DNA of 44,246 bases from Escherichia phage K1E. The stretch lies in the sequence record KY435490; one strand, given 5' to 3'. The position numbers were made by a program, and so were the translations under genes. Below the pieces are notes generated by a model. The model saw only the letters and a list, made by a program, of their open reading frames with translations, was not told the origin of the DNA and searched no databases. This document shows positions 1 through 44,246 of the stretch, in pieces. How positions within the stretch are numbered: the stretch's first letter is position 1; the number at the start of each line of letters is the position of its first letter.

Positions 1-1651
1 ATACACGATTGTCATTTGCAATCTGCATCTTATAGCAGTATATATCAGTAGGGTGTCCATGACCTTTAAATGGGTCTTTATCTTTGTTGTCACCATAAGT
101 CATTGGGTTGAAATGGTTTTCACCACCAAAGATATAGTAAATGTAGCTGTCTTTAACTACAACAGAACCTACACCTACACTAGAGTTCACAATGTCACCT
201 TGATAGATTTGGTCTGTGATGTTAACCCATTCAATATCATCTGCATTCCAATTGTTTACATTCAATCGTGCATAGAAGGTACGAGGATAAGCTGCCTTGT
301 AACGATCATCTGGTGCACCTGCTTCCCATTCATTTTCTGCACGTTCTGAACCAAACATAATAAGGTCATCTCCTACTTTAGCAAAAGGTAAGGTAGTATG
401 ATGCACATTATGTGGAAATCTTAGTGACTCCCAAGTCTGACCTATATCTCTACTACGATGCAGAGAGCTTCCTAGTCGGTCGCCACGAGTACCACGAGTG
501 ATAAGGTATAATACACCGTCATAGTACTTGATGCATGGCTCTGCCGCATCTGGTTCATACTCAGCTGGTATCTGACGACGAACATAATTAGATGGGCTAT
601 TGAAAGCATCAGGGAAGTAGAAAAGACCAACTTCTCGGGGAGCTACATCACCTTGATGATAGCCCATAACAAAGCCATTGTTATCAATAGTAGCAAAGCT
701 ATGAACTTCAGTAACACGAGGTATCAGGCCAAGATCTGTCTTACGCCATGGAGACTTATGGAAGGAAGTACCCATGTGCCAATTCTTTCCAGCATTGTTC
801 AAATCAGAGGTCTGCTGATTGGCTGTAAGAACCGTGAAGTTGTCCTTATCTATAACTGTTGCAACTTTCATATCACCAGTTACACCTGTTACCGCAGAAT
901 TAGAGAAGCTAACAAAATCGCCCACGAATAATCCGTGATCAGGTACATGGATTGTTGCATAACGCTGATTTGCAGCCTTAGTGATACCACCAGTAAGATG
1001 CAGACTACGAGACATAGGGCGATCCCACAATGCACAATTGGTTAGTGCGTTCTTGGCTAAAGTACGTGTTTCAATCATGGCAAACAGACGGTTGCGACAT
1101 ACACCCATACTCATACAATGATAGTTCACTGTAGGGTAATCTGGATGCAGATCAGTTAACCACTCTGGTGTAGACCATGTTTGACCATCGTCACCAGACT
1201 TAATCCATGATACATGCAGACGACTAACACCATGACGGTCACTACCCATGTAAGGTGCATATATCACGTTCTCATATACAAACGCTTTGTCTTGAGGCCA
1301 AGCATTGTAATAAGGGTTATCCGTGATTTTATAGAGTTCACCATTGATAAAACCTTTACTCACATAGTAAAGAGGTTGACCTGCTAAACGTTCCCATACG
1401 AAGCGGGTATTATAGAATCGCTCCATATCAGGTAAAGATGATACTTTGTAAGTAGCACCAGCACCGTCAATTCTCTTACCTGAAGCCATCGCTGCATTTA
1501 CTGCATCTTGGTCGTTTGTCTTACCATCACCTTTGGCTCCAAAGTCTTTAAGCGATACAACCTCGGTGAGCTTGTCATCCAAGTTACGCCAGATTGCACC
1601 TGCTATTTTACTCTTGAATTTAACTAATGAAGAACCTAGTCTTTGAATCAT
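1..1651 (-). CDS. Endosialidase (endo-N-acetylneuraminidase) tailspike, N-terminal part; the CDS runs off the window start and continues at 43230..44014
   Basis: ATG at 1649-1651 preceded by GGAGG; translation MIQRLGSSLVKFKSKIAGAIWRNLDDKLTEVVSLKDFGAKGDGKTND... recognised from memory as K1E/K1F-type endosialidase; frame is continuous across the duplicated ends with ORF 43230..44204 (811 codons in total). Confidence 0.88.
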   Translation of the reverse strand, partial: MIQRLGSSLVKFKSKIAGAIWRNLDDKLTEVVSLKDFGAKGDGKTNDQDAVNAAMASGKRIDGAGATYKVSSLPDMERFYNTRFVWERLAGQPLYYVSKGFINGELYKITDNPYYNAWPQDKAFVYENVIYAPYMGSDRHGVSRLHVSWIKSGDDGQTWSTPEWLTDLHPDYPTVNYHCMSMGVCRNRLFAMIETRTLAKNALTNCALWDRPMSRSLHLTGGITKAANQRYATIHVPDHGLFVGDFVSFSNSAVTGVTGDMKVATVIDKDNFTVLTANQQTSDLNNAGKNWHMGTSFHKSPWRKTDLGLIPRVTEVHSFATIDNNGFVMGYHQGDVAPREVGLFYFPDAFNSPSNYVRRQIPAEYEPDAAEPCIKYYDGVLYLITRGTRGDRLGSSLHRSRDIGQTWESLRFPHNVHHTTLPFAKVGDDLIMFGSERAENEWEAGAPDDRYKAAYPRTFYARLNVNNWNADDIEWVNITDQIYQGDIVNSSVGVGSVVVKDSYIYYIFGGENHFNPMTYGDNKDKDPFKGHGHPTDIYCYKMQIANDNRV

Positions 1652-1718
1652 GTAACCTCCTTTTCTGAAAGGCTACCATCATGATAACCTTTAAGAAAAG
1701 TTGCGCGAAAAGCAGTGC

Positions 1719-2054
1719 TTACGCACTGACAATGTGTTTACCTAGAATGTAAACATCTACATCTACGTCTATTTCAACTTGTGCTGTATGGAACACATGT
1801 ACTTCTAATCTAGTATCTGACACTTTAGTAATCCAAGCTGTACAAAGTGTAGGTGTACTTAATGATACAAGTGATGCCCACGAAGAATCTAAATCTCCTG
1901 TTGCAGGTACTTCTATCTCAATTTTAGTATCTTCACTTGGAACTACACCTTCAAATGTAACACGCCTTTTAGATAGTAAATTATCCAATAATGTAGCTAG
2001 TACAGTATCTCTATGTAGTAAGCCAGTTGTCTTGGGTTTAGTTAACTTAGCCAT
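1719..2054 (-). CDS. Small protein (111 aa) immediately upstream of the endosialidase; possibly a remnant or N-terminal fragment of a second tailspike
   Basis: Internal ATG at 2054 preceded by AGGAG (track ORF 1719..2114 starts further upstream without an RBS); phage promoter just upstream at 2139..2156. Confidence 0.5.
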   Translation of the reverse strand: MAKLTKPKTTGLLHRDTVLATLLDNLLSKRRVTFEGVVPSEDTKIEIEVPATGDLDSSWASLVSLSTPTLCTAWITKVSDTRLEVHVFHTAQVEIDVDVDVYILGKHIVSA

Positions 2055-2138
2055 ATACTCTCCTATTACTTCCCAATCCTCCCTATGAAGATTGGCTAGT
2101 AATAGGCCGCTCAAAAGAACGGCACTATCTTATCTCTT

Positions 2139-2156
2139 CTATAGTGTCCAGTAAAT
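2139..2156 (-). promoter_or_regulatory. Phage RNAP promoter (ATTTACTGGACACTATAG) ahead of the tailspike genes
   Basis: Exact match to the consensus repeated in this genome; SP6-type promoter family. Confidence 0.7.
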
Positions 2157-2185
2157 CGTAAGACACTGATACATAAAACTATGTA

Positions 2186-2383
2186 TTAATTATACCCGCG
2201 TTCTAGCGAGAGAATGTACAGACCTAATTTTGTAGCGTCAGGCTTACTGAAGCAGACTTTATCGTCCACCTCGTAGACTGCCGTAATCGTCGGCTTCAGA
2301 GGCTTCACCTTTGGATTCTCTGGTAACGCCGTCTGACACCCTGAAGTGATCAGCGAACCAATCAGCAGGATTGTCGCTAGCAT
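2186..2383 (-). CDS. Rz1-like o-spanin (outer-membrane lipoprotein), overlapping the Rz-like gene in another frame
   Basis: Internal ATG at 2383 with GAGG RBS; MLATILLIGSLITSGCQT... has a lipobox (LITSGC) and a Pro-rich mature part. Confidence 0.5.
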   Translation of the reverse strand: MLATILLIGSLITSGCQTALPENPKVKPLKPTITAVYEVDDKVCFSKPDATKLGLYILSLERGYN

Positions 2384-2480
2384 GATTCGCCTCACTTTGT
2401 GCCTCCTTCTCTTCCTTCTTCTTCTTAGCGGCAAGCAGCAGGCCAATAAGACCTGCTACCACCTCTAGCACCTTATTCAC
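2259..2480 (-). CDS. Rz-like i-spanin candidate (N-terminal transmembrane helix)
   Basis: GTG start; MNKVLEVVAGLIGLLLAAKKKKEEKE...; overlaps the lipoprotein ORF as in Rz/Rz1 pairs. Confidence 0.45.
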   Translation of the reverse strand: MNKVLEVVAGLIGLLLAAKKKKEEKEAQSEANHASDNPADWFADHFRVSDGVTRESKGEASEADDYGSLRGGR

Positions 2481-2622
2481 AGGTGATTACTTGGCACACC
2501 ACGTCAGTGACGGAACCTTCCGTACCTTCACCAAAATCTACGCCAAGTCCTACAGAAACAAGGGCAATCACCAGTGCAACCAGTGCACCTACCACCTTCT
2601 TAGACTTAAACAACTTTTTCAT
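2473..2622 (-). CDS. Small single-TM membrane protein (49 aa), holin/antiholin-like, between the endolysin and the spanins
   Basis: ATG at 2622 after AGGGGAG; MKKLFKSKKVVGALVALVIALVSVGLGVDFGEGTEGSVTDVVCQVITCE; below the ORF-track cutoff. Confidence 0.35.
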   Translation of the reverse strand: MKKLFKSKKVVGALVALVIALVSVGLGVDFGEGTEGSVTDVVCQVITCE

Positions 2623-2720
2623 TGCATCTCCCCTTCCATTGAGCTAGCAGGTCCGAGTAGTTCTTCCAGTCATCATAGTTGCCGCCCTCGGCAGCTTGAG
2701 CAACCATGCGCTCACACCAT

Positions 2721-3074
2721 TCAACACAACTTACCATCGCGCACACCCATCTCGTACATCAATGTGAGTGAAGTTTGGTAAGACCCAATGCCATATCTAT
2801 TAGGGTATCGTGCTGTTAGGTAAGACCATACACGATACGGTGTAATACCTTGTACCTTAATATCAGCAGCCTTACCTGTAAGATGCATGGAGTTCTTAGC
2901 TCCACCTACGTTGGCGTTGTGCTTAGCACAGCGATGACCAGAAGTGATAACTACAGGTACGCCAAAATGCTCACGTACATCTGTTACTACCTGTAATAAC
3001 TCAGCATCAACAGTGGATGTACAGCACCCACAACGGCAAGCAAACTCTTTACGCTTGAAGTACTTGTTAAGCAT
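2721..3074 (-). CDS. Endolysin, peptidase M15 family (zinc D-Ala-D-Ala carboxypeptidase / L-Ala-D-Glu peptidase fold)
   Basis: SMHLTGKAAD matches the SxHxxGxAxD signature; internal ATG at 3074 overlaps the upstream stop (TAATAATG). Confidence 0.75.
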   Translation of the reverse strand: MLNKYFKRKEFACRCGCCTSTVDAELLQVVTDVREHFGVPVVITSGHRCAKHNANVGGAKNSMHLTGKAADIKVQGITPYRVWSYLTARYPNRYGIGSYQTSLTLMYEMGVRDGKLC

Positions 3075-3076
3075 TA

Positions 3077-3367
3077 TTAGCCCCCTGCTGGAGTGACAGG
3101 TGCCACCTCCATAGTAGTTGCATCCCACTTGTCAGTTGGTTCACTACCACGTGCAATAGCGATGTACAAGGAGTTGACACCCTTCTCTACAGCAACCATG
3201 GCGCCTTTCTGTTTACCAGATAGGTGTTTAATGTTGATAGGGTGATCTTTCTTCTTAAGGTCTTCTTCAGCAACAATAGGCAGAGGGATTGCCGTTGCAG
3301 TGGTTTGTACAGTTTTTACTCGAAAAGCCTGACCAGTAACAGTACCTGTGTTTCCATATTTAGACAT
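3077..3367 (-). CDS. Hypothetical protein, paralogue B of a tandem pair
   Basis: 96 aa; shares ...SGKQKGAMV...AIA... with the adjacent ORF 3380..3658. Confidence 0.55.
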   Translation of the reverse strand: MSKYGNTGTVTGQAFRVKTVQTTATAIPLPIVAEEDLKKKDHPINIKHLSGKQKGAMVAVEKGVNSLYIAIARGSEPTDKWDATTMEVAPVTPAGG

Positions 3368-3379
3368 GTAACTCTCCTC

Positions 3380-3658
3380 TTAAGCTGGGGTAATAGTAGT
3401 GACCGCTTTATTAGCTGTCAACCAATTGGAATCTTCTTTGCCATCAACTGCGATAGCAATAACCAGGTTATCATGTGTATCAAGACACACCATGGCCCCT
3501 TTCTGCTTACCTGATTTGGTGGCATCATTAATAACATCACCTTTCTTCTCAACAGTATCCTCGTAAACTACAGGAAGCATAAGGGCTTCACTAACAGGTT
3601 GTATCTGCTTACGAGCAGACTTACCTGTAAGAGGTTGTGTACTATAACTATTAGACAT
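3380..3658 (-). CDS. Hypothetical protein, paralogue A of a tandem pair
   Basis: ATG at 3658 preceded by AGGAG(AG)n; 92 aa MSNSYSTQPLTGKSARKQ...; the 5' UTR carries the hairpin GGGTGTAC-tcct-GTACACCC. Confidence 0.55.
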   Translation of the reverse strand: MSNSYSTQPLTGKSARKQIQPVSEALMLPVVYEDTVEKKGDVINDATKSGKQKGAMVCLDTHDNLVIAIAVDGKEDSNWLTANKAVTTITPA

Positions 3659-3802
3659 TCTCTCTCTCTCTCCTATTATGTAAGTATAGTAAGGAAGTAA
3701 GGAATAGGGTGTACAGGAGTACACCCATACTAAGGAATACCTATATAACCTAGGTTAACCTATATTATCCTTGTTATTTCTCTTATTATCTGGGCCTTCC
3801 TT

Positions 3803-3820
3803 CTATAGTGTCCGGTAATT
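3803..3820 (-). promoter_or_regulatory. Phage RNAP promoter (AATTACCGGACACTATAG)
   Basis: Consensus match directly downstream of the terminase large subunit gene. Confidence 0.65.
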
Positions 3821-5717
3821 AATAAGTCCTTGAAATCCTTGCAGAAAGTGTATTTCTGCTTGCCGATTTACTCCTGTAATTCTGACCGTATACTCTTTGC
3901 TGCATAGCCACGGAAGTGTTGGTTACTCTTCGCTCAGTGCCATAATCTCCATAGAGCATTGCCCTACGGAGGTGAGGTGTGTTCATAGCATGGATGTAAT
4001 CGCGCATCTCCTGCGCTCTGAGGCGATTAATCCGTGTAACCTCGTCATAGTCTATCTGAGAAGTTAATTGCCGTATAGCGCCATACAGAGCGTCTAAGCG
4101 GTCATCGTGTCGTAGGCTGTTCTTCTCAATCGTGATGTTCGACATTTGATTGAAAAGGCTGTATGACATGCGTAGTTCAAGCGGATAGTGCTGTACCGAC
4201 TCAAAATCAGACTTGACCATCTCTGCGTTGAAGATGAGCCTGTGGGCCGCCATTAGTGGCTCTAGTGTTTCAATGATACGCAACTCTTTCTGTCCGGTGG
4301 CGTAATCTTCCTCCAGAACCACAGGCCACTCTCGTTCAAAGTATGGCTTTATAACGGCCTCAAACGCGCCATGACCAAAGTTCTTTTCAATGAATACCTC
4401 TTTAACACCTGCCTGCTTTGCGGCCTGCACAATGCGATTCAGGGACGATTCGCGGTATCCTCCCGGCACACCAAAGCACTGATACACATAAATGAATGTG
4501 CCGTGCAGGAAGACGATAGCCACACCCGTTTCATCCCCGTTCTTACCGCCACCCGCAGGGTCAATATACATAATCTTACGGGTAACAGCACCCCATTCAT
4601 AAGGACGGGCTACAGGTCTATACATAAAGTCTGTAGGCTTGTTACCATACTTAGGGGCATCGCCAATGATATTAATAGAATCATTACTCCACGTAGGCAT
4701 CACAGGGACTTCCTCTGTACCGAACGAAGTAAAGATTAGATTGTTTAGACGAAGTGGGTATCTGTCAGCATCCATCATGCGAGTGTTCAGCATAAACTGA
4801 AGCTGGAACTTAGCAGCACCTTGAGAGATTTCCTTCTCAATCAACACGTCATCATCGTACATTTCAGGTGCGCAAGGTGCACCACTGTTACCGTCTAACC
4901 CATAACCAGAGCGAAGTGCTGGGTTGTCTTTCATATCCTGCACAATCATAGGTGCAAGGAAGTCACCATAGCATTGCTCCTGCTCTACTGATGGATAACG
5001 TGCAGTCCAGATACGAACCGAGTAACCACGAGCAGGTAAGTTGTTGTAGATAGAGTTTACGTTCTGAGGAGTACCAAGGTAGATGATATCACCAAACTGG
5101 TTGATAGATTCAAACTCCTTGGTCAACTCCTCAAGCAAGGCACGGCCTGCTGCTGTACGAGCATTCTGCATCGATTCTACGTCATCTGCTAGAATAATAT
5201 CAGCACGAGCACCCTGCATACCTGCTTCGATAGAGTAACAGGATACAGAAGGTGACTTATCGCTGCCGCGTAACGTGTAGTGAATCTCAAATGCTTTGAC
5301 TGATGCACGGTCGCCAGCGTATATGTCCGGTAGCATAAACTCAAGGAAGTCTAGGCCACGGAAGATTTTCACTACCCAACCTGCGATTTCCTCTGCTCGC
5401 TTGGCGTTTTGGGATACTACCATGATACGCTTATGGGGTTCATGGATGATACGGAAAACAGTATAGATTGCTGATAGTGTAGTTTTAGCGATACCACGGG
5501 GCGCTTCGATGAGGCGATATTTATGTCCATAGAATAGAAACTTTAAAATATCGGCCTGCATACGAATCAGATGAGGGTTGCCTGCAATCAAGTTATGGAT
5601 AACTGTATCTGCAAAGAGAAGCAAACCTTCCGCCGTATACGGAAAAGTTTGCTGTAACTCCTGTAGCATCTCCCATCTGGCAAGAGCCTCCGCTTGTGAT
5701 TCTCTTGCCTTAGCCAT
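3819..5717 (-). CDS. Terminase large subunit (T7 gp19-like)
   Basis: 632 aa; ATG at 5717 after GGAGG, overlapping the upstream stop (TGATG); ATPase plus nuclease architecture. Confidence 0.93.
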   Translation of the reverse strand: MAKARESQAEALARWEMLQELQQTFPYTAEGLLLFADTVIHNLIAGNPHLIRMQADILKFLFYGHKYRLIEAPRGIAKTTLSAIYTVFRIIHEPHKRIMVVSQNAKRAEEIAGWVVKIFRGLDFLEFMLPDIYAGDRASVKAFEIHYTLRGSDKSPSVSCYSIEAGMQGARADIILADDVESMQNARTAAGRALLEELTKEFESINQFGDIIYLGTPQNVNSIYNNLPARGYSVRIWTARYPSVEQEQCYGDFLAPMIVQDMKDNPALRSGYGLDGNSGAPCAPEMYDDDVLIEKEISQGAAKFQLQFMLNTRMMDADRYPLRLNNLIFTSFGTEEVPVMPTWSNDSINIIGDAPKYGNKPTDFMYRPVARPYEWGAVTRKIMYIDPAGGGKNGDETGVAIVFLHGTFIYVYQCFGVPGGYRESSLNRIVQAAKQAGVKEVFIEKNFGHGAFEAVIKPYFEREWPVVLEEDYATGQKELRIIETLEPLMAAHRLIFNAEMVKSDFESVQHYPLELRMSYSLFNQMSNITIEKNSLRHDDRLDALYGAIRQLTSQIDYDEVTRINRLRAQEMRDYIHAMNTPHLRRAMLYGDYGTERRVTNTSVAMQQRVYGQNYRSKSASRNTLSARISRTY

Positions 5718-6016
5718 CAATCCTCCTTAGTAAATTGAATAATCTTACCACTGGATGCCTCTCGGATAGCCTTGAGGCGCTTAGATAACTTGGATTCTTC
5801 CTGCTGTGCAGCAGGTGTAGCAGTGATGCCATTATCCAGTACCCACTTACACATAGCACCAATGTCTTTACCAGAGACTAAATGCAGTGCTGCATCTGGG
5901 TCTTCTTCTATAGTGTCCAGTATTGCCTGTGCTTTCTTATTAAAGATTTTGGTAATAGCACCATGCAGGATGCCAACTTCATCCTCTGTAGCTGCATGTT
6001 TATTGTGTACGCTCAT
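5717..6016 (-). CDS. Terminase small subunit candidate (T7 gp18 position)
   Basis: 99 aa, immediately upstream of and overlapping the terminase large subunit; GGGAGG RBS. Confidence 0.6.
   Translation of the reverse strand: MSVHNKHAATEDEVGILHGAITKIFNKKAQAILDTIEEDPDAALHLVSGKDIGAMCKWVLDNGITATPAAQQEESKLSKRLKAIREASSGKIIQFTKED
5908..5925 (-). promoter_or_regulatory. Promoter-like sequence (CAATACTGGACACTATAG) inside the terminase small subunit gene
   Basis: Core -13..+1 identical to consensus; -17..-15 divergent. Confidence 0.35.
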
Positions 6017-6444
6017 GTACGCCTCCCGTTAATCCAGTACCATACGGTCTTGTGGTCTAGTCCGAAATGCCTACCAATTTTAGGGTAAGACCAACCTTCC
6101 TCCCTTAATCGTTTAGCTTCAGCAACCTTGTTGTCAATGTTTAAACAACCATAATGTGCATGTATTGTATTCTCCTGTTGAGTACACCACTCTAGGTTGT
6201 CTTTATGACAATTAGAAGGGTTGCGATCTTTATGGTTTACTATCTTATAATTGTGAGGATTAGGTACGTGCTTCCATGCTACTAATCTGTGTACTTTATA
6301 AGTTTTAGTCTTACCATCAATTCGCAGAGAAACAGTACGGTAGCCTCTTTCTCTGATAGCTCCTGCCAGCCTCTTACCCTTCTTACTTAATACAAAACCT
6401 TCTTCAGTTATGATGTATCCTGCTCTTTCAACTTCTGAATACAC
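6013..6444 (-). CDS. HNH endonuclease
   Basis: ...KIVNHKDRNPSNCHKDNLEW... HNH motif; GTG start with AGGAG RBS; overlaps the holin 3' end. Confidence 0.8.
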   Translation of the reverse strand: MYSEVERAGYIITEEGFVLSKKGKRLAGAIRERGYRTVSLRIDGKTKTYKVHRLVAWKHVPNPHNYKIVNHKDRNPSNCHKDNLEWCTQQENTIHAHYGCLNIDNKVAEAKRLREEGWSYPKIGRHFGLDHKTVWYWINGRRT

Positions 6445-6632
6445 TTCTCTTTTCTCCTCTGTTTTATAGTTCGGGCCTTCTCGTAGATAAACCAGCCCAT
6501 TTGCATAATAGTGTAAATGAGGGTCATAATTACAAGCCAGTTATCCCAACTGATACCGAGGAAGTACCCACCTGAGACTAATGCAGGTGGCGCAAGCTTC
6601 ACACCACTATCTACCAGTTCGGAGTTAATCAT
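6408..6632 (-). CDS. Holin, T7 gp17.5-like (class II)
   Basis: 74 aa; MINSELVDSGVKLAPPALVSGGYFLGISWDNWLVIMTLIYTIMQMGW resembles T7 holin; AGGAGG RBS. Confidence 0.7.
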   Translation of the reverse strand: MINSELVDSGVKLAPPALVSGGYFLGISWDNWLVIMTLIYTIMQMGWFIYEKARTIKQRRKEKCIQKLKEQDTS

Positions 6633-6641
6633 CTCACCTCC

Positions 6642-7604
6642 TTACACTAGTTGTAGCTTCATACTTACGACACACTCAGGTAATGGCTCACTGAAAGTGA
6701 TAGTAGACCCTACGATTTCATAAGCATTATTAGGTTGATACAGGCCATCCAAGTATACATCAAGACGTTGGAAAGCCGTTACAATGTCGATAGATTGTGT
6801 ACCTTCACTCACTGCTTGTGTAAAGAGGATAGTATCCGCACTTGTAGGTGGGGTTAAGCGACTACCGATAAGCACATAAACTTCATCCCCAGCCTGTAAT
6901 GGCTCGGACAGGGTTATAACATTATACCCCACTGATACTGCACCTGCTAGTTCATGCTGGAATACACCGTTTATAAACACCATAGCATCATCAAATGAGT
7001 AAGGTGGTCGAATGATTTGCTCTCCACCGGAGGCGACCATATACCAAGGAATAGTGCGATGAGATACACCAGACACCATTCCTCTCTTAATACCAGCAAT
7101 CTCTATATCTTGTGCAGAGTTCCAATCAGTATGCTTCTTGTCGATAGCATCTAGCTGTGATTTATTTACTGCATCTTTTGGATTCTCACCATCAGCTAGG
7201 TCAGTAATCTTATTGCCGCCCCAGCTTACATTCTGCTTAATGAAGTATCCTTCTGGATAAAACCCATCAAGTAACTCCTGTGTAATCTCCAGTATATGAA
7301 TGAAAGAGCCATTTAAAGACTTCATATCCAAGGTAACACCACGGTCAAACTCAGCGTATGGATATTCCTTTTGTACTTCCCTTCGAATACGGAACTTCAA
7401 ACCTGCAACAGGTGCTACATCAAAAGTGATTTGATGCGTACCAGTTAATTGCCAGCCAGATGTAACCTCAATCCAAGTGTTACCTTGAAGAGATTCCACT
7501 ATCACATCTGAGGCACGAAGATAGCCTTTATCCCTACCAGCAAAGCTAAAGGGATAGGTTACTTGCGTACCGTTGGCTATATGTTCTGTGAAAGTATAAC
7601 TCAT
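6642..7604 (-). CDS. Tail fiber-like adaptor protein (T7 gp17 N-terminal-like) that docks the tailspikes
   Basis: 320 aa at the gp17 position, too short for a full fibre. Confidence 0.75.
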   Translation of the reverse strand: MSYTFTEHIANGTQVTYPFSFAGRDKGYLRASDVIVESLQGNTWIEVTSGWQLTGTHQITFDVAPVAGLKFRIRREVQKEYPYAEFDRGVTLDMKSLNGSFIHILEITQELLDGFYPEGYFIKQNVSWGGNKITDLADGENPKDAVNKSQLDAIDKKHTDWNSAQDIEIAGIKRGMVSGVSHRTIPWYMVASGGEQIIRPPYSFDDAMVFINGVFQHELAGAVSVGYNVITLSEPLQAGDEVYVLIGSRLTPPTSADTILFTQAVSEGTQSIDIVTAFQRLDVYLDGLYQPNNAYEIVGSTITFSEPLPECVVSMKLQLV

Positions 7605-10600
7605 TAATCCTCCAGTTCATCTAAGCCATAACGCAATGCGTTCTGGATTCCTATTACATTAGCTAGAGGCACTAAGCGTAAAGCCCTACGTGCCACATCT
7701 ACACCTTCTGTATCACCCTCTGCGTATTTAGTTATAGAATCTGCTAAACGATATGCATCTTGACCAACACCTACTAGTGGTATTTGGTCTATCAAACCCT
7801 TAGTCTGAAAGCCAGCCTCATAACGGGATTGTACTAACTCAGAAGGTAGAACACCTAGGCCACCTAAGAAATCTCCACCTAGACTAAATACAGCAGTTGT
7901 ACTCATCATACCCATTGCACCAAAGGCCAACCCTTTAGGCGATAACTTCTCTTCCAAATATTCATCTTGGTCTTCTCGACCAATAGAGTTCACATAGGCT
8001 TTTGCCGCATACACTATTGAACCCAAAGCAAAACCGTAAGCTGTCTTCTTAGCAAGACCAATTTTATCGTGGCGAATCCCTCGACCAAATTGCTTCTCAC
8101 CAGATACAAGAGAGAATGACTTAAGCTGTGCAAATGTCTTACCTAGTGCTTTGTTCATCCAGATACCTTCATCACCAATAAAGTTACGTTGGATAATTAG
8201 ACCTGACTTACGACGAATAGCATTAGCTAAAGTTTCACCCATGGCATAAGGCATTGTATCAAAGCCAAGCAAGCCAGAACCTTTAGAGTTAGCATCATAG
8301 TGCTTCTGTAGGTTAGTCATGAACTCCTGAGTAAGACCAAGTTCCTCCAGTTTCTTCTGAGGAATAATCTTCTTGCCTTCAAGGTGGTCAATGAAAGACA
8401 AAGCTATTTGCCTATTGGTCATTCGCTCCAGAGAACCCTGTGCCATGCGGAAGAGGGATAGGTTTGTCTGAGCACGTCGTATAGAGTTCATGGACTGGTC
8501 AAAATGGGCCATCATACCTCGCACTGTGGTTACATCACCAAACTCATCTGGACGCGCACCCTTAGTTGTTAGCCAGTTGTCTTCACCAATGTAACCTACC
8601 ATTCGCTCAACCTCAGCTAAATTCTTATCTCGAAAGAAGCCATCGCCATTACGCAACGCCTTAGAGGTGAAGCGGAATTGCTTACCTAAAGCCATAGTGG
8701 TGGCAGCAATACCAAACTCACCCATGAAGTTAGCAAGTTCACCTAGCTGTGCGAAGCCCATCTGACCTAAGCGAAGTACGCCTGTAATGTCACGCCCACG
8801 ACGCAGCATTTTAGTAGACAAATCTTGTGGGTTTGAATCGATAGATTTACCCATAATCAAGCGAAGCCCCTCTCGCATCTGACGGATTTCTTCATCAATA
8901 GCCAGACCTGCTGCTTCATCTTTCTCTTTCAATTTAAGTCGCTTCTTTAACTCTTCAATCTTCTCTTGTGCCTTCTTGTAATCAGGCTCTGATTGACGGA
9001 TCTTAGCCGACTCCGCTTCAAATTGTGCGTGTGCTTTTGTATCTTTAGCTGCATTTCGTGCATTTCGCTCTACAAGATCAATTGCATTAAGTGCAGCCTG
9101 ATAGGTAGAGAAACCTTGACGAGCCAAGGCAGCACCACCTGCAGCTTCCTTCATGTAGTTATCTGTTAACTCTTCCACGTTAGTGTTCATAAAGTCACGC
9201 ATACGAATACCATTGTACTCTTGAGTAACATCTAAGCCTAAACTCATCTTAGCTCGGTTAGAGATATTATCTCTGGTTTCTTTATTATCCAGAGCTTCTA
9301 CCATCTTTTCAATCTCTTCATCACTAAAGCCTGCTTTGCGCATGAGTGCTTCATATTCTGCTTTGGTTTGACCAGACATAGCCTTTTCAAAGCTAAGCTG
9401 TCCGGTCAAGGTGGCATCAGCAACGCGGTTTACTTGTGCTCGTGCAATATCATCAGCCACTTCCTTTGGAACCTTACGAGAACCATTCTGGTATGCACGA
9501 GAGAATAACTCAATGATGTCCTCTTTATCGTGCATACTGAATTGACGACGAGCCTTCATACTGTCAAAAATATCAGGCATGTACTTATCATCTGCTTTAA
9601 CCTTTTCAAACCCAGCTTCACCAGAGCGTTGACGTAATGCTAATGCTTCACGATACATAGCTTGCTGCCCCTCTGCTGCCATACGGATAGACTTAGGCGT
9701 AGACTCGTCCATACCGATGCGTACAGCTTCCCATACCTTCTCATTATATTGCTGCACATAGTGAGAGTTAGTATGACCTGCAACCGGGTTGATATTATTC
9801 TCTTTGAGCCATAAATCGAACCCATCGTTGAAACGATTCATATCAGCAGATTTCAGACGGTTCAAGTTAGTATTCTGCATGAGACTAGCAGATGCCTTCT
9901 GCATACCTAAGCCTTGGGGGGACTCAAACAGGCGAGCACCAAGGCCGCGTACACTTGCATCCTGAGAGGAATGTACGACAGTACCAAGGGCAGACAGAGT
10001 TCCGGCCCAGCGGCGAGGGGTCATATCAATTGCATTACCTTCCCGCTGTAGGGTTTTCAGCAAATCTTCACCTTTGCTAGAGACATCAAATGCACCCTCC
10101 GTGAGTACCTCTTCACCCTTAACACGCATCGCACCGATACTATCATCAGCAACAGCACGCACATAGCGGTCCCCTGCGTCTGCACTGCGCACAATGCTCG
10201 CAGCCCTGTCATCCCCTTGCTCACTGAGCTTAGTGGCCCTACCACGCGCTACAGCGCCAATAACGCCACCCATCGCCATACCGGAACCTAGTGCTACCAT
10301 AATGTCATCTAAATCACGAGTCATGTCACCTTGGACCAATACGGATTCAATAGCGGCATTACTCACGCCAGCGGCGATAGCGCCACGCACAGCACGTCCT
10401 ACGAGTCCAACTTTAGCGGCACCACCGGTTGGAATAGAGGCAACCCATCCCACAGGGTCAAGCACAGCAGCGCCAATCGTCGCCACAGAGCCAACCCAGC
10501 CAGCCTGAGCAATGCGCTTATTGCGCTCAAGGTCTTCATCAGCATTCTGAATACGGAAGTTCAATTCATCCTCAGAACGAACACCCTCAGTGATTGTCTG

Positions 10601-10912
10601 CATCATATCCGTACCATATTTGAAACGTAGTGCTTCACGTTGCTCAGGTTGTATCTCAAAGTCTGGTTGAGGTGTGAAATCAGCAGTGGCACGGTCATAC
10701 CACCGCTTGCCTCCGAATGCCAACCACTCATTCTGGAAGGCAGCACCTACAGCACCTAAAATATCAGCGTCAGCTTTAGCTTCAAGAACTTGCTCTTGTA
10801 ACTCATTACGCTGGCGTATCGTAGGAGCCGATACCGGAGCCGCCTCAATAGAAAACGGCTCAGGAGTAGACTGGACATATCCAGCCCAATTAGTCTTAAT
10901 GTCTTGTTCCAT
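7604..10912 (-). CDS. Internal virion (core/ejection) protein, gp16-like
   Basis: 1102 aa; position and size. Confidence 0.8.
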   Translation of the reverse strand: MEQDIKTNWAGYVQSTPEPFSIEAAPVSAPTIRQRNELQEQVLEAKADADILGAVGAAFQNEWLAFGGKRWYDRATADFTPQPDFEIQPEQREALRFKYGTDMMQTITEGVRSEDELNFRIQNADEDLERNKRIAQAGWVGSVATIGAAVLDPVGWVASIPTGGAAKVGLVGRAVRGAIAAGVSNAAIESVLVQGDMTRDLDDIMVALGSGMAMGGVIGAVARGRATKLSEQGDDRAASIVRSADAGDRYVRAVADDSIGAMRVKGEEVLTEGAFDVSSKGEDLLKTLQREGNAIDMTPRRWAGTLSALGTVVHSSQDASVRGLGARLFESPQGLGMQKASASLMQNTNLNRLKSADMNRFNDGFDLWLKENNINPVAGHTNSHYVQQYNEKVWEAVRIGMDESTPKSIRMAAEGQQAMYREALALRQRSGEAGFEKVKADDKYMPDIFDSMKARRQFSMHDKEDIIELFSRAYQNGSRKVPKEVADDIARAQVNRVADATLTGQLSFEKAMSGQTKAEYEALMRKAGFSDEEIEKMVEALDNKETRDNISNRAKMSLGLDVTQEYNGIRMRDFMNTNVEELTDNYMKEAAGGAALARQGFSTYQAALNAIDLVERNARNAAKDTKAHAQFEAESAKIRQSEPDYKKAQEKIEELKKRLKLKEKDEAAGLAIDEEIRQMREGLRLIMGKSIDSNPQDLSTKMLRRGRDITGVLRLGQMGFAQLGELANFMGEFGIAATTMALGKQFRFTSKALRNGDGFFRDKNLAEVERMVGYIGEDNWLTTKGARPDEFGDVTTVRGMMAHFDQSMNSIRRAQTNLSLFRMAQGSLERMTNRQIALSFIDHLEGKKIIPQKKLEELGLTQEFMTNLQKHYDANSKGSGLLGFDTMPYAMGETLANAIRRKSGLIIQRNFIGDEGIWMNKALGKTFAQLKSFSLVSGEKQFGRGIRHDKIGLAKKTAYGFALGSIVYAAKAYVNSIGREDQDEYLEEKLSPKGLAFGAMGMMSTTAVFSLGGDFLGGLGVLPSELVQSRYEAGFQTKGLIDQIPLVGVGQDAYRLADSITKYAEGDTEGVDVARRALRLVPLANVIGIQNALRYGLDELED

Positions 10913-10942
10913 AATTCCTCCATAGTGCCTATCATAAAGACC

Positions 10943-10960
10943 TGTCTCACATGTGAGACA
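10943..10960. repeat. Palindrome TGTCTCACATGTGAGACA (copy 1)
   Basis: Perfect 18-bp inverted repeat, intergenic. Confidence 0.6.
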
Positions 10961-10976
10961 AGCCTTGAGTTAGGTA

Positions 10977-13925
10977 CTACAACTTAACTTTACCTACCTT
11001 AGAACCTTTAGCTAACTTGGTAGGTGCAGCCTCATAAACCTGATACCAACCATCCGCGCCAATACGTTTATGAGTCCATGCCGAGACAGAACCTGCTGGC
11101 ATAGGTCCACCAAACCTAACCCACATGGAGCCATCTTCACGAGTCTCCACTTCGGTAATCTTAGGCACACCACCAGCAGATGCCATATTGTATGCCTCAG
11201 CGCGTCGCTTCAGTAGGCCAGGAATACGCTTACCTTCACTTGATGCAGTGCCCAGCATTTCGATAAAGCCTTCCGTAAGCTTACCAGCTTTAAATGCAGC
11301 AAGAGCACGCGGTGAGTTCTGGATTCCACCTTTACCTAAATTGTAGGTTAAATCCATCAAGCCACGTTGCTGTGCAGGATGCATCTGGTCAAACGGAATC
11401 TTCCAGTCACGAGTAGGAGGCACATGCTTCTTAGCATCTTGCTCCATAAGAGCGCGAGCCTTGCTCTCTGTAAGCTGAGACATAGACCCTCGATAGGGAA
11501 CTAGTTCATCACCAATCTTAATATACCCGTTTCGCTTCTCTTCTTCCGTTAAGAAATGACCGTAACCGATAGACTCACCGCGAGCGTCTTTATATGGAGT
11601 AAAGGTTCCAGTTGCCTTATTAAAGCCAACTTTATCTTTATTCTCATCCATAGCTAGCTTGTCATAGAATTGTTGCATATTACCTCGATAGTTAATCTCG
11701 AAGTTAGAAGGCAGATTCTCACCAGAAGCAAAAGCAGAAGACATGAGGAAGTTAGCTAGTCCAAATTTACCAATATCTTTGGCAGTTGGTTTAGCTGGCA
11801 TAGGCTCTTGTGCACCAATATCTGTACGATACGGGTGAACATACTCGCCTTTATCTCGTTCCTCTACTTTCTTCTGATAGGCAGAATCTAGTAGTGAAGT
11901 GGTATCTAAAGAGGTTACAGGGATTACTCCAGAAAGAGGGCGACCTGCTGCACCAGCACGAATCACAAAAGTTCCTTTCTGTTCATTGTAATCAATGTAT
12001 ATATCATCTTTAGTTTCCCACTCTTGAAGCTCCTTCTTCAATTCTGGCATCTGTGTTTCTACATACCTACCAAGCGCCAGAGGTACATCGGTAGGGTTTA
12101 CGCCTTTCCCAACTGACATAAGCATATCAGATGCAGAAGTGTAATCACCTTTAATGAAATAGCCACCGGAAGTCTTTGCATCCTCTGATTGAGTGTAGCG
12201 TTTATTGCCCCAAGTAATTAAAGCCTTCTTGATAGAATCCATGTTACGCATACCGCTAGACCACAACATATTGGCCTTAGCTCGTAACTCTTCTTCCGCA
12301 ATAGCTTTACCTAAGTCTGACACTTCGGTTTTACCATCAAACCAGCCAGCACCAGATACCTCATCCAGTGCATCTCCAATAGCTGAGTTGAACTTCTTGG
12401 TTTCCTTCTCAGTACGAGAGAATTTCTGCTGTGCTTCACGCGCAAACCTTGCAGCCTGCAAAGGTGTCTCTCCCATTTGTAGTGCAGTGTTGTAGTTATC
12501 CATGTAGCCATTAACCGTGTCACCAAAGACACCTCGGCTCTCTTCTGGCAACTGTTCCCACAACTGGCGAATAGTCATCAACTCCTGTGGTTCGCCCTTG
12601 GCAAAGTGCTCAGGCGATAGCATAGATTCCATGGCTTTGATACGAGACTCAAAGGTGTCATCCACTAAGCCTTTGGAGTTCATGAATTGCAGACGCTGCA
12701 CTTCCACTGCACCACGAATAGCTTCAGCCTCTTGACTGTAAGGATCCAAGCCACGTTGTTTGATTTGCTGGTCTGCATAAAGTTGGCTATCCTGTTTGAT
12801 AACATCAATGTAAGCCTTCTTCTCTTTATCAGTCTTACCTTGGAAGCCAGTCAGGCGGTCGGAGTAAAGCTCACGTCGCATATCCTGCATTGCACCTAGC
12901 TCTGCATTTTGCTTAGCCCGTTGGCGCATCAGTGCCTCTAGCTCTGGATTAGAGAAGACATAGTTACCTGTCAGATTATTAATGTGCTGTGCTCGTTCCA
13001 ACAATTCTTCATCAGTTAAATCACCTGCAAGGTATGATTCTTTAACTTCGAAAGACATACGAGTTACATCAGCTACATTATTCCTAGCCCAAACTGCATT
13101 ACCACTAGTGATGGCTGTGATAAGCTGTGGATTCTTAGCATAAACAGAAACACCCTTATCGTCCTTCACATACTTCAGGGCTTCAGCCATGCTAACATCA
13201 CCGCCTTGTGCAAGTGAAATTGCTCGCTGGACTAACTTCTTGTGCATCTGTTCAGGTAGTAATCCTTGAGTAAGACCTTCGCGGATTCGTTCCTGTAAAG
13301 CATAGCCAGAAGCTTCAGGGTCAATATTAGAATCCCAAGTAGAAGCCACTCGCCCGTCAAAGGTATCCTCACGGTCTGCTTGTTCACGGTCAAGTTTATG
13401 CTGGGTCCGTGTAGCCCAAATCTGAGGCTGCTGTTCTTGGAAGACATTAGTGACCATACGCATAGTATCTTTGTCACCTTGCAACTCAGGGTATTGCTGG
13501 AACAGCTTATTCTGCATCTCATTACGAGAGTCAACCATAAGTTGTGTCCACTCGTCATCCGTCCCTTGGAAACGAGTAGCCATGTCTTTCATTCGTGCTG
13601 CTTCATCATTAGCTAGCAGTTGAGCTTTGACAAGCATGTTAGCACGAGCGCCACCACGAGTTGCATCCTCAGAAGGCATTAATCCGTTATATGCCCGTTC
13701 CATTTGAACAACCTTATCTTCCTCAATCTTCTGATTAAGGATACCAGTGGTAACATCAGCCACGCTGCTTGCTGCACGAATAAGATCTTCGATAAATCTA
13801 CTACCGGAGGTAGAAGCCACGCCAGCCTCCACACCTCCCACTTGTTGAGGTGCAAAGGTCATGACATTAGGAGAAGTGGCCTGCACTTGTGGCAGACCTT
13901 GTACTGCTTGTCGCTCAATTGCCAT
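10977..13925 (-). CDS. Internal virion protein, gp15-like, with a C-terminal lysozyme-like domain
   Basis: 982 aa; C-terminal ...FTPYKDARGESIGYGHFL... resembles the Y.D..G..TIG.GH signature of T4/P22 lysozymes (GH24). Confidence 0.8.
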   Translation of the reverse strand: MAIERQAVQGLPQVQATSPNVMTFAPQQVGGVEAGVASTSGSRFIEDLIRAASSVADVTTGILNQKIEEDKVVQMERAYNGLMPSEDATRGGARANMLVKAQLLANDEAARMKDMATRFQGTDDEWTQLMVDSRNEMQNKLFQQYPELQGDKDTMRMVTNVFQEQQPQIWATRTQHKLDREQADREDTFDGRVASTWDSNIDPEASGYALQERIREGLTQGLLPEQMHKKLVQRAISLAQGGDVSMAEALKYVKDDKGVSVYAKNPQLITAITSGNAVWARNNVADVTRMSFEVKESYLAGDLTDEELLERAQHINNLTGNYVFSNPELEALMRQRAKQNAELGAMQDMRRELYSDRLTGFQGKTDKEKKAYIDVIKQDSQLYADQQIKQRGLDPYSQEAEAIRGAVEVQRLQFMNSKGLVDDTFESRIKAMESMLSPEHFAKGEPQELMTIRQLWEQLPEESRGVFGDTVNGYMDNYNTALQMGETPLQAARFAREAQQKFSRTEKETKKFNSAIGDALDEVSGAGWFDGKTEVSDLGKAIAEEELRAKANMLWSSGMRNMDSIKKALITWGNKRYTQSEDAKTSGGYFIKGDYTSASDMLMSVGKGVNPTDVPLALGRYVETQMPELKKELQEWETKDDIYIDYNEQKGTFVIRAGAAGRPLSGVIPVTSLDTTSLLDSAYQKKVEERDKGEYVHPYRTDIGAQEPMPAKPTAKDIGKFGLANFLMSSAFASGENLPSNFEINYRGNMQQFYDKLAMDENKDKVGFNKATGTFTPYKDARGESIGYGHFLTEEEKRNGYIKIGDELVPYRGSMSQLTESKARALMEQDAKKHVPPTRDWKIPFDQMHPAQQRGLMDLTYNLGKGGIQNSPRALAAFKAGKLTEGFIEMLGTASSEGKRIPGLLKRRAEAYNMASAGGVPKITEVETREDGSMWVRFGGPMPAGSVSAWTHKRIGADGWYQVYEAAPTKLAKGSKVGKVKL

Positions 13926-14647
13926 TAAATACCTCTTGTTCCAGATGAATATGTGCGAGAATCAGTTAAGGCTTTACCCAATGCCTTGCCAGACTTACTA
14001 CCAGTTACATAGGCAGATGCCAGACTTGGAATACCTTTAACCAAGGTATTCATAGCAGAAGGCTTCTTAAACTCACGCATCTGCATCTGACCACCACGTT
14101 GGATAGACTTAAGCTGGTTGGTGAAATTAATCTTCTGATTCTCATAGTTATCAATGATAGTACTCTGGTTCCTGCCGCCATCTGCTGCTAAGTCATTAAG
14201 CATAGAGGACACAGAATTACCACCAGTACCAGTAGCCCCAGCAAGTAATGCAACCTGTGCTCGCTGCTGTAGCAGTGAAGCCTGATTACTGATTGCATCT
14301 GCATGATATTGTTTAGCAGCAGAACGTTCTGCGTCTGCCACTGTCTTGTACGCCTCTTGTGTAGCAATAAGCTGCTGCCGCCATTGCTCTTCTTGTGCTT
14401 TCTTCATCGCCTTGGCTTCATCACTTCCACCAAATAGATCACCAATCAAGCCTAACCCTTGAAGGCCAGCACCAAGAAGGCCAGCATTAGAGAAACCAGC
14501 AGTGGAACCACTTAGGAATCCGCCTAGTGAACCTAGCAAACCTCCGCCACCTGCGGCAGCACCTCCAGCAGCGGCTGCTGCACCACTGCCTGCAAACATG
14601 CTACCAATAGAAGACATACCAGCCATAACGGCTGAACCTATAGCCAT
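13925..14647 (-). CDS. Internal virion protein, gp14-like (Gly/Ala-rich)
   Basis: Internal ATG at 14647 overlaps the upstream stop (TAATG); Gly/Ala-rich N-terminus. Confidence 0.7.
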   Translation of the reverse strand: MAIGSAVMAGMSSIGSMFAGSGAAAAAGGAAAGGGGLLGSLGGFLSGSTAGFSNAGLLGAGLQGLGLIGDLFGGSDEAKAMKKAQEEQWRQQLIATQEAYKTVADAERSAAKQYHADAISNQASLLQQRAQVALLAGATGTGGNSVSSMLNDLAADGGRNQSTIIDNYENQKINFTNQLKSIQRGGQMQMREFKKPSAMNTLVKGIPSLASAYVTGSKSGKALGKALTDSRTYSSGTRGI

Positions 14648-17049
14648 TAGACCCTCCTTTTGGTTGGATTGTAACTCCCTTCCCACTCAATATCGCGAAG
14701 CTGGAATGTATGAGGTGATTCTACAATAATACGATAAACAGCATCCGTACTCTTAGCCCTCAGTGGGAATCTGAAGACACCCTCCCTTGGTTCAACATAA
14801 CCTACTGTGTTGTTGAGAGCACCACCTATACGGTTTGACGCTAGCACCCTGCGTACTTTACCACTCTTCACATTCTTAACTTCCACAGAGAAATCAGGAT
14901 ACATATCAAGATTAAGGTGAACCAACCCCACAACAGGTACATCAATATAGGATACACGATCTTGCCTATCTCTGATAACTACAGGTGTAGGTTCAAACTC
15001 TTGAGGGTAAATCTGACCAACAATAACCTTCGCTTTTACGTGGTTATCATCGTGCATGTCAAAGGTTGTAGACAAGGTGTTATCACTAGGGTTATATTTG
15101 AACAGGAAAGAACCTCCAATGTATGAATCCCACCCTTCTATTAAGATGCAATCCAAAAGTTCTGGGTTAGTAGGAGTCCAAGGAAGTGGTTCAGATATCC
15201 ATTCATCTTCTGCTTTAAAATGCTTGAAGATCAACTCTGCTTGCCTATCCATTCTGATGCGGTCATTCAAACCATAGGTTAGTGCATCACCCATGTCCAT
15301 CTTCTCCAGATAGACGCCATCGCCTCGCTCAAGGAGTAGATAAAGTAATTCACCAGAATAAAACATACCTCGCACCTTTGTACCCATAGGCCACTCCCAT
15401 ACATGCCATGCTGATTGTACACGGTCTGTACCTTGCCATAACCAATCATAGCAATAAATTATGTTACGATACTTATCAGTAGTGACAAGCAATCGGTTGA
15501 CATTGGTACTTGCTGCCATGTTGATAATGTTACCTTCGATAAGCTTATTCACATGACTTGTGATTGCTTGTGCCTTCTTAGTGTCACTATAAGAGTCTGT
15601 ATAGAACTCTCGGACACCAGAGTAAGCACCATCGTTAGTGGCAAACATTACCGATTCACCAGTTACTACTGGCTTCACTTTATTGTTCACTTCAAATGTT
15701 GTAACAGGCTTAAGCAGTGCATTTGACTTCTCTAAAGGCTTATCGCCTGGCAGTATGAATTGTGACTTATCAGAGAACAACACGGTAGCGCCATCTAAGG
15801 TCACTGCATGTTTTAGCTGGTAGACTTCACTAGCATCTGAGAAAATATCAAATGGGTCAGTTGCCAATGCAGAGATAACCGTATAACGAAAGAAATCGAA
15901 GAAGTATGATGTACGAGAAGCAATAACCGCTTCACCTGCTGTAAAGCATAGGCGGTTCTGTACCATGAACATCCCACCTATTGTCTGGGGCACTTCCTCA
16001 TCAATAAAAGAGGGCATAGGGTTAGTCAAGTCGTCCCCTACTTTACGATCTTCCCAATCACCTTGTCTTATCTTGAATTGAGCTATGCCGTCAATGATAC
16101 CTGTACGTTCAATGATGTAAGGCATTGTGCCTTTATCAAACCCGAGTAATACATCAGCAGCTATTGTTTCTTTCCAAGACACAAGGTTTCCCTCTTTAGG
16201 CTCAGCTTGCAGCCAGTAACGAGACTCAGGTTTGCTGCCAGTAGGCCACACTTGTACTTTATAACCAGCAGGCGCACGAGAAGGGAGTAGGTCAGTAGAG
16301 CTAACTTTATTCTTGATAGCCACTAAGTCCTTACCTTTTGCACCATCGGTGGTTGTTATTGTAAAGCTAGCACCATCCCGTCTCTCGATAAATATACTAG
16401 TACCGTCTCTTTGTATTTCATAGTCACTCACACCGCTCCATTGCTGCAACTTAGAGTACAATTCAGAAGTGATACGTTCAGTTCGAATTTGTTCAACATG
16501 GTCTGCACTTCCACCATCCGGTGTTTTAAAACTAGCAGCGTTGGTCCCATTAATTACAATGGAATAAGATGTACCATATTGACCATACGCACAAAACACA
16601 ATGGCTTTGTTTCCAACTTTAGGTGACTTCCTATTACTAACTTTAACCACTTTCCTACGGTTAAGCATAAAAGTAACATCAGCTATAGTCATGAATTGCA
16701 CATCTTCCCTAGGGTTAACAACTTCAGAAAGGTAGGTCATAGGTGCATCTTGAGAGATGACATTGCACTTGCGTCCATGCTTATCAAATATCTCTGGCAC
16801 TTGCCCTTTCTTTAAGGTGAAGAAATACTCTTCATCCCCCTCACCCCTGCGATAATGGTGCGTTGCCATATTATCTGTACCTTCATCCAAGAGCTTAGCA
16901 ATGTGAGTTGTACCCATGCGGGATTGAGTCCCATTCACTACATCAGGGACCATGTTCACCATAGTCGTACATTGACCATCAAGACGTACCGCTGGAGGTT
17001 GCTGGCTAATCCCTTGGATTTGCCTCCCTAATGAACCTTGTACTTCCAT
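14647..17049 (-). CDS. Tail tubular protein B (gp12-like)
   Basis: 800 aa; ATG at 17049 overlaps the tail tubular A stop (TAATG). Confidence 0.85.
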   Translation of the reverse strand: MEVQGSLGRQIQGISQQPPAVRLDGQCTTMVNMVPDVVNGTQSRMGTTHIAKLLDEGTDNMATHHYRRGEGDEEYFFTLKKGQVPEIFDKHGRKCNVISQDAPMTYLSEVVNPREDVQFMTIADVTFMLNRRKVVKVSNRKSPKVGNKAIVFCAYGQYGTSYSIVINGTNAASFKTPDGGSADHVEQIRTERITSELYSKLQQWSGVSDYEIQRDGTSIFIERRDGASFTITTTDGAKGKDLVAIKNKVSSTDLLPSRAPAGYKVQVWPTGSKPESRYWLQAEPKEGNLVSWKETIAADVLLGFDKGTMPYIIERTGIIDGIAQFKIRQGDWEDRKVGDDLTNPMPSFIDEEVPQTIGGMFMVQNRLCFTAGEAVIASRTSYFFDFFRYTVISALATDPFDIFSDASEVYQLKHAVTLDGATVLFSDKSQFILPGDKPLEKSNALLKPVTTFEVNNKVKPVVTGESVMFATNDGAYSGVREFYTDSYSDTKKAQAITSHVNKLIEGNIINMAASTNVNRLLVTTDKYRNIIYCYDWLWQGTDRVQSAWHVWEWPMGTKVRGMFYSGELLYLLLERGDGVYLEKMDMGDALTYGLNDRIRMDRQAELIFKHFKAEDEWISEPLPWTPTNPELLDCILIEGWDSYIGGSFLFKYNPSDNTLSTTFDMHDDNHVKAKVIVGQIYPQEFEPTPVVIRDRQDRVSYIDVPVVGLVHLNLDMYPDFSVEVKNVKSGKVRRVLASNRIGGALNNTVGYVEPREGVFRFPLRAKSTDAVYRIIVESPHTFQLRDIEWEGSYNPTKRRV

Positions 17050-17786
17050 TAACGATCCTCCCACGGACGAAGTGCCCAACTATCATATGGTGAATGAGAG
17101 TAAGCAGGTACATTCTGAGAACCACCCGCCATAATGCCGAACTGACGCTGCGTAGGGTTATGCACAAGCATATTCAGTCGCTTTTGTGACATTTGTTCGG
17201 ATTGCACATCCATAAGAAGTTGAGTGGCAATCTGCTGTGCAGTGGCTAGCTTAGTCTGATCTGCATCCTTAGACACAATAAACTCTACAGCAGCTTGATA
17301 GGCAATAGCCTGCATTACACTAGTAGGTAGATGCTCATATGGAAGTAAGGTGAGTAAGGTAAGACGAATCATACCATTAGCATTCACATGCTTACGCATA
17401 TCAAAGGTATGACTCCATGTAGAGTAGAGCTTACCTGCTCGCATAGTCATGGGTACTTTCTTCTCACCTAAAGCATAACACTGCAATACTGCTAGGCAGT
17501 TGTTAGGTAGATTGACTTCACCATTGGTATCAGGTGCAATCTGCCAGTTTGGTTCACGATTGAACCACCAGCCACCTCCTTTGTTGTACTGGAATCGCTG
17601 GGATACGATGTCGATCATCTTGCTTGCATCTTCTGCGTCCAAGTCACCTGAGTCGAGAGAATCCACACCCTCACGACCAATAGCTCGCATACACAAGTTT
17701 ACCGCTTCCAGCTTACTATCAATAATCTGGAAGGCCACATCTTCCATCATATGTCCTACTTTACTGGTTTGTCTAATTACAGGCAT
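17049..17786 (-). CDS. Tail tubular protein A (gp11-like)
   Basis: ATG at 17786 after AGGAGG; 245 aa. Confidence 0.8.
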   Translation of the reverse strand: MPVIRQTSKVGHMMEDVAFQIIDSKLEAVNLCMRAIGREGVDSLDSGDLDAEDASKMIDIVSQRFQYNKGGGWWFNREPNWQIAPDTNGEVNLPNNCLAVLQCYALGEKKVPMTMRAGKLYSTWSHTFDMRKHVNANGMIRLTLLTLLPYEHLPTSVMQAIAYQAAVEFIVSKDADQTKLATAQQIATQLLMDVQSEQMSQKRLNMLVHNPTQRQFGIMAGGSQNVPAYSHSPYDSWALRPWEDR

Positions 17787-17799
17787 GAATCCTCCTAAC

Positions 17800-17826
17800 A
17801 AAAAGAACCCTACCTACGCAAGGTAG
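17800..17826 (-). terminator. Stem-loop plus T-run after the capsid gene (T7 T-phi analogue)
   Basis: Coding-strand CTACCT-tgcgt-AGGTAG followed by GGTTCTTTTTG, between the capsid stop and the gp11 RBS. Confidence 0.45.
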
Positions 17827-17840
17827 ATAGGGCATAGGTA

Positions 17841-19043
17841 TTACTCAGTAGGTTTCATTGCAGTCGGCTTAATGTCATTAGCCATCACTGCACGTACAGC
17901 AGCAACCAAGTCTTCAGCAGGCAAGCTAGCAGCAGCGAAAGCACCTGCAGGGGCAGCATTCTTAACGTAGACAGCTTTGCGCTGTGCACGGTTCAGAACC
18001 TGAGTGTGCTGTGCAGCATTACCAGAGTCAACTGCTCCAGTGCTTTGACGCTTGGTAGTAACAACCGACACAGCCTCCCAACGGTCAGGGATTGCACCTT
18101 CTGACATGAAGGTGTCGATGTAGTAGGTCTTCTCTTTCTTCTCATAGAAGATATCACCAGTTACGTCGATAGAGCGACCAACCAGCAATGCATCAGCAGT
18201 GAACAGAACAGCGATAGCACCGTTCATTTCTGCAATCGGGTCATAACGATAGCCGTTATCTTCGTTAGACAGAAGGTGATGTTTCTGCCCCTGAGAATAT
18301 TTAGGGAAGCGGTTAGACGGGATCACCGGACAATTGTAGGAAGACAGTACGAAGCCCTGGATAGTAGCACCGGACTGGCTAATCGTGTAGCTCTTATCAA
18401 CAATACGGTCTGCGTCACGCAGTACGTTGAAGTAACGCCATGGCATCAGAATAGCTACATCAGAGATATCAACTTCCTGCTCAAGCTGCTGCTCCAGAGC
18501 AAACTCTACAGCTGCCATTACATACTGTGGGTTAACCAGTGCTTCTCCTTCATTGACCTCTACGTTTACAGAGAAGCCATGACCTTTCACACGAGGATTT
18601 GTGCGCTTGGCCTGAGTGTTGGCAATACCGCCCAGCAGCATCTGCTGAATAAGCATCTCGTCTTCCATCTTCTTAAGCTGCTTAGCTTGGTTGGTAGCCA
18701 GCTTCGGTTTCAGGCTGTCAATATCACCCTGTACATCATGCAGGTGTGCAACGGTGTTACGCGCGATAACAGTGGCATCAATTACCAGTTGGTTTTTATC
18801 GGCCTGAGTGGAGGTTGCAGCCGGAGACTGGCCCGGTGCTAGAACCTGCAACTCGGTTTCACCCAAGTACTTGTTGCTTACAGTGTTAGTACCAGTTACA
18901 GTATGAACATCGAAATAAGACATGATATTCTCACCTTTCAGGTACTGCTCATTTACCTTACCATTGAATTTCTCAATGAGAAGGCTGTCTACCTCACCGG
19001 AAGCGGAAACTGCAACGTTGGTCAGGTTATTCGGCGTAGACAT
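17841..19043 (-). CDS. Major capsid protein (gp10-like)
   Basis: 400 aa; GGAGG RBS; promoter and 5' hairpin upstream; terminator downstream. Confidence 0.9.
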   Translation of the reverse strand: MSTPNNLTNVAVSASGEVDSLLIEKFNGKVNEQYLKGENIMSYFDVHTVTGTNTVSNKYLGETELQVLAPGQSPAATSTQADKNQLVIDATVIARNTVAHLHDVQGDIDSLKPKLATNQAKQLKKMEDEMLIQQMLLGGIANTQAKRTNPRVKGHGFSVNVEVNEGEALVNPQYVMAAVEFALEQQLEQEVDISDVAILMPWRYFNVLRDADRIVDKSYTISQSGATIQGFVLSSYNCPVIPSNRFPKYSQGQKHHLLSNEDNGYRYDPIAEMNGAIAVLFTADALLVGRSIDVTGDIFYEKKEKTYYIDTFMSEGAIPDRWEAVSVVTTKRQSTGAVDSGNAAQHTQVLNRAQRKAVYVKNAAPAGAFAAASLPAEDLVAAVRAVMANDIKPTAMKPTE

Positions 19044-19096
19044 TAATAAACCTCCTTATAAATCAAATTGATAATTTAGGGAGACATTTCTCCCTT

Positions 19097-19114
19097 CTAT
19101 AGTGTCCAGTAAAT
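19097..19114 (-). promoter_or_regulatory. Phage RNAP promoter (ATTTACTGGACACTATAG) for the capsid gene
   Basis: Exact consensus; transcript starts GAAGGGAGAAATGTCTCCC (5' hairpin). Confidence 0.75.
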
Positions 19115-19119
19115 ACTGA

Positions 19120-20040
19120 TTAAAGTCCGCGAGCCATACCCGCACGGCGGCGAGCATCCAGCTTAGCCTGATACTCAGCAGCAGCTTTCTTGTCTGTACC
19201 GAAGCGGGAACCCAGCGTCATCATCTCACGGAGATACTGCTCGCGAGACAGGGGTCCATTATCCTCAGATGCGGCAGCAGGTGCAGATGGCTCAATCAAG
19301 TTTGGCTTGTCATCACCCTGTGCAGCTTTACGGCGGCTTTCTAGTTCACGCACAGCATATCGCTGGAGGTATTGGTTGCCAGACTCCATCACCGCATTGA
19401 ATGCCGTGAGTTCGTCATCGGACAGCGCTTCCAGCGCCCACGCCTCAAGACGGGACCAACCCTCTTCGCCACCAACTTCCTTAGAAACATCAGAGAAGCG
19501 CTGAGTGTTAGCTGCTTCAAGTTCCTTTGCAGCATTGGCTTCCTTCAGGAAGAAGGCTTCATTCTGCGCTTTCAGGCCAGACAAGTAGGCGTCTACTGCA
19601 AACTTGCCAAAGGCATCATACAGCTTCTGCTTGGTTGCATCGGACAATTCAAACTTGCCATCTTTGGCATAGAGTTCCTTGGCAACCTGCTTAGCATCAA
19701 TACCTTTCTCTTTAAGGCTATCAGTAACATCCTGTGGTATATCTACTGTTACTTCATATTCTCCGAAGAAGTACTGCACTTCCTCAGTGTCGGTCGCGGT
19801 ATCATCTGGCTTAGATTCACCATTCTCTCCGCCATTGTCTCCTTCTTCTGAAGGTTGTCCAGAAGCTTCTCCTCCGGAGCCTTCAGTAGATTGTGCACCA
19901 GCATTGTCATCTTGTACAGAAATGCCAGCATCAGCAGGAACATCAGTAGTAGCAGCATCAGTTGTTACCTCCTTGGTTTCTACCGGATTTTCTTCAGCAG
20001 TAGGATGAGTGGTTGACGGTTCAGTAAATGAGAAAGACAT
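19120..20040 (-). CDS. Scaffolding protein (gp9-like)
   Basis: 306 aa, acidic and low-complexity; between portal and capsid. Confidence 0.8.
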   Translation of the reverse strand: MSFSFTEPSTTHPTAEENPVETKEVTTDAATTDVPADAGISVQDDNAGAQSTEGSGGEASGQPSEEGDNGGENGESKPDDTATDTEEVQYFFGEYEVTVDIPQDVTDSLKEKGIDAKQVAKELYAKDGKFELSDATKQKLYDAFGKFAVDAYLSGLKAQNEAFFLKEANAAKELEAANTQRFSDVSKEVGGEEGWSRLEAWALEALSDDELTAFNAVMESGNQYLQRYAVRELESRRKAAQGDDKPNLIEPSAPAAASEDNGPLSREQYLREMMTLGSRFGTDKKAAAEYQAKLDARRRAGMARGL

Positions 20041-21589
20041 TACGCCTCCTTAAGTTCTTGTTGAATTACACCCGGCACGGCCTTAGCCACACCTTCTTCA
20101 AGCATCTGTGCTTGCTGTGCTTGCATCTGTGCTTCCTGTTCTTGTTCCATCTCTTCAGCCGATTTAAGGAACGGCAGTTCAGCAGAGATTTGACCACGCA
20201 CCCAATCCATATAGTCAGGCCATTTCACAGCAGCTAGGACAGGCTCAGGCCATTGTAATGGCAGTGACATATACTGAGCAAAGTTAGCCAGTTTATCCAA
20301 CTCAGCCATGCGTCCTAAAGCTTCAATACCTGTGATAATCACAGGGTCCACTAAGTCACTAGTGAAGGACTCCCCTGCCTCCAGCAGACCCCACATCGCT
20401 ACTGGCGATTGCATAGTAGTAGCAAAGAGGGAGTATACACCACCCATGTTCTGCTCAATCTCTAACGCATCTCGCTGGATTTCTACAGCAGTAACACGTT
20501 CGGCGTCACGGCGTGTCATTGTCTCCATCATGAAGACAACACCGATACGGCGAGTGTATACCTCTAGAACCGCGCTAATAGGTGTGAGGTCTGCGTACTT
20601 ACCTAACTGTACAATATGGATGTCTTCTTCTACACCAGTGACAACCTCACCAGTGCCAGAGTTAACAAAGTGGTCAACATCAGTTTGAGCACCCGGACGA
20701 ATCAGGTACTTGATATCTGCCATCAGCGCAGCACCACGGGCAACCGCTTCAGATAAGAATTGGATAACGAATAAATCACCGGAGTAATCCTCTGCTAAAG
20801 GACGACCCCAATCCTCACCATAGCTTCGCTTCCAAGTTAGCGGGATAAATGGTAGCTTTTCTGATTTGATTTTACTTACCTTACCAACAGGGATATCATC
20901 AGCAGATTGCTTGAGTTCCCAAAAACCCTCACCAAGATACTTAGCATGTGTGTACAGCTTAATGCTGTCATCTTCCTTGCATTTCTTACCTTTCAGGCCA
21001 ACCTCTACTACAGCACGTGTAGCTGGGTCAAAGGTGCGTAAGGCTTTCTCTTGCAGTAAGATAATGTCTAACAGGTCGCCATTGGTATCACGGTTAACTA
21101 CATAGTGATGCATTGGGATAGCACTGATTGCACCTTTGCTCGGCTTGTATAGCATACAGCTACCAGCAACAATAAGATGCTTGAATGCTTCCACTACAGC
21201 AGGCCGGAATTGACGTTGCTCTAACTCTTTCATTGCCCGTGTTTCCACTTGAGCGAAGATGGTAGCTAGCTCTGTCTTCTTCAGGCCACGCTGATTAAGA
21301 ACCTTCTCACCTTGTGCAGTTAAGTCTACACGGAAGAAGGAACGCTGTGCAGGGAATAGTACTTGCGCTAGCTTGTTGGCTAGATGATTAGTTGCCTGAG
21401 CACCTACACCTTGCCATCCATCTGCGAAGTCTCGTTATCACCTTTGTCATTCATCAGATAGGGCAAGGTTAATTTGGAGTAATGCTTCGCCCTATCAAGG
21501 AAAGAGCTACGTTTAGTGGAGAACTTCTCCCATAGCTTAGGTATCTTAGACCGCTTACCTCCATACTCCAAATCTGTGCTCTGTTTCAT
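20040..21589 (-). CDS. Portal protein (gp8-like), with an apparent 1-nt frameshift between about 21407 and 21434
   Basis: ORF 21404..21589 aligns to the T7 portal N-terminus; ORF 20040..21248 (frame open up to 21434) aligns to the rest (...DGWQGVGAQATNHLANKL...); total 1550 nt, not a multiple of 3. Confidence 0.85.
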
Positions 21590-21590
21590 A

Positions 21591-21800
21591 TTACACCTTC
21601 AAGCTAGAAGCTACCGGACGGACAAGGCCGCGCTTACCTTTTGCAGATGCAGTCGCATCATCACCACCTGCACCAATTTGAATATCTTCAGCTTCAGTCT
21701 CAGGCTTACGCTCAAGCTGCTGTGCTGGGACTTTGGCTTCAATACGTGGTGCATCTTGAGCAAGACCGATAGCCTTAAATGCTTTCTTTACAACACCCAT
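21591..21800 (-). CDS. Small protein upstream of the portal (T7 gp6.7/7.3 position)
   Basis: 69 aa; position only. Confidence 0.45.
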   Translation of the reverse strand: MGVVKKAFKAIGLAQDAPRIEAKVPAQQLERKPETEAEDIQIGAGGDDATASAKGKRGLVRPVASSLKV

Positions 21801-21809
21801 GTTATCTCC

Positions 21810-22271
21810 TTAGAACTTCAGGTTGTACACAGTGCCAAACGGTTCAAAGCCAAGTCGCTTATACATACGTCCGACACGTTCTTCATTAATACCAGAGGCG
21901 ATAGACAGGCGAACCTCAGAGCATTCATTATCACTAGCCCATTGCTTTAGGGCTTTGATGAGACGCATACCAAGTAGGGTTCCTCGCTTCTCTGGTATAA
22001 TATAAAAGAGAATGTCAGAGGCAACCATTACAGGTGTCCAAGGGGCCAACTCGTGATAGCCAGCCCACAGGAACCCTACAATCCGCCCTTCATCTACAGC
22101 AACCCATAGGAATAAATCTTCTCTACTAAGAGATGCACAAAGGTTATGTGCACTTTGTTCTGCATTCCATGAGGCTGAGTGATGGGCTACAACCTTGACT
22201 TCCTCTTCCACATACTTATTCCCAAGGTTTATAATCTCAGGAATATCTAGGAATGAAGCTGGACGTATCAT
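21810..22271 (-). CDS. GNAT-family N-acetyltransferase
   Basis: ...IIPEKRGTLLGMRLIKAL... acetyl-CoA-binding motif; ATG at 22271 overlaps the upstream stop (ATGA). Confidence 0.7.
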   Translation of the reverse strand: MIRPASFLDIPEIINLGNKYVEEEVKVVAHHSASWNAEQSAHNLCASLSREDLFLWVAVDEGRIVGFLWAGYHELAPWTPVMVASDILFYIIPEKRGTLLGMRLIKALKQWASDNECSEVRLSIASGINEERVGRMYKRLGFEPFGTVYNLKF

Positions 22272-22450
22272 TGGACCACCAGTTGTGCTCTGACACAATC
22301 CATTATGTAACGCTTAACTTCATCTACGATTAATTCTTCGTGAGTCTTAGTCACCTTCGGAGAAGAAGGCTTGAGAATCATCTCAAGCATCTCCATACCC
22401 TCAAATGAAATCGTCGGTTTCTTCTTCGTCTGTACCATAGAGTTCTTCAA
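22268..22450 (-). CDS. Hypothetical small protein (60 aa) translationally coupled to the GNAT gene
   Basis: ORF with 4-nt overlap to the GNAT start. Confidence 0.35.
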   Translation of the reverse strand: MKNSMVQTKKKPTISFEGMEMLEMILKPSSPKVTKTHEELIVDEVKRYIMDCVRAQLVVQ

Positions 22451-22616
22451 CCTTCTCTTGGATAGCTTCTACAGAAAGACCAAGCTCTTCTGCATCAGCC
22501 AGTAAAGTATACGGCAATTCCATGCCACAGGATAAAGTTTCAAAGATAGCTTCTGCTACCTCAACTGCACGAGTTGCCTTCATGCTATCAAAAGAAATCT
22601 GGTTCATCTTTGTCAT
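22401..22616 (-). CDS. Hypothetical acidic protein (71 aa)
   Basis: ORF following the ligase; acidic C-terminus. Confidence 0.4.
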   Translation of the reverse strand: MTKMNQISFDSMKATRAVEVAEAIFETLSCGMELPYTLLADAEELGLSVEAIQEKVEELYGTDEEETDDFI

Positions 22617-23535
22617 GTCTTAATTCTCCCGCTTTGGGCAGACGAATGTTGCCCTTGCTTGAATCCTGAAGACCTTTTACTTCAAAGATTTTACCAATGA
22701 CATTCAATCGTCCACCATGTTTAATATCGTGGAACATCTGTTCTGCATCTGCATGAGTCCACCCTTTACCTAACATAGCTTTGATTGTCTTGCCTCCTTT
22801 CCATTTGAAAATGAGGTTAGCTACCTTACCTTTGTACTTACCTTTGCCTTCTTCAAAGCCAATACAAGTAAGGTCATAAGTTACCTTACGGACTTCTTTA
22901 GTCTGACGATAACCTTTGTGGCCTGCTTCATAATCACAGTCCAGTTTAAACACAGCACCCTCTCGGCCTGCGTCTATTTGCTCTTGCGCAAACGCTTCAA
23001 CTTCTCGCTCATTATGGCAAGGAGTAATAGGAAGGATAGCGTTGTACCCGCTAAGATGAGCGCCGATGCGACGATGTAAAGCATAGTAACGTTTGAGATA
23101 AGAAACATCAGTGAATCCATCATGGAATGCCTTAATAGTTAACATATCGAAGAAGTCAATATACAGGTTGTCTTTAATCTGCTGGCCTATGAAATCCAGT
23201 GGCTCAGTGCGGTTAGGGTTAACTACTCCAGAAAGTGCTTCAAGGTAGACATCAATAGCCATAGATTGCAACTCACCGAGATAAATGCCAGTAGGGAAAG
23301 CTGAATAAGATTCTTCCAAGGTTTCCGTGTTAGCCAGTTTCTTTCCAGTGCGTCCAAAGATACCAACGACACCATCGTTGCGAACAACCACAGCACTAAA
23401 TATACCATCTCGTTTTACCTGTGCATAACATGGAAAAGTTAATTTCTTCTCAGGTACTTCACCGCGATGTTTCACCAGCATGAATGGGTGATTGCGGTGG
23501 TCTTCTGGAAGACCTAGGAATTGGAATATATTCAT
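22588..23535 (-). CDS. ATP-dependent DNA ligase
   Basis: KRDG (motif I), EGAVFK (motif IV), LIFKWKG (motif V). Confidence 0.85.
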   Translation of the reverse strand: MNIFQFLGLPEDHRNHPFMLVKHRGEVPEKKLTFPCYAQVKRDGIFSAVVVRNDGVVGIFGRTGKKLANTETLEESYSAFPTGIYLGELQSMAIDVYLEALSGVVNPNRTEPLDFIGQQIKDNLYIDFFDMLTIKAFHDGFTDVSYLKRYYALHRRIGAHLSGYNAILPITPCHNEREVEAFAQEQIDAGREGAVFKLDCDYEAGHKGYRQTKEVRKVTYDLTCIGFEEGKGKYKGKVANLIFKWKGGKTIKAMLGKGWTHADAEQMFHDIKHGGRLNVIGKIFEVKGLQDSSKGNIRLPKAGELRHDKDEPDFF

Positions 23536-23649
23536 ACAGCTTCTTCCTCTTCAATGGTGGTGTCGCAGCTATGACAGAAGTAGAAATGATAAGTATCTGA
23601 CATAACTACATGTTCTGTTTCTTCACTTCCACAATTAGGACAAGTCATA

Positions 23650-24120
23650 TTAAATATCCTCATCAATACATTCGTGACGATGCTTCTGGAATAGCTCTTT
23701 GTAGTAGTCTGCTTTCTTCAGATCTTCTTCCGTGTTGAATTTCTTCCCTGCACGCAGACGATACTTCAAAGCATTACCCATGCAATATCCAGCAAATTGC
23801 TTCTCGGTCATACTACGAGCAATGATAGTGATTGCCTCTACCCCATCGAAGAACTCATAGTGCTTAGGCTTAGTAACCATATTGTTGTCCAACGTGCTAG
23901 GATCTTCATCTTGCAATGAGTCAACAACCTTGAAGTAAGGTGCATACCATTCGCGCTTCTCAACACCTTCTAACATAATAGAGTTATAATTAGGTTCTGC
24001 ACGGGATACTTTGAATACCCCATCTGGTTTCTTGCCTAGGCTTTCACACAGTTTATTCCAGATGGCATCTCGGTAAGCTGCACGGCGTACGACGTATTCG
24101 CCAATATAAATCTTTGACAT
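23650..24120 (-). CDS. Hypothetical protein (156 aa)
   Basis: ATG at 24120 after GGAGG; promoter upstream at 24177..24194. Confidence 0.55.
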   Translation of the reverse strand: MSKIYIGEYVVRRAAYRDAIWNKLCESLGKKPDGVFKVSRAEPNYNSIMLEGVEKREWYAPYFKVVDSLQDEDPSTLDNNMVTKPKHYEFFDGVEAITIIARSMTEKQFAGYCMGNALKYRLRAGKKFNTEEDLKKADYYKELFQKHRHECIDEDI

Positions 24121-24176
24121 AATTAATTCCTCCATTCACTATACAATCAAGGGTAAGCTAATACCTACCCTTTGTT

Positions 24177-24194
24177 CTATAGTGTCAACTAAAT
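24177..24194 (-). promoter_or_regulatory. Phage RNAP promoter (ATTTAGTTGACACTATAG)
   Basis: Consensus variant, 57 nt upstream of the start at 24120. Confidence 0.6.
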
Positions 24195-25195
24195 CTTACC
24201 AATCCAGCGATTGTCACTATTGGTCTGCATCGGGACAATGTGCGGCACACCCTCCAGAATAACCACACAACCTAATGCTGGCTTGTATTTGGACTCACGA
24301 CCATAGGCAAATGCACGAGATGACTCATCAATCAAACAGCCGCCCTGCACAGCCCAATACTGTTCATGTGTATTACGTGCGTACTCCACAGACATCTTAC
24401 CATGCAAGTGACCACACACAAGGTTCATACGCTCATGCGCTGCATCTGCTAAGACAGAGCCAGCAGGTTGATGCTTGAATGCTACCTGTTCACCATTCGG
24501 CAACTCAAGTACGTGTGTATGTTGCCAATCCCACTGGTCGCCACCTCCATTTGGGAAGAAGACTTCACGGTATGTACGAAGATATTGCACTGGAATACCC
24601 TTGGCGCTTGCCTTACGGAAGTGCATAGAGCGTGATTAGAATGACACAGGCGCATCACAGGAAACATCTTGTGCAACTTGTGCATGAAGACACGAGCCTT
24701 CTCTAATTCCATGCCAGCACTGTCCAGATTTGGGTCCGAATCGTGGAACGATAAGGCATGTTTGTCTGCCTCATCTCCAAGATGAACCACCGTATCAGGA
24801 CGGTAACGTGCTGCCACTGCTGCAAGGAACTCTAAGGTATCTGGGTGCTCATACGGTGCATGGGTATCAGGGATTACCAGTACACTTCGATGAGGCGAGT
24901 CAGGCAATGGTACAATAGCCAAATCCTCGTAGCGGTCAGGAGTCCTGAGCTTACGCTCTTCCTTGATACGCTTATCCTCTTGCAGAAGGGTCTGGTAGTA
25001 ATCACCATTCTTCTTGGTCTTCTTGAATTGACCATGCCAGTATCGAGCCAACTGGCGGGTAATCTTCTTACCCACAGGGTGACACGATAATACCCGTGCC
25101 ATCTCGTTGTAGTTGACATTACCTTTCTCGTCGGTAGCTTGCTCGATTGCATCAAGTACCTCGGAGTCTTTGTACAAGCTGCGAAGCTTACCCAA
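24189..25195 (-). CDS. Calcineurin-like metallophosphoesterase (Ser/Thr phosphatase-like), with an apparent 1-nt frameshift near 24620..24650
   Basis: Upstream frame has DTH, GDEAD and SNH motifs; downstream frame (ORF 24189..24626) has GHLHG; probable TTG start at 25195 after AGGAGG. Confidence 0.6.
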
Positions 25196-25601
25196 CTTTA
25201 ACCTCCTTCTTCTTTCTTGCATAAGCAAGGCGTGCCTTACGGTTCTTAGCCTCGCGCTTCTCTGCCTCCGTTTGATGTTTATGATAAATCTTATCAGTCT
25301 GAGGCTTACTATGTAACTTCCAGTATTCATACAATCTCTCTAACCATTGAAGCTGGAAGTAACGGTTATTACCCGCCTTGCCATAACCAGAGATAACACC
25401 CTTAATCTTCCCTTCCGCACCATTGCAACCTCGGCATACAACAGCACGGCAGAATCCTGTCTCATGGTCATGGTCAAGTACACGGTTTACAGGTGTGACA
25501 GCTTTGAGACTGCCACCACACAGAGGGCATTTCCATCCTTGCTTATCTAGCAATTCCTTCTTATAAGCTGCCACCTCCGATGCTTTTAATTTGCTAACCA
25601 T
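25188..25601 (-). CDS. Endonuclease VII-like Holliday junction resolvase
   Basis: ...CPLCGGSL...VLDHDHETGFCRAVVCRGCNGAEG... resembles T4 endonuclease VII. Confidence 0.8.
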   Translation of the reverse strand: MVSKLKASEVAAYKKELLDKQGWKCPLCGGSLKAVTPVNRVLDHDHETGFCRAVVCRGCNGAEGKIKGVISGYGKAGNNRYFQLQWLERLYEYWKLHSKPQTDKIYHKHQTEAEKREAKNRKARLAYARKKKEVKVG

Positions 25602-26623
25602 TCCGCATCATCTCCCCACAAGATTGGGTTCTTATCGGCTCGCCATATATCACCTTTGAACCTAGCCATGTGAGCTAAGCGACCGCATTCAAGCATAAGG
25701 TCAAAGGCTTTGCCCACCCGATAACCACCTCGGTAATTCTTAATCTTAACCTGTCCATGACCGAACTTATCTTTGTAAGCACCAAGCACTGCCATGTACA
25801 ATTCTTTCTCTGTCTTACAACCTTTGAGAAGATCATAGGCATATTTAGCACCACGACCAGGTATGCCAGCATAGTTATCAATATCATCACCGATAATCAT
25901 CTGTGCATAATGGAACATAAGGCCAGCACCTTTTAGGTCTTTGACTTGACCATTAGCTTTGCGGCGTAACTCAAGCCAGCCCATAGGCTCTACCCACTTC
26001 TTCTCTTGACCCGGCTGTAGATGCCAACCGGGAACAATCATCAAATCCTTATCCAAGGAAACGATGCAAGTATCAGAGAATGCTTTATGCTCTGGACTGC
26101 CGATAGGGAACTCGTTACCTGTATCTTGCTGGAAGCGGCGGTGGCTGTCCCATTGTGCGATGCTCATGAGGTCATCAGCTTCCTCACCATCTGCCAAGAT
26201 TGCACCGTGAACCTCTAAGAGATGCTCTCGCAATTCATAGAAGAACGGAGGCTTCTCGGTCTTACGTTGACCCTTATAAGGCTTTGTGAATGCTAGGCGG
26301 ACACGGAAGTTAGCTTCTGATTTCGTCATGAATAGCTTAGCTGCATCACACTCTGCTGCATACACCCAAGAGTTAAGCAAGGAGTTCACACGGTCACATG
26401 CTTGCTTACACTCAGGTGTATCTTTGATTGATGGGACTTGTCCTGACTTAACACGAGTTGTGGCTCGTAAATAAGTCATGTCACTGATTGTATAACCTAC
26501 GATGTAGGGTAACATATCAGCATCTATTAAAGCGATTCGATTACCTTCAGTCGGCCACAGGATGAGATTATTGTCTTCCGATACTGTAGCTCCGAAGTCG
26601 AAGTTTGGTCGCATGTAGGCCAC
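25586..26623 (-). CDS. 5'-3' exonuclease (T7 gp6-like)
   Basis: 345 aa; IALIDADML and KPYKGQR motifs. Confidence 0.8.
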   Translation of the reverse strand: MAYMRPNFDFGATVSEDNNLILWPTEGNRIALIDADMLPYIVGYTISDMTYLRATTRVKSGQVPSIKDTPECKQACDRVNSLLNSWVYAAECDAAKLFMTKSEANFRVRLAFTKPYKGQRKTEKPPFFYELREHLLEVHGAILADGEEADDLMSIAQWDSHRRFQQDTGNEFPIGSPEHKAFSDTCIVSLDKDLMIVPGWHLQPGQEKKWVEPMGWLELRRKANGQVKDLKGAGLMFHYAQMIIGDDIDNYAGIPGRGAKYAYDLLKGCKTEKELYMAVLGAYKDKFGHGQVKIKNYRGGYRVGKAFDLMLECGRLAHMARFKGDIWRADKNPILWGDDAEWLAN

Positions 26624-26799
26624 TCCTTCAAGAAGGAGGACACCGCATCATGGAGGTTCTGTCTTAACCAATAGTCATCCCATTGTCTCACCTCCACTAG
26701 CTTCTCACCAGTTTTGTAATCATAGGCAACCCCAATATACTGTCTGGTGATTGCATTGTAGCTAATGTCCAGTTCAATTCGAGATTCAATAGTCGGCAT
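26527..26799 (-). CDS. Hypothetical protein (90 aa), 3' end overlaps the exonuclease start
   Basis: ORF only. Confidence 0.35.
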   Translation of the reverse strand: MPTIESRIELDISYNAITRQYIGVAYDYKTGEKLVEVRQWDDYWLRQNLHDAVSSFLKEWPTCDQTSTSELQYRKTIISSCGRLKVIESL

Positions 26800-26825
26800 A
26801 ATTCATTCTCCAATAACTATTACGC

Positions 26826-26857
26826 AAAAGACCCTGCCTACACTAAGGCAGACAGGG
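26826..26857 (-). terminator. Candidate hairpin plus short T-run after gene 26917..27288
   Basis: Imperfect stem-loop followed on the coding strand by TCTTTTG. Confidence 0.3.
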
Positions 26858-26916
26858 CATTAGATGAGGTGAGCGTGATAGTCAACTAGGACTAACAGAG
26901 GCTACACCTGCTATTA

Positions 26917-27288
26917 TCAAAAATCTTCCTCTTCGCTAACCGGAGCTTCCGGTGCAGACACTTCTACTGCAGGAGCTTCAGCTTCTTCAGCAGCTTTAAC
27001 TTCTTTCACTGGTTTACCAGCAGCAATCCAATCCAGATATTCAGCTACGATGTTAGCCTTCCCGATCTGGGCTTTGTCAGCCTGCTCAGGGAAGCAAGCA
27101 CGAGCGAACTCCAGACCAGCAGCGAAGTTACCCATGCTGTCAATCTTAGCCTGAGCTTCTTCACGGGTATCGTAAGCCTTAGTACCAGCTACCAGTTGAT
27201 CAGCTTCATCGACGATAATGAAAGACTCAACGGATACCAGAGCAGCACCTTTAACAACACGGTTTACGATAGTTTCAATCTTGAACAT
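26917..27288 (-). CDS. Hypothetical protein (123 aa) with acidic C-terminal tail ending in Phe
   Basis: C-terminus ...VSEEEDF; promoter upstream at 27344..27361. Confidence 0.55.
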   Translation of the reverse strand: MFKIETIVNRVVKGAALVSVESFIIVDEADQLVAGTKAYDTREEAQAKIDSMGNFAAGLEFARACFPEQADKAQIGKANIVAEYLDWIAAGKPVKEVKAAEEAEAPAVEVSAPEAPVSEEEDF

Positions 27289-27343
27289 ATTAAATTCTCC
27301 TTTTGTTGGTTATGGCATTATCGCCGATTAAAATTCTTCTCTT

Positions 27344-27361
27344 CTATAGTGTCCAGTAAAT
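27344..27361 (-). promoter_or_regulatory. Phage RNAP promoter (ATTTACTGGACACTATAG)
   Basis: Exact consensus. Confidence 0.7.
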
Positions 27362-27376
27362 ACCGGACACCGATTT

Positions 27377-27392
27377 GTCTCACACGTGAGAC
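27377..27392. repeat. Palindrome GTCTCACACGTGAGAC (copy 2, central variant)
   Basis: Intergenic, 15 bp upstream of promoter 27344..27361. Confidence 0.55.
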
Positions 27393-27393
27393 T

Positions 27394-27612
27394 TTATAAA
27401 ACTGTGTTCACCTGAGCAATGTCATGCGCCGGAAGCGATACGCCGTGGCGTTTCCCCGTAGCTGGGTCGCTGTAGTTCACCACGTGCTGTCCGTCGCGCC
27501 AGATGTAGTGCAGGTCGGCATATGTGTCCCCTTCAGAGAAGGAGTGAAAAGTGTTGCCGCCAAGAGTTGTAATTCCTTTCTTGCAGTGCAGGGTTACGAT
27601 TTGTACTTTCAT
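27394..27612 (-). CDS. Hypothetical protein (72 aa)
   Basis: ORF only. Confidence 0.4.
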   Translation of the reverse strand: MKVQIVTLHCKKGITTLGGNTFHSFSEGDTYADLHYIWRDGQHVVNYSDPATGKRHGVSLPAHDIAQVNTVL

Positions 27613-27621
27613 CCTTTCTCC

Positions 27622-28428
27622 TTAATATTCCGCGTCCTCATCCATCTCCGGTGCAGGAGTATCTTCTGCTTCAGGTACTTCCTGTGGAACAGACTCACCA
27701 GTATCCAGAGATTTACGATTAGCTGGGGTAGCATCTTCCTCGTCTTTCTTCTTAGCCTTCTTCCATTCAGGGTCTTCTTCACGAGCAGCTTTGATAATAG
27801 CTTCTACGTGAGAGCCAGCAACAGACAGGTTCTTACCACGAGGTGTCTCGTTCAGGAAGTATTGACGTACCAAGTTAGCTGGGATGTCATCAAGGATTTC
27901 TTTGGTCAGCTTGTCGAAGGTGATATGACCTGTCATAGACAGACCTTCCTCTTCTACCTGAGCCAGTACAAGCTTCTTCAACTTATCAGGCATACCGCCA
28001 AAGCCTTTCCAGTTAACATACTTGAAAGTACCATCATCATTCTTGTCGCCAGAGCCAACCATAGTTGCAGTCAGACATTCACCGATAAAATCATCGAAGC
28101 CACCCAGCAACTCTTTAGGGTCAACTGCATTCAGGAACTTAGTCAGTGTTGCCTTATCACCAGACTTCAGAGGCACAGCCATCCATTGTTCCATGCGAGA
28201 ATCATCTTCATTCTTATCGTCGTCGCCCATCAGGATAATCTTAACAAGAACAAAGTTTGCTGGCTTCTTAACTTCAGTGGTATTACCTTTCTTAAAGATA
28301 TCTTGGAAGGAACCAACATGAATGATGCCAGAGATTACTGCTTCATGATCACCAACTTCAGGGTTCTTAAATAATTTACCTTCAGCTTTAGTAACCTGAG
28401 CACCAAAATCAAAATCACCACGTGCCAT
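27622..28428 (-). CDS. Putative ssDNA-binding protein (T7 gp2.5-like role)
   Basis: 268 aa; acidic C-terminal tail ending in an aromatic residue (...DEDAEY); own promoter; assignment is by position and tail, not motif. Confidence 0.5.
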   Translation of the reverse strand: MARGDFDFGAQVTKAEGKLFKNPEVGDHEAVISGIIHVGSFQDIFKKGNTTEVKKPANFVLVKIILMGDDDKNEDDSRMEQWMAVPLKSGDKATLTKFLNAVDPKELLGGFDDFIGECLTATMVGSGDKNDDGTFKYVNWKGFGGMPDKLKKLVLAQVEEEGLSMTGHITFDKLTKEILDDIPANLVRQYFLNETPRGKNLSVAGSHVEAIIKAAREEDPEWKKAKKKDEEDATPANRKSLDTGESVPQEVPEAEDTPAPEMDEDAEY

Positions 28429-28489
28429 TTATTTAGTCTCCTATTGTTACACTACACAATCATAGGCCGAACTAAGCCGACCTATTGTT

Positions 28490-28507
28490 CTATAGTGTCC
28501 AGTAATT
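28490..28507 (-). promoter_or_regulatory. Phage RNAP promoter (AATTACTGGACACTATAG)
   Basis: Consensus match upstream of 27622..28428. Confidence 0.65.
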
Positions 28508-28805
28508 ACTTATGAACTACCTTAATACGTGCAATAGTATCGAGAGGGTAGACATAACTAACACATTCACCATCTTCAACCTCTTGTACATTTACACTAG
28601 CCATAGTGTCACAAAGTGAAAGGCTCAATTGATGACAAGTTTCACCTTGAGTAAACTCTGGACCACGATAGGCATCTGCTTGTTCCACAGTAGTGATTGC
28701 TGTATCGTCTTCTTTAGCCAGACGAGTGTGACCTGCAACTTTACGCTGCTCTAGATCACGAAAGATGATACCTACATGTTTAGCTTGAATCACTTCTTCC
28801 ATCAT
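28506..28805 (-). CDS. Hypothetical protein (99 aa)
   Basis: ORF only. Confidence 0.45.
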   Translation of the reverse strand: MMEEVIQAKHVGIIFRDLEQRKVAGHTRLAKEDDTAITTVEQADAYRGPEFTQGETCHQLSLSLCDTMASVNVQEVEDGECVSYVYPLDTIARIKVVHK

Positions 28806-28810
28806 AACCC

Positions 28811-29188
28811 TTATTTAGTCAAGTTGTCCAGTTCTATTTCCAGCATAACAATCTCTTTCTTCAGGCTGTCAGATGCAGCTTGATTTACAAGAGCAATTGA
28901 TGCCTTGTTCTCTTCAAATTCAGCTTTCAGGCTGTCACGCTCTTGCTGGTGACGTGCCAGCATATCTTCTACCTCTTTGACTTGACGTGCATTTAGTTCA
29001 TCACGAGATGCATAGTAGCGGTTATGGCAGTCAATCATTTGAGAACTACGATGTTCTTCAACTTTAACTTGCTCTGCCTGTACTGCTTCGATGCGAGCCT
29101 CAATAGCTTTGATAGCCTTGGACTTGAACTTATTAGCAAGACCACGAAAGTATTGAGCCACGAATACCAGAGTAGTTACCATAGACAT
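28811..29188 (-). CDS. Hypothetical coiled-coil protein (125 aa)
   Basis: RBS GGAGATATAAAT then ATG. Confidence 0.5.
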   Translation of the reverse strand: MSMVTTLVFVAQYFRGLANKFKSKAIKAIEARIEAVQAEQVKVEEHRSSQMIDCHNRYYASRDELNARQVKEVEDMLARHQQERDSLKAEFEENKASIALVNQAASDSLKKEIVMLEIELDNLTK

Positions 29189-29257
29189 ATTTATATCTCC
29201 TATATTTACTTAATTACCTATACTACCTTATAAACCTAGATTACCTAGGCTTTCCTT

Positions 29258-29275
29258 CTATAGTGTCCAGTAAAT
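29258..29275 (-). promoter_or_regulatory. Phage RNAP promoter (ATTTACTGGACACTATAG)
   Basis: Exact consensus. Confidence 0.7.
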
Positions 29276-29343
29276 CATGTTAGACAAAATAAGTAGGAAT
29301 AAGTTATTCATAAAGGCCACTCGTAAGTGACCTTGAGTATAAC

Positions 29344-29442
29344 TCAGTCGTAGTTACCATCACAATCTGGGTCAATGCCAGAGAAAGCCCAGAATACTAC
29401 CATAAATAATATGATCCCAAGAATGATAAAAGCAGTTTGCAT
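29344..29442 (-). CDS. Small hydrophobic peptide (32 aa)
   Basis: MQTAFIILGIILFMVVFWAFSGIDPDCDGNYD; GAGGAGGG RBS; start overlaps the upstream stop. Confidence 0.3.
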   Translation of the reverse strand: MQTAFIILGIILFMVVFWAFSGIDPDCDGNYD

Positions 29443-29558
29443 CAATCGTAACCCTCCTCTTCATCAGGTATATCTAATCGCATACTTCCATAGCAAGCAA
29501 GCATAAGGAATATAAGAAAGAAGATAGAGAATAGGCAAACAACATCAAACCTGTCCAT
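29442..29558 (-). CDS. Small hydrophobic peptide (38 aa) immediately after the DNA polymerase
   Basis: MDRFDVVCLFSIFFLIFLMLACYGSMRLDIPDEEEGYD; start overlaps the polymerase stop (TGATG). Confidence 0.3.
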   Translation of the reverse strand: MDRFDVVCLFSIFFLIFLMLACYGSMRLDIPDEEEGYD

Positions 29559-32104
29559 CAGTGTGTTTCCTTCCAGCTTGCACCAATCTTATACTCACCT
29601 GCCATCGGACAACGCATCTTCAAATAATGACCAGCCCAAGTCATTGCATCGGCAATGATATGCCCTGCACGGTGATAACGACGCTGGCAATGAAGTACAC
29701 CAGCATCAGCATCAACGCTAACGAGATTTGCAGCAGACCACATACGTCCTTCAGAATCCACATGAACACGTTTCTCCTCTGCATCGAACACTGCTTTCAC
29801 AGCAGCCTTCTCTGTTTCGAACCCTTCTAAGGTGAAAGGCAAGTCGTAGTTGAGATACAAGACCTCATCTTCAGGGACTTCCATCTGGATTTCATCGTGC
29901 ACGTTAGCTATACCGCAAGGGTTTCCCATGCTATCTAAGGCCACACCTTCCTTGCGCATCACTGCAAACGCTCTGACCAATGCGTATTTCATACACAGAG
30001 AACCAGTCATCTGGAGTAGTACGTTAAGCATAGTGTGCTCTTTAAGTTCACCACCAGACATACGGATGCGACCCCAATGACCATCAGGTGCTTGTAGGTA
30101 GCCAAACTTGTTACCTTGTGCGATAACATTCTCACGAAGGCGTGCAAGAGATGGTAGTTCAACCTCAAATCTTGCCACAACTTCCTCCATTTCTTCCTCA
30201 GTAACACCACATACTGCTGCAAGGTTAGCTATACCAGACCCATATAGGAAGGCATATATAAATGTCTTCGCCATGTCACGCTTAGGAAGACCAGCCTTCA
30301 TTTGATTATGGGTGTGAATGTCACCATGCAGTACAATATCTTGATATTCAGGGTCATTCATGAAGTGAGACAGTACACGTAGTTCAAGACCAGCACCATC
30401 ACAACCAAGGATTAGCTTACCTTTACCGGCTATGAATAAATCACGTAAAGGATACAAACCACGGGCAGGAATATTAACCACGTTACGATGACGCATACGG
30501 AACGTAGAAGTTCCAATACTAATAGCAATAGCTGGCACACGCCATTCTCCGTCATCCTTGTCTGACGTAGGCCAGCATCCGTACCTTTCGTAGTATTGCT
30601 GCGCATTGATTCCTAACTCCTTGTTAAATGCTACAGGTACAAGGCCGCGACACTTTCGTATACCAGCTTGCGAAGGCCACACCCCCTTCTGGTCGAAGGC
30701 TTCAACGTCACCACGGTTGAGGATCTGACCACGACGGGATACGAGTATGTACCATGCAGCGATACCCAAGCACCAATCAGGGACTGTTTTACCTTCACGT
30801 GCGGCTCTCTCTTGCCATAAAGTAAGGGACTTTTCATTTATCTTCCCACTCCAAGGCTTGGGTAATACGCCATGCTCATCGAGATGCGCTTGCTCGGTAT
30901 CGTTAAATTCAACACCTTTCCATCCATAATCATAGAGCACTTGCTTAACTGTATCCCTGTTACCCAAGGGAATCTCTTCGAAAGTAACAGGCGAGTAAGC
31001 GCCAATCCACTTGATGCTTGGCGTGTCATTACGGTTTCCTCTAAGGTGAGGAAAGTCTTTCTTGACGCTAGCCGACCAATCACCAGACTTAGTAGTGACA
31101 CTCCATACTGTCTTGCGATCTCCTCGTCTCTCTGCGTGAAGAAAGTGAGAGGGGTCAAGGACAGTAGGTATATTGTTGCTAGCTCCATACTCATTTGCGC
31201 GTTGGCATACTTCATTCTTTTCTTCCGGTTTAAAAGGTTTAGACTTGATACGCATAGGCATGTGCGGACGGAACGCTGCGACTGTCTCATCAATCTTAGC
31301 GTCCAATTCCTCGCATCGTGCTAATGCTTTATCTATATCCAGACGGAATCCACGCTCGGCCTGACGGCTCATCTCCAGCGCCACAATGGACTCCATGTGG
31401 AAGGCTGTCTCAATACCTAGGCCAGTGCGTTTATTCACGCCACGGCGTTTGTGCTCCGTCCATTCTCCGTTAAATAGCCAGAGGAATAGGTCACGGCCTA
31501 TCGCCACGTCCTCGCGTACACGATGTACCATGTGGTCAGTTAGTTTAGACCAATCCTCGTTCTCCGGCTTATAACGGCCTATACGAATGCCGTGCGCCTC
31601 AATTGAGTGAGGGGCTACGTTACCCATGCCTTTGGCGTATGCTTGCGGAGGGAGGCGTCTATCGGGGTTTAACAGGCGACTCATGACCAGCGTATCCATG
31701 ACGCGTACCGGACACAGGTCAGCGCGGAGTCTGCCCTTGCCGCGTCTCTCGGTATAGTTAAAGCCTTTCCAGATATCAGGGAATGCTTTCTCAAATAGAA
31801 GGCCGTCGTACCCTAGGAAGTTCTGCGACACAATAGCTTCACAGTGCTTCAGGAAGTTAACACCATCAACCAAGTCACCATCTTGATGACCTTCCCATTC
31901 CTTCAGGTGTTCTCTTGCTTCAGGGTCACGCATCTCATACGGGTCAAAGAAGAGAAACTCCTCGGTAGTAAGCAAGTCCATGCAGCAAATGATATGCACA
32001 TCTTCACGATGACCATAGCGGATAGCGTCAAGGAGTCCTTTAGCTTCCGCATCCATCACGAGGATACGGCCTTCTGCCTCCTTCTTCCAATCAACAGTCT
32101 TCAT
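29558..32104 (-). CDS. DNA polymerase (family A, T7 gp5-like)
   Basis: About 848 aa; ATG at 32104 after GGAGG. Confidence 0.93.
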   Translation of the reverse strand: MKTVDWKKEAEGRILVMDAEAKGLLDAIRYGHREDVHIICCMDLLTTEEFLFFDPYEMRDPEAREHLKEWEGHQDGDLVDGVNFLKHCEAIVSQNFLGYDGLLFEKAFPDIWKGFNYTERRGKGRLRADLCPVRVMDTLVMSRLLNPDRRLPPQAYAKGMGNVAPHSIEAHGIRIGRYKPENEDWSKLTDHMVHRVREDVAIGRDLFLWLFNGEWTEHKRRGVNKRTGLGIETAFHMESIVALEMSRQAERGFRLDIDKALARCEELDAKIDETVAAFRPHMPMRIKSKPFKPEEKNEVCQRANEYGASNNIPTVLDPSHFLHAERRGDRKTVWSVTTKSGDWSASVKKDFPHLRGNRNDTPSIKWIGAYSPVTFEEIPLGNRDTVKQVLYDYGWKGVEFNDTEQAHLDEHGVLPKPWSGKINEKSLTLWQERAAREGKTVPDWCLGIAAWYILVSRRGQILNRGDVEAFDQKGVWPSQAGIRKCRGLVPVAFNKELGINAQQYYERYGCWPTSDKDDGEWRVPAIAISIGTSTFRMRHRNVVNIPARGLYPLRDLFIAGKGKLILGCDGAGLELRVLSHFMNDPEYQDIVLHGDIHTHNQMKAGLPKRDMAKTFIYAFLYGSGIANLAAVCGVTEEEMEEVVARFEVELPSLARLRENVIAQGNKFGYLQAPDGHWGRIRMSGGELKEHTMLNVLLQMTGSLCMKYALVRAFAVMRKEGVALDSMGNPCGIANVHDEIQMEVPEDEVLYLNYDLPFTLEGFETEKAAVKAVFDAEEKRVHVDSEGRMWSAANLVSVDADAGVLHCQRRYHRAGHIIADAMTWAGHYLKMRCPMAGEYKIGASWKETH

Positions 32105-32198
32105 ACATTTCCTCCACCCAATAATAATCATCTGAATGTTCAGGTTTTGGATTCATTGAGTCATAGTGGTCCCAATCAGAATCATAATCACGTGACAT
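32091..32198 (-). CDS. Possible small acidic peptide (35 aa) overlapping the DNA polymerase start
   Basis: ATG after GGAGGTG; MSRDYDSDWDHYDSMNPKPEHSDDYYWVEEMYEDC. Confidence 0.25.
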   Translation of the reverse strand: MSRDYDSDWDHYDSMNPKPEHSDDYYWVEEMYEDC

Positions 32199-32228
32199 AA
32201 TGCACCTCCAATCAATATGATGAAAGGC

Positions 32229-32246
32229 TGTCTCACGTGTGAGACA
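32229..32246. repeat. Palindrome TGTCTCACGTGTGAGACA (copy 3)
   Basis: Intergenic, upstream of the DNA polymerase; flanked by AAAGG/CCTTT. Confidence 0.55.
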
Positions 32247-32275
32247 ACCCTTTACTTATCGACTGCGTGTTACAG

Positions 32276-32464
32276 TTAATCTCTGGCCCATGTATTTGCT
32301 TGGTGTGGCTCCCAAGTTGCCTCCTTGATAACCTGCTCACGTGTCAGACTATTCTTCTTTGCTTCAGCCATAGTTAACTGTGCAAACAGGAAGGCTTGGT
32401 TAGTGATGTGTGCTTGCAGGTCTTCGTGACCATCAAACATCTTAAGGCTGTGTTTATTCTGCAT
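32276..32464 (-). CDS. Hypothetical protein (62 aa)
   Basis: ORF only. Confidence 0.4.
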   Translation of the reverse strand: MQNKHSLKMFDGHEDLQAHITNQAFLFAQLTMAEAKKNSLTREQVIKEATWEPHQANTWARD

Positions 32465-32669
32465 GTTTCACCATAAAAGAACCAATAACTTCATGTTTAT
32501 TGCGGAATTGCGCTTCTGTGAAATTGCCAAAAAGTTGCAATTGGAAGTTAGCAGACATACCTGCACCTTTTATTGCAAGAGGCTTACAACTTACTTTTTT
32601 AACACCATTTGGTGCTACAATAGCATAAGCCTTAAGACCTCGTTGTTTATAAATTAGAACTTTAGTCAT
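32454..32669 (-). CDS. Hypothetical protein (71 aa)
   Basis: ORF only. Confidence 0.4.
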   Translation of the reverse strand: MTKVLIYKQRGLKAYAIVAPNGVKKVSCKPLAIKGAGMSANFQLQLFGNFTEAQFRNKHEVIGSFMVKHAE

Positions 32670-32679
32670 GATTAACTCC

Positions 32680-32889
32680 TTAAATATTCACGTAGGTTTC
32701 TTCAGTAACAATAGGGAGATACAGTAATTCTTCACCATTCAAGAGGTGAAGACCTTTCAACCCTTGCTTACGGATAATACCTTCTATAGTGTCGGCAAAA
32801 TGCTTATTAGCTACACGTCGTGGTGTACCGTGTTCTGTGATTGCATGGTCAACATCCATGATTCGCACAGGTACATTTGGGTGCATCAT
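32680..32889 (-). CDS. Hypothetical protein (69 aa)
   Basis: ORF only. Confidence 0.4.
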   Translation of the reverse strand: MMHPNVPVRIMDVDHAITEHGTPRRVANKHFADTIEGIIRKQGLKGLHLLNGEELLYLPIVTEETYVNI

Positions 32890-33368
32890 GCTTCACCAAT
32901 CTTCACCATAGCTTGTCCTGTGGATTTACCAAGAGCACGAGTGTTAAACTGCGTAACACCTAGTGCAGTGCCACATTGCTTAATCATTTCACTTTGAGTC
33001 TTACCAGTGATTACATTGCGGCGATCTTTATTAAGTGTAGTTTTACCTTTGCCATATGCCTCTGCTAAGGTTTGAATGCCAGCACCATAGCGAAGAGGGT
33101 ATAATAGCATTTTATGCATCTGGCGGGCACACTTATCGCAAATCTCATCGTGTACGCACTTACATTGATTGCTTACCTCTCCAATCTTCTCAAGGTAGTT
33201 ATGTGCTGATTCCTTTTGATAAGCCTGTCTAATACCATTACTGTACTCTACATAGTAGCTGTTTTCACTTACATTAGTCACAGTACCACGGCAACGATAT
33301 CTACGTGAGGTTGCATTGATGTTACGAACATAATCACCTGCATTCAATACTAATTTATACATAATCAA
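32886..33368 (-). CDS. Hypothetical Cys-rich (zinc-binding?) protein (160 aa)
   Basis: CKCVHDEICDKCARQMHK cluster. Confidence 0.55.
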   Translation of the reverse strand: MIMYKLVLNAGDYVRNINATSRRYRCRGTVTNVSENSYYVEYSNGIRQAYQKESAHNYLEKIGEVSNQCKCVHDEICDKCARQMHKMLLYPLRYGAGIQTLAEAYGKGKTTLNKDRRNVITGKTQSEMIKQCGTALGVTQFNTRALGKSTGQAMVKIGEA

Positions 33369-33400
33369 TCTCCAGTTATTTAATGTACTTAATAAGAGCC

Positions 33401-33418
33401 TGTCTCACATGTGAGACA
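33401..33418. repeat. Palindrome TGTCTCACATGTGAGACA (copy 4)
   Basis: Same 24-mer (CCTGTCTCACATGTGAGACAAGCC) as copy 1. Confidence 0.6.
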
Positions 33419-33434
33419 AGCCCTGATAAATACA

Positions 33435-33596
33435 CTAGATAAGGCGTGTTACAATAAAGAACATTGACATAAGAAAACCAGATGCAACGATAAGTTTCAC
33501 CGCTTTCTTGAATCCATATCGTGCAGCATAATCTGCGATCACAAGCATGAATAGGATCTCAATACCGATATTCAATACTGGTTTAATAATTTCCAT
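33435..33596 (-). CDS. Small membrane protein (53 aa) after the primase/helicase
   Basis: MEIIKPVLNIGIEILFMLVIADYAARYGFKKAVKLIVASGFLMSMFFIVTRLI; start overlaps the upstream stop (TAATG). Confidence 0.3.
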   Translation of the reverse strand: MEIIKPVLNIGIEILFMLVIADYAARYGFKKAVKLIVASGFLMSMFFIVTRLI

Positions 33597-35584
33597 TAAA
33601 ACTCCTGTTCATCTTCAAAGTTTGTCTCTTCTATAGTGTCCGGTAAATCAGGCACCTCTTGCTGCCTTGCTTCACCTGTATCAAATGACTTAGTACGGGC
33701 TTGTGGTTCCATCAAACGTCCGGTCTGAATGTCACCTTTAAGCATGACCTTGGTTCCAGTGTAGATACCTTGATCGCGGTCTTTGACACACGAGATGTAC
33801 GTGGTAGTCCTTTCATCAAGCGTTTCAGCTCTTGTATTACGCTCAATCCCCAAGGCGTAAGATGCCCAGAATCCGATAGCGCCTGAGCCTCGGAAGTCAG
33901 AAAGGATAACTTCGCCACCTTCTTCGTGTTGGGTACGGTTTGCCGGAGGACGTGTAAGGTGAGAGACAAGGAAAATCGTAACCGCATGTCGGTCTTTGAT
34001 AGTACCAATTCGTTTGACGCATTCATCAAGTGCACCAACCTTCCCACCAAAAGCACGCTCATCTAATTTAATCCCCGTTAAGTTATCAATGATGATATTA
34101 GAAATGCCCATAGCCTCAAACTCTAGGCAAGTTTGCTCTACCTTCTCCATAGAATAATCGCCTTCTAGGTCAGCCACAAATAGCTTTCCTGTATCAGCTA
34201 CATAATCAATGGCAGCGTTAGCTTCTTCCTCGGTGTAGTCGAACACCTCACGGTATCCGTCTTCTTTCGGGTCGTTGGTTGGCGGTAACTCAATACGCTT
34301 ATCAATCCACTTGCCGATAAAAGCACGGGACACCTTGACCATTGGGTCTTCTGTAGAAATGATGCCTACAGATTCACCGTGTTCTTCAATGAGATGTTTA
34401 ACCACTTCGCGGAGGAACTCAGTCTTACCTACACCAGAACCTGCACCTACAATGATAAGCTGGTTCTTACGAATACCTAGCGTTACCTTGTTCAGCTTAG
34501 GCCAAGGCCATGATAGTCCTTGCTCTGGACGTGCAGCCTTGAGCTTATCCCTTTGAGATGCGATAGATTTAATCTGGCTACCAAAGACTTCATCAGATGA
34601 CTTGGCATTAAACCAAGCATCAACAAACTCTTTAGCCTTGCCAGCCATCAATGCCTTGTTAGCATCTTTGCAACCAGAAGGGTATTCAAGGATATAGGAT
34701 TTGCCAGGAAACAGGCGAGCCGCTTGCTGATTCTGCTTCTGCCCCACCTCGTCGCCATCAAAACCCCATATAATCTTCTTAAATTGGGCGATGTGTTCAC
34801 GGTTCTGTACTATCTCTTCAAGGCAAGACTCACCTTTATTGACAGACCATACATGGTAAGGCTGGCCTTCCCACTTAGTACCCTTGGCAGAATCAAGGAG
34901 CATTTGCTGTGCTGCTAGTGCATCAAGTTCACCACCTACAATAAGCAAGCAATCCTTTCGTCTTCCCTTGTCTAACACGTGAGACAAAGTATTCATACCG
35001 AAAAGATCTTGCATACCAAAGAGTTTACCTAAATGACCAAACTTAAAGTCTTTAGGTAATGTGCGACACTTAGCGCCTACTAGCTCACCTTTCTCGAAGC
35101 GTGGATAGTAATGCCGTGAGACTCTACCATCTTCATCGTGTCCGACACGTACATCATACAATGCGCAAATGTCGCCGCGAATGTGTCGGGAAACAAGATT
35201 CTTACGCTTAAGCGTGAGGAACCATTCAACATCAAGTTTCCACTCTGTTTCTTGGTCTGCCCTTTCTTGCTCATTCATGACCTCCCAACGGTCTTTCATA
35301 CGCATACCACCAAGTGCGATGGCGCGTAGCTTAGGGTCGCTAATCTTCCCTTCCTTCTCCATCTCTTTAAACTGAGAAGGTGTATATTTGATATTGCCAG
35401 TAATAGGTAATTCGGTTATCTCGATGCCACCCTCTGGCTTATGGTAATAAGGCTTGCCGTTATCATGGAAGTGACCACGGTTACAGTAACCAGCGCCATC
35501 CTCAAATATCATAAGATGGTTGCCAGTAATATCATGTCCATTCTTTTGACAGGCAGGACACGGTACATTCTGAATAATAGCCAT
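33596..35584 (-). CDS. DNA primase/helicase (T7 gp4-like)
   Basis: N-terminal Cys/His zinc motif (CPACQ...CNRGH); Walker A GAGSGVGKTEF; acidic C-terminal tail ending ...EDEQEF. Confidence 0.9.
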   Translation of the reverse strand: MAIIQNVPCPACQKNGHDITGNHLMIFEDGAGYCNRGHFHDNGKPYYHKPEGGIEITELPITGNIKYTPSQFKEMEKEGKISDPKLRAIALGGMRMKDRWEVMNEQERADQETEWKLDVEWFLTLKRKNLVSRHIRGDICALYDVRVGHDEDGRVSRHYYPRFEKGELVGAKCRTLPKDFKFGHLGKLFGMQDLFGMNTLSHVLDKGRRKDCLLIVGGELDALAAQQMLLDSAKGTKWEGQPYHVWSVNKGESCLEEIVQNREHIAQFKKIIWGFDGDEVGQKQNQQAARLFPGKSYILEYPSGCKDANKALMAGKAKEFVDAWFNAKSSDEVFGSQIKSIASQRDKLKAARPEQGLSWPWPKLNKVTLGIRKNQLIIVGAGSGVGKTEFLREVVKHLIEEHGESVGIISTEDPMVKVSRAFIGKWIDKRIELPPTNDPKEDGYREVFDYTEEEANAAIDYVADTGKLFVADLEGDYSMEKVEQTCLEFEAMGISNIIIDNLTGIKLDERAFGGKVGALDECVKRIGTIKDRHAVTIFLVSHLTRPPANRTQHEEGGEVILSDFRGSGAIGFWASYALGIERNTRAETLDERTTTYISCVKDRDQGIYTGTKVMLKGDIQTGRLMEPQARTKSFDTGEARQQEVPDLPDTIEETNFEDEQEF
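33631..33648 (-). promoter_or_regulatory. Phage RNAP promoter (ATTTACCGGACACTATAG) inside the 3' end of the primase/helicase gene
   Basis: Exact consensus. Confidence 0.65.
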
Positions 35585-35587
35585 AAC

Positions 35588-35716
35588 TTAGAACTCCCAC
35601 GCAGCGCGTTTAGATGCACGGTCACGGACAGGTTTATTCAGCTTCTTGCCTTTCGTCTGCCCTTCTTCCATGTCAAAACGGTTAGCTTTACGGGTCATCT
35701 TCTCAAAGTTACGCAT
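35588..35716 (-). CDS. T7 gp1.1-like small basic protein (42 aa)
   Basis: MRNFEKMTRKANRFDMEEGQTKGKKLNKPVRDRASKRAAWEF resembles T7 gp1.1; GGAG RBS. Confidence 0.6.
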   Translation of the reverse strand: MRNFEKMTRKANRFDMEEGQTKGKKLNKPVRDRASKRAAWEF

Positions 35717-35747
35717 GGTTAAAATCTCCAAAGTGAGTTAGTCTTAT

Positions 35748-35765
35748 CTATACTGTCCGGTAAAT
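35748..35765 (-). promoter_or_regulatory. Phage RNAP promoter (ATTTACCGGACAGTATAG), one mismatch
   Basis: Second of two tandem promoters after the RNAP gene. Confidence 0.6.
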
Positions 35766-35770
35766 ACGAA

Positions 35771-35786
35771 GTCTCACATGTGAGAC
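35771..35786. repeat. Palindrome GTCTCACATGTGAGAC (copy 5)
   Basis: Abuts the upstream edge of promoter 35748..35765. Confidence 0.6.
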
Positions 35787-35941
35787 AACCTAGGTCTGCC
35801 CTTCCTCTAAGTGGTAATAAGAGGAAGGAAGAAGGTAATAGGTATTCCTAGGTATTCCTAGATAACCTATATAACCTTTAATACCTATTACTTCCTTTAT
35901 ATCCTTTATCTTCCCTTTCTTTCCCGTCTCCGACGGCTATC

Positions 35942-35959
35942 CTATAGTGTCCGGTAAAT
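35942..35959 (-). promoter_or_regulatory. Phage RNAP promoter (ATTTACCGGACACTATAG)
   Basis: Exact consensus; first promoter after the RNAP gene. Confidence 0.7.
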
Positions 35960-35961
35960 AA

Positions 35962-35977
35962 GTCTCACATGTGAGAC
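35962..35977. repeat. Palindrome GTCTCACATGTGAGAC (copy 6)
   Basis: Abuts the upstream edge of promoter 35942..35959. Confidence 0.6.
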
Positions 35978-36010
35978 ACTTTTATGTTAATTAAATGTTA
36001 CAGGTAGTAG

Positions 36011-36044
36011 GTAAAGAAAAAGGCCACTCCCTAAGGAATGGCCT
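36011..36044 (-). terminator. Intrinsic terminator after the RNAP gene
   Basis: Coding-strand AGGCCATTCC-ttag-GGAGTGGCCT followed by TTTTTCTTTAC. Confidence 0.6.
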
Positions 36045-36051
36045 ATTAATA

Positions 36052-38679
36052 TTATGCGAAACAATAGTCTGAAACTAAGATTTCGTTAAGGTCAAACTCT
36101 CCTTGCTCTGGTACTTGGATTCCGGTGTCTACTAACCAACGCTCTTCGTGCACATCTAGCAGGTTTTGCAGGGCATTATGGTTTTGATACATCTTAACCA
36201 TTTCTTCCCTTAAGCTATCCCGCAGGTCTGCGGTACGTCCTGCATGAGTACCGAAAGAATCATGGATGACTGCAATGGATGTAATACCTTTATCCACTAG
36301 GTCACATACAGTCAGAATCAGGTGGCTAGCATCGTGACCATGGACGAAGTTAGGAGCAGCCGCACCCATCATTGCCGTTTCATCAACTACATCTGTTTCA
36401 ATCTGGAGACTCATCTTGATTTCACCCATCAAGCAAGTGGATACGCGGAGCATATCGGTAGCCATTATCTTTTGTTGCAAGATGAAGCCAGTTGGTAAGG
36501 GATATTCTAAGCCTTCGTTTCTTTTAGCTGCGAAACGTGCAAGCTGACGAATCATTTTCATTGCCACTATAGGAGCTTTAACCACTTCCGAAATAGAAGG
36601 CCAGATTAAAGCTGTCATATAGTTATAAGCTGCGCTAGGTGTCAGGCTATCTTTGCGGTCATTATCAAAAGGATGTACAGGATTGGCGGTACGCCCTTCC
36701 GCAATAGCCCGTTGGGCCTCTTTTTCTTCCAAATCAACGATATAATCAATCACTGACTCACGGCAGGTTAGACGTGTGCTGCCGTAAGGTAGTGTCATTA
36801 CGGGCTTTTTGGTCAGGCCGCGAGTGATTCCTATCATATCCCACGCACTAGCCATGCTACGCAGTTCCGCACCTGTTAAAGTCACGCTGCCAGAAGTGAA
36901 GGTTTCCGCATCCTCTGCATTCATGTATGCATAATTCTTCTGAATTACTACCTGCGCAACGGCACCATAAATATCTTGAGGGGAGTCAGAGGGCTTAAGG
37001 TTTACCGCTTTCGCACCTACTGCATCGCGTAGCATAGCACTGTAGTGCTGGATACCAGAACAACTACCATCTTGATGGACTGGGAGGTGCGTCATGAATT
37101 GGTCTTGCGTGCCTTCATCCAGTGCATCCAGATAACGCGCATATTCAAAGCACCATGCAAGGAAGCCGTAAGGGGAGTCGGCATTTACCCATTGAGTGAA
37201 GGTCAGCGGATCCGCTGCAATGTCGCGGCACATGTCTTGAAATTCACTATCCAGCACGTTAGCGGTGCGCACGTCAAAAGTTTTCTTATCCCAACCCCAG
37301 TTATTAGCCCCGTTCACCAAAAACCACTTAAGCGCCTCAGCGCTATCAAGACGCTGCCCTTCGGTAAAACGGAGCAATGCCTTGCCTAAGTCGTTTGATT
37401 GCGGAGAGAGCGTGCTAGATTGCGCGTAGACGCGGCTGCGGCTGTCCAGAGCATACACGAAGTATATTGCGTCAAATTGGCTGTATTTACGGGCCTGCCC
37501 TACCATGCGGACGGTCGCCGCCGATTTGCTGCCGCGCTTAGTCTCAGCGGTATACAGCTTGGTGCATTCACCTTTCCAGTTGATGAAGGCTTGCCATTGT
37601 TCCGGTGTTAACATTTCTTTCAGTTCACGGCCTCGCAGGTGCTGGAACTCTAACGGCACCGGATTAGCTGGCTTGTTCTCGCGGTCGATGAGTGGTTTGA
37701 AGGAAGGTACGCCATAGCCTAAATCAAGCCGTATTACGTCCTCAACAACCTGTAAAACTTCCTTGTTAACCTGCCATTTAGTCGCCTGCAAAGCGTTAAC
37801 AGCCTTGTAAACCGCTGGCATTTGCTTTTTGGTCAGCTTGCGGACGTGTTCACGGCTGCCTTTAACAAGACGCACACGACTTGCTACCTTCTCAGTGTGA
37901 AAACCGCCATTAAAAGGAGAAACCCACGGACGCGGAGGTATAACGCAAGGTGCATAAGCCGGGCTAAGTTGCGCTACATGTTCTTTAAATGCTGTAATCC
38001 ATTCCCCTACGTGTTCACTGGTCTGTAAGTAGTAAACGCCATGCTTGCCACCATTAGTGCGCAAGGTGCGAAGAAAGACAGGCTGACCATTGAAGAATAC
38101 ACTATTTTCCAGTATTTCTAGCAAGGTCATACCGATTTGTAGCAAGGTATCTTTAGGCCATGCCTCCCAACGGGAGAAATCCGCGTCACGGTCAGCAACA
38201 GATTTCTCAGCTACTACCGCTACGTTGTGCGCATGACGATAAGATTTAGTCTTGCTAGCCTTAAGCGACTTCTTCACTTTCTCAAAGTACTTAGCTGCGT
38301 GACCTTCCAGCTTGCTAAAACGTACTTGGTCTTCGATGCGGTCCGCTACATTCATAGCGATTGCTTGTAAGGTAACGTCTGTATTCAGCATATCCATAAC
38401 GATTTTCATCGTGATATATGCTGCCACTTCGTTTTCTACGCAGTTAATGAAAGCTAATGCACGCGGTGCACGACCTCTTTTACCTTCATACTCTTCCTTG
38501 TATGCCTGAATACCTTCAGCCATTGGCGCGATTAACTCGGACAATAAGCGGCGATTCCATGCCGTGTCTGATTCATTACCGGATGCAATCTGGCGTTGTT
38601 GGTCCGCTTCAAAGCGACGGATACCGCCGTTAAACATTTCTTCTTCAAGTTGAAGTTGAATAGCGTGTAGGTCTTGCAT
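36052..38679 (-). CDS. DNA-directed RNA polymerase, single-subunit, SP6-type
   Basis: 875 aa; [32 protein letters not shown]... closely resembles SP6 RNAP; motifs [40 protein letters not shown]; C-terminus ...DYCFA. Confidence 0.97.
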
Positions 38680-38742
38680 CTTGTTTACTCCTAGTGAAAG
38701 AAACCTTAATAGGTGACACCTAAGAAGATGCCACCGATAAGG

Positions 38743-39627
38743 TTACTTAGTTAATTCTTCTACTGCCTCAGAGATTAAGGGCCATGCTTCATGGCCTTCG
38801 CCGTAGCCTAGCTTAACCAGTTCGCGGCGTGCCTTGTTAACTGCTGTTTTCTTCGTTGCCTCCTCAGCGCTTAAACCTAAGCGAGCATAGAAGCAGGAAG
38901 ATTTGAATTGCGGCAGCATAGGCGCGGCTGCCTTCTTGCTTTCGCGTGCGCTACTTAAGGAGGCGATGCGGTCATTGGCTGCCTGTAATTGCTCGGTCAG
39001 TGCCTTAATTTGTGCTAAGAGGCTAGCCATAGCGGTGTTTTCGGTATTAGCCGTGTTATCCAGCGGCGCTGCCTTTGGCGCTTCCGGTTTGCTTTCCTCT
39101 TCCCAAGGTGCTGATTCGTCGGCCTCCTGCTCGCTCGCGGGTGGCACTACCTGCGGCGCTTGCATTTCCTGTGATTCTGCGGACTCAGTCGCGTTCTCCT
39201 GCGGTTTTACTGTCTCAGCCTTAGATTGTACCGTTTCGGCCTTTGACTCTTTCTTAGGTTCAATCAGGGCGTTTACGGCATTAGTGTCCAGCTTGCCATC
39301 TGCGGCGAGTTCTGCGGCCTTCTCCATGATTATATTTTCATCAGCGAAAGGAACAAGCGCCAGCATTACACGCATCGCCACGCCTTTAAAGCGATCATCG
39401 CCTTCAAAGACACGGGCTACACTCATCAGCTTGTAACATTGTGCCTTCTTAATGGCAAACTCTGCTTCAACATAGGCTAAAAACTCTTTTTGACCTTCAA
39501 AGTCTCCGCGTAACTCATTCAGACAAGCCCCTACTTTGATGTAAGAAGTGCCAATATTGTCTAAATGTTGCTTGATTTCAGCGGTTGCAGCTTCACGGAC
39601 AGACACGAGGGTGTTTTCAGTAGTCAT
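38743..39627 (-). CDS. Hypothetical early protein (294 aa) with a central acidic low-complexity region
   Basis: ATG at 39627 after AAGGTGA; sits at the T7 gene 0.7 position but has no kinase motifs. Confidence 0.65.
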   Translation of the reverse strand: MTTENTLVSVREAATAEIKQHLDNIGTSYIKVGACLNELRGDFEGQKEFLAYVEAEFAIKKAQCYKLMSVARVFEGDDRFKGVAMRVMLALVPFADENIIMEKAAELAADGKLDTNAVNALIEPKKESKAETVQSKAETVKPQENATESAESQEMQAPQVVPPASEQEADESAPWEEESKPEAPKAAPLDNTANTENTAMASLLAQIKALTEQLQAANDRIASLSSARESKKAAAPMLPQFKSSCFYARLGLSAEEATKKTAVNKARRELVKLGYGEGHEAWPLISEAVEELTK

Positions 39628-39690
39628 AGTAATCACCTTATATAGTGTAAGTAAATATCACATAGCCCACTCAGGTAGGCTATAGGCTAG

Positions 39691-39876
39691 TTACTCTTTC
39701 CATAAGTGTCTTAGTGTTTTGTTGCAGTACTCGTAGGTGTTGCTCTTGCTGCACAAGTTGAACTTTTTGGCCCAGTCTTGCTGGGCTTGTTCTACTTTAT
39801 AAGCGTCATAACCAGCTTTAGCGGTAAATGCCAGAGCAAGAGAAGCCAACAAGAAGCATCCAATCAAGGTTTTCAT
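39691..39876 (-). CDS. Small secreted protein (61 aa, N-terminal signal peptide)
   Basis: MKTLIGCFLLASLALAFTAKA... signal peptide; AGGAG RBS. Confidence 0.5.
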   Translation of the reverse strand: MKTLIGCFLLASLALAFTAKAGYDAYKVEQAQQDWAKKFNLCSKSNTYEYCNKTLRHLWKE

Positions 39877-39944
39877 AATCTCAACTCCTAGTAAGTGAAA
39901 GTTTAATCAGGCGCTACCGTAGCAACGCCTTGTTAAGTCTTCTC

Positions 39945-39962
39945 TTATAGTGTCAGCTAAAT
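39945..39962 (-). promoter_or_regulatory. Promoter-like sequence (ATTTAGCTGACACTATAA) upstream of early genes and the RNAP
   Basis: Close to the SP6 consensus but with A at +1. Confidence 0.35.
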
Positions 39963-40068
39963 AGCTTGTATGTAGTTCCTAGTACTTCCTCACGAATCTG
40001 CGCAAATCGTAAGGAACATTTCAGGGTTACACCGTCTGAGAAGATAAAGTTATATTGCCTTTCCATCT

Positions 40069-40425
40069 TTATTCTTCCTCCTCTTCTTCTGAATCCTCAG
40101 CGGAATCGATGTACGCATCAATCATATCTTGAACACGTTCCCATAAATCAATGGTGAGTTGTTCATAAATACGGGCTTGTAGTACGACCGTCACATCCTT
40201 AGTGTCTGGCATTAAGCCAGAATCCTCGAAGAAGTGGTCGATGCCTTCACTGGCCATCACCGAGAAGATGTCAGCATAATAGATTGGTACAGCACTATCC
40301 GCCACCTCATGGATTGCATCATGTGCGTTATCGATACAATCAATAGCATCATCCCAGATACGTTCAACTAATGCAGCATGAGCGGTGTTGTAAACCTGAG
40401 AGTAAGTCATATTAGACATAGCCAT
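40069..40425 (-). CDS. ocr: Ocr-like DNA mimic (T7 gp0.3 homologue)
   Basis: MAMSNMTY...[44 protein letters not shown]...[15 protein letters not shown]... strongly resembles T7 Ocr; ATG at 40425 after GAGGA. Confidence 0.85.
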
Positions 40426-40846
40426 GTTATTAATCCTCATTTAGTTAGTTAGGTTACATTATAGGAGACTCAAGAGAATCTCCTAGGTTTAACCTATCCA
40501 GACTAAGAAGCGACTACCCATATTGTTAAAGAGCGTGGCTTGTGCTTGATAGGCTGGCTAGTGCCAGCCTTATCTTTCCTACTTAATTGCAGCCTTACAT
40601 GACTGTATCCAATGCTCCACGGCATCTGCCAAGTTGTCATACACCATAGCAGCTATTCCGTGATTCACTTCATACTCTTCGGAAGATACTTAGTTATGCT
40701 GATACTTACGCCGTTGATTGTAGTGGTAACGATTAAAGTTTCCATGATAATTTACCTTTCTGTTAGTAAGCCTATCAAGACACAAACCAGATTGTTAAAG
40801 GGCTAGGTTAGTGCCTTGATAGGCCAGCTATTAAGCTGGCTTATTG

Positions 40847-41059
40847 CTACAATTCTCCATCATTCAGTGCTTTAAGCCATCTGTAACCAGTGGCCTTACT
40901 CACATTAAGATACATGTTACAGAAGTCCACGAACTCATCATGTGTTGGCTGTTTGTCTGCCTTATAGTGTGCAAGCAGTACAGCCATCTTCTTGATAATC
41001 CGCTTCTCTTGTTTCTCACGTTCCATGCGTAATTCGTGAGCGATGTCGCAGTAGTTCAT
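40847..41059 (-). CDS. Hypothetical early protein (70 aa) with a C-terminal HTH-like segment
   Basis: ...VSKATGYRWLKALNDG. Confidence 0.45.
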   Translation of the reverse strand: MNYCDIAHELRMEREKQEKRIIKKMAVLLAHYKADKQPTHDEFVDFCNMYLNVSKATGYRWLKALNDGEL

Positions 41060-41342
41060 AGTTCACCTTAGTAAGTAGTTAGCCTACCAAGCACTAGCCC
41101 GATTGTTAAAGAGCTAGAGATTAGACTCGCGGGTGTGCTGCCATCCTTACGCTATTGCTATCCATAACTGGGCTATAAAGCTGGGCAATCCTTTTGCCAC
41201 CAGTTTAATTGTGGGAAAGCCTCCTTGTCCCTCACACCGATACTCCCGGCCTAATCTCTATTGTTAAAGAGCGTGATGTTTAAAGACGTCGCCGTCTTGA
41301 TGCTTAATGTAACCTTGTATGCCGTGGTTGTCAATAGTTAAT

Positions 41343-41567
41343 TTAGAGATTTGTCGTGATTACTTCATCGTAATCATAATCTTCACTACCTAGATACTCA
41401 GTAATGACTTGGTTGTCATACTCAGATACTAAGGTAACTCGGTGGTATTCAGTGTCGTAATCTAGTAGGAAGTGATGTACATCAACACCTACGCCAGCTT
41501 GTAGCATATCATCGTGGAAGCGAATAGCTTCGCTAGATGATTCAAAAAATACCTCATGTTGATACAT
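41343..41567 (-). CDS. Hypothetical early acidic protein (74 aa)
   Basis: Start overlaps the upstream stop (TAATG). Confidence 0.45.
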   Translation of the reverse strand: MYQHEVFFESSSEAIRFHDDMLQAGVGVDVHHFLLDYDTEYHRVTLVSEYDNQVITEYLGSEDYDYDEVITTNL

Positions 41568-41746
41568 TATTTACCCTCCCTCAATTCATCTATCATGTTA
41601 CGGTATTGATTAACTGTATCGGTCCAACCTTCGTTAAGGAATCGGTGATACAAGGCTAACTCATCCTCCGTAAGTAATTCGTTGTTACGAATCATGTAGC
41701 ACAACAGAGTGAAGAGAACGGACAGTTCACGGTTATTTAATGTCAT
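41567..41746 (-). CDS. Hypothetical early protein (59 aa)
   Basis: ATG at 41746 after AGAGGGTG. Confidence 0.4.
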   Translation of the reverse strand: MTLNNRELSVLFTLLCYMIRNNELLTEDELALYHRFLNEGWTDTVNQYRNMIDELREGK

Positions 41747-41960
41747 GATTAGCACCCTCTTTAAGAACTTTGATAATGCGGTTATATGCAGTACCTGTAA
41801 TAACTAACTTCTTACCCATCTTAAGATCAATATAGTGCAGATACTTAGGCGAATAATCATAGTTATCTGGTGTGCGCATCTTACATAAGTCATAACCTTT
41901 ATCGAGGAAGTGCTGAATCTCATCAACTGGCATGTTGTACGCTTTTACTTGTACTTTCAT
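41733..41960 (-). CDS. Hypothetical early protein (75 aa), first gene after the terminal region
   Basis: ATG at 41960 after GAGGGA. Confidence 0.45.
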   Translation of the reverse strand: MKVQVKAYNMPVDEIQHFLDKGYDLCKMRTPDNYDYSPKYLHYIDLKMGKKLVITGTAYNRIIKVLKEGANHDIK

Positions 41961-42183
41961 AGTTAATCCCTCATTCAATAAGTAATTAACCACGGCATAC
42001 ACAGGTTACACTAAGCAAATTGTTAAAGAGCATTGCGCTAACCTTGGTTTATCGTGGTAGGTTATGCTTGCGCCATCTTCCACTATCTAACATTGTTTAA
42101 CGGCTTCAGTAGCTAGGCCGGATAGTTAAGGACGCTCTCTATCATTCACCCTGAGTGTTTAATGTCGCTCCCGACTGATTGCT

Positions 42184-42212
42184 AATGTATACCTGTTAAC
42201 TGCCTATGTCAA
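42184..42212 (-). promoter_or_regulatory. Candidate host sigma70 early promoter (TTGACA-N17-TACATT)
   Basis: Perfect -35 hexamer and 17-nt spacer on the coding strand, about 220 nt upstream of the first early gene. Confidence 0.4.
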
Positions 42213-42259
42213 CACTAAATTTAACTAAGATAGATTATTTATGTGATACATGTCACAAC

Positions 42260-43095
42260 TACTAAGATAAACCTAGGTTGTCTAACATGTGAGACTAAGG
42301 AAAGCAATAGATACAGAGCTAGGATAGACTAGGTTGGCTAGGTTTCTGGTGTTCCTCCTACTGCATCTTATTACTATTACTTCTTATTAGCGGTCTACCG
42401 ACCGCGACCTAATTGCATCTTATAGCTTTAGCTATGCAATCACTAAGATCTGGCACTAAGACTAACTAAGGTACACTACTAAGTTGATACTAAGCTAAGC
42501 ACTAAGGCTTTAACTAAGGTAGCCCACTAAGGCTAACCTAAGCCATCCATCAAGGAATAACCTAAGGTACACAAGCGCGGTGAGTGTAGCGTAACGTAGT
42601 GGAGCGAAACGAACAGATAGCCCACCCACGCCCACCCTGTCAAACGCTCAGGAATGGCCCTAAAACGGCCTGTGTAAGCCCTAAGCGGTTGCACTAAGGC
42701 AATCACCTTGTCCAATACTAAGGCGTGCCCTAGCGCTTCCTAGGCGTTCTCCTTGTGCAGCCACTAAGAGCAGACCTCGGCAAGCCCTAGGCCACCCGTC
42801 GAAGACGGACCAGCCCAGCCCAATTCCCAAGCCAACCGCAGCGCGGCCCCATATGGGGGAAATCCGGCGAGGGCGAGGGCGAGACACCTCACACACGCCT
42901 ATATCAAAATTTTGACTTTGGTTACTTTGTGAGCGACCTCCGTATCTTCTCGTCCCTTATTTGGTCTTCACTAAGAATGTACCTCTTACGACCTAGGACA
43001 TCACTGAGTATACACAACAAAGATAACATACCTACACCCTCCTTTGATGGCACTAAGAGCAAACCTAGGTCTGCCCTTGTGTACACTAAGATATT
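42260..43095. repeat. Terminal-region repeat arrays of (C)ACTAAG(G)/CCTAAGG short motifs flanking a GC-rich island
   Basis: About 17 copies of ACTAAG in a noncoding stretch; analogous to T7 CCTAAAG arrays beside the terminal repeat. Confidence 0.5.
42280..42295. repeat. Palindrome-like GTCTAACATGTGAGAC (copy 7, one mismatch)
   Basis: In the terminal noncoding region; its flank is an inverted copy of the copy-5 flank. Confidence 0.45.
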
Positions 43096-43102
43096 AACCT
43101 GC

Positions 43103-43252
43103 TTAAGCAGAAGATGCAGAAGGTTTCTTCAAGGCACGACGTTGTACATCCTTGGCAATGGCGTATGCCTGCTTAGGGTCACGTCCTGATTGAATAAGTT
43201 CTTCTGCGTTCTGGCGTACAGCAGCTTGCTTAACTGATTTTATTAGTGGCAT
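43103..43252 (-). CDS. Possible small basic protein (49 aa) overlapping the last 23 nt of the endosialidase gene
   Basis: ATG 4 nt after GAGGAG; MPLIKSVKQAAVRQNAEELIQSGRDPKQAYAIAKDVQRRALKKPSASSA; below the ORF-track size cutoff. Confidence 0.2.
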   Translation of the reverse strand: MPLIKSVKQAAVRQNAEELIQSGRDPKQAYAIAKDVQRRALKKPSASSA

Positions 43253-44246
43253 ACATCTCCTCTAATTTATCAAGACGATGGCGAGTATAGGCAGCCTCTA
43301 GGATTAGAACTTCACTATATCTCACACCGTACCTACCTTCTTCGAAGGACACAATTCCATACTTAATGGCATCTAACCCTTCATCTTCAAAAGCAGCTAC
43401 AATATCCTGAGCCAAGACACCGAAGTGTATGCTATCAAGGTTCCTCTCTGCTTCACTATTCAAACCATACTGTTTAAAACCAACCCTGCTCCAAGCCTTT
43501 AACACCTTGGTATTAATACTAGAGATACCGTACTTGTGGTCAGCATCTGAAGTTGTAACAGGGTCACTGCCTAGGTAGATGGTAGTGAATCGGTTACTAG
43601 GCCCCCCAGCAGCAAACTGGTTATCTACAGCAGGCATGATTGGTGCACCTTGGAATAGGTGCTCATTTCCGTTATAAGTGATACGCTTAGCCTTACTTGA
43701 ATTAGAGCCGTGCAAAGTTATCTGTGCACCTGAAGAGGACGAAGTCTTTTCTCCACCACAAATAATCAAACGTTGACCAGTTGGGTTGTCCTTTGGAACA
43801 GACTTACCAATAAAGCCATATTCACCTTCCATCTGCACTTCAGATCGTATATTGGAACTTGTGCTTGCTTTAAGTGTTAAGTGTCCAACTTTAGTATCCT
43901 CTGTAACAATGTTATCTGAGAAATACAAAGGTGCAGAGATATTTCGTATTCCATCAGTACCCATGAAAGTAGGTATAGCTTGACCCGGAGTTGCACCATA
44001 TGTAAACTTACGAGATACACGATTGTCATTTGCAATCTGCATCTTATAGCAGTATATATCAGTAGGGTGTCCATGACCTTTAAATGGGTCTTTATCTTTG
44101 TTGTCACCATAAGTCATTGGGTTGAAATGGTTTTCACCACCAAAGATATAGTAAATGTAGCTGTCTTTAACTACAACAGAACCTACACCTACACTAGAGT
44201 TCACAATGTCACCTTGATAGATTTGGTCTGTGATGTTAACCCATTC
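43230..44246 (-). CDS. Endosialidase tailspike, C-terminal part (same gene as 1..1651; 44015..44246 duplicates 1..232)
   Basis: Track ORF 43230..44204 is open up to the window end; frame matches the N-terminal segment after removing the 232-bp duplication. Confidence 0.88.
   Translation of the reverse strand, partial: EWVNITDQIYQGDIVNSSVGVGSVVVKDSYIYYIFGGENHFNPMTYGDNKDKDPFKGHGHPTDIYCYKMQIANDNRVSRKFTYGATPGQAIPTFMGTDGIRNISAPLYFSDNIVTEDTKVGHLTLKASTSSNIRSEVQMEGEYGFIGKSVPKDNPTGQRLIICGGEKTSSSSGAQITLHGSNSSKAKRITYNGNEHLFQGAPIMPAVDNQFAAGGPSNRFTTIYLGSDPVTTSDADHKYGISSINTKVLKAWSRVGFKQYGLNSEAERNLDSIHFGVLAQDIVAAFEDEGLDAIKYGIVSFEEGRYGVRYSEVLILEAAYTRHRLDKLEEMYATNKIS

Follow-up and report, generated by a model that had tools for sequence, protein, structure and literature searches.

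The early region of the phage genome analysed here carries a 13-nucleotide sequence that recurs in the gaps between genes, which raises the question of what such a repeat does in the early transcript. The window (the whole stretch of DNA analysed, 44,246 nucleotides, record KY435490) is the reverse complement of a Vectrevirus genome of the K1E/K1-5 group, relatives of SP6, and its early genes therefore lie on the minus strand. A sequence-only reading had described five copies of one conserved 13-mer, and a scan of the window found four of them exact, as ATTGTTAAAGAGC on the plus strand at 40522, 41102, 41260 and 42019. The copy at 40791, also on the plus strand, is ATTGTTAAAGGGC, with one mismatch against the other four; the intergenic placement was right for all five copies, the identity for four. 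When up to two mismatches were allowed, just one extra match appeared, at 43898 on the opposite strand and within a tail-spike ORF, and it looks like a chance occurrence. The expected number of exact 13-mers in 2 x 44 kb is about 0.001, and six hits were reached in none of 100 dinucleotide shuffles (mean 1.47). All five copies lie between ORFs of the minus (gene) strand, the strand of all the early ORFs; on this strand the 13-mer reads GCTCTTTAACAAT, and its form in the minus-strand transcript is GCUCUUUAACAAU. The copies, named boxA for the reason given below, are as follows, in the order of transcription:

42019..42031, minus strand: boxA-5, exact GCTCTTTAACAAT, first in transcription order, in the early leader
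41260..41272, minus strand: boxA-4, exact; the internal promoter's -10 hexamer lies 33 nt upstream of it
41102..41114, minus strand: boxA-3, exact, 42 nt upstream of a 70-aa ORF (41059-40847)
40791..40803, minus strand: boxA-2, variant GCCCTTTAACAAT, which breaks the consensus GYTCTTTAANA
40522..40534, minus strand: boxA-1, exact, the last copy, 96 nt upstream of ocr (ATG 40425)

The four exact copies are identical over all 13 nt to the boxA of the E. coli rrn leader (L002:2605-2617), which is located 128 nt before 16S; a 51-nt query from that leader is present in 5426 of 5426 E. coli genomes, in a median of 7 places per genome. Judged by its sequence, the 13-mer as read on the plus strand is boxA, the rRNA antitermination signal of E. 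coli, in reverse complement. In rrn operons, boxA is the loading site of NusB/NusE(S10) for processive antitermination, and the same 13-mer stands there in the transcribed leader, downstream of a second promoter-like sequence which we take to be P2. The functional consensus has been given as GYTCTTTAANA (E. coli rrn: GCUCUUUAACAA) (PMC5725501). Four of the five copies fit it, and 40791-40803 fails owing to a C at position 3 (T3 to C on the gene strand). The ORF downstream of this variant is frameshifted in the window, and the homologous cassettes of K1E and ACG-C91 have a canonical boxA. The distances from boxA to the start codon are 58, 42, 45 and 96 nt, the first being that from boxA-5 to the first early ORF (ATG 41960). 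In partition-function folds the 13-mer is mostly predicted to be single-stranded, with a mean P(unpaired) of 0.42-0.96 (0.68-0.85 for boxA-5).

The position of the copies relative to the promoters of the early region is of equal interest. Three of these are needed here:

42184..42212, minus strand: predicted sigma-70-like early promoter TTGACA-17-TACATT, 10/12 consensus positions, about 150 nt upstream of boxA-5
41306..41334, minus strand: predicted internal sigma-70-like promoter TTGACA-17-TACATT, from the promoter scan
39942..39962, minus strand: first SP6-type phage-polymerase promoter, one of 8 phage promoters, all on the minus strand

Sigma-70-like promoters precede the five boxA copies, and the first phage-polymerase promoter follows all of them; by analogy with T7-group biology, the boxA zone would be transcribed by the host RNA polymerase and by that enzyme only. 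Transcripts from the internal promoter would, judging from the position of its hexamers, start some 25-30 nt before boxA-4. Both hexamers are kept in K1E, K1-5, SP6, F5M1D, Kpp-61, PM85, phD2B and PP1.

Relatives carry the same signal. Two to five same-strand copies were found upstream of the RNAP gene in 21 of 21 Vectrevirus, Zindervirus and Klebsiella-phage loci (those that include the early region), and the motif is conserved in SP6, K1-5 and K1E, with 3-4 copies each. PP1, phD2B and PM85 have 3 copies each, and Era103, Nifs112, PP99, phi-A318 and Tola 1 each; the form in Aeromonas phage Tola and Erwinia phage Era103 is GTTCTTTAACAAT. The sequence flanking boxA holds 0.7 bits or less per position, the profile of boxA itself being partly circular because the copies were gathered by similarity to boxA. 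The flanks fall into 23 upstream and 14 downstream types, joined combinatorially: one upstream type occurs with 4 downstream types, and one downstream type with 8 upstream types. Moreover, relatives align to the early region in 3-7 pieces with 51-91% coverage, and the window has an extra boxA-flanked module of 145 nt that is absent from K1E. BoxA is the junction at which early modules have been shuffled between phages. The identity, strand, position and conservation of boxA, like this shuffling and the complementarity and covariation of the helices described next, are direct observations.

Directly after boxA lies the 5' arm of a long-range helix of 20-30 bp, whose 3' arm stands just before the next boxA. 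The arms found in the window are:

41988..42017, minus strand: helix 1, 5' arm, 1 nt after boxA-5; 29 bp with 41301-41329
41301..41329, minus strand: helix 1, 3' arm, after the three-gene cluster 41960-41343
41249..41259, minus strand: helix 2, 5' arm, directly after boxA-4; 10-11 bp with 41116-41126
41116..41126, minus strand: helix 2, 3' arm, ending 1 nt before boxA-3
41076..41100, minus strand: helix 3, 5' arm, 1 nt after boxA-3; 23 bp with 40805-40830
40805..40830, minus strand: helix 3, 3' arm, ending 1 nt before boxA-2
40760..40789, minus strand: helix 4, 5' arm, 1 nt after boxA-2; 26 bp with 40536-40567
40536..40567, minus strand: helix 4, 3' arm, ending 1 nt before boxA-1 and overlapping the hairpin 40552-40569

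Helix 1 (E -48.1 kcal/mol) has a pair probability of 0.94 when the whole array is folded, shows covariation in alignment A2 and across genera, and overlaps the internal promoter with its 3' arm. Helix 2, with a pair probability of 0.97-0.99, encloses the 145-nt module, which is without an ORF. Helix 3 (E -31.2) shows covariation in alignment A3, and its 3' arm has an alternative local pairing with 40770-40788; helix 4 (E -34.8) holds an exact 11-mer, CTTGATAGGCT / AGCCTATCAAG, in its arms. For helices 3 and 4 the local alternative is about equally stable, and the equilibrium fold favours a local hairpin of the arms around boxA-2 over the two bracket helices, so that the partner of the CCUAUCAAGG arm family is ambiguous in the window. 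The arm after boxA-1 has no long-range partner in the window (best -27 kcal/mol, vs a mean of -45.5 for true brackets).

Between arms, the duplex energy averaged -45.5 kcal/mol over 39 pairs of consecutive boxA copies vs -18.3 for shuffled sequences, while the local U(i)/D(i) alternative gave -22.4 vs -19.5. Of alignment A2, 95.3% is paired, and 6 pairs are changed on both sides; for alignment A3 the values are 97.9% and 4. These double changes are few and partly shared by descent; neither the percentage paired nor the covariation score was matched in any of 500 shuffles, and slid controls were 22-45% paired. For phD2B and PM85, left out of the covariation count since their MAFFT alignment (A4) was out of structural register, duplex predictions were compared. 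In the predictions between genera, 25-30 bp are retained in nine sequence versions, and among the seven versions with the GUAUGCCG core the boxA-proximal 16 nt agree at just 3-9 of 16 positions between genera. In 30 of 36 cases, furthermore, the sense strand is more stable than its antisense counterpart. The properties of a leader-trailer-type helix, i.e. more than 17 bp, arms flanking the enclosed gene, a start next to boxA and covariation, were all found.

In addition to the bracket helices, local structures surround the motif. The hairpins and inverted motifs pointed out in the earlier reading are present: GGCTGGCTAGTGCCAGCC at 40552-40569, AAGACGTCGCCGTCTT at 41283-41298, and CTTGATAGG / CCTATCAAG at 40545-40553, 40770-40778 and 40815-40823; a third hairpin, GCCAGCTATTAAGCTGGC, lies at 40823-40840. 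Hairpins precede three of the five boxA copies by 10-17 nt, with loops that vary among copies. Two local structures call for individual mention:

41283..41298, minus strand: hairpin AAGACG-GCGA-CGUCUU, closed by a GNRA tetraloop and located 10 nt before boxA-4
40441..40506, minus strand: long imperfect local hairpin, fold z-score -5.1, between boxA-1 and the ribosome-binding site of ocr

The former occupies the place that boxB has in rrn leaders. BoxA alone has been found to suffice, the boxB hairpin on its 5' side and boxC on its 3' side being accessory features (PMC8632103). A boxC UGUGUGGG is absent from the window, the 5' arms holding just UGUGU/GUGU stretches. Placement of boxA in the loop of a local hairpin was considered as a general structure but does not hold as a rule, local pairing being no better on average than in shuffles; folding models suggest it as possible for boxA-2 and boxA-5. 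Rfam, searched over 40300-42400, returned sok alone, with 16.6 bits vs a gathering score of 59, and this sub-threshold hit was discarded.

The closest known arrangement is that of the E. coli rrn operons. There, the 16S leader-trailer helix adjoins boxA without a gap on its 3' side (E -56.6 vs -24.3); leader-trailer helices of 25-40 bp are cut by RNase III, and tethering of boxA to NusB has been proposed to promote their formation (PMC10250234). The window shares with rrn the identical 13-nt boxA followed by the 5' strand of a long-range helix, the partner strand after the enclosed gene, and the repetition of boxA before each enclosed unit (leader and spacer copies in rrn). Each gene module, flanked by its arms, is thus bracketed as 16S rRNA is by the leader-trailer helix. 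Neither system needs a phage N-like protein, and none was found among the early ORFs of the window, where Pfam hits Ocr alone and the PHROG families are of unknown function. The two differ in what is enclosed, rRNAs in the one and up to five units with small protein-coding modules of 0.15-0.75 kb in the other, in the lack of a clear boxC in the window, whose 5' arms have GU-rich stretches only, and in the overlap of the window's helix 1 with a sigma-70-like promoter.

T7 has one exact copy of the 13-mer, located at nt 813 with A3 (750) on one side and gene 0.3 (925) on the other, and resembles the window in that the motif stands after host promoters and before the ocr/0.3 gene. The long local hairpin between the last boxA and ocr also has its like in the T7 leader, its position presumably matching that of R0.3, an RNase III site that T7 has after its boxA and before gene 0.3. 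The RNase III sites of T7 are local hairpins, whereas most helices of the window bracket whole gene modules, and T7 has one copy instead of the five of the window (2-5 in relatives). PMC3709561, citing Savalia et al. 2010, describes the T7 boxA as a functional antitermination element with a genetic phenotype, and boxA-antiterminated host transcription as what Gp2 must stop. From this described role, together with the identity to rrn boxA, the 13-mer is therefore taken not to be a promoter, nor to be an RNase III site in its own right.

In lambda, the boxA of nutL and nutR confers processive antitermination on the host RNA polymerase, and is a shorter, weaker variant (CGCUCUUA). As in lambda, an early phage transcript of the window carries a NusB/NusE site of the boxA type, and by analogy this site may have a like function. 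However, in lambda boxA lies 5' of boxB and N is needed, whereas the window has the full rrn boxA, any hairpin being 5' of it and variable in its loop. A nut site of the lambda type was considered and rejected, since no conserved hairpin directly follows boxA, the 5' arm of the long-range helix being found there instead.

BoxA is also known before non-ribosomal genes. In the 5' UTR of suhB it recruits Nus factors and represses translation, and many gamma-proteobacteria have a conserved boxA no more than 50 nt from a start codon (PMC5725501); boxA is also reported from the leaders of CRISPR arrays (PMC7665894). These consensus elements resemble those of the window but are single copies for which no bracketing helices are described, and that of suhB represses. 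Finally, short repeated regulatory cassettes at which gene modules swap recall the PeSLs of T4-type phages, units of promoter plus stem-loop that form mobile cassettes between early genes and are exchanged among related phages. We know of no relation between PeSLs and boxA or Nus factors, and the repeated core in the window is, unlike theirs, a host antitermination signal.

Several other functions for the 13-mer have to be weighed against antitermination. That it forms part of a promoter for the host or the phage RNA polymerase is extremely unlikely: the copies do occupy spacers between early genes and AACAAT resembles a weak -10 hexamer, but sigma-70, sigma-54 and phage promoter fits, tried by eye and by scan, all failed. 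The earlier reading, too, could not fit a convincing sigma70 promoter. No hit of the promoter scan covers the motif and no conserved -35-like hexamer stands at 16-18 nt within the poorly conserved flanks; SP6-type phage promoters have a different sequence and lie in 8 other places, and the rrn 13-mer belongs to the transcribed leader. The same reading had put forward RNase III processing, by analogy with T7, and RNase III does cut T7 early RNA between genes. The inverted motifs around boxA-2 can make an 18-bp local stem, and the spacers of boxA-1 and boxA-2 fold better than shuffles (z -5.1 and -4.8). It is nevertheless very unlikely that the 13-mer itself is the signal for RNase III or another RNase in the early polycistronic RNA, and this part of the proposal is not supported: RNase III needs double-stranded RNA, and the mostly unpaired motif equals, base for base, a known single-strand protein-binding site of the host. 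Mean local pairing is no better than that of shuffles, and the motif stays invariant while the surrounding stems change wholly, the opposite of a structure-defined site.

The combinatorial flanks, the piecewise alignment of relatives and the extra 145-nt module would also suit repeats whose main use is as short stretches of homology linking early gene cassettes that are shuffled by recombination, with any RNA function secondary. A pure linker, however, need not equal the host rrn boxA base for base, nor be confined to one strand and to untranslated RNA downstream of host promoters; moreover, where a phage has just one copy (T7, Era103, Tola, phi-A318), both the sequence and its leader position are kept, and the T7 copy has a genetic antitermination phenotype (PMC3709561). 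We consider linkage as the main role quite improbable; the shuffling more plausibly follows from the repetition of an element that has a function. A negative or autoregulatory role, in which Nus complexes 42-96 nt upstream would repress translation or the early RNA would titrate NusB/NusE/SuhB from rrn, is likewise quite improbable. It has in its favour the precedent of suhB and of boxA near gamma-proteobacterial starts, the comparable distances measured here and up to five copies per transcript from strong promoters; against it, T7 genetics (PMC3709561) favour an antitermination that Gp2 must stop, the geometry of the leader-trailer type is without counterpart at suhB, and to repress all early genes when they are quickly needed seems counterproductive.

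The second proposal of the earlier reading, a repeated regulatory signal of the early polycistronic transcript, was upheld by the match to rrn boxA and its conservation across relatives, and can be made more specific. The boxA array with its bracket helices quite probably provides rrn-type antitermination of the early operon, and the host RNA polymerase most likely transcribes these early genes, to judge from their signals, in the way of rRNA operons. Nus binding, antitermination, RNase III cleavage and reloading are the steps we infer. As the host polymerase moved through the early region, each boxA would emerge within an untranslated spacer and bind the NusB-NusE(S10) heterodimer, which, with NusA, NusG and SuhB, would turn the polymerase into an antitermination complex of the rrn type. 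Fast and Rho-resistant, this complex could pass through the long spacers, which are untranslated and rich in hairpins, as far as the phage RNA polymerase gene (38679-36052). BoxA would be reiterated because some copies follow internal promoters and because each is the foot of a long-range helix, the sequence after one boxA pairing with that before the next. The polymerase would keep hold of the tethered 5' arm up to the emergence of the 3' arm; RNase III would then cut the duplex of 20-30 bp so formed, releasing module-sized mRNAs whose ends are paired, and the complex would be reloaded by the next boxA.

The roughly two turns of double-stranded RNA that an RNase III site calls for are offered by the flanking helices (23-29 bp) only, not by the 13-mer. 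On their predicted structure, the bracket helices are plausible RNase III substrates, comparable to rRNA leader-trailer helices and to the R-sites of T7, which partly rescues the idea of processing: cleavage next to the motif, as the models have it, is a reasonable idea. More tentatively, the early operon of SP6/K1E-like phages could be a string of miniature rRNA-style units, with Nus loading, tethered co-transcriptional looping, RNase III release, reloading and possibly a drain on Nus factors. The antitermination complex would then act as an RNA chaperone on mRNA, and the multi-copy boxA RNA might also draw Nus factors away from the host rrn operons.

No boxA feature is annotated in the GenBank records of SP6, K1-5 and K1E, and a full-text search for boxA with SP6, K1-5 or Autographiviridae returned nothing relevant, Dobbins 2004 (PMC374404), Scholl 2004 and Savalia 2010 (PMC2941873) lying outside its scope. 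In the literature searched, arrays of 2-5 boxA copies in several Molineuxvirinae genera appear undescribed, as does the bracketing by helices of the gene modules between consecutive copies. The kind of element is known; its arrangement in the array, which mimics rrn, is new.

An anonymous repeat is hereby replaced by a precise, testable function, the recruitment of host Nus factors on phage early RNA. In rRNA operons, whether boxA-tethered antitermination complexes chaperone leader-trailer pairing is an open question (PMC10250234). If the rrn-like layout works as proposed, these small phages would offer a compact natural system in which to address it, with helices that span modules of just 0.15-0.75 kb and vary naturally. 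Furthermore, the K1-capsule phages of this group are used in engineering and therapy, and their boxA copies are natural boundaries of early-gene cassettes and probably set the speed at which the host polymerase reaches the phage RNA polymerase gene.

The repeated 13-mer of the early region is, by its sequence, the boxA antitermination signal of the E. coli rRNA (rrn) operons, GCUCUUUAACAAU. In a motif search of the window, ATTGTTAAAGAGC was found exactly at 40522, 41102, 41260 and 42019 on the plus strand, together with a one-mismatch form on the same strand, ATTGTTAAAGGGC, at 40791, and none of 100 dinucleotide-preserving shuffles reached the observed motif count. The sequence-only reading had described five copies of a conserved 13-mer: the repeat is real at all five sites, the 40791 copy being a point variant and not identical, and the hairpins and CTTGATAGG / CCTATCAAG motifs placed near the copies were also found. 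Since the early genes, ocr included, lie on the minus strand, as does the RNA polymerase gene, the window shows the conventional map reverse-complemented, and the RNA carries the motif as GCTCTTTAACAAT; in transcription order, the copies are named boxA-5 (42019), boxA-4 (41260), boxA-3 (41102), boxA-2 (40791) and boxA-1 (40522).

NusB-NusE binds to boxA, on which the rrn antitermination complex chiefly depends (PMC8632103; PMC10250234). A 51-nt rrn leader sequence was found at 100% identity in 5426 of 5426 complete E. coli genomes, at a median of seven places per genome, and at the one rrn place inspected (L002:2605-2617) the 13-mer precedes the annotated 16S rRNA by 128 nt; a variant, GCTCTTTAAAAAT, occurs in the E. 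coli 16S-23S spacer. The functional consensus GYTCTTTAANA, derived by Baniulyte et al. (PMC5725501), is matched by four of the five window copies, boxA-2 deviating by a C at position 3.

The region is 91-99% identical to Vectrevirus phages (K1E, K1-5 and many E. coli K1 phages). A scan of the window gave eight SP6-type phage promoters, all on the minus strand, and a promoter scan two sigma-70-like promoters:

42212-42184, minus strand, sigma-70-like promoter TTGACA-17-TACATT
41334-41306, minus strand, internal sigma-70-like promoter TTGACA-17-TACATT
39962-39942, minus strand, first SP6-type phage promoter, downstream of all five motif copies
38679-36052, minus strand, SP6-type single-subunit RNA polymerase gene

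Given these positions, the array can be transcribed by the host RNA polymerase only. Upstream of boxA-5, within 42032-42104 (minus strand), a degenerate copy of the 3'-arm/promoter element, CCACGATAAACCAAGGTTAGCGCAA, able to pair locally with the arm after boxA-5, and, still further upstream, a boxA-like GCCGTTAAACAAT with three mismatches (42104-42092, minus strand) may together be the remnant of an older cassette. Window ~42200-43100 holds dense short ACTAAG / CTAAGG-type repeats and a G+C-rich stretch and lacks any convincing ORF; the genome end and terminal repeat probably lie here, in which case the window is a permuted whole genome.

The spacers are 100-250 nt of untranslated, structured RNA, and the sequence starting 0-3 nt after one boxA is complementary to that ending 0-30 nt before the next. 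For 39 pairs of neighbouring boxA copies, the duplexes were predicted at -45.5 kcal/mol on average, against -18.3 for shuffled partners, while the two flanks of the same boxA gave -22.4 against -19.5 kcal/mol. In the window, the predicted gene-bracketing helices are:

42017-41988 with 41329-41301, minus strand, helix 1, 29 bp
41259-41249 with 41126-41116, minus strand, helix 2, predicted pairing
41100-41076 with 40830-40805, minus strand, helix 3, 23 bp
40789-40760 with 40567-40536, minus strand, helix 4, 26 bp

The arm pairing is supported by covariation, in events that are few and partly inherited: the alignments of helix 1 and helix 3 were 95.3% and 97.9% paired, with six and four pairs, respectively, changed on both sides; not one of 500 column shuffles attained the observed pairing or covariation score, and slid controls showed 22-45% pairing. 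Duplex prediction kept 25-30 bp of the first helix in nine sequence versions across genera, and for the seven versions with the GUAUGCCG core, genera have only 3-9 positions in common over the 16 nt next to boxA. Of 36 unique cases, 30 have a better fold on the sense than on the antisense strand, the outcome to be expected if the constraint acts on RNA and G-U pairs are used. When the whole array is folded at equilibrium, the two arms flanking boxA-2 pair together and not across their genes; in three further loci (L006, L008 and L015) the bracket pairing is the sole one possible. A long-range partner sought for the arm after the last boxA was not found, and a long local hairpin (fold z -5.1) lies between this boxA and ocr.

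The E. coli rrn operon offers a close parallel. Its 16S leader-trailer helix (2618-2660 with 4292-4334; E -56.6, shuffles -24.3) likewise has a 5' strand beginning at the first nucleotide after boxA, so that the phage spacers reproduce the rrn layout in miniature: a hairpin, boxA and a 5' arm pairing beyond the enclosed gene or genes. Such leader-trailer helices, of 25-40 bp, are cleaved by RNase III (PMC10250234). In every case, a conserved sigma-70-like promoter shares sequence with the 3' arm of the first helix, and transcripts from the internal promoter would thus lack that arm and carry boxA ~25-30 nt from their 5' end, much like an rrn P2 leader.

The single exact boxA of T7 (nt 813) falls after promoter A3 (750) and before gene 0.3 (925). 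The last boxA of the window with the long hairpin before ocr can be likened to this boxA and the R0.3 site that follows it. Conservation in related phages, K1E included, bears out the reading of the 13-mer as a conserved element: two to five same-strand copies stand upstream of the RNA polymerase gene in 21 of 21 Vectrevirus, Zindervirus and related Klebsiella-phage loci in which the early region is present. Such counts for relatives may be too low, as substitution-only searches miss insertion copies like the fourth boxA of K1E (L001, 2237-2250), GCTCTTTTAACAAT, which carries a one-base insertion in front of ocr. Three copies each were found in other Molineuxvirinae genera (Axomammavirus PP1, Tuodvirus phD2B, Acadevirus PM85) and one leader boxA in Era103, Nifs112, PP99, Vibrio phage phi-A318, Aeromonas phage Tola and T7. 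In Tola (L022, 1469-1481) and Era103 (L152, 1493-1505) this leader copy reads GTTCTTTAACAAT, with T for the consensus Y, and may reflect the rrn boxA of the host genus. Among viral contigs, CGCTCTTTAACAAT was found in at least 120, at least four of them T7-sized with one copy ~0.75 kb from the contig start. The upstream flanks of the invariant 13-mer hold at most 0.7 bits per position and a short xUGG is the sole conserved feature downstream, in a profile that is partly circular, the copies having been gathered by similarity to boxA. Arrays also occur in unrelated viral contigs (IMG/VR): L047 (2972-3925), of 99 kb and with distant similarity to Alishewanella myophages, bears a promoter-boxA unit followed 235 nt later by a second boxA, with complementary flanks (-26.8 kcal/mol); L099 has three ~60-nt repeats, each ending in boxA; and in L050 the copies lie directly upstream of apparent tRNA genes.

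A comparison of spacers distinguished 23 upstream and 14 downstream flank types, combined variously at boxA, one upstream type having four downstream partners and one downstream type eight upstream partners. BoxA thus acts as a junction for the exchange, insertion and deletion of early modules, which explains the patchy alignment of relatives. The five copies of this phage reflect an extra boxA-flanked module relative to K1E:

41115-41259, minus strand, 145-nt module between boxA-4 and boxA-3

This module, closed by a 10-11 bp inverted repeat abutting both boxA copies, is at least 99% identical in eight phage records, and K1E and K1-5 lack it. Its gene strand holds no ORF of at least 30 aa; it has no Rfam match and a fold not clearly better than that of shuffled sequence, and may represent a small RNA or the remains of a gene. 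The module between boxA-2 and boxA-1 may be decaying, since its ORF (40579-40745, minus strand), intact with 55 aa at the corresponding position in phage ACG-C91 (L003:1683-1966), is frameshifted into 26-aa and 29-aa pieces and the boxA in front of it is the sole variant copy in the window (T3 to C).

BoxA-antiterminated host transcription in T7 is implied by a passage of PMC3709561 citing Savalia et al.; boxA on T7 early RNA is already known, and so, therefore, is this kind of element. Multiple copies in the SP6/K1-5 group have no mention in the database records and papers searched, and may be noted in the SP6 and K1-5 genome papers. Neither the covarying helix that brackets the genes after a boxA nor the use of boxA as a module junction appears to have been described.

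Between boxA-1 and the phage polymerase gene, an intrinsic-terminator-like hairpin, TATAGCCTACCTGAGTGGGCTATG followed by TGATATTTAC (39661-39684, minus strand, between ORFs of 61 and 297 aa), is a possible target of antitermination. As unlikely alternatives, the 13-mer might itself be an RNase III site, a promoter or purely a recombination linker, or boxA might here be repressive or titrating. With regard to the helices, it is probable that they are real RNA structures; that RNase III cuts them into module-sized mRNAs is an even chance, and would account for the need of a new boxA after each helix; that the Nus complex chaperones them, by analogy with the rrn literature, is rather doubtful. 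The most likely explanation, held with good confidence, is antitermination: each boxA would bring NusB-NusE and other Nus factors to the host polymerase, making it Rho-resistant and fast across the spacers, and would thereby ensure that ocr and the phage polymerase gene are expressed.

Follow-up and report, generated by a model that had tools for sequence, protein, structure and literature searches.

The window analysed here, namely the whole 44,246-nucleotide stretch of record KY435490, has an exact direct repeat at its two ends (positions 1-232 and 44015-44246), and because these ends overlap by 232 bp, the record amounts to a single, circularly closed unit of 44,014 bp. All of the long open reading frames (ORFs) and all of the phage promoters are found on the minus strand, and to read the genes in their natural orientation, the window must be reverse-complemented. 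Among the encoded proteins are TerL (3819-5720) and TerS (5717-6016) of a T7-type terminase and a single-subunit RNA polymerase (36052-38679), identified by PHROG matches with E = 1.9e-241, 1e-25, and 1.6e-290, respectively. The window, with a genome GC content of 0.449, is one circularly assembled genome unit of a Vectrevirus (Autographiviridae, Molineuxvirinae) of the K1E, K1-5, and SP6 kind. Over 1.4 kb, the junction region described below shares 98.5% identity with Vectrevirus T145P2 and 87-96% identity with many K1-specific phages, K1E among them.

The locus itself is a gap of 1.14 kb (41963-43102), which the original prediction had described as a 1.2-kb noncoding stretch lying directly after the endosialidase stop. 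The gap is real, though it is closer to 1.1 kb in length and not strictly noncoding, as it contains a possible 35-aa ORF (42922-43029, minus strand) with a strong ribosome-binding site (AAAGGAGG). This ORF is found at the position of K1-5 gene 49 and SP6 gp52, its sequence is not conserved, and it returned no match in PHROG. Nor does the gap adjoin the endosialidase, whose ORF runs to 43230. Next comes a conserved gene of 49 aa (43103-43252, minus strand), the homologue of K1-5 gene 48 (PHROG 2423, E = 1.4e-22), which bounds the gap on the late-gene side, and for this reason the gap starts at 43102.

Toward the other end of the gap, two candidate sigma-70-like promoters, recognized by consensus match only, face the early genes on the minus strand, these being GTGACA-18-TATCTT (42256-42227) and TTGACA-17-TACATT (42212-42184). 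Matches in the sigma-70 scan were no more numerous than in shuffled sequence; the block that holds this pair (42184-42256) is conserved in sequence in K1E and SP6, and by analogy with the A1-A3 promoters of T7 (T7 annotation), the two may function as early promoters. A further, strongly conserved noncoding block (42340-42436, minus strand), which is 80-94% identical to K1E, K1-5, and SP6, includes a GC hairpin (GCGGTC-TACC-GACCGC, 42390-42405), and TGCATCTTAT occurs in it twice (42362-42371 and 42414-42423). An Rfam scan of 41800-43400 gave no match at E <= 1, and a simple terminator scan gave one weak match, located inside the terminal repeat described below and no more than was obtained in shuffled sequence.

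Direct terminal repeat and genome ends

Within the gap, a GC-rich island had been marked at about 42560-42900, and the GC content there is indeed 0.598, as against 0.449 for the genome. For comparison with the termini of related phages, exact terminal repeats were computed from both fetched record ends of K1E (288 bp), K1-5 (234 bp), SP6 (174 bp), T7 (160 bp), and KAW1A4500 (267 bp), and the terminal repeats of mutPK1A2 (286 bp) and phD2B (262 bp) were those of the records' own annotations. In the alignment, position 1 of K1E falls on window position 42884 and the last K1E base on 42618. KAW1A4500, which is 98.8% identical over the junction, has an exact 267-bp direct terminal repeat (DTR) with the same boundaries (given as 266 bp in the paper on this phage; PMC6563267). 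Moreover, a sensitive search for which the junction (window positions 42960-42540, read downward) served as query revealed records that start at the base matching 42884 or 42883 (K1E, KAW1A4500, fTuEco01, and mutPK1A2) and records that end at the base matching 42618 (K1-5, EC120, AAPEc6, VEc3, and Raoultella phage P3a).

As the repeat boundaries of the relatives align to 42884 and 42618, we predict a DTR of 267 bp at 42618-42884 (minus strand), present as a single copy in the assembly, as it would be in a concatemer junction. Homology thus supports the proposal that the concatemer junction and the true termini are located here. GC content over these 267 bp is 0.614 and both flanks are at ~0.43, and on this comparison, the GC-rich island is the predicted DTR itself. 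The left genome end would be at 42884, where the minus strand starts with TCTCGCCC... (in longer form, 5'-TCTCGCCCTCGCC...), and the right genome end at 42618, where the same strand finishes with ...GGGCTA (in longer form, ...GTGGGCTA). The stretch GGGCGAGGGCGAG, which had been quoted as an example of the island, is the reverse complement of this extreme left end (TCTCGCCCTCGCCCTCGCC). Virion DNA is predicted to be linear and ~44,281 bp long, and to run from 42884 down the minus strand to a second repeat copy that ends at 42618.

For the SP6 relative UAB_Phi78, the ends have been mapped by Bal31 digestion and run-off sequencing (PMC4837284), and these are ~15 and ~10 nt off the boundaries in the SP6 record, with deposited ends also varying by 1-2 nt (K1-5, mutPK1A2, and phD2B). 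In view of these offsets, our positions are to be read as accurate within about 15 nt, and to that precision it is highly likely, from the sequence comparisons, that the repeat and ends are located as given. Here, the physical ends of this isolate would be placed by homology with phages whose own ends were reportedly determined on virion DNA, in SP6 by Dobbins in 2004, in K1-5 by Scholl in 2004, and in K1E by Stummeyer in 2006. A DTR and concatemer junction at this location are already known biology, with a known layout, for SP6/K1E-like phages. In fact, the DTRs of K1E, KAW1A4500, mutPK1A2, K1-5, SP6, UAB_Phi78, and phD2B (Molineuxvirinae) are homologous in sequence and have the same boundary strings as the window (TCTC... 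at the left and ...GGCTA/TCTGTT at the right, with the slash marking the boundary), and the box outside the left cut, the early-promoter block, and the terminase type are shared as well. Only the length and interior of the repeat differ (267 bp here versus 174-288 bp in this group), along with the variable small ORF at the right end and the circularly permuted, repeat-collapsed form of the window record.

Terminal repeats of this kind are often deleted from short-read assemblies or misplaced into the middle of a contig (PMC10438801), and this habit of collapsing or misplacing them accounts for the single internal copy in the window. For annotation purposes, base 42884 of the minus strand should be made the start of a re-oriented contig, the 267-bp repeat appended at the right end to give ~44,281 bp, and the 232-bp assembly overlap dropped. 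Moreover, ORFs called within the terminal repeat, as in some relatives, are to be treated as doubtful.

Other readings of the region were weighed against a fixed terminal repeat at 42618-42884. Headful packaging with circular permutation, in which there would be no fixed ends and the region would be a mere regulatory gap between late and early genes, is in keeping with the self-closure of the contig by its 232-bp overlap, since a permuted genome would also give this. Nonetheless, we regard it as highly unlikely, given that the terminase is of the T7/SP6 type, that all close relatives deposited as linear records have exact short DTRs at these very boundaries, that an SP6 relative has discrete Bal31-sensitive ends (PMC4837284), and that assemblers routinely collapse such repeats (PMC10438801). 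That the 232-bp overlap of the contig ends is itself the real terminal repeat is scarcely credible, even if the record ends repeat one another exactly and directly over a length similar to those of known DTRs. This segment lies inside the endosialidase coding sequence, is without any conserved boundary motif, and corresponds to none of the terminal repeats of the relatives, all of which map to 42618-42884, and it was rejected as a DTR for being coding and for having no homologous repeat in the relatives. Very improbable too is a GC-rich island that represents a foreign insert or a protein-coding gene. A gene is annotated there in K1E (gp48) and KAW1A4500 (gene 00058), in both of which the annotated CDSs overlap the DTR, and the window has a 71-aa ORF at 42681-42896. 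Against a gene, this ORF has no PHROG match, the offset of the ORF start from the DTR is not the same in K1E as in the window, and the relatives carry a copy of the segment at each end of the genome. K1E also has a 22-nt insertion, which is not a multiple of three, and there are large deletions in K1-5 and SP6. The 71-aa ORF was accordingly rejected as a gene on account of these frame-breaking indels and the lack of a family match.

Boundary sequences and processing of the junction

The junctions of the window, KAW1A4500, K1E, K1-5, and SP6 were reconstructed and aligned in gene orientation. This gave two sharp conservation peaks at the DTR boundaries (69-97%), which are the best-conserved noncoding blocks, with a variable and indel-rich repeat interior between them (identity down to 31% in SP6). 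Identity to K1E, K1-5, and SP6 is 81-92% for the 48 nt outside the left cut, 80-97% for the first 40 nt of the repeat, and 69-84% for its last 32 nt. Just outside the DTR, toward the right-end side, a conserved box (42885-42932, minus strand) reads CACAAAGTAACCAAAGTCAAAATTTTGATATAGGCGTGTGTGAGGTG, with the cut then placed before TCTC, and this is the part of the junction for which the search still found matches in Proteus, Klebsiella, and Lelliottia phages. We consider this box to be a candidate recognition sequence for the left-end cut. The first 40 nt of the genome (42845-42884, minus strand) comprise TCTCGCCCTCGCCCTCGCCGG followed by the palindrome CCCCCATATGGGG (42847-42859, minus strand), which occupies genome positions 26-38. 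At the left boundary, the string ...GGCGTGTGT(N6)/TCTCGCC is common to K1E, K1-5, and SP6 (the string shared among relatives can also be given as ...TTTTGATATAGGCGTGTGT.../TCTC...), and at the right boundary, so is ...GGGCTA/TCTGTTCG, of which the relatives have ...GGGCTA/TCTGTTC in common. Both boundary strings are partly found in phD2B and T7.

T7, with a repeat of 160 bp, has no general nucleotide homology to the window, whose repeat is 61% GC. However, its short DTR likewise starts with TCTC and contains a C-run/ATA/G-run palindrome at positions 26-38 (CCCCCATAGGGGG), and ATCTGTT is found at no more than 1 nt from the right repeat boundary, which in T7 reads CCCT/ATCTGTTAC. In SP6, K1-5, and phD2B, CCCCATAGGG is located within 3 nt of the palindrome offset seen in T7 and the window. 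As the TCTC start, the palindrome at 26-38, and the ATCTGTT at the repeat boundary are kept across the T7 and SP6 subfamilies, and this despite almost no nucleotide homology elsewhere, these three features are probably core packaging signals.

The class II signal of T7 RNA polymerase is ATCTGTT following A, C, or T, and the motif marks the T7 concatemer junction (bioRxiv 10.1101/2021.01.11.426313; PMC11617373; bioRxiv 10.64898/2026.02.12.705533; for the junction, also PMC3276506). The paused T7 polymerase is reported, as related in PMC3276506 with reference to Zhang and Studier (2004), to interact with gp18 and gp19 and so start DNA maturation. In the window, a class II pause/termination signal (TATCTGTT, 42612-42619, minus strand) is located exactly at the right DTR boundary, as the equivalent of the T7 CJ site. 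Sense-strand ATCTGTT occurs only twice in the window, at this boundary and inside the RNA polymerase gene, and once each in SP6, K1-5, and phD2B, and in all four genomes the A of the boundary copy is the last DTR base. By analogy, the copy in the RNA polymerase gene would sit in the host-transcribed early region. Moreover, the shorter ATCTGT is found three times on the sense strand of the window as opposed to 17 times on the antisense strand, a skew that fits with the signal being avoided in transcripts of the phage polymerase. By likeness to T7, the phage polymerase may pause at ATCTGTT in this phage as well.

We consider it very likely that the window is a K1E/K1-5-like unit in which 42618-42884 is the single DTR copy at a concatemer junction, for which processing of the T7 kind is proposed. 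By homology with T7, replication would give rise to head-to-tail concatemers having one repeat per junction. The phage RNA polymerase, arriving from the late genes, would cross the repeat and pause at its far edge, on the class II signal (42619-42612), whereupon the T7-type terminase would be recruited to cut at both conserved boundaries, in an order that we infer. DNA synthesis would then duplicate the repeat, leaving a copy at either end of every packaged genome. When phage promoters were sought with a PWM derived from 10 promoters of this genome, no phiOL/phiOR-like promoter was found in 41963-43300 (best score 4.8, as compared with 20-39 for the 13 top-scoring phage-promoter sites), and a search of the junction with up to 3 mismatches also found none. 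As there is no phage promoter in or near the junction, with the nearest one upstream ~3.3 kb away, the transcription-coupled step is less certain. In other respects, the window falls within the T7/SP6-type DTR class, as it encodes a T7-type TerL and TerS and a single-subunit RNA polymerase, is homologous to the two-ended repeats of the relatives, and has both the conserved cut-site sequences and the class II signal. It departs from the strict T7-style junction anatomy in having no phiOL/phiOR phage promoters flanking the repeat and in the sequence and strand of the motif that takes the place of CCTAAAG.

Short repeats beside the terminal repeat

On the plus strand of the 44,014-bp unit, ACTAAG occurs 29 times, with 18 of these copies falling in the gap 41963-43102, a segment that makes up 2.6% of the genome (binomial p ~7e-22). 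There are also three plus-strand copies of CCTAAG in the gap (42537, 42561, and 42680) and none of CTTAG, for which the plus-strand total is 73 genome-wide. About 17 ACTAAG-type repeats had been counted at first, and this is a fair figure, as 42260-43095 holds 16 ACTAAG and three CCTAAG. Read along the genes, the motif becomes CTTAGT, and its consensus approximates CCTTAGT. A dense array at 42437-42572 (minus strand) is made up of 11 CTTAG cores, of which eight are CTTAGT, two CTTAGG, and one an overlapping CTTAGC. It begins ~50 bp inside the DTR boundary on the gene-1 side, and ten of its cores are phased at 10-13 bp, with one 24-bp gap that spans a degenerate unit. Four further copies are located in the DTR (42680-42768, minus strand; plus-strand ACTAAG/CCTAAG at 42680, 42693, 42717, and 42763), and equivalent copies are present in the DTRs of K1E, K1-5, and SP6. 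Three copies are scattered on the right-end side (42970-43090, minus strand; at 42970, 43052, and 43085), and another three adjoin the sigma-70-like early promoters (42224, 42261, and 42294).

The original prediction of arrays around the island, arranged as in T7, therefore needs qualification. Short repeats do lie beside the direct terminal repeat, but the dense array is confined to the gene-1 side, with only the three scattered copies on the other, and the motif is in the opposite orientation to CCTAAAG of T7, as the gene strand of the window has CTTAGT and it is the other strand that has ACTAAGG. What T7 has in common with the window is a one-strand heptamer array that comes after the left repeat with a phasing of 10-14 bp, additional copies inside the repeat, and E. 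coli-type promoters that follow the array.

The offset of the array is the same in K1E, K1-5, SP6, and UAB_Phi78, though their repeat lengths differ by up to 114 bp. In comparison with SP6, identity is 85.5% in motif columns and 56.8% in spacer columns, and this better conservation of the motif indicates that the motif itself is under selection. Among the SP6-like phages, the CTTAGT array is found at the offset seen in the window in all except phD2B, which has almost no sense-strand CTTAGT and instead has CATGATG at the same place with similar spacing; T7 has its CCTAAAG array at this place too. That the architecture is kept while the motif changes points to a sequence-specific binding partner. 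The simplest idea, in which TerS reads the array, is argued against by a TerS without extra divergence where the motif changes: SP6 and phD2B, whose array motifs differ, have 74.7% TerS identity, as compared with 75.8% between SP6 and the window, and the N-terminal part of TerL is 92.2% identical between SP6 and phD2B. Thus, among SP6, phD2B, and the window, no signal was seen of TerS or TerL divergence that tracks the change in array motif.

We tentatively put forward, as the most likely role, that the CTTAGT array is a protein-binding array that marks this flank of the junction, or else the DNA that enters the cell first. With similar reserve, it may be viewed as a lineage-specific and orientation-specific binding array, the motif of which would have been replaced at least three times within the Autographiviridae (CCTAAAG in T7, CTTAGT in SP6/K1E, and CATGATG in phD2B), with its place immediately inside the left repeat and its ~12-bp phasing kept. 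If so, the replaced motif would itself identify a junction- or entry-specific DNA-binding factor, apparently not simply TerS, given that TerS and the motif do not co-vary. That the array motif differs between lineages gives a route to what the repeats do, and on this view the long-unexplained end repeats of T7 would become testable by an array swap. Our literature searches on the T7 end repeats found nothing useful.

In T7, phiOL and phiOR serve as secondary origins. Rather than marking the junction, the array could represent iterons or binding sites that belong to a replication origin or to early-gene control, with its nearness to the ends incidental, or else could bind a host factor that acts on the first-entering DNA, a possibility that we hold to be rather unlikely. 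Consistent with it are the further motif copies that adjoin the sigma-70-like early promoters (42224, 42261, and 42294), the phiOL and phiOR phage promoters carried by the corresponding end regions of T7 (T7 annotation), and a TerS that does not co-vary with the motif. Moreover, T7 and K1E, both E. coli phages, have similar cores (CCTAAAG and ACTAAGG), and the core of a Lelliottia phage is different. However, the array comes without a phage promoter or a long AT-rich tract, and its offset from the DTR boundary is fixed in all of the relatives over DTR lengths of 174 to 288 bp. Iteron-binding initiators are not known from T7-type replication, and this also counts against iterons. In any event, such a reading concerns only the array, and leaves the termini where they are.

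Repeated palindromes in and outside the gap

Two longer repeats in the gap had been noted along with the short ones. The 17-mer AACCTAGGTCTGCCCTT is, as claimed, exact at both 43062 and 35787. By our own estimate, roughly 0.05-0.1 exact 17-mer repeats would be expected by chance in 44 kb, and with this one having been picked after the fact, its recurrence is only modestly surprising. It is contained in the imperfect palindrome AAGGGCAGACCTAGGTTTGCTCTT (43055-43078), which is flanked by motif copies at 43052 and 43085, and the centre of which is CTTAGG in K1E, K1-5, and SP6, with the SP6 arms differing from those of the window on both sides. The segment 42269-42295, described as an inverted copy of 35771-35797, does match it as the reverse complement at 25 of the 27 bases. 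This 27-mer (plus strand) consists of AACCTAGGTT and a 16-bp palindrome, GTCTAACATGTGAGAC (42280-42295). Neither the 27-mer nor the 17-mer is part of the packaging site; both are instead parts of other repeats, of a hairpin/palindrome family.

The 16-bp palindrome (GTCTCACATGTGAGAC), for which a full-text literature search found no papers, has eight copies in the genome, these being mostly intergenic and in three cases just upstream of phage promoters, with the left-end copy (42280-42295) inverted relative to the others. In SP6, K1-5, and phD2B, 8-9 copies per genome are found at positions that broadly correspond, as judged by coordinate and not by positional alignment, and the half-sites change together. 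G-U-type pairs and complementary flanks favour a sense-strand RNA hairpin. Among 29 distinct copies, the hairpin pairing has more double-sided changes than any of 500 shuffles, and its covariation score is 0.288, as compared with 0.170 for the shuffles and no more than 0.182 with the partner columns slid.

The terminal repeat and its flanks in related phages

Here, we noticed that the array of short CTTAGT repeats at 42437-42572, beside the predicted direct terminal repeat (DTR), has a counterpart in the Lelliottia phage phD2B (L016), in which a CATGATG array spans positions 330-650 and 9 of the 22 sense-strand copies of the motif fall within the first 800 bp. The arrays of phD2B, the SP6/K1E-like phages, and T7 are similar in position and spacing, though the motif at this site differs, being CATGATG in the first, CTTAGT in the second, and CCTAAAG in T7. 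At the left genome end, a palindrome composed of a C-run, ATA(T), and a G-run occupies genome positions 26-38 in both the window phage (42847-42859) and T7 (L005), and deviates from this offset by at most 3 nt in SP6, K1-5, and phD2B. Apart from this palindrome, the T7 and SP6/K1E-like subfamilies share almost no nucleotide similarity.

As for the repeat boundaries, those of UAB_Phi78 (positions 1-200 of L009) were mapped by experiment, and while its sequence aligns with that of SP6, the mapped repeat starts 15 nt and ends 10 nt earlier than in the SP6 record. Either the cut sites are different or one of the two mappings is imprecise. A perfect TTGACA is found 18 nt upstream of the TATCTG that marks the repeat boundary (42623-42646, minus strand), and is conserved among the window, KAW1A4500, K1E, K1-5, SP6, and UAB_Phi78. 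The CJ site of T7 is reported to be able to function as an E. coli promoter (2026 preprint, bioRxiv 10.64898/2026.02.12.705533). Across the whole window, ATCTGT occurs three times on the sense (minus) strand versus 17 times on the antisense strand, with similarly skewed counts in K1-5 (2 versus 19) and phD2B (2 versus 8), SP6 being the exception (6 versus 7). These counts suggest that class II pause signals (ATCTGTT) are selected against in transcripts of the phage polymerase.

A family of 16-bp palindromes

Eight palindromes of 16 nt each (GTCTCACATGTGAGAC and variants) are located at 10944, 27377, 32230, 33402, 34970, 35771, 35962, and 42280, mainly in intergenic positions, and three of them directly adjoin a phage promoter on its upstream side. 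SP6, K1-5, and phD2B carry 8-9 copies per genome at broadly corresponding positions, and their half-sites covary (GTCTAAC..GTTGGAC, GTCCAAC..GTTGGAC). Because of the G-U-type asymmetry and the complementary flanks, the family suggests a conserved RNA hairpin of the sense strand, possibly serving as a processing, stability, or pause element. Our full-text literature search found no paper containing the palindrome sequence.

The primary replication origin of T7 consists of promoters 1.1A and 1.1B together with an AT-rich region. By analogy, the gap that follows the RNA polymerase gene (35723-36051), with its two phage promoters (35959-35940 and 35765-35746), resembles this origin in layout. Each of the two promoters is preceded by a copy of the 16-bp palindrome, and the DNA separating them contains an AT-rich stretch, which carries a tandem AGGTATTCCT repeat, and a hairpin with a 9-bp stem (CCTTCCTCT...AGAGGAAGG).

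Small ORFs, a conserved noncoding block, and the window ends

Just before the terminal repeat, a 35-aa ORF (42922-43029, minus strand) is preceded by a strong ribosome-binding site (AAAGGAGG). Both this site and the start codon align with those of K1-5 gene 49 and SP6 gp52, though the proteins are unrelated in sequence, and the right end of the genome appears to have a variable slot for small genes here. Within the terminal repeat itself are K1E gp48 (1869-2084 of L002), KAW1A4500_00058 (722-937 of L013), and a 71-aa ORF in the window (42681-42896). Their frame and position are not conserved among relatives, and none has a family match; these annotated or callable ORFs are probably spurious.

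A noncoding block at 42340-42436 is highly conserved (80-94% identity to K1E, K1-5, and SP6), and contains a GC hairpin (GCGGTC-TACC-GACCGC, 42390-42405) and two copies of TGCATCTTAT placed 52 bp apart, with no promoter or terminator match in the block to account for its conservation. Lastly, both window ends, which lie within the endosialidase gene, are identical over 232 bp (1-232 and 44015-44246). This overlap is an artefact that arose when the assembly of a terminally redundant genome was closed, and it is not the biological repeat; one genome unit measures 44,014 bp.
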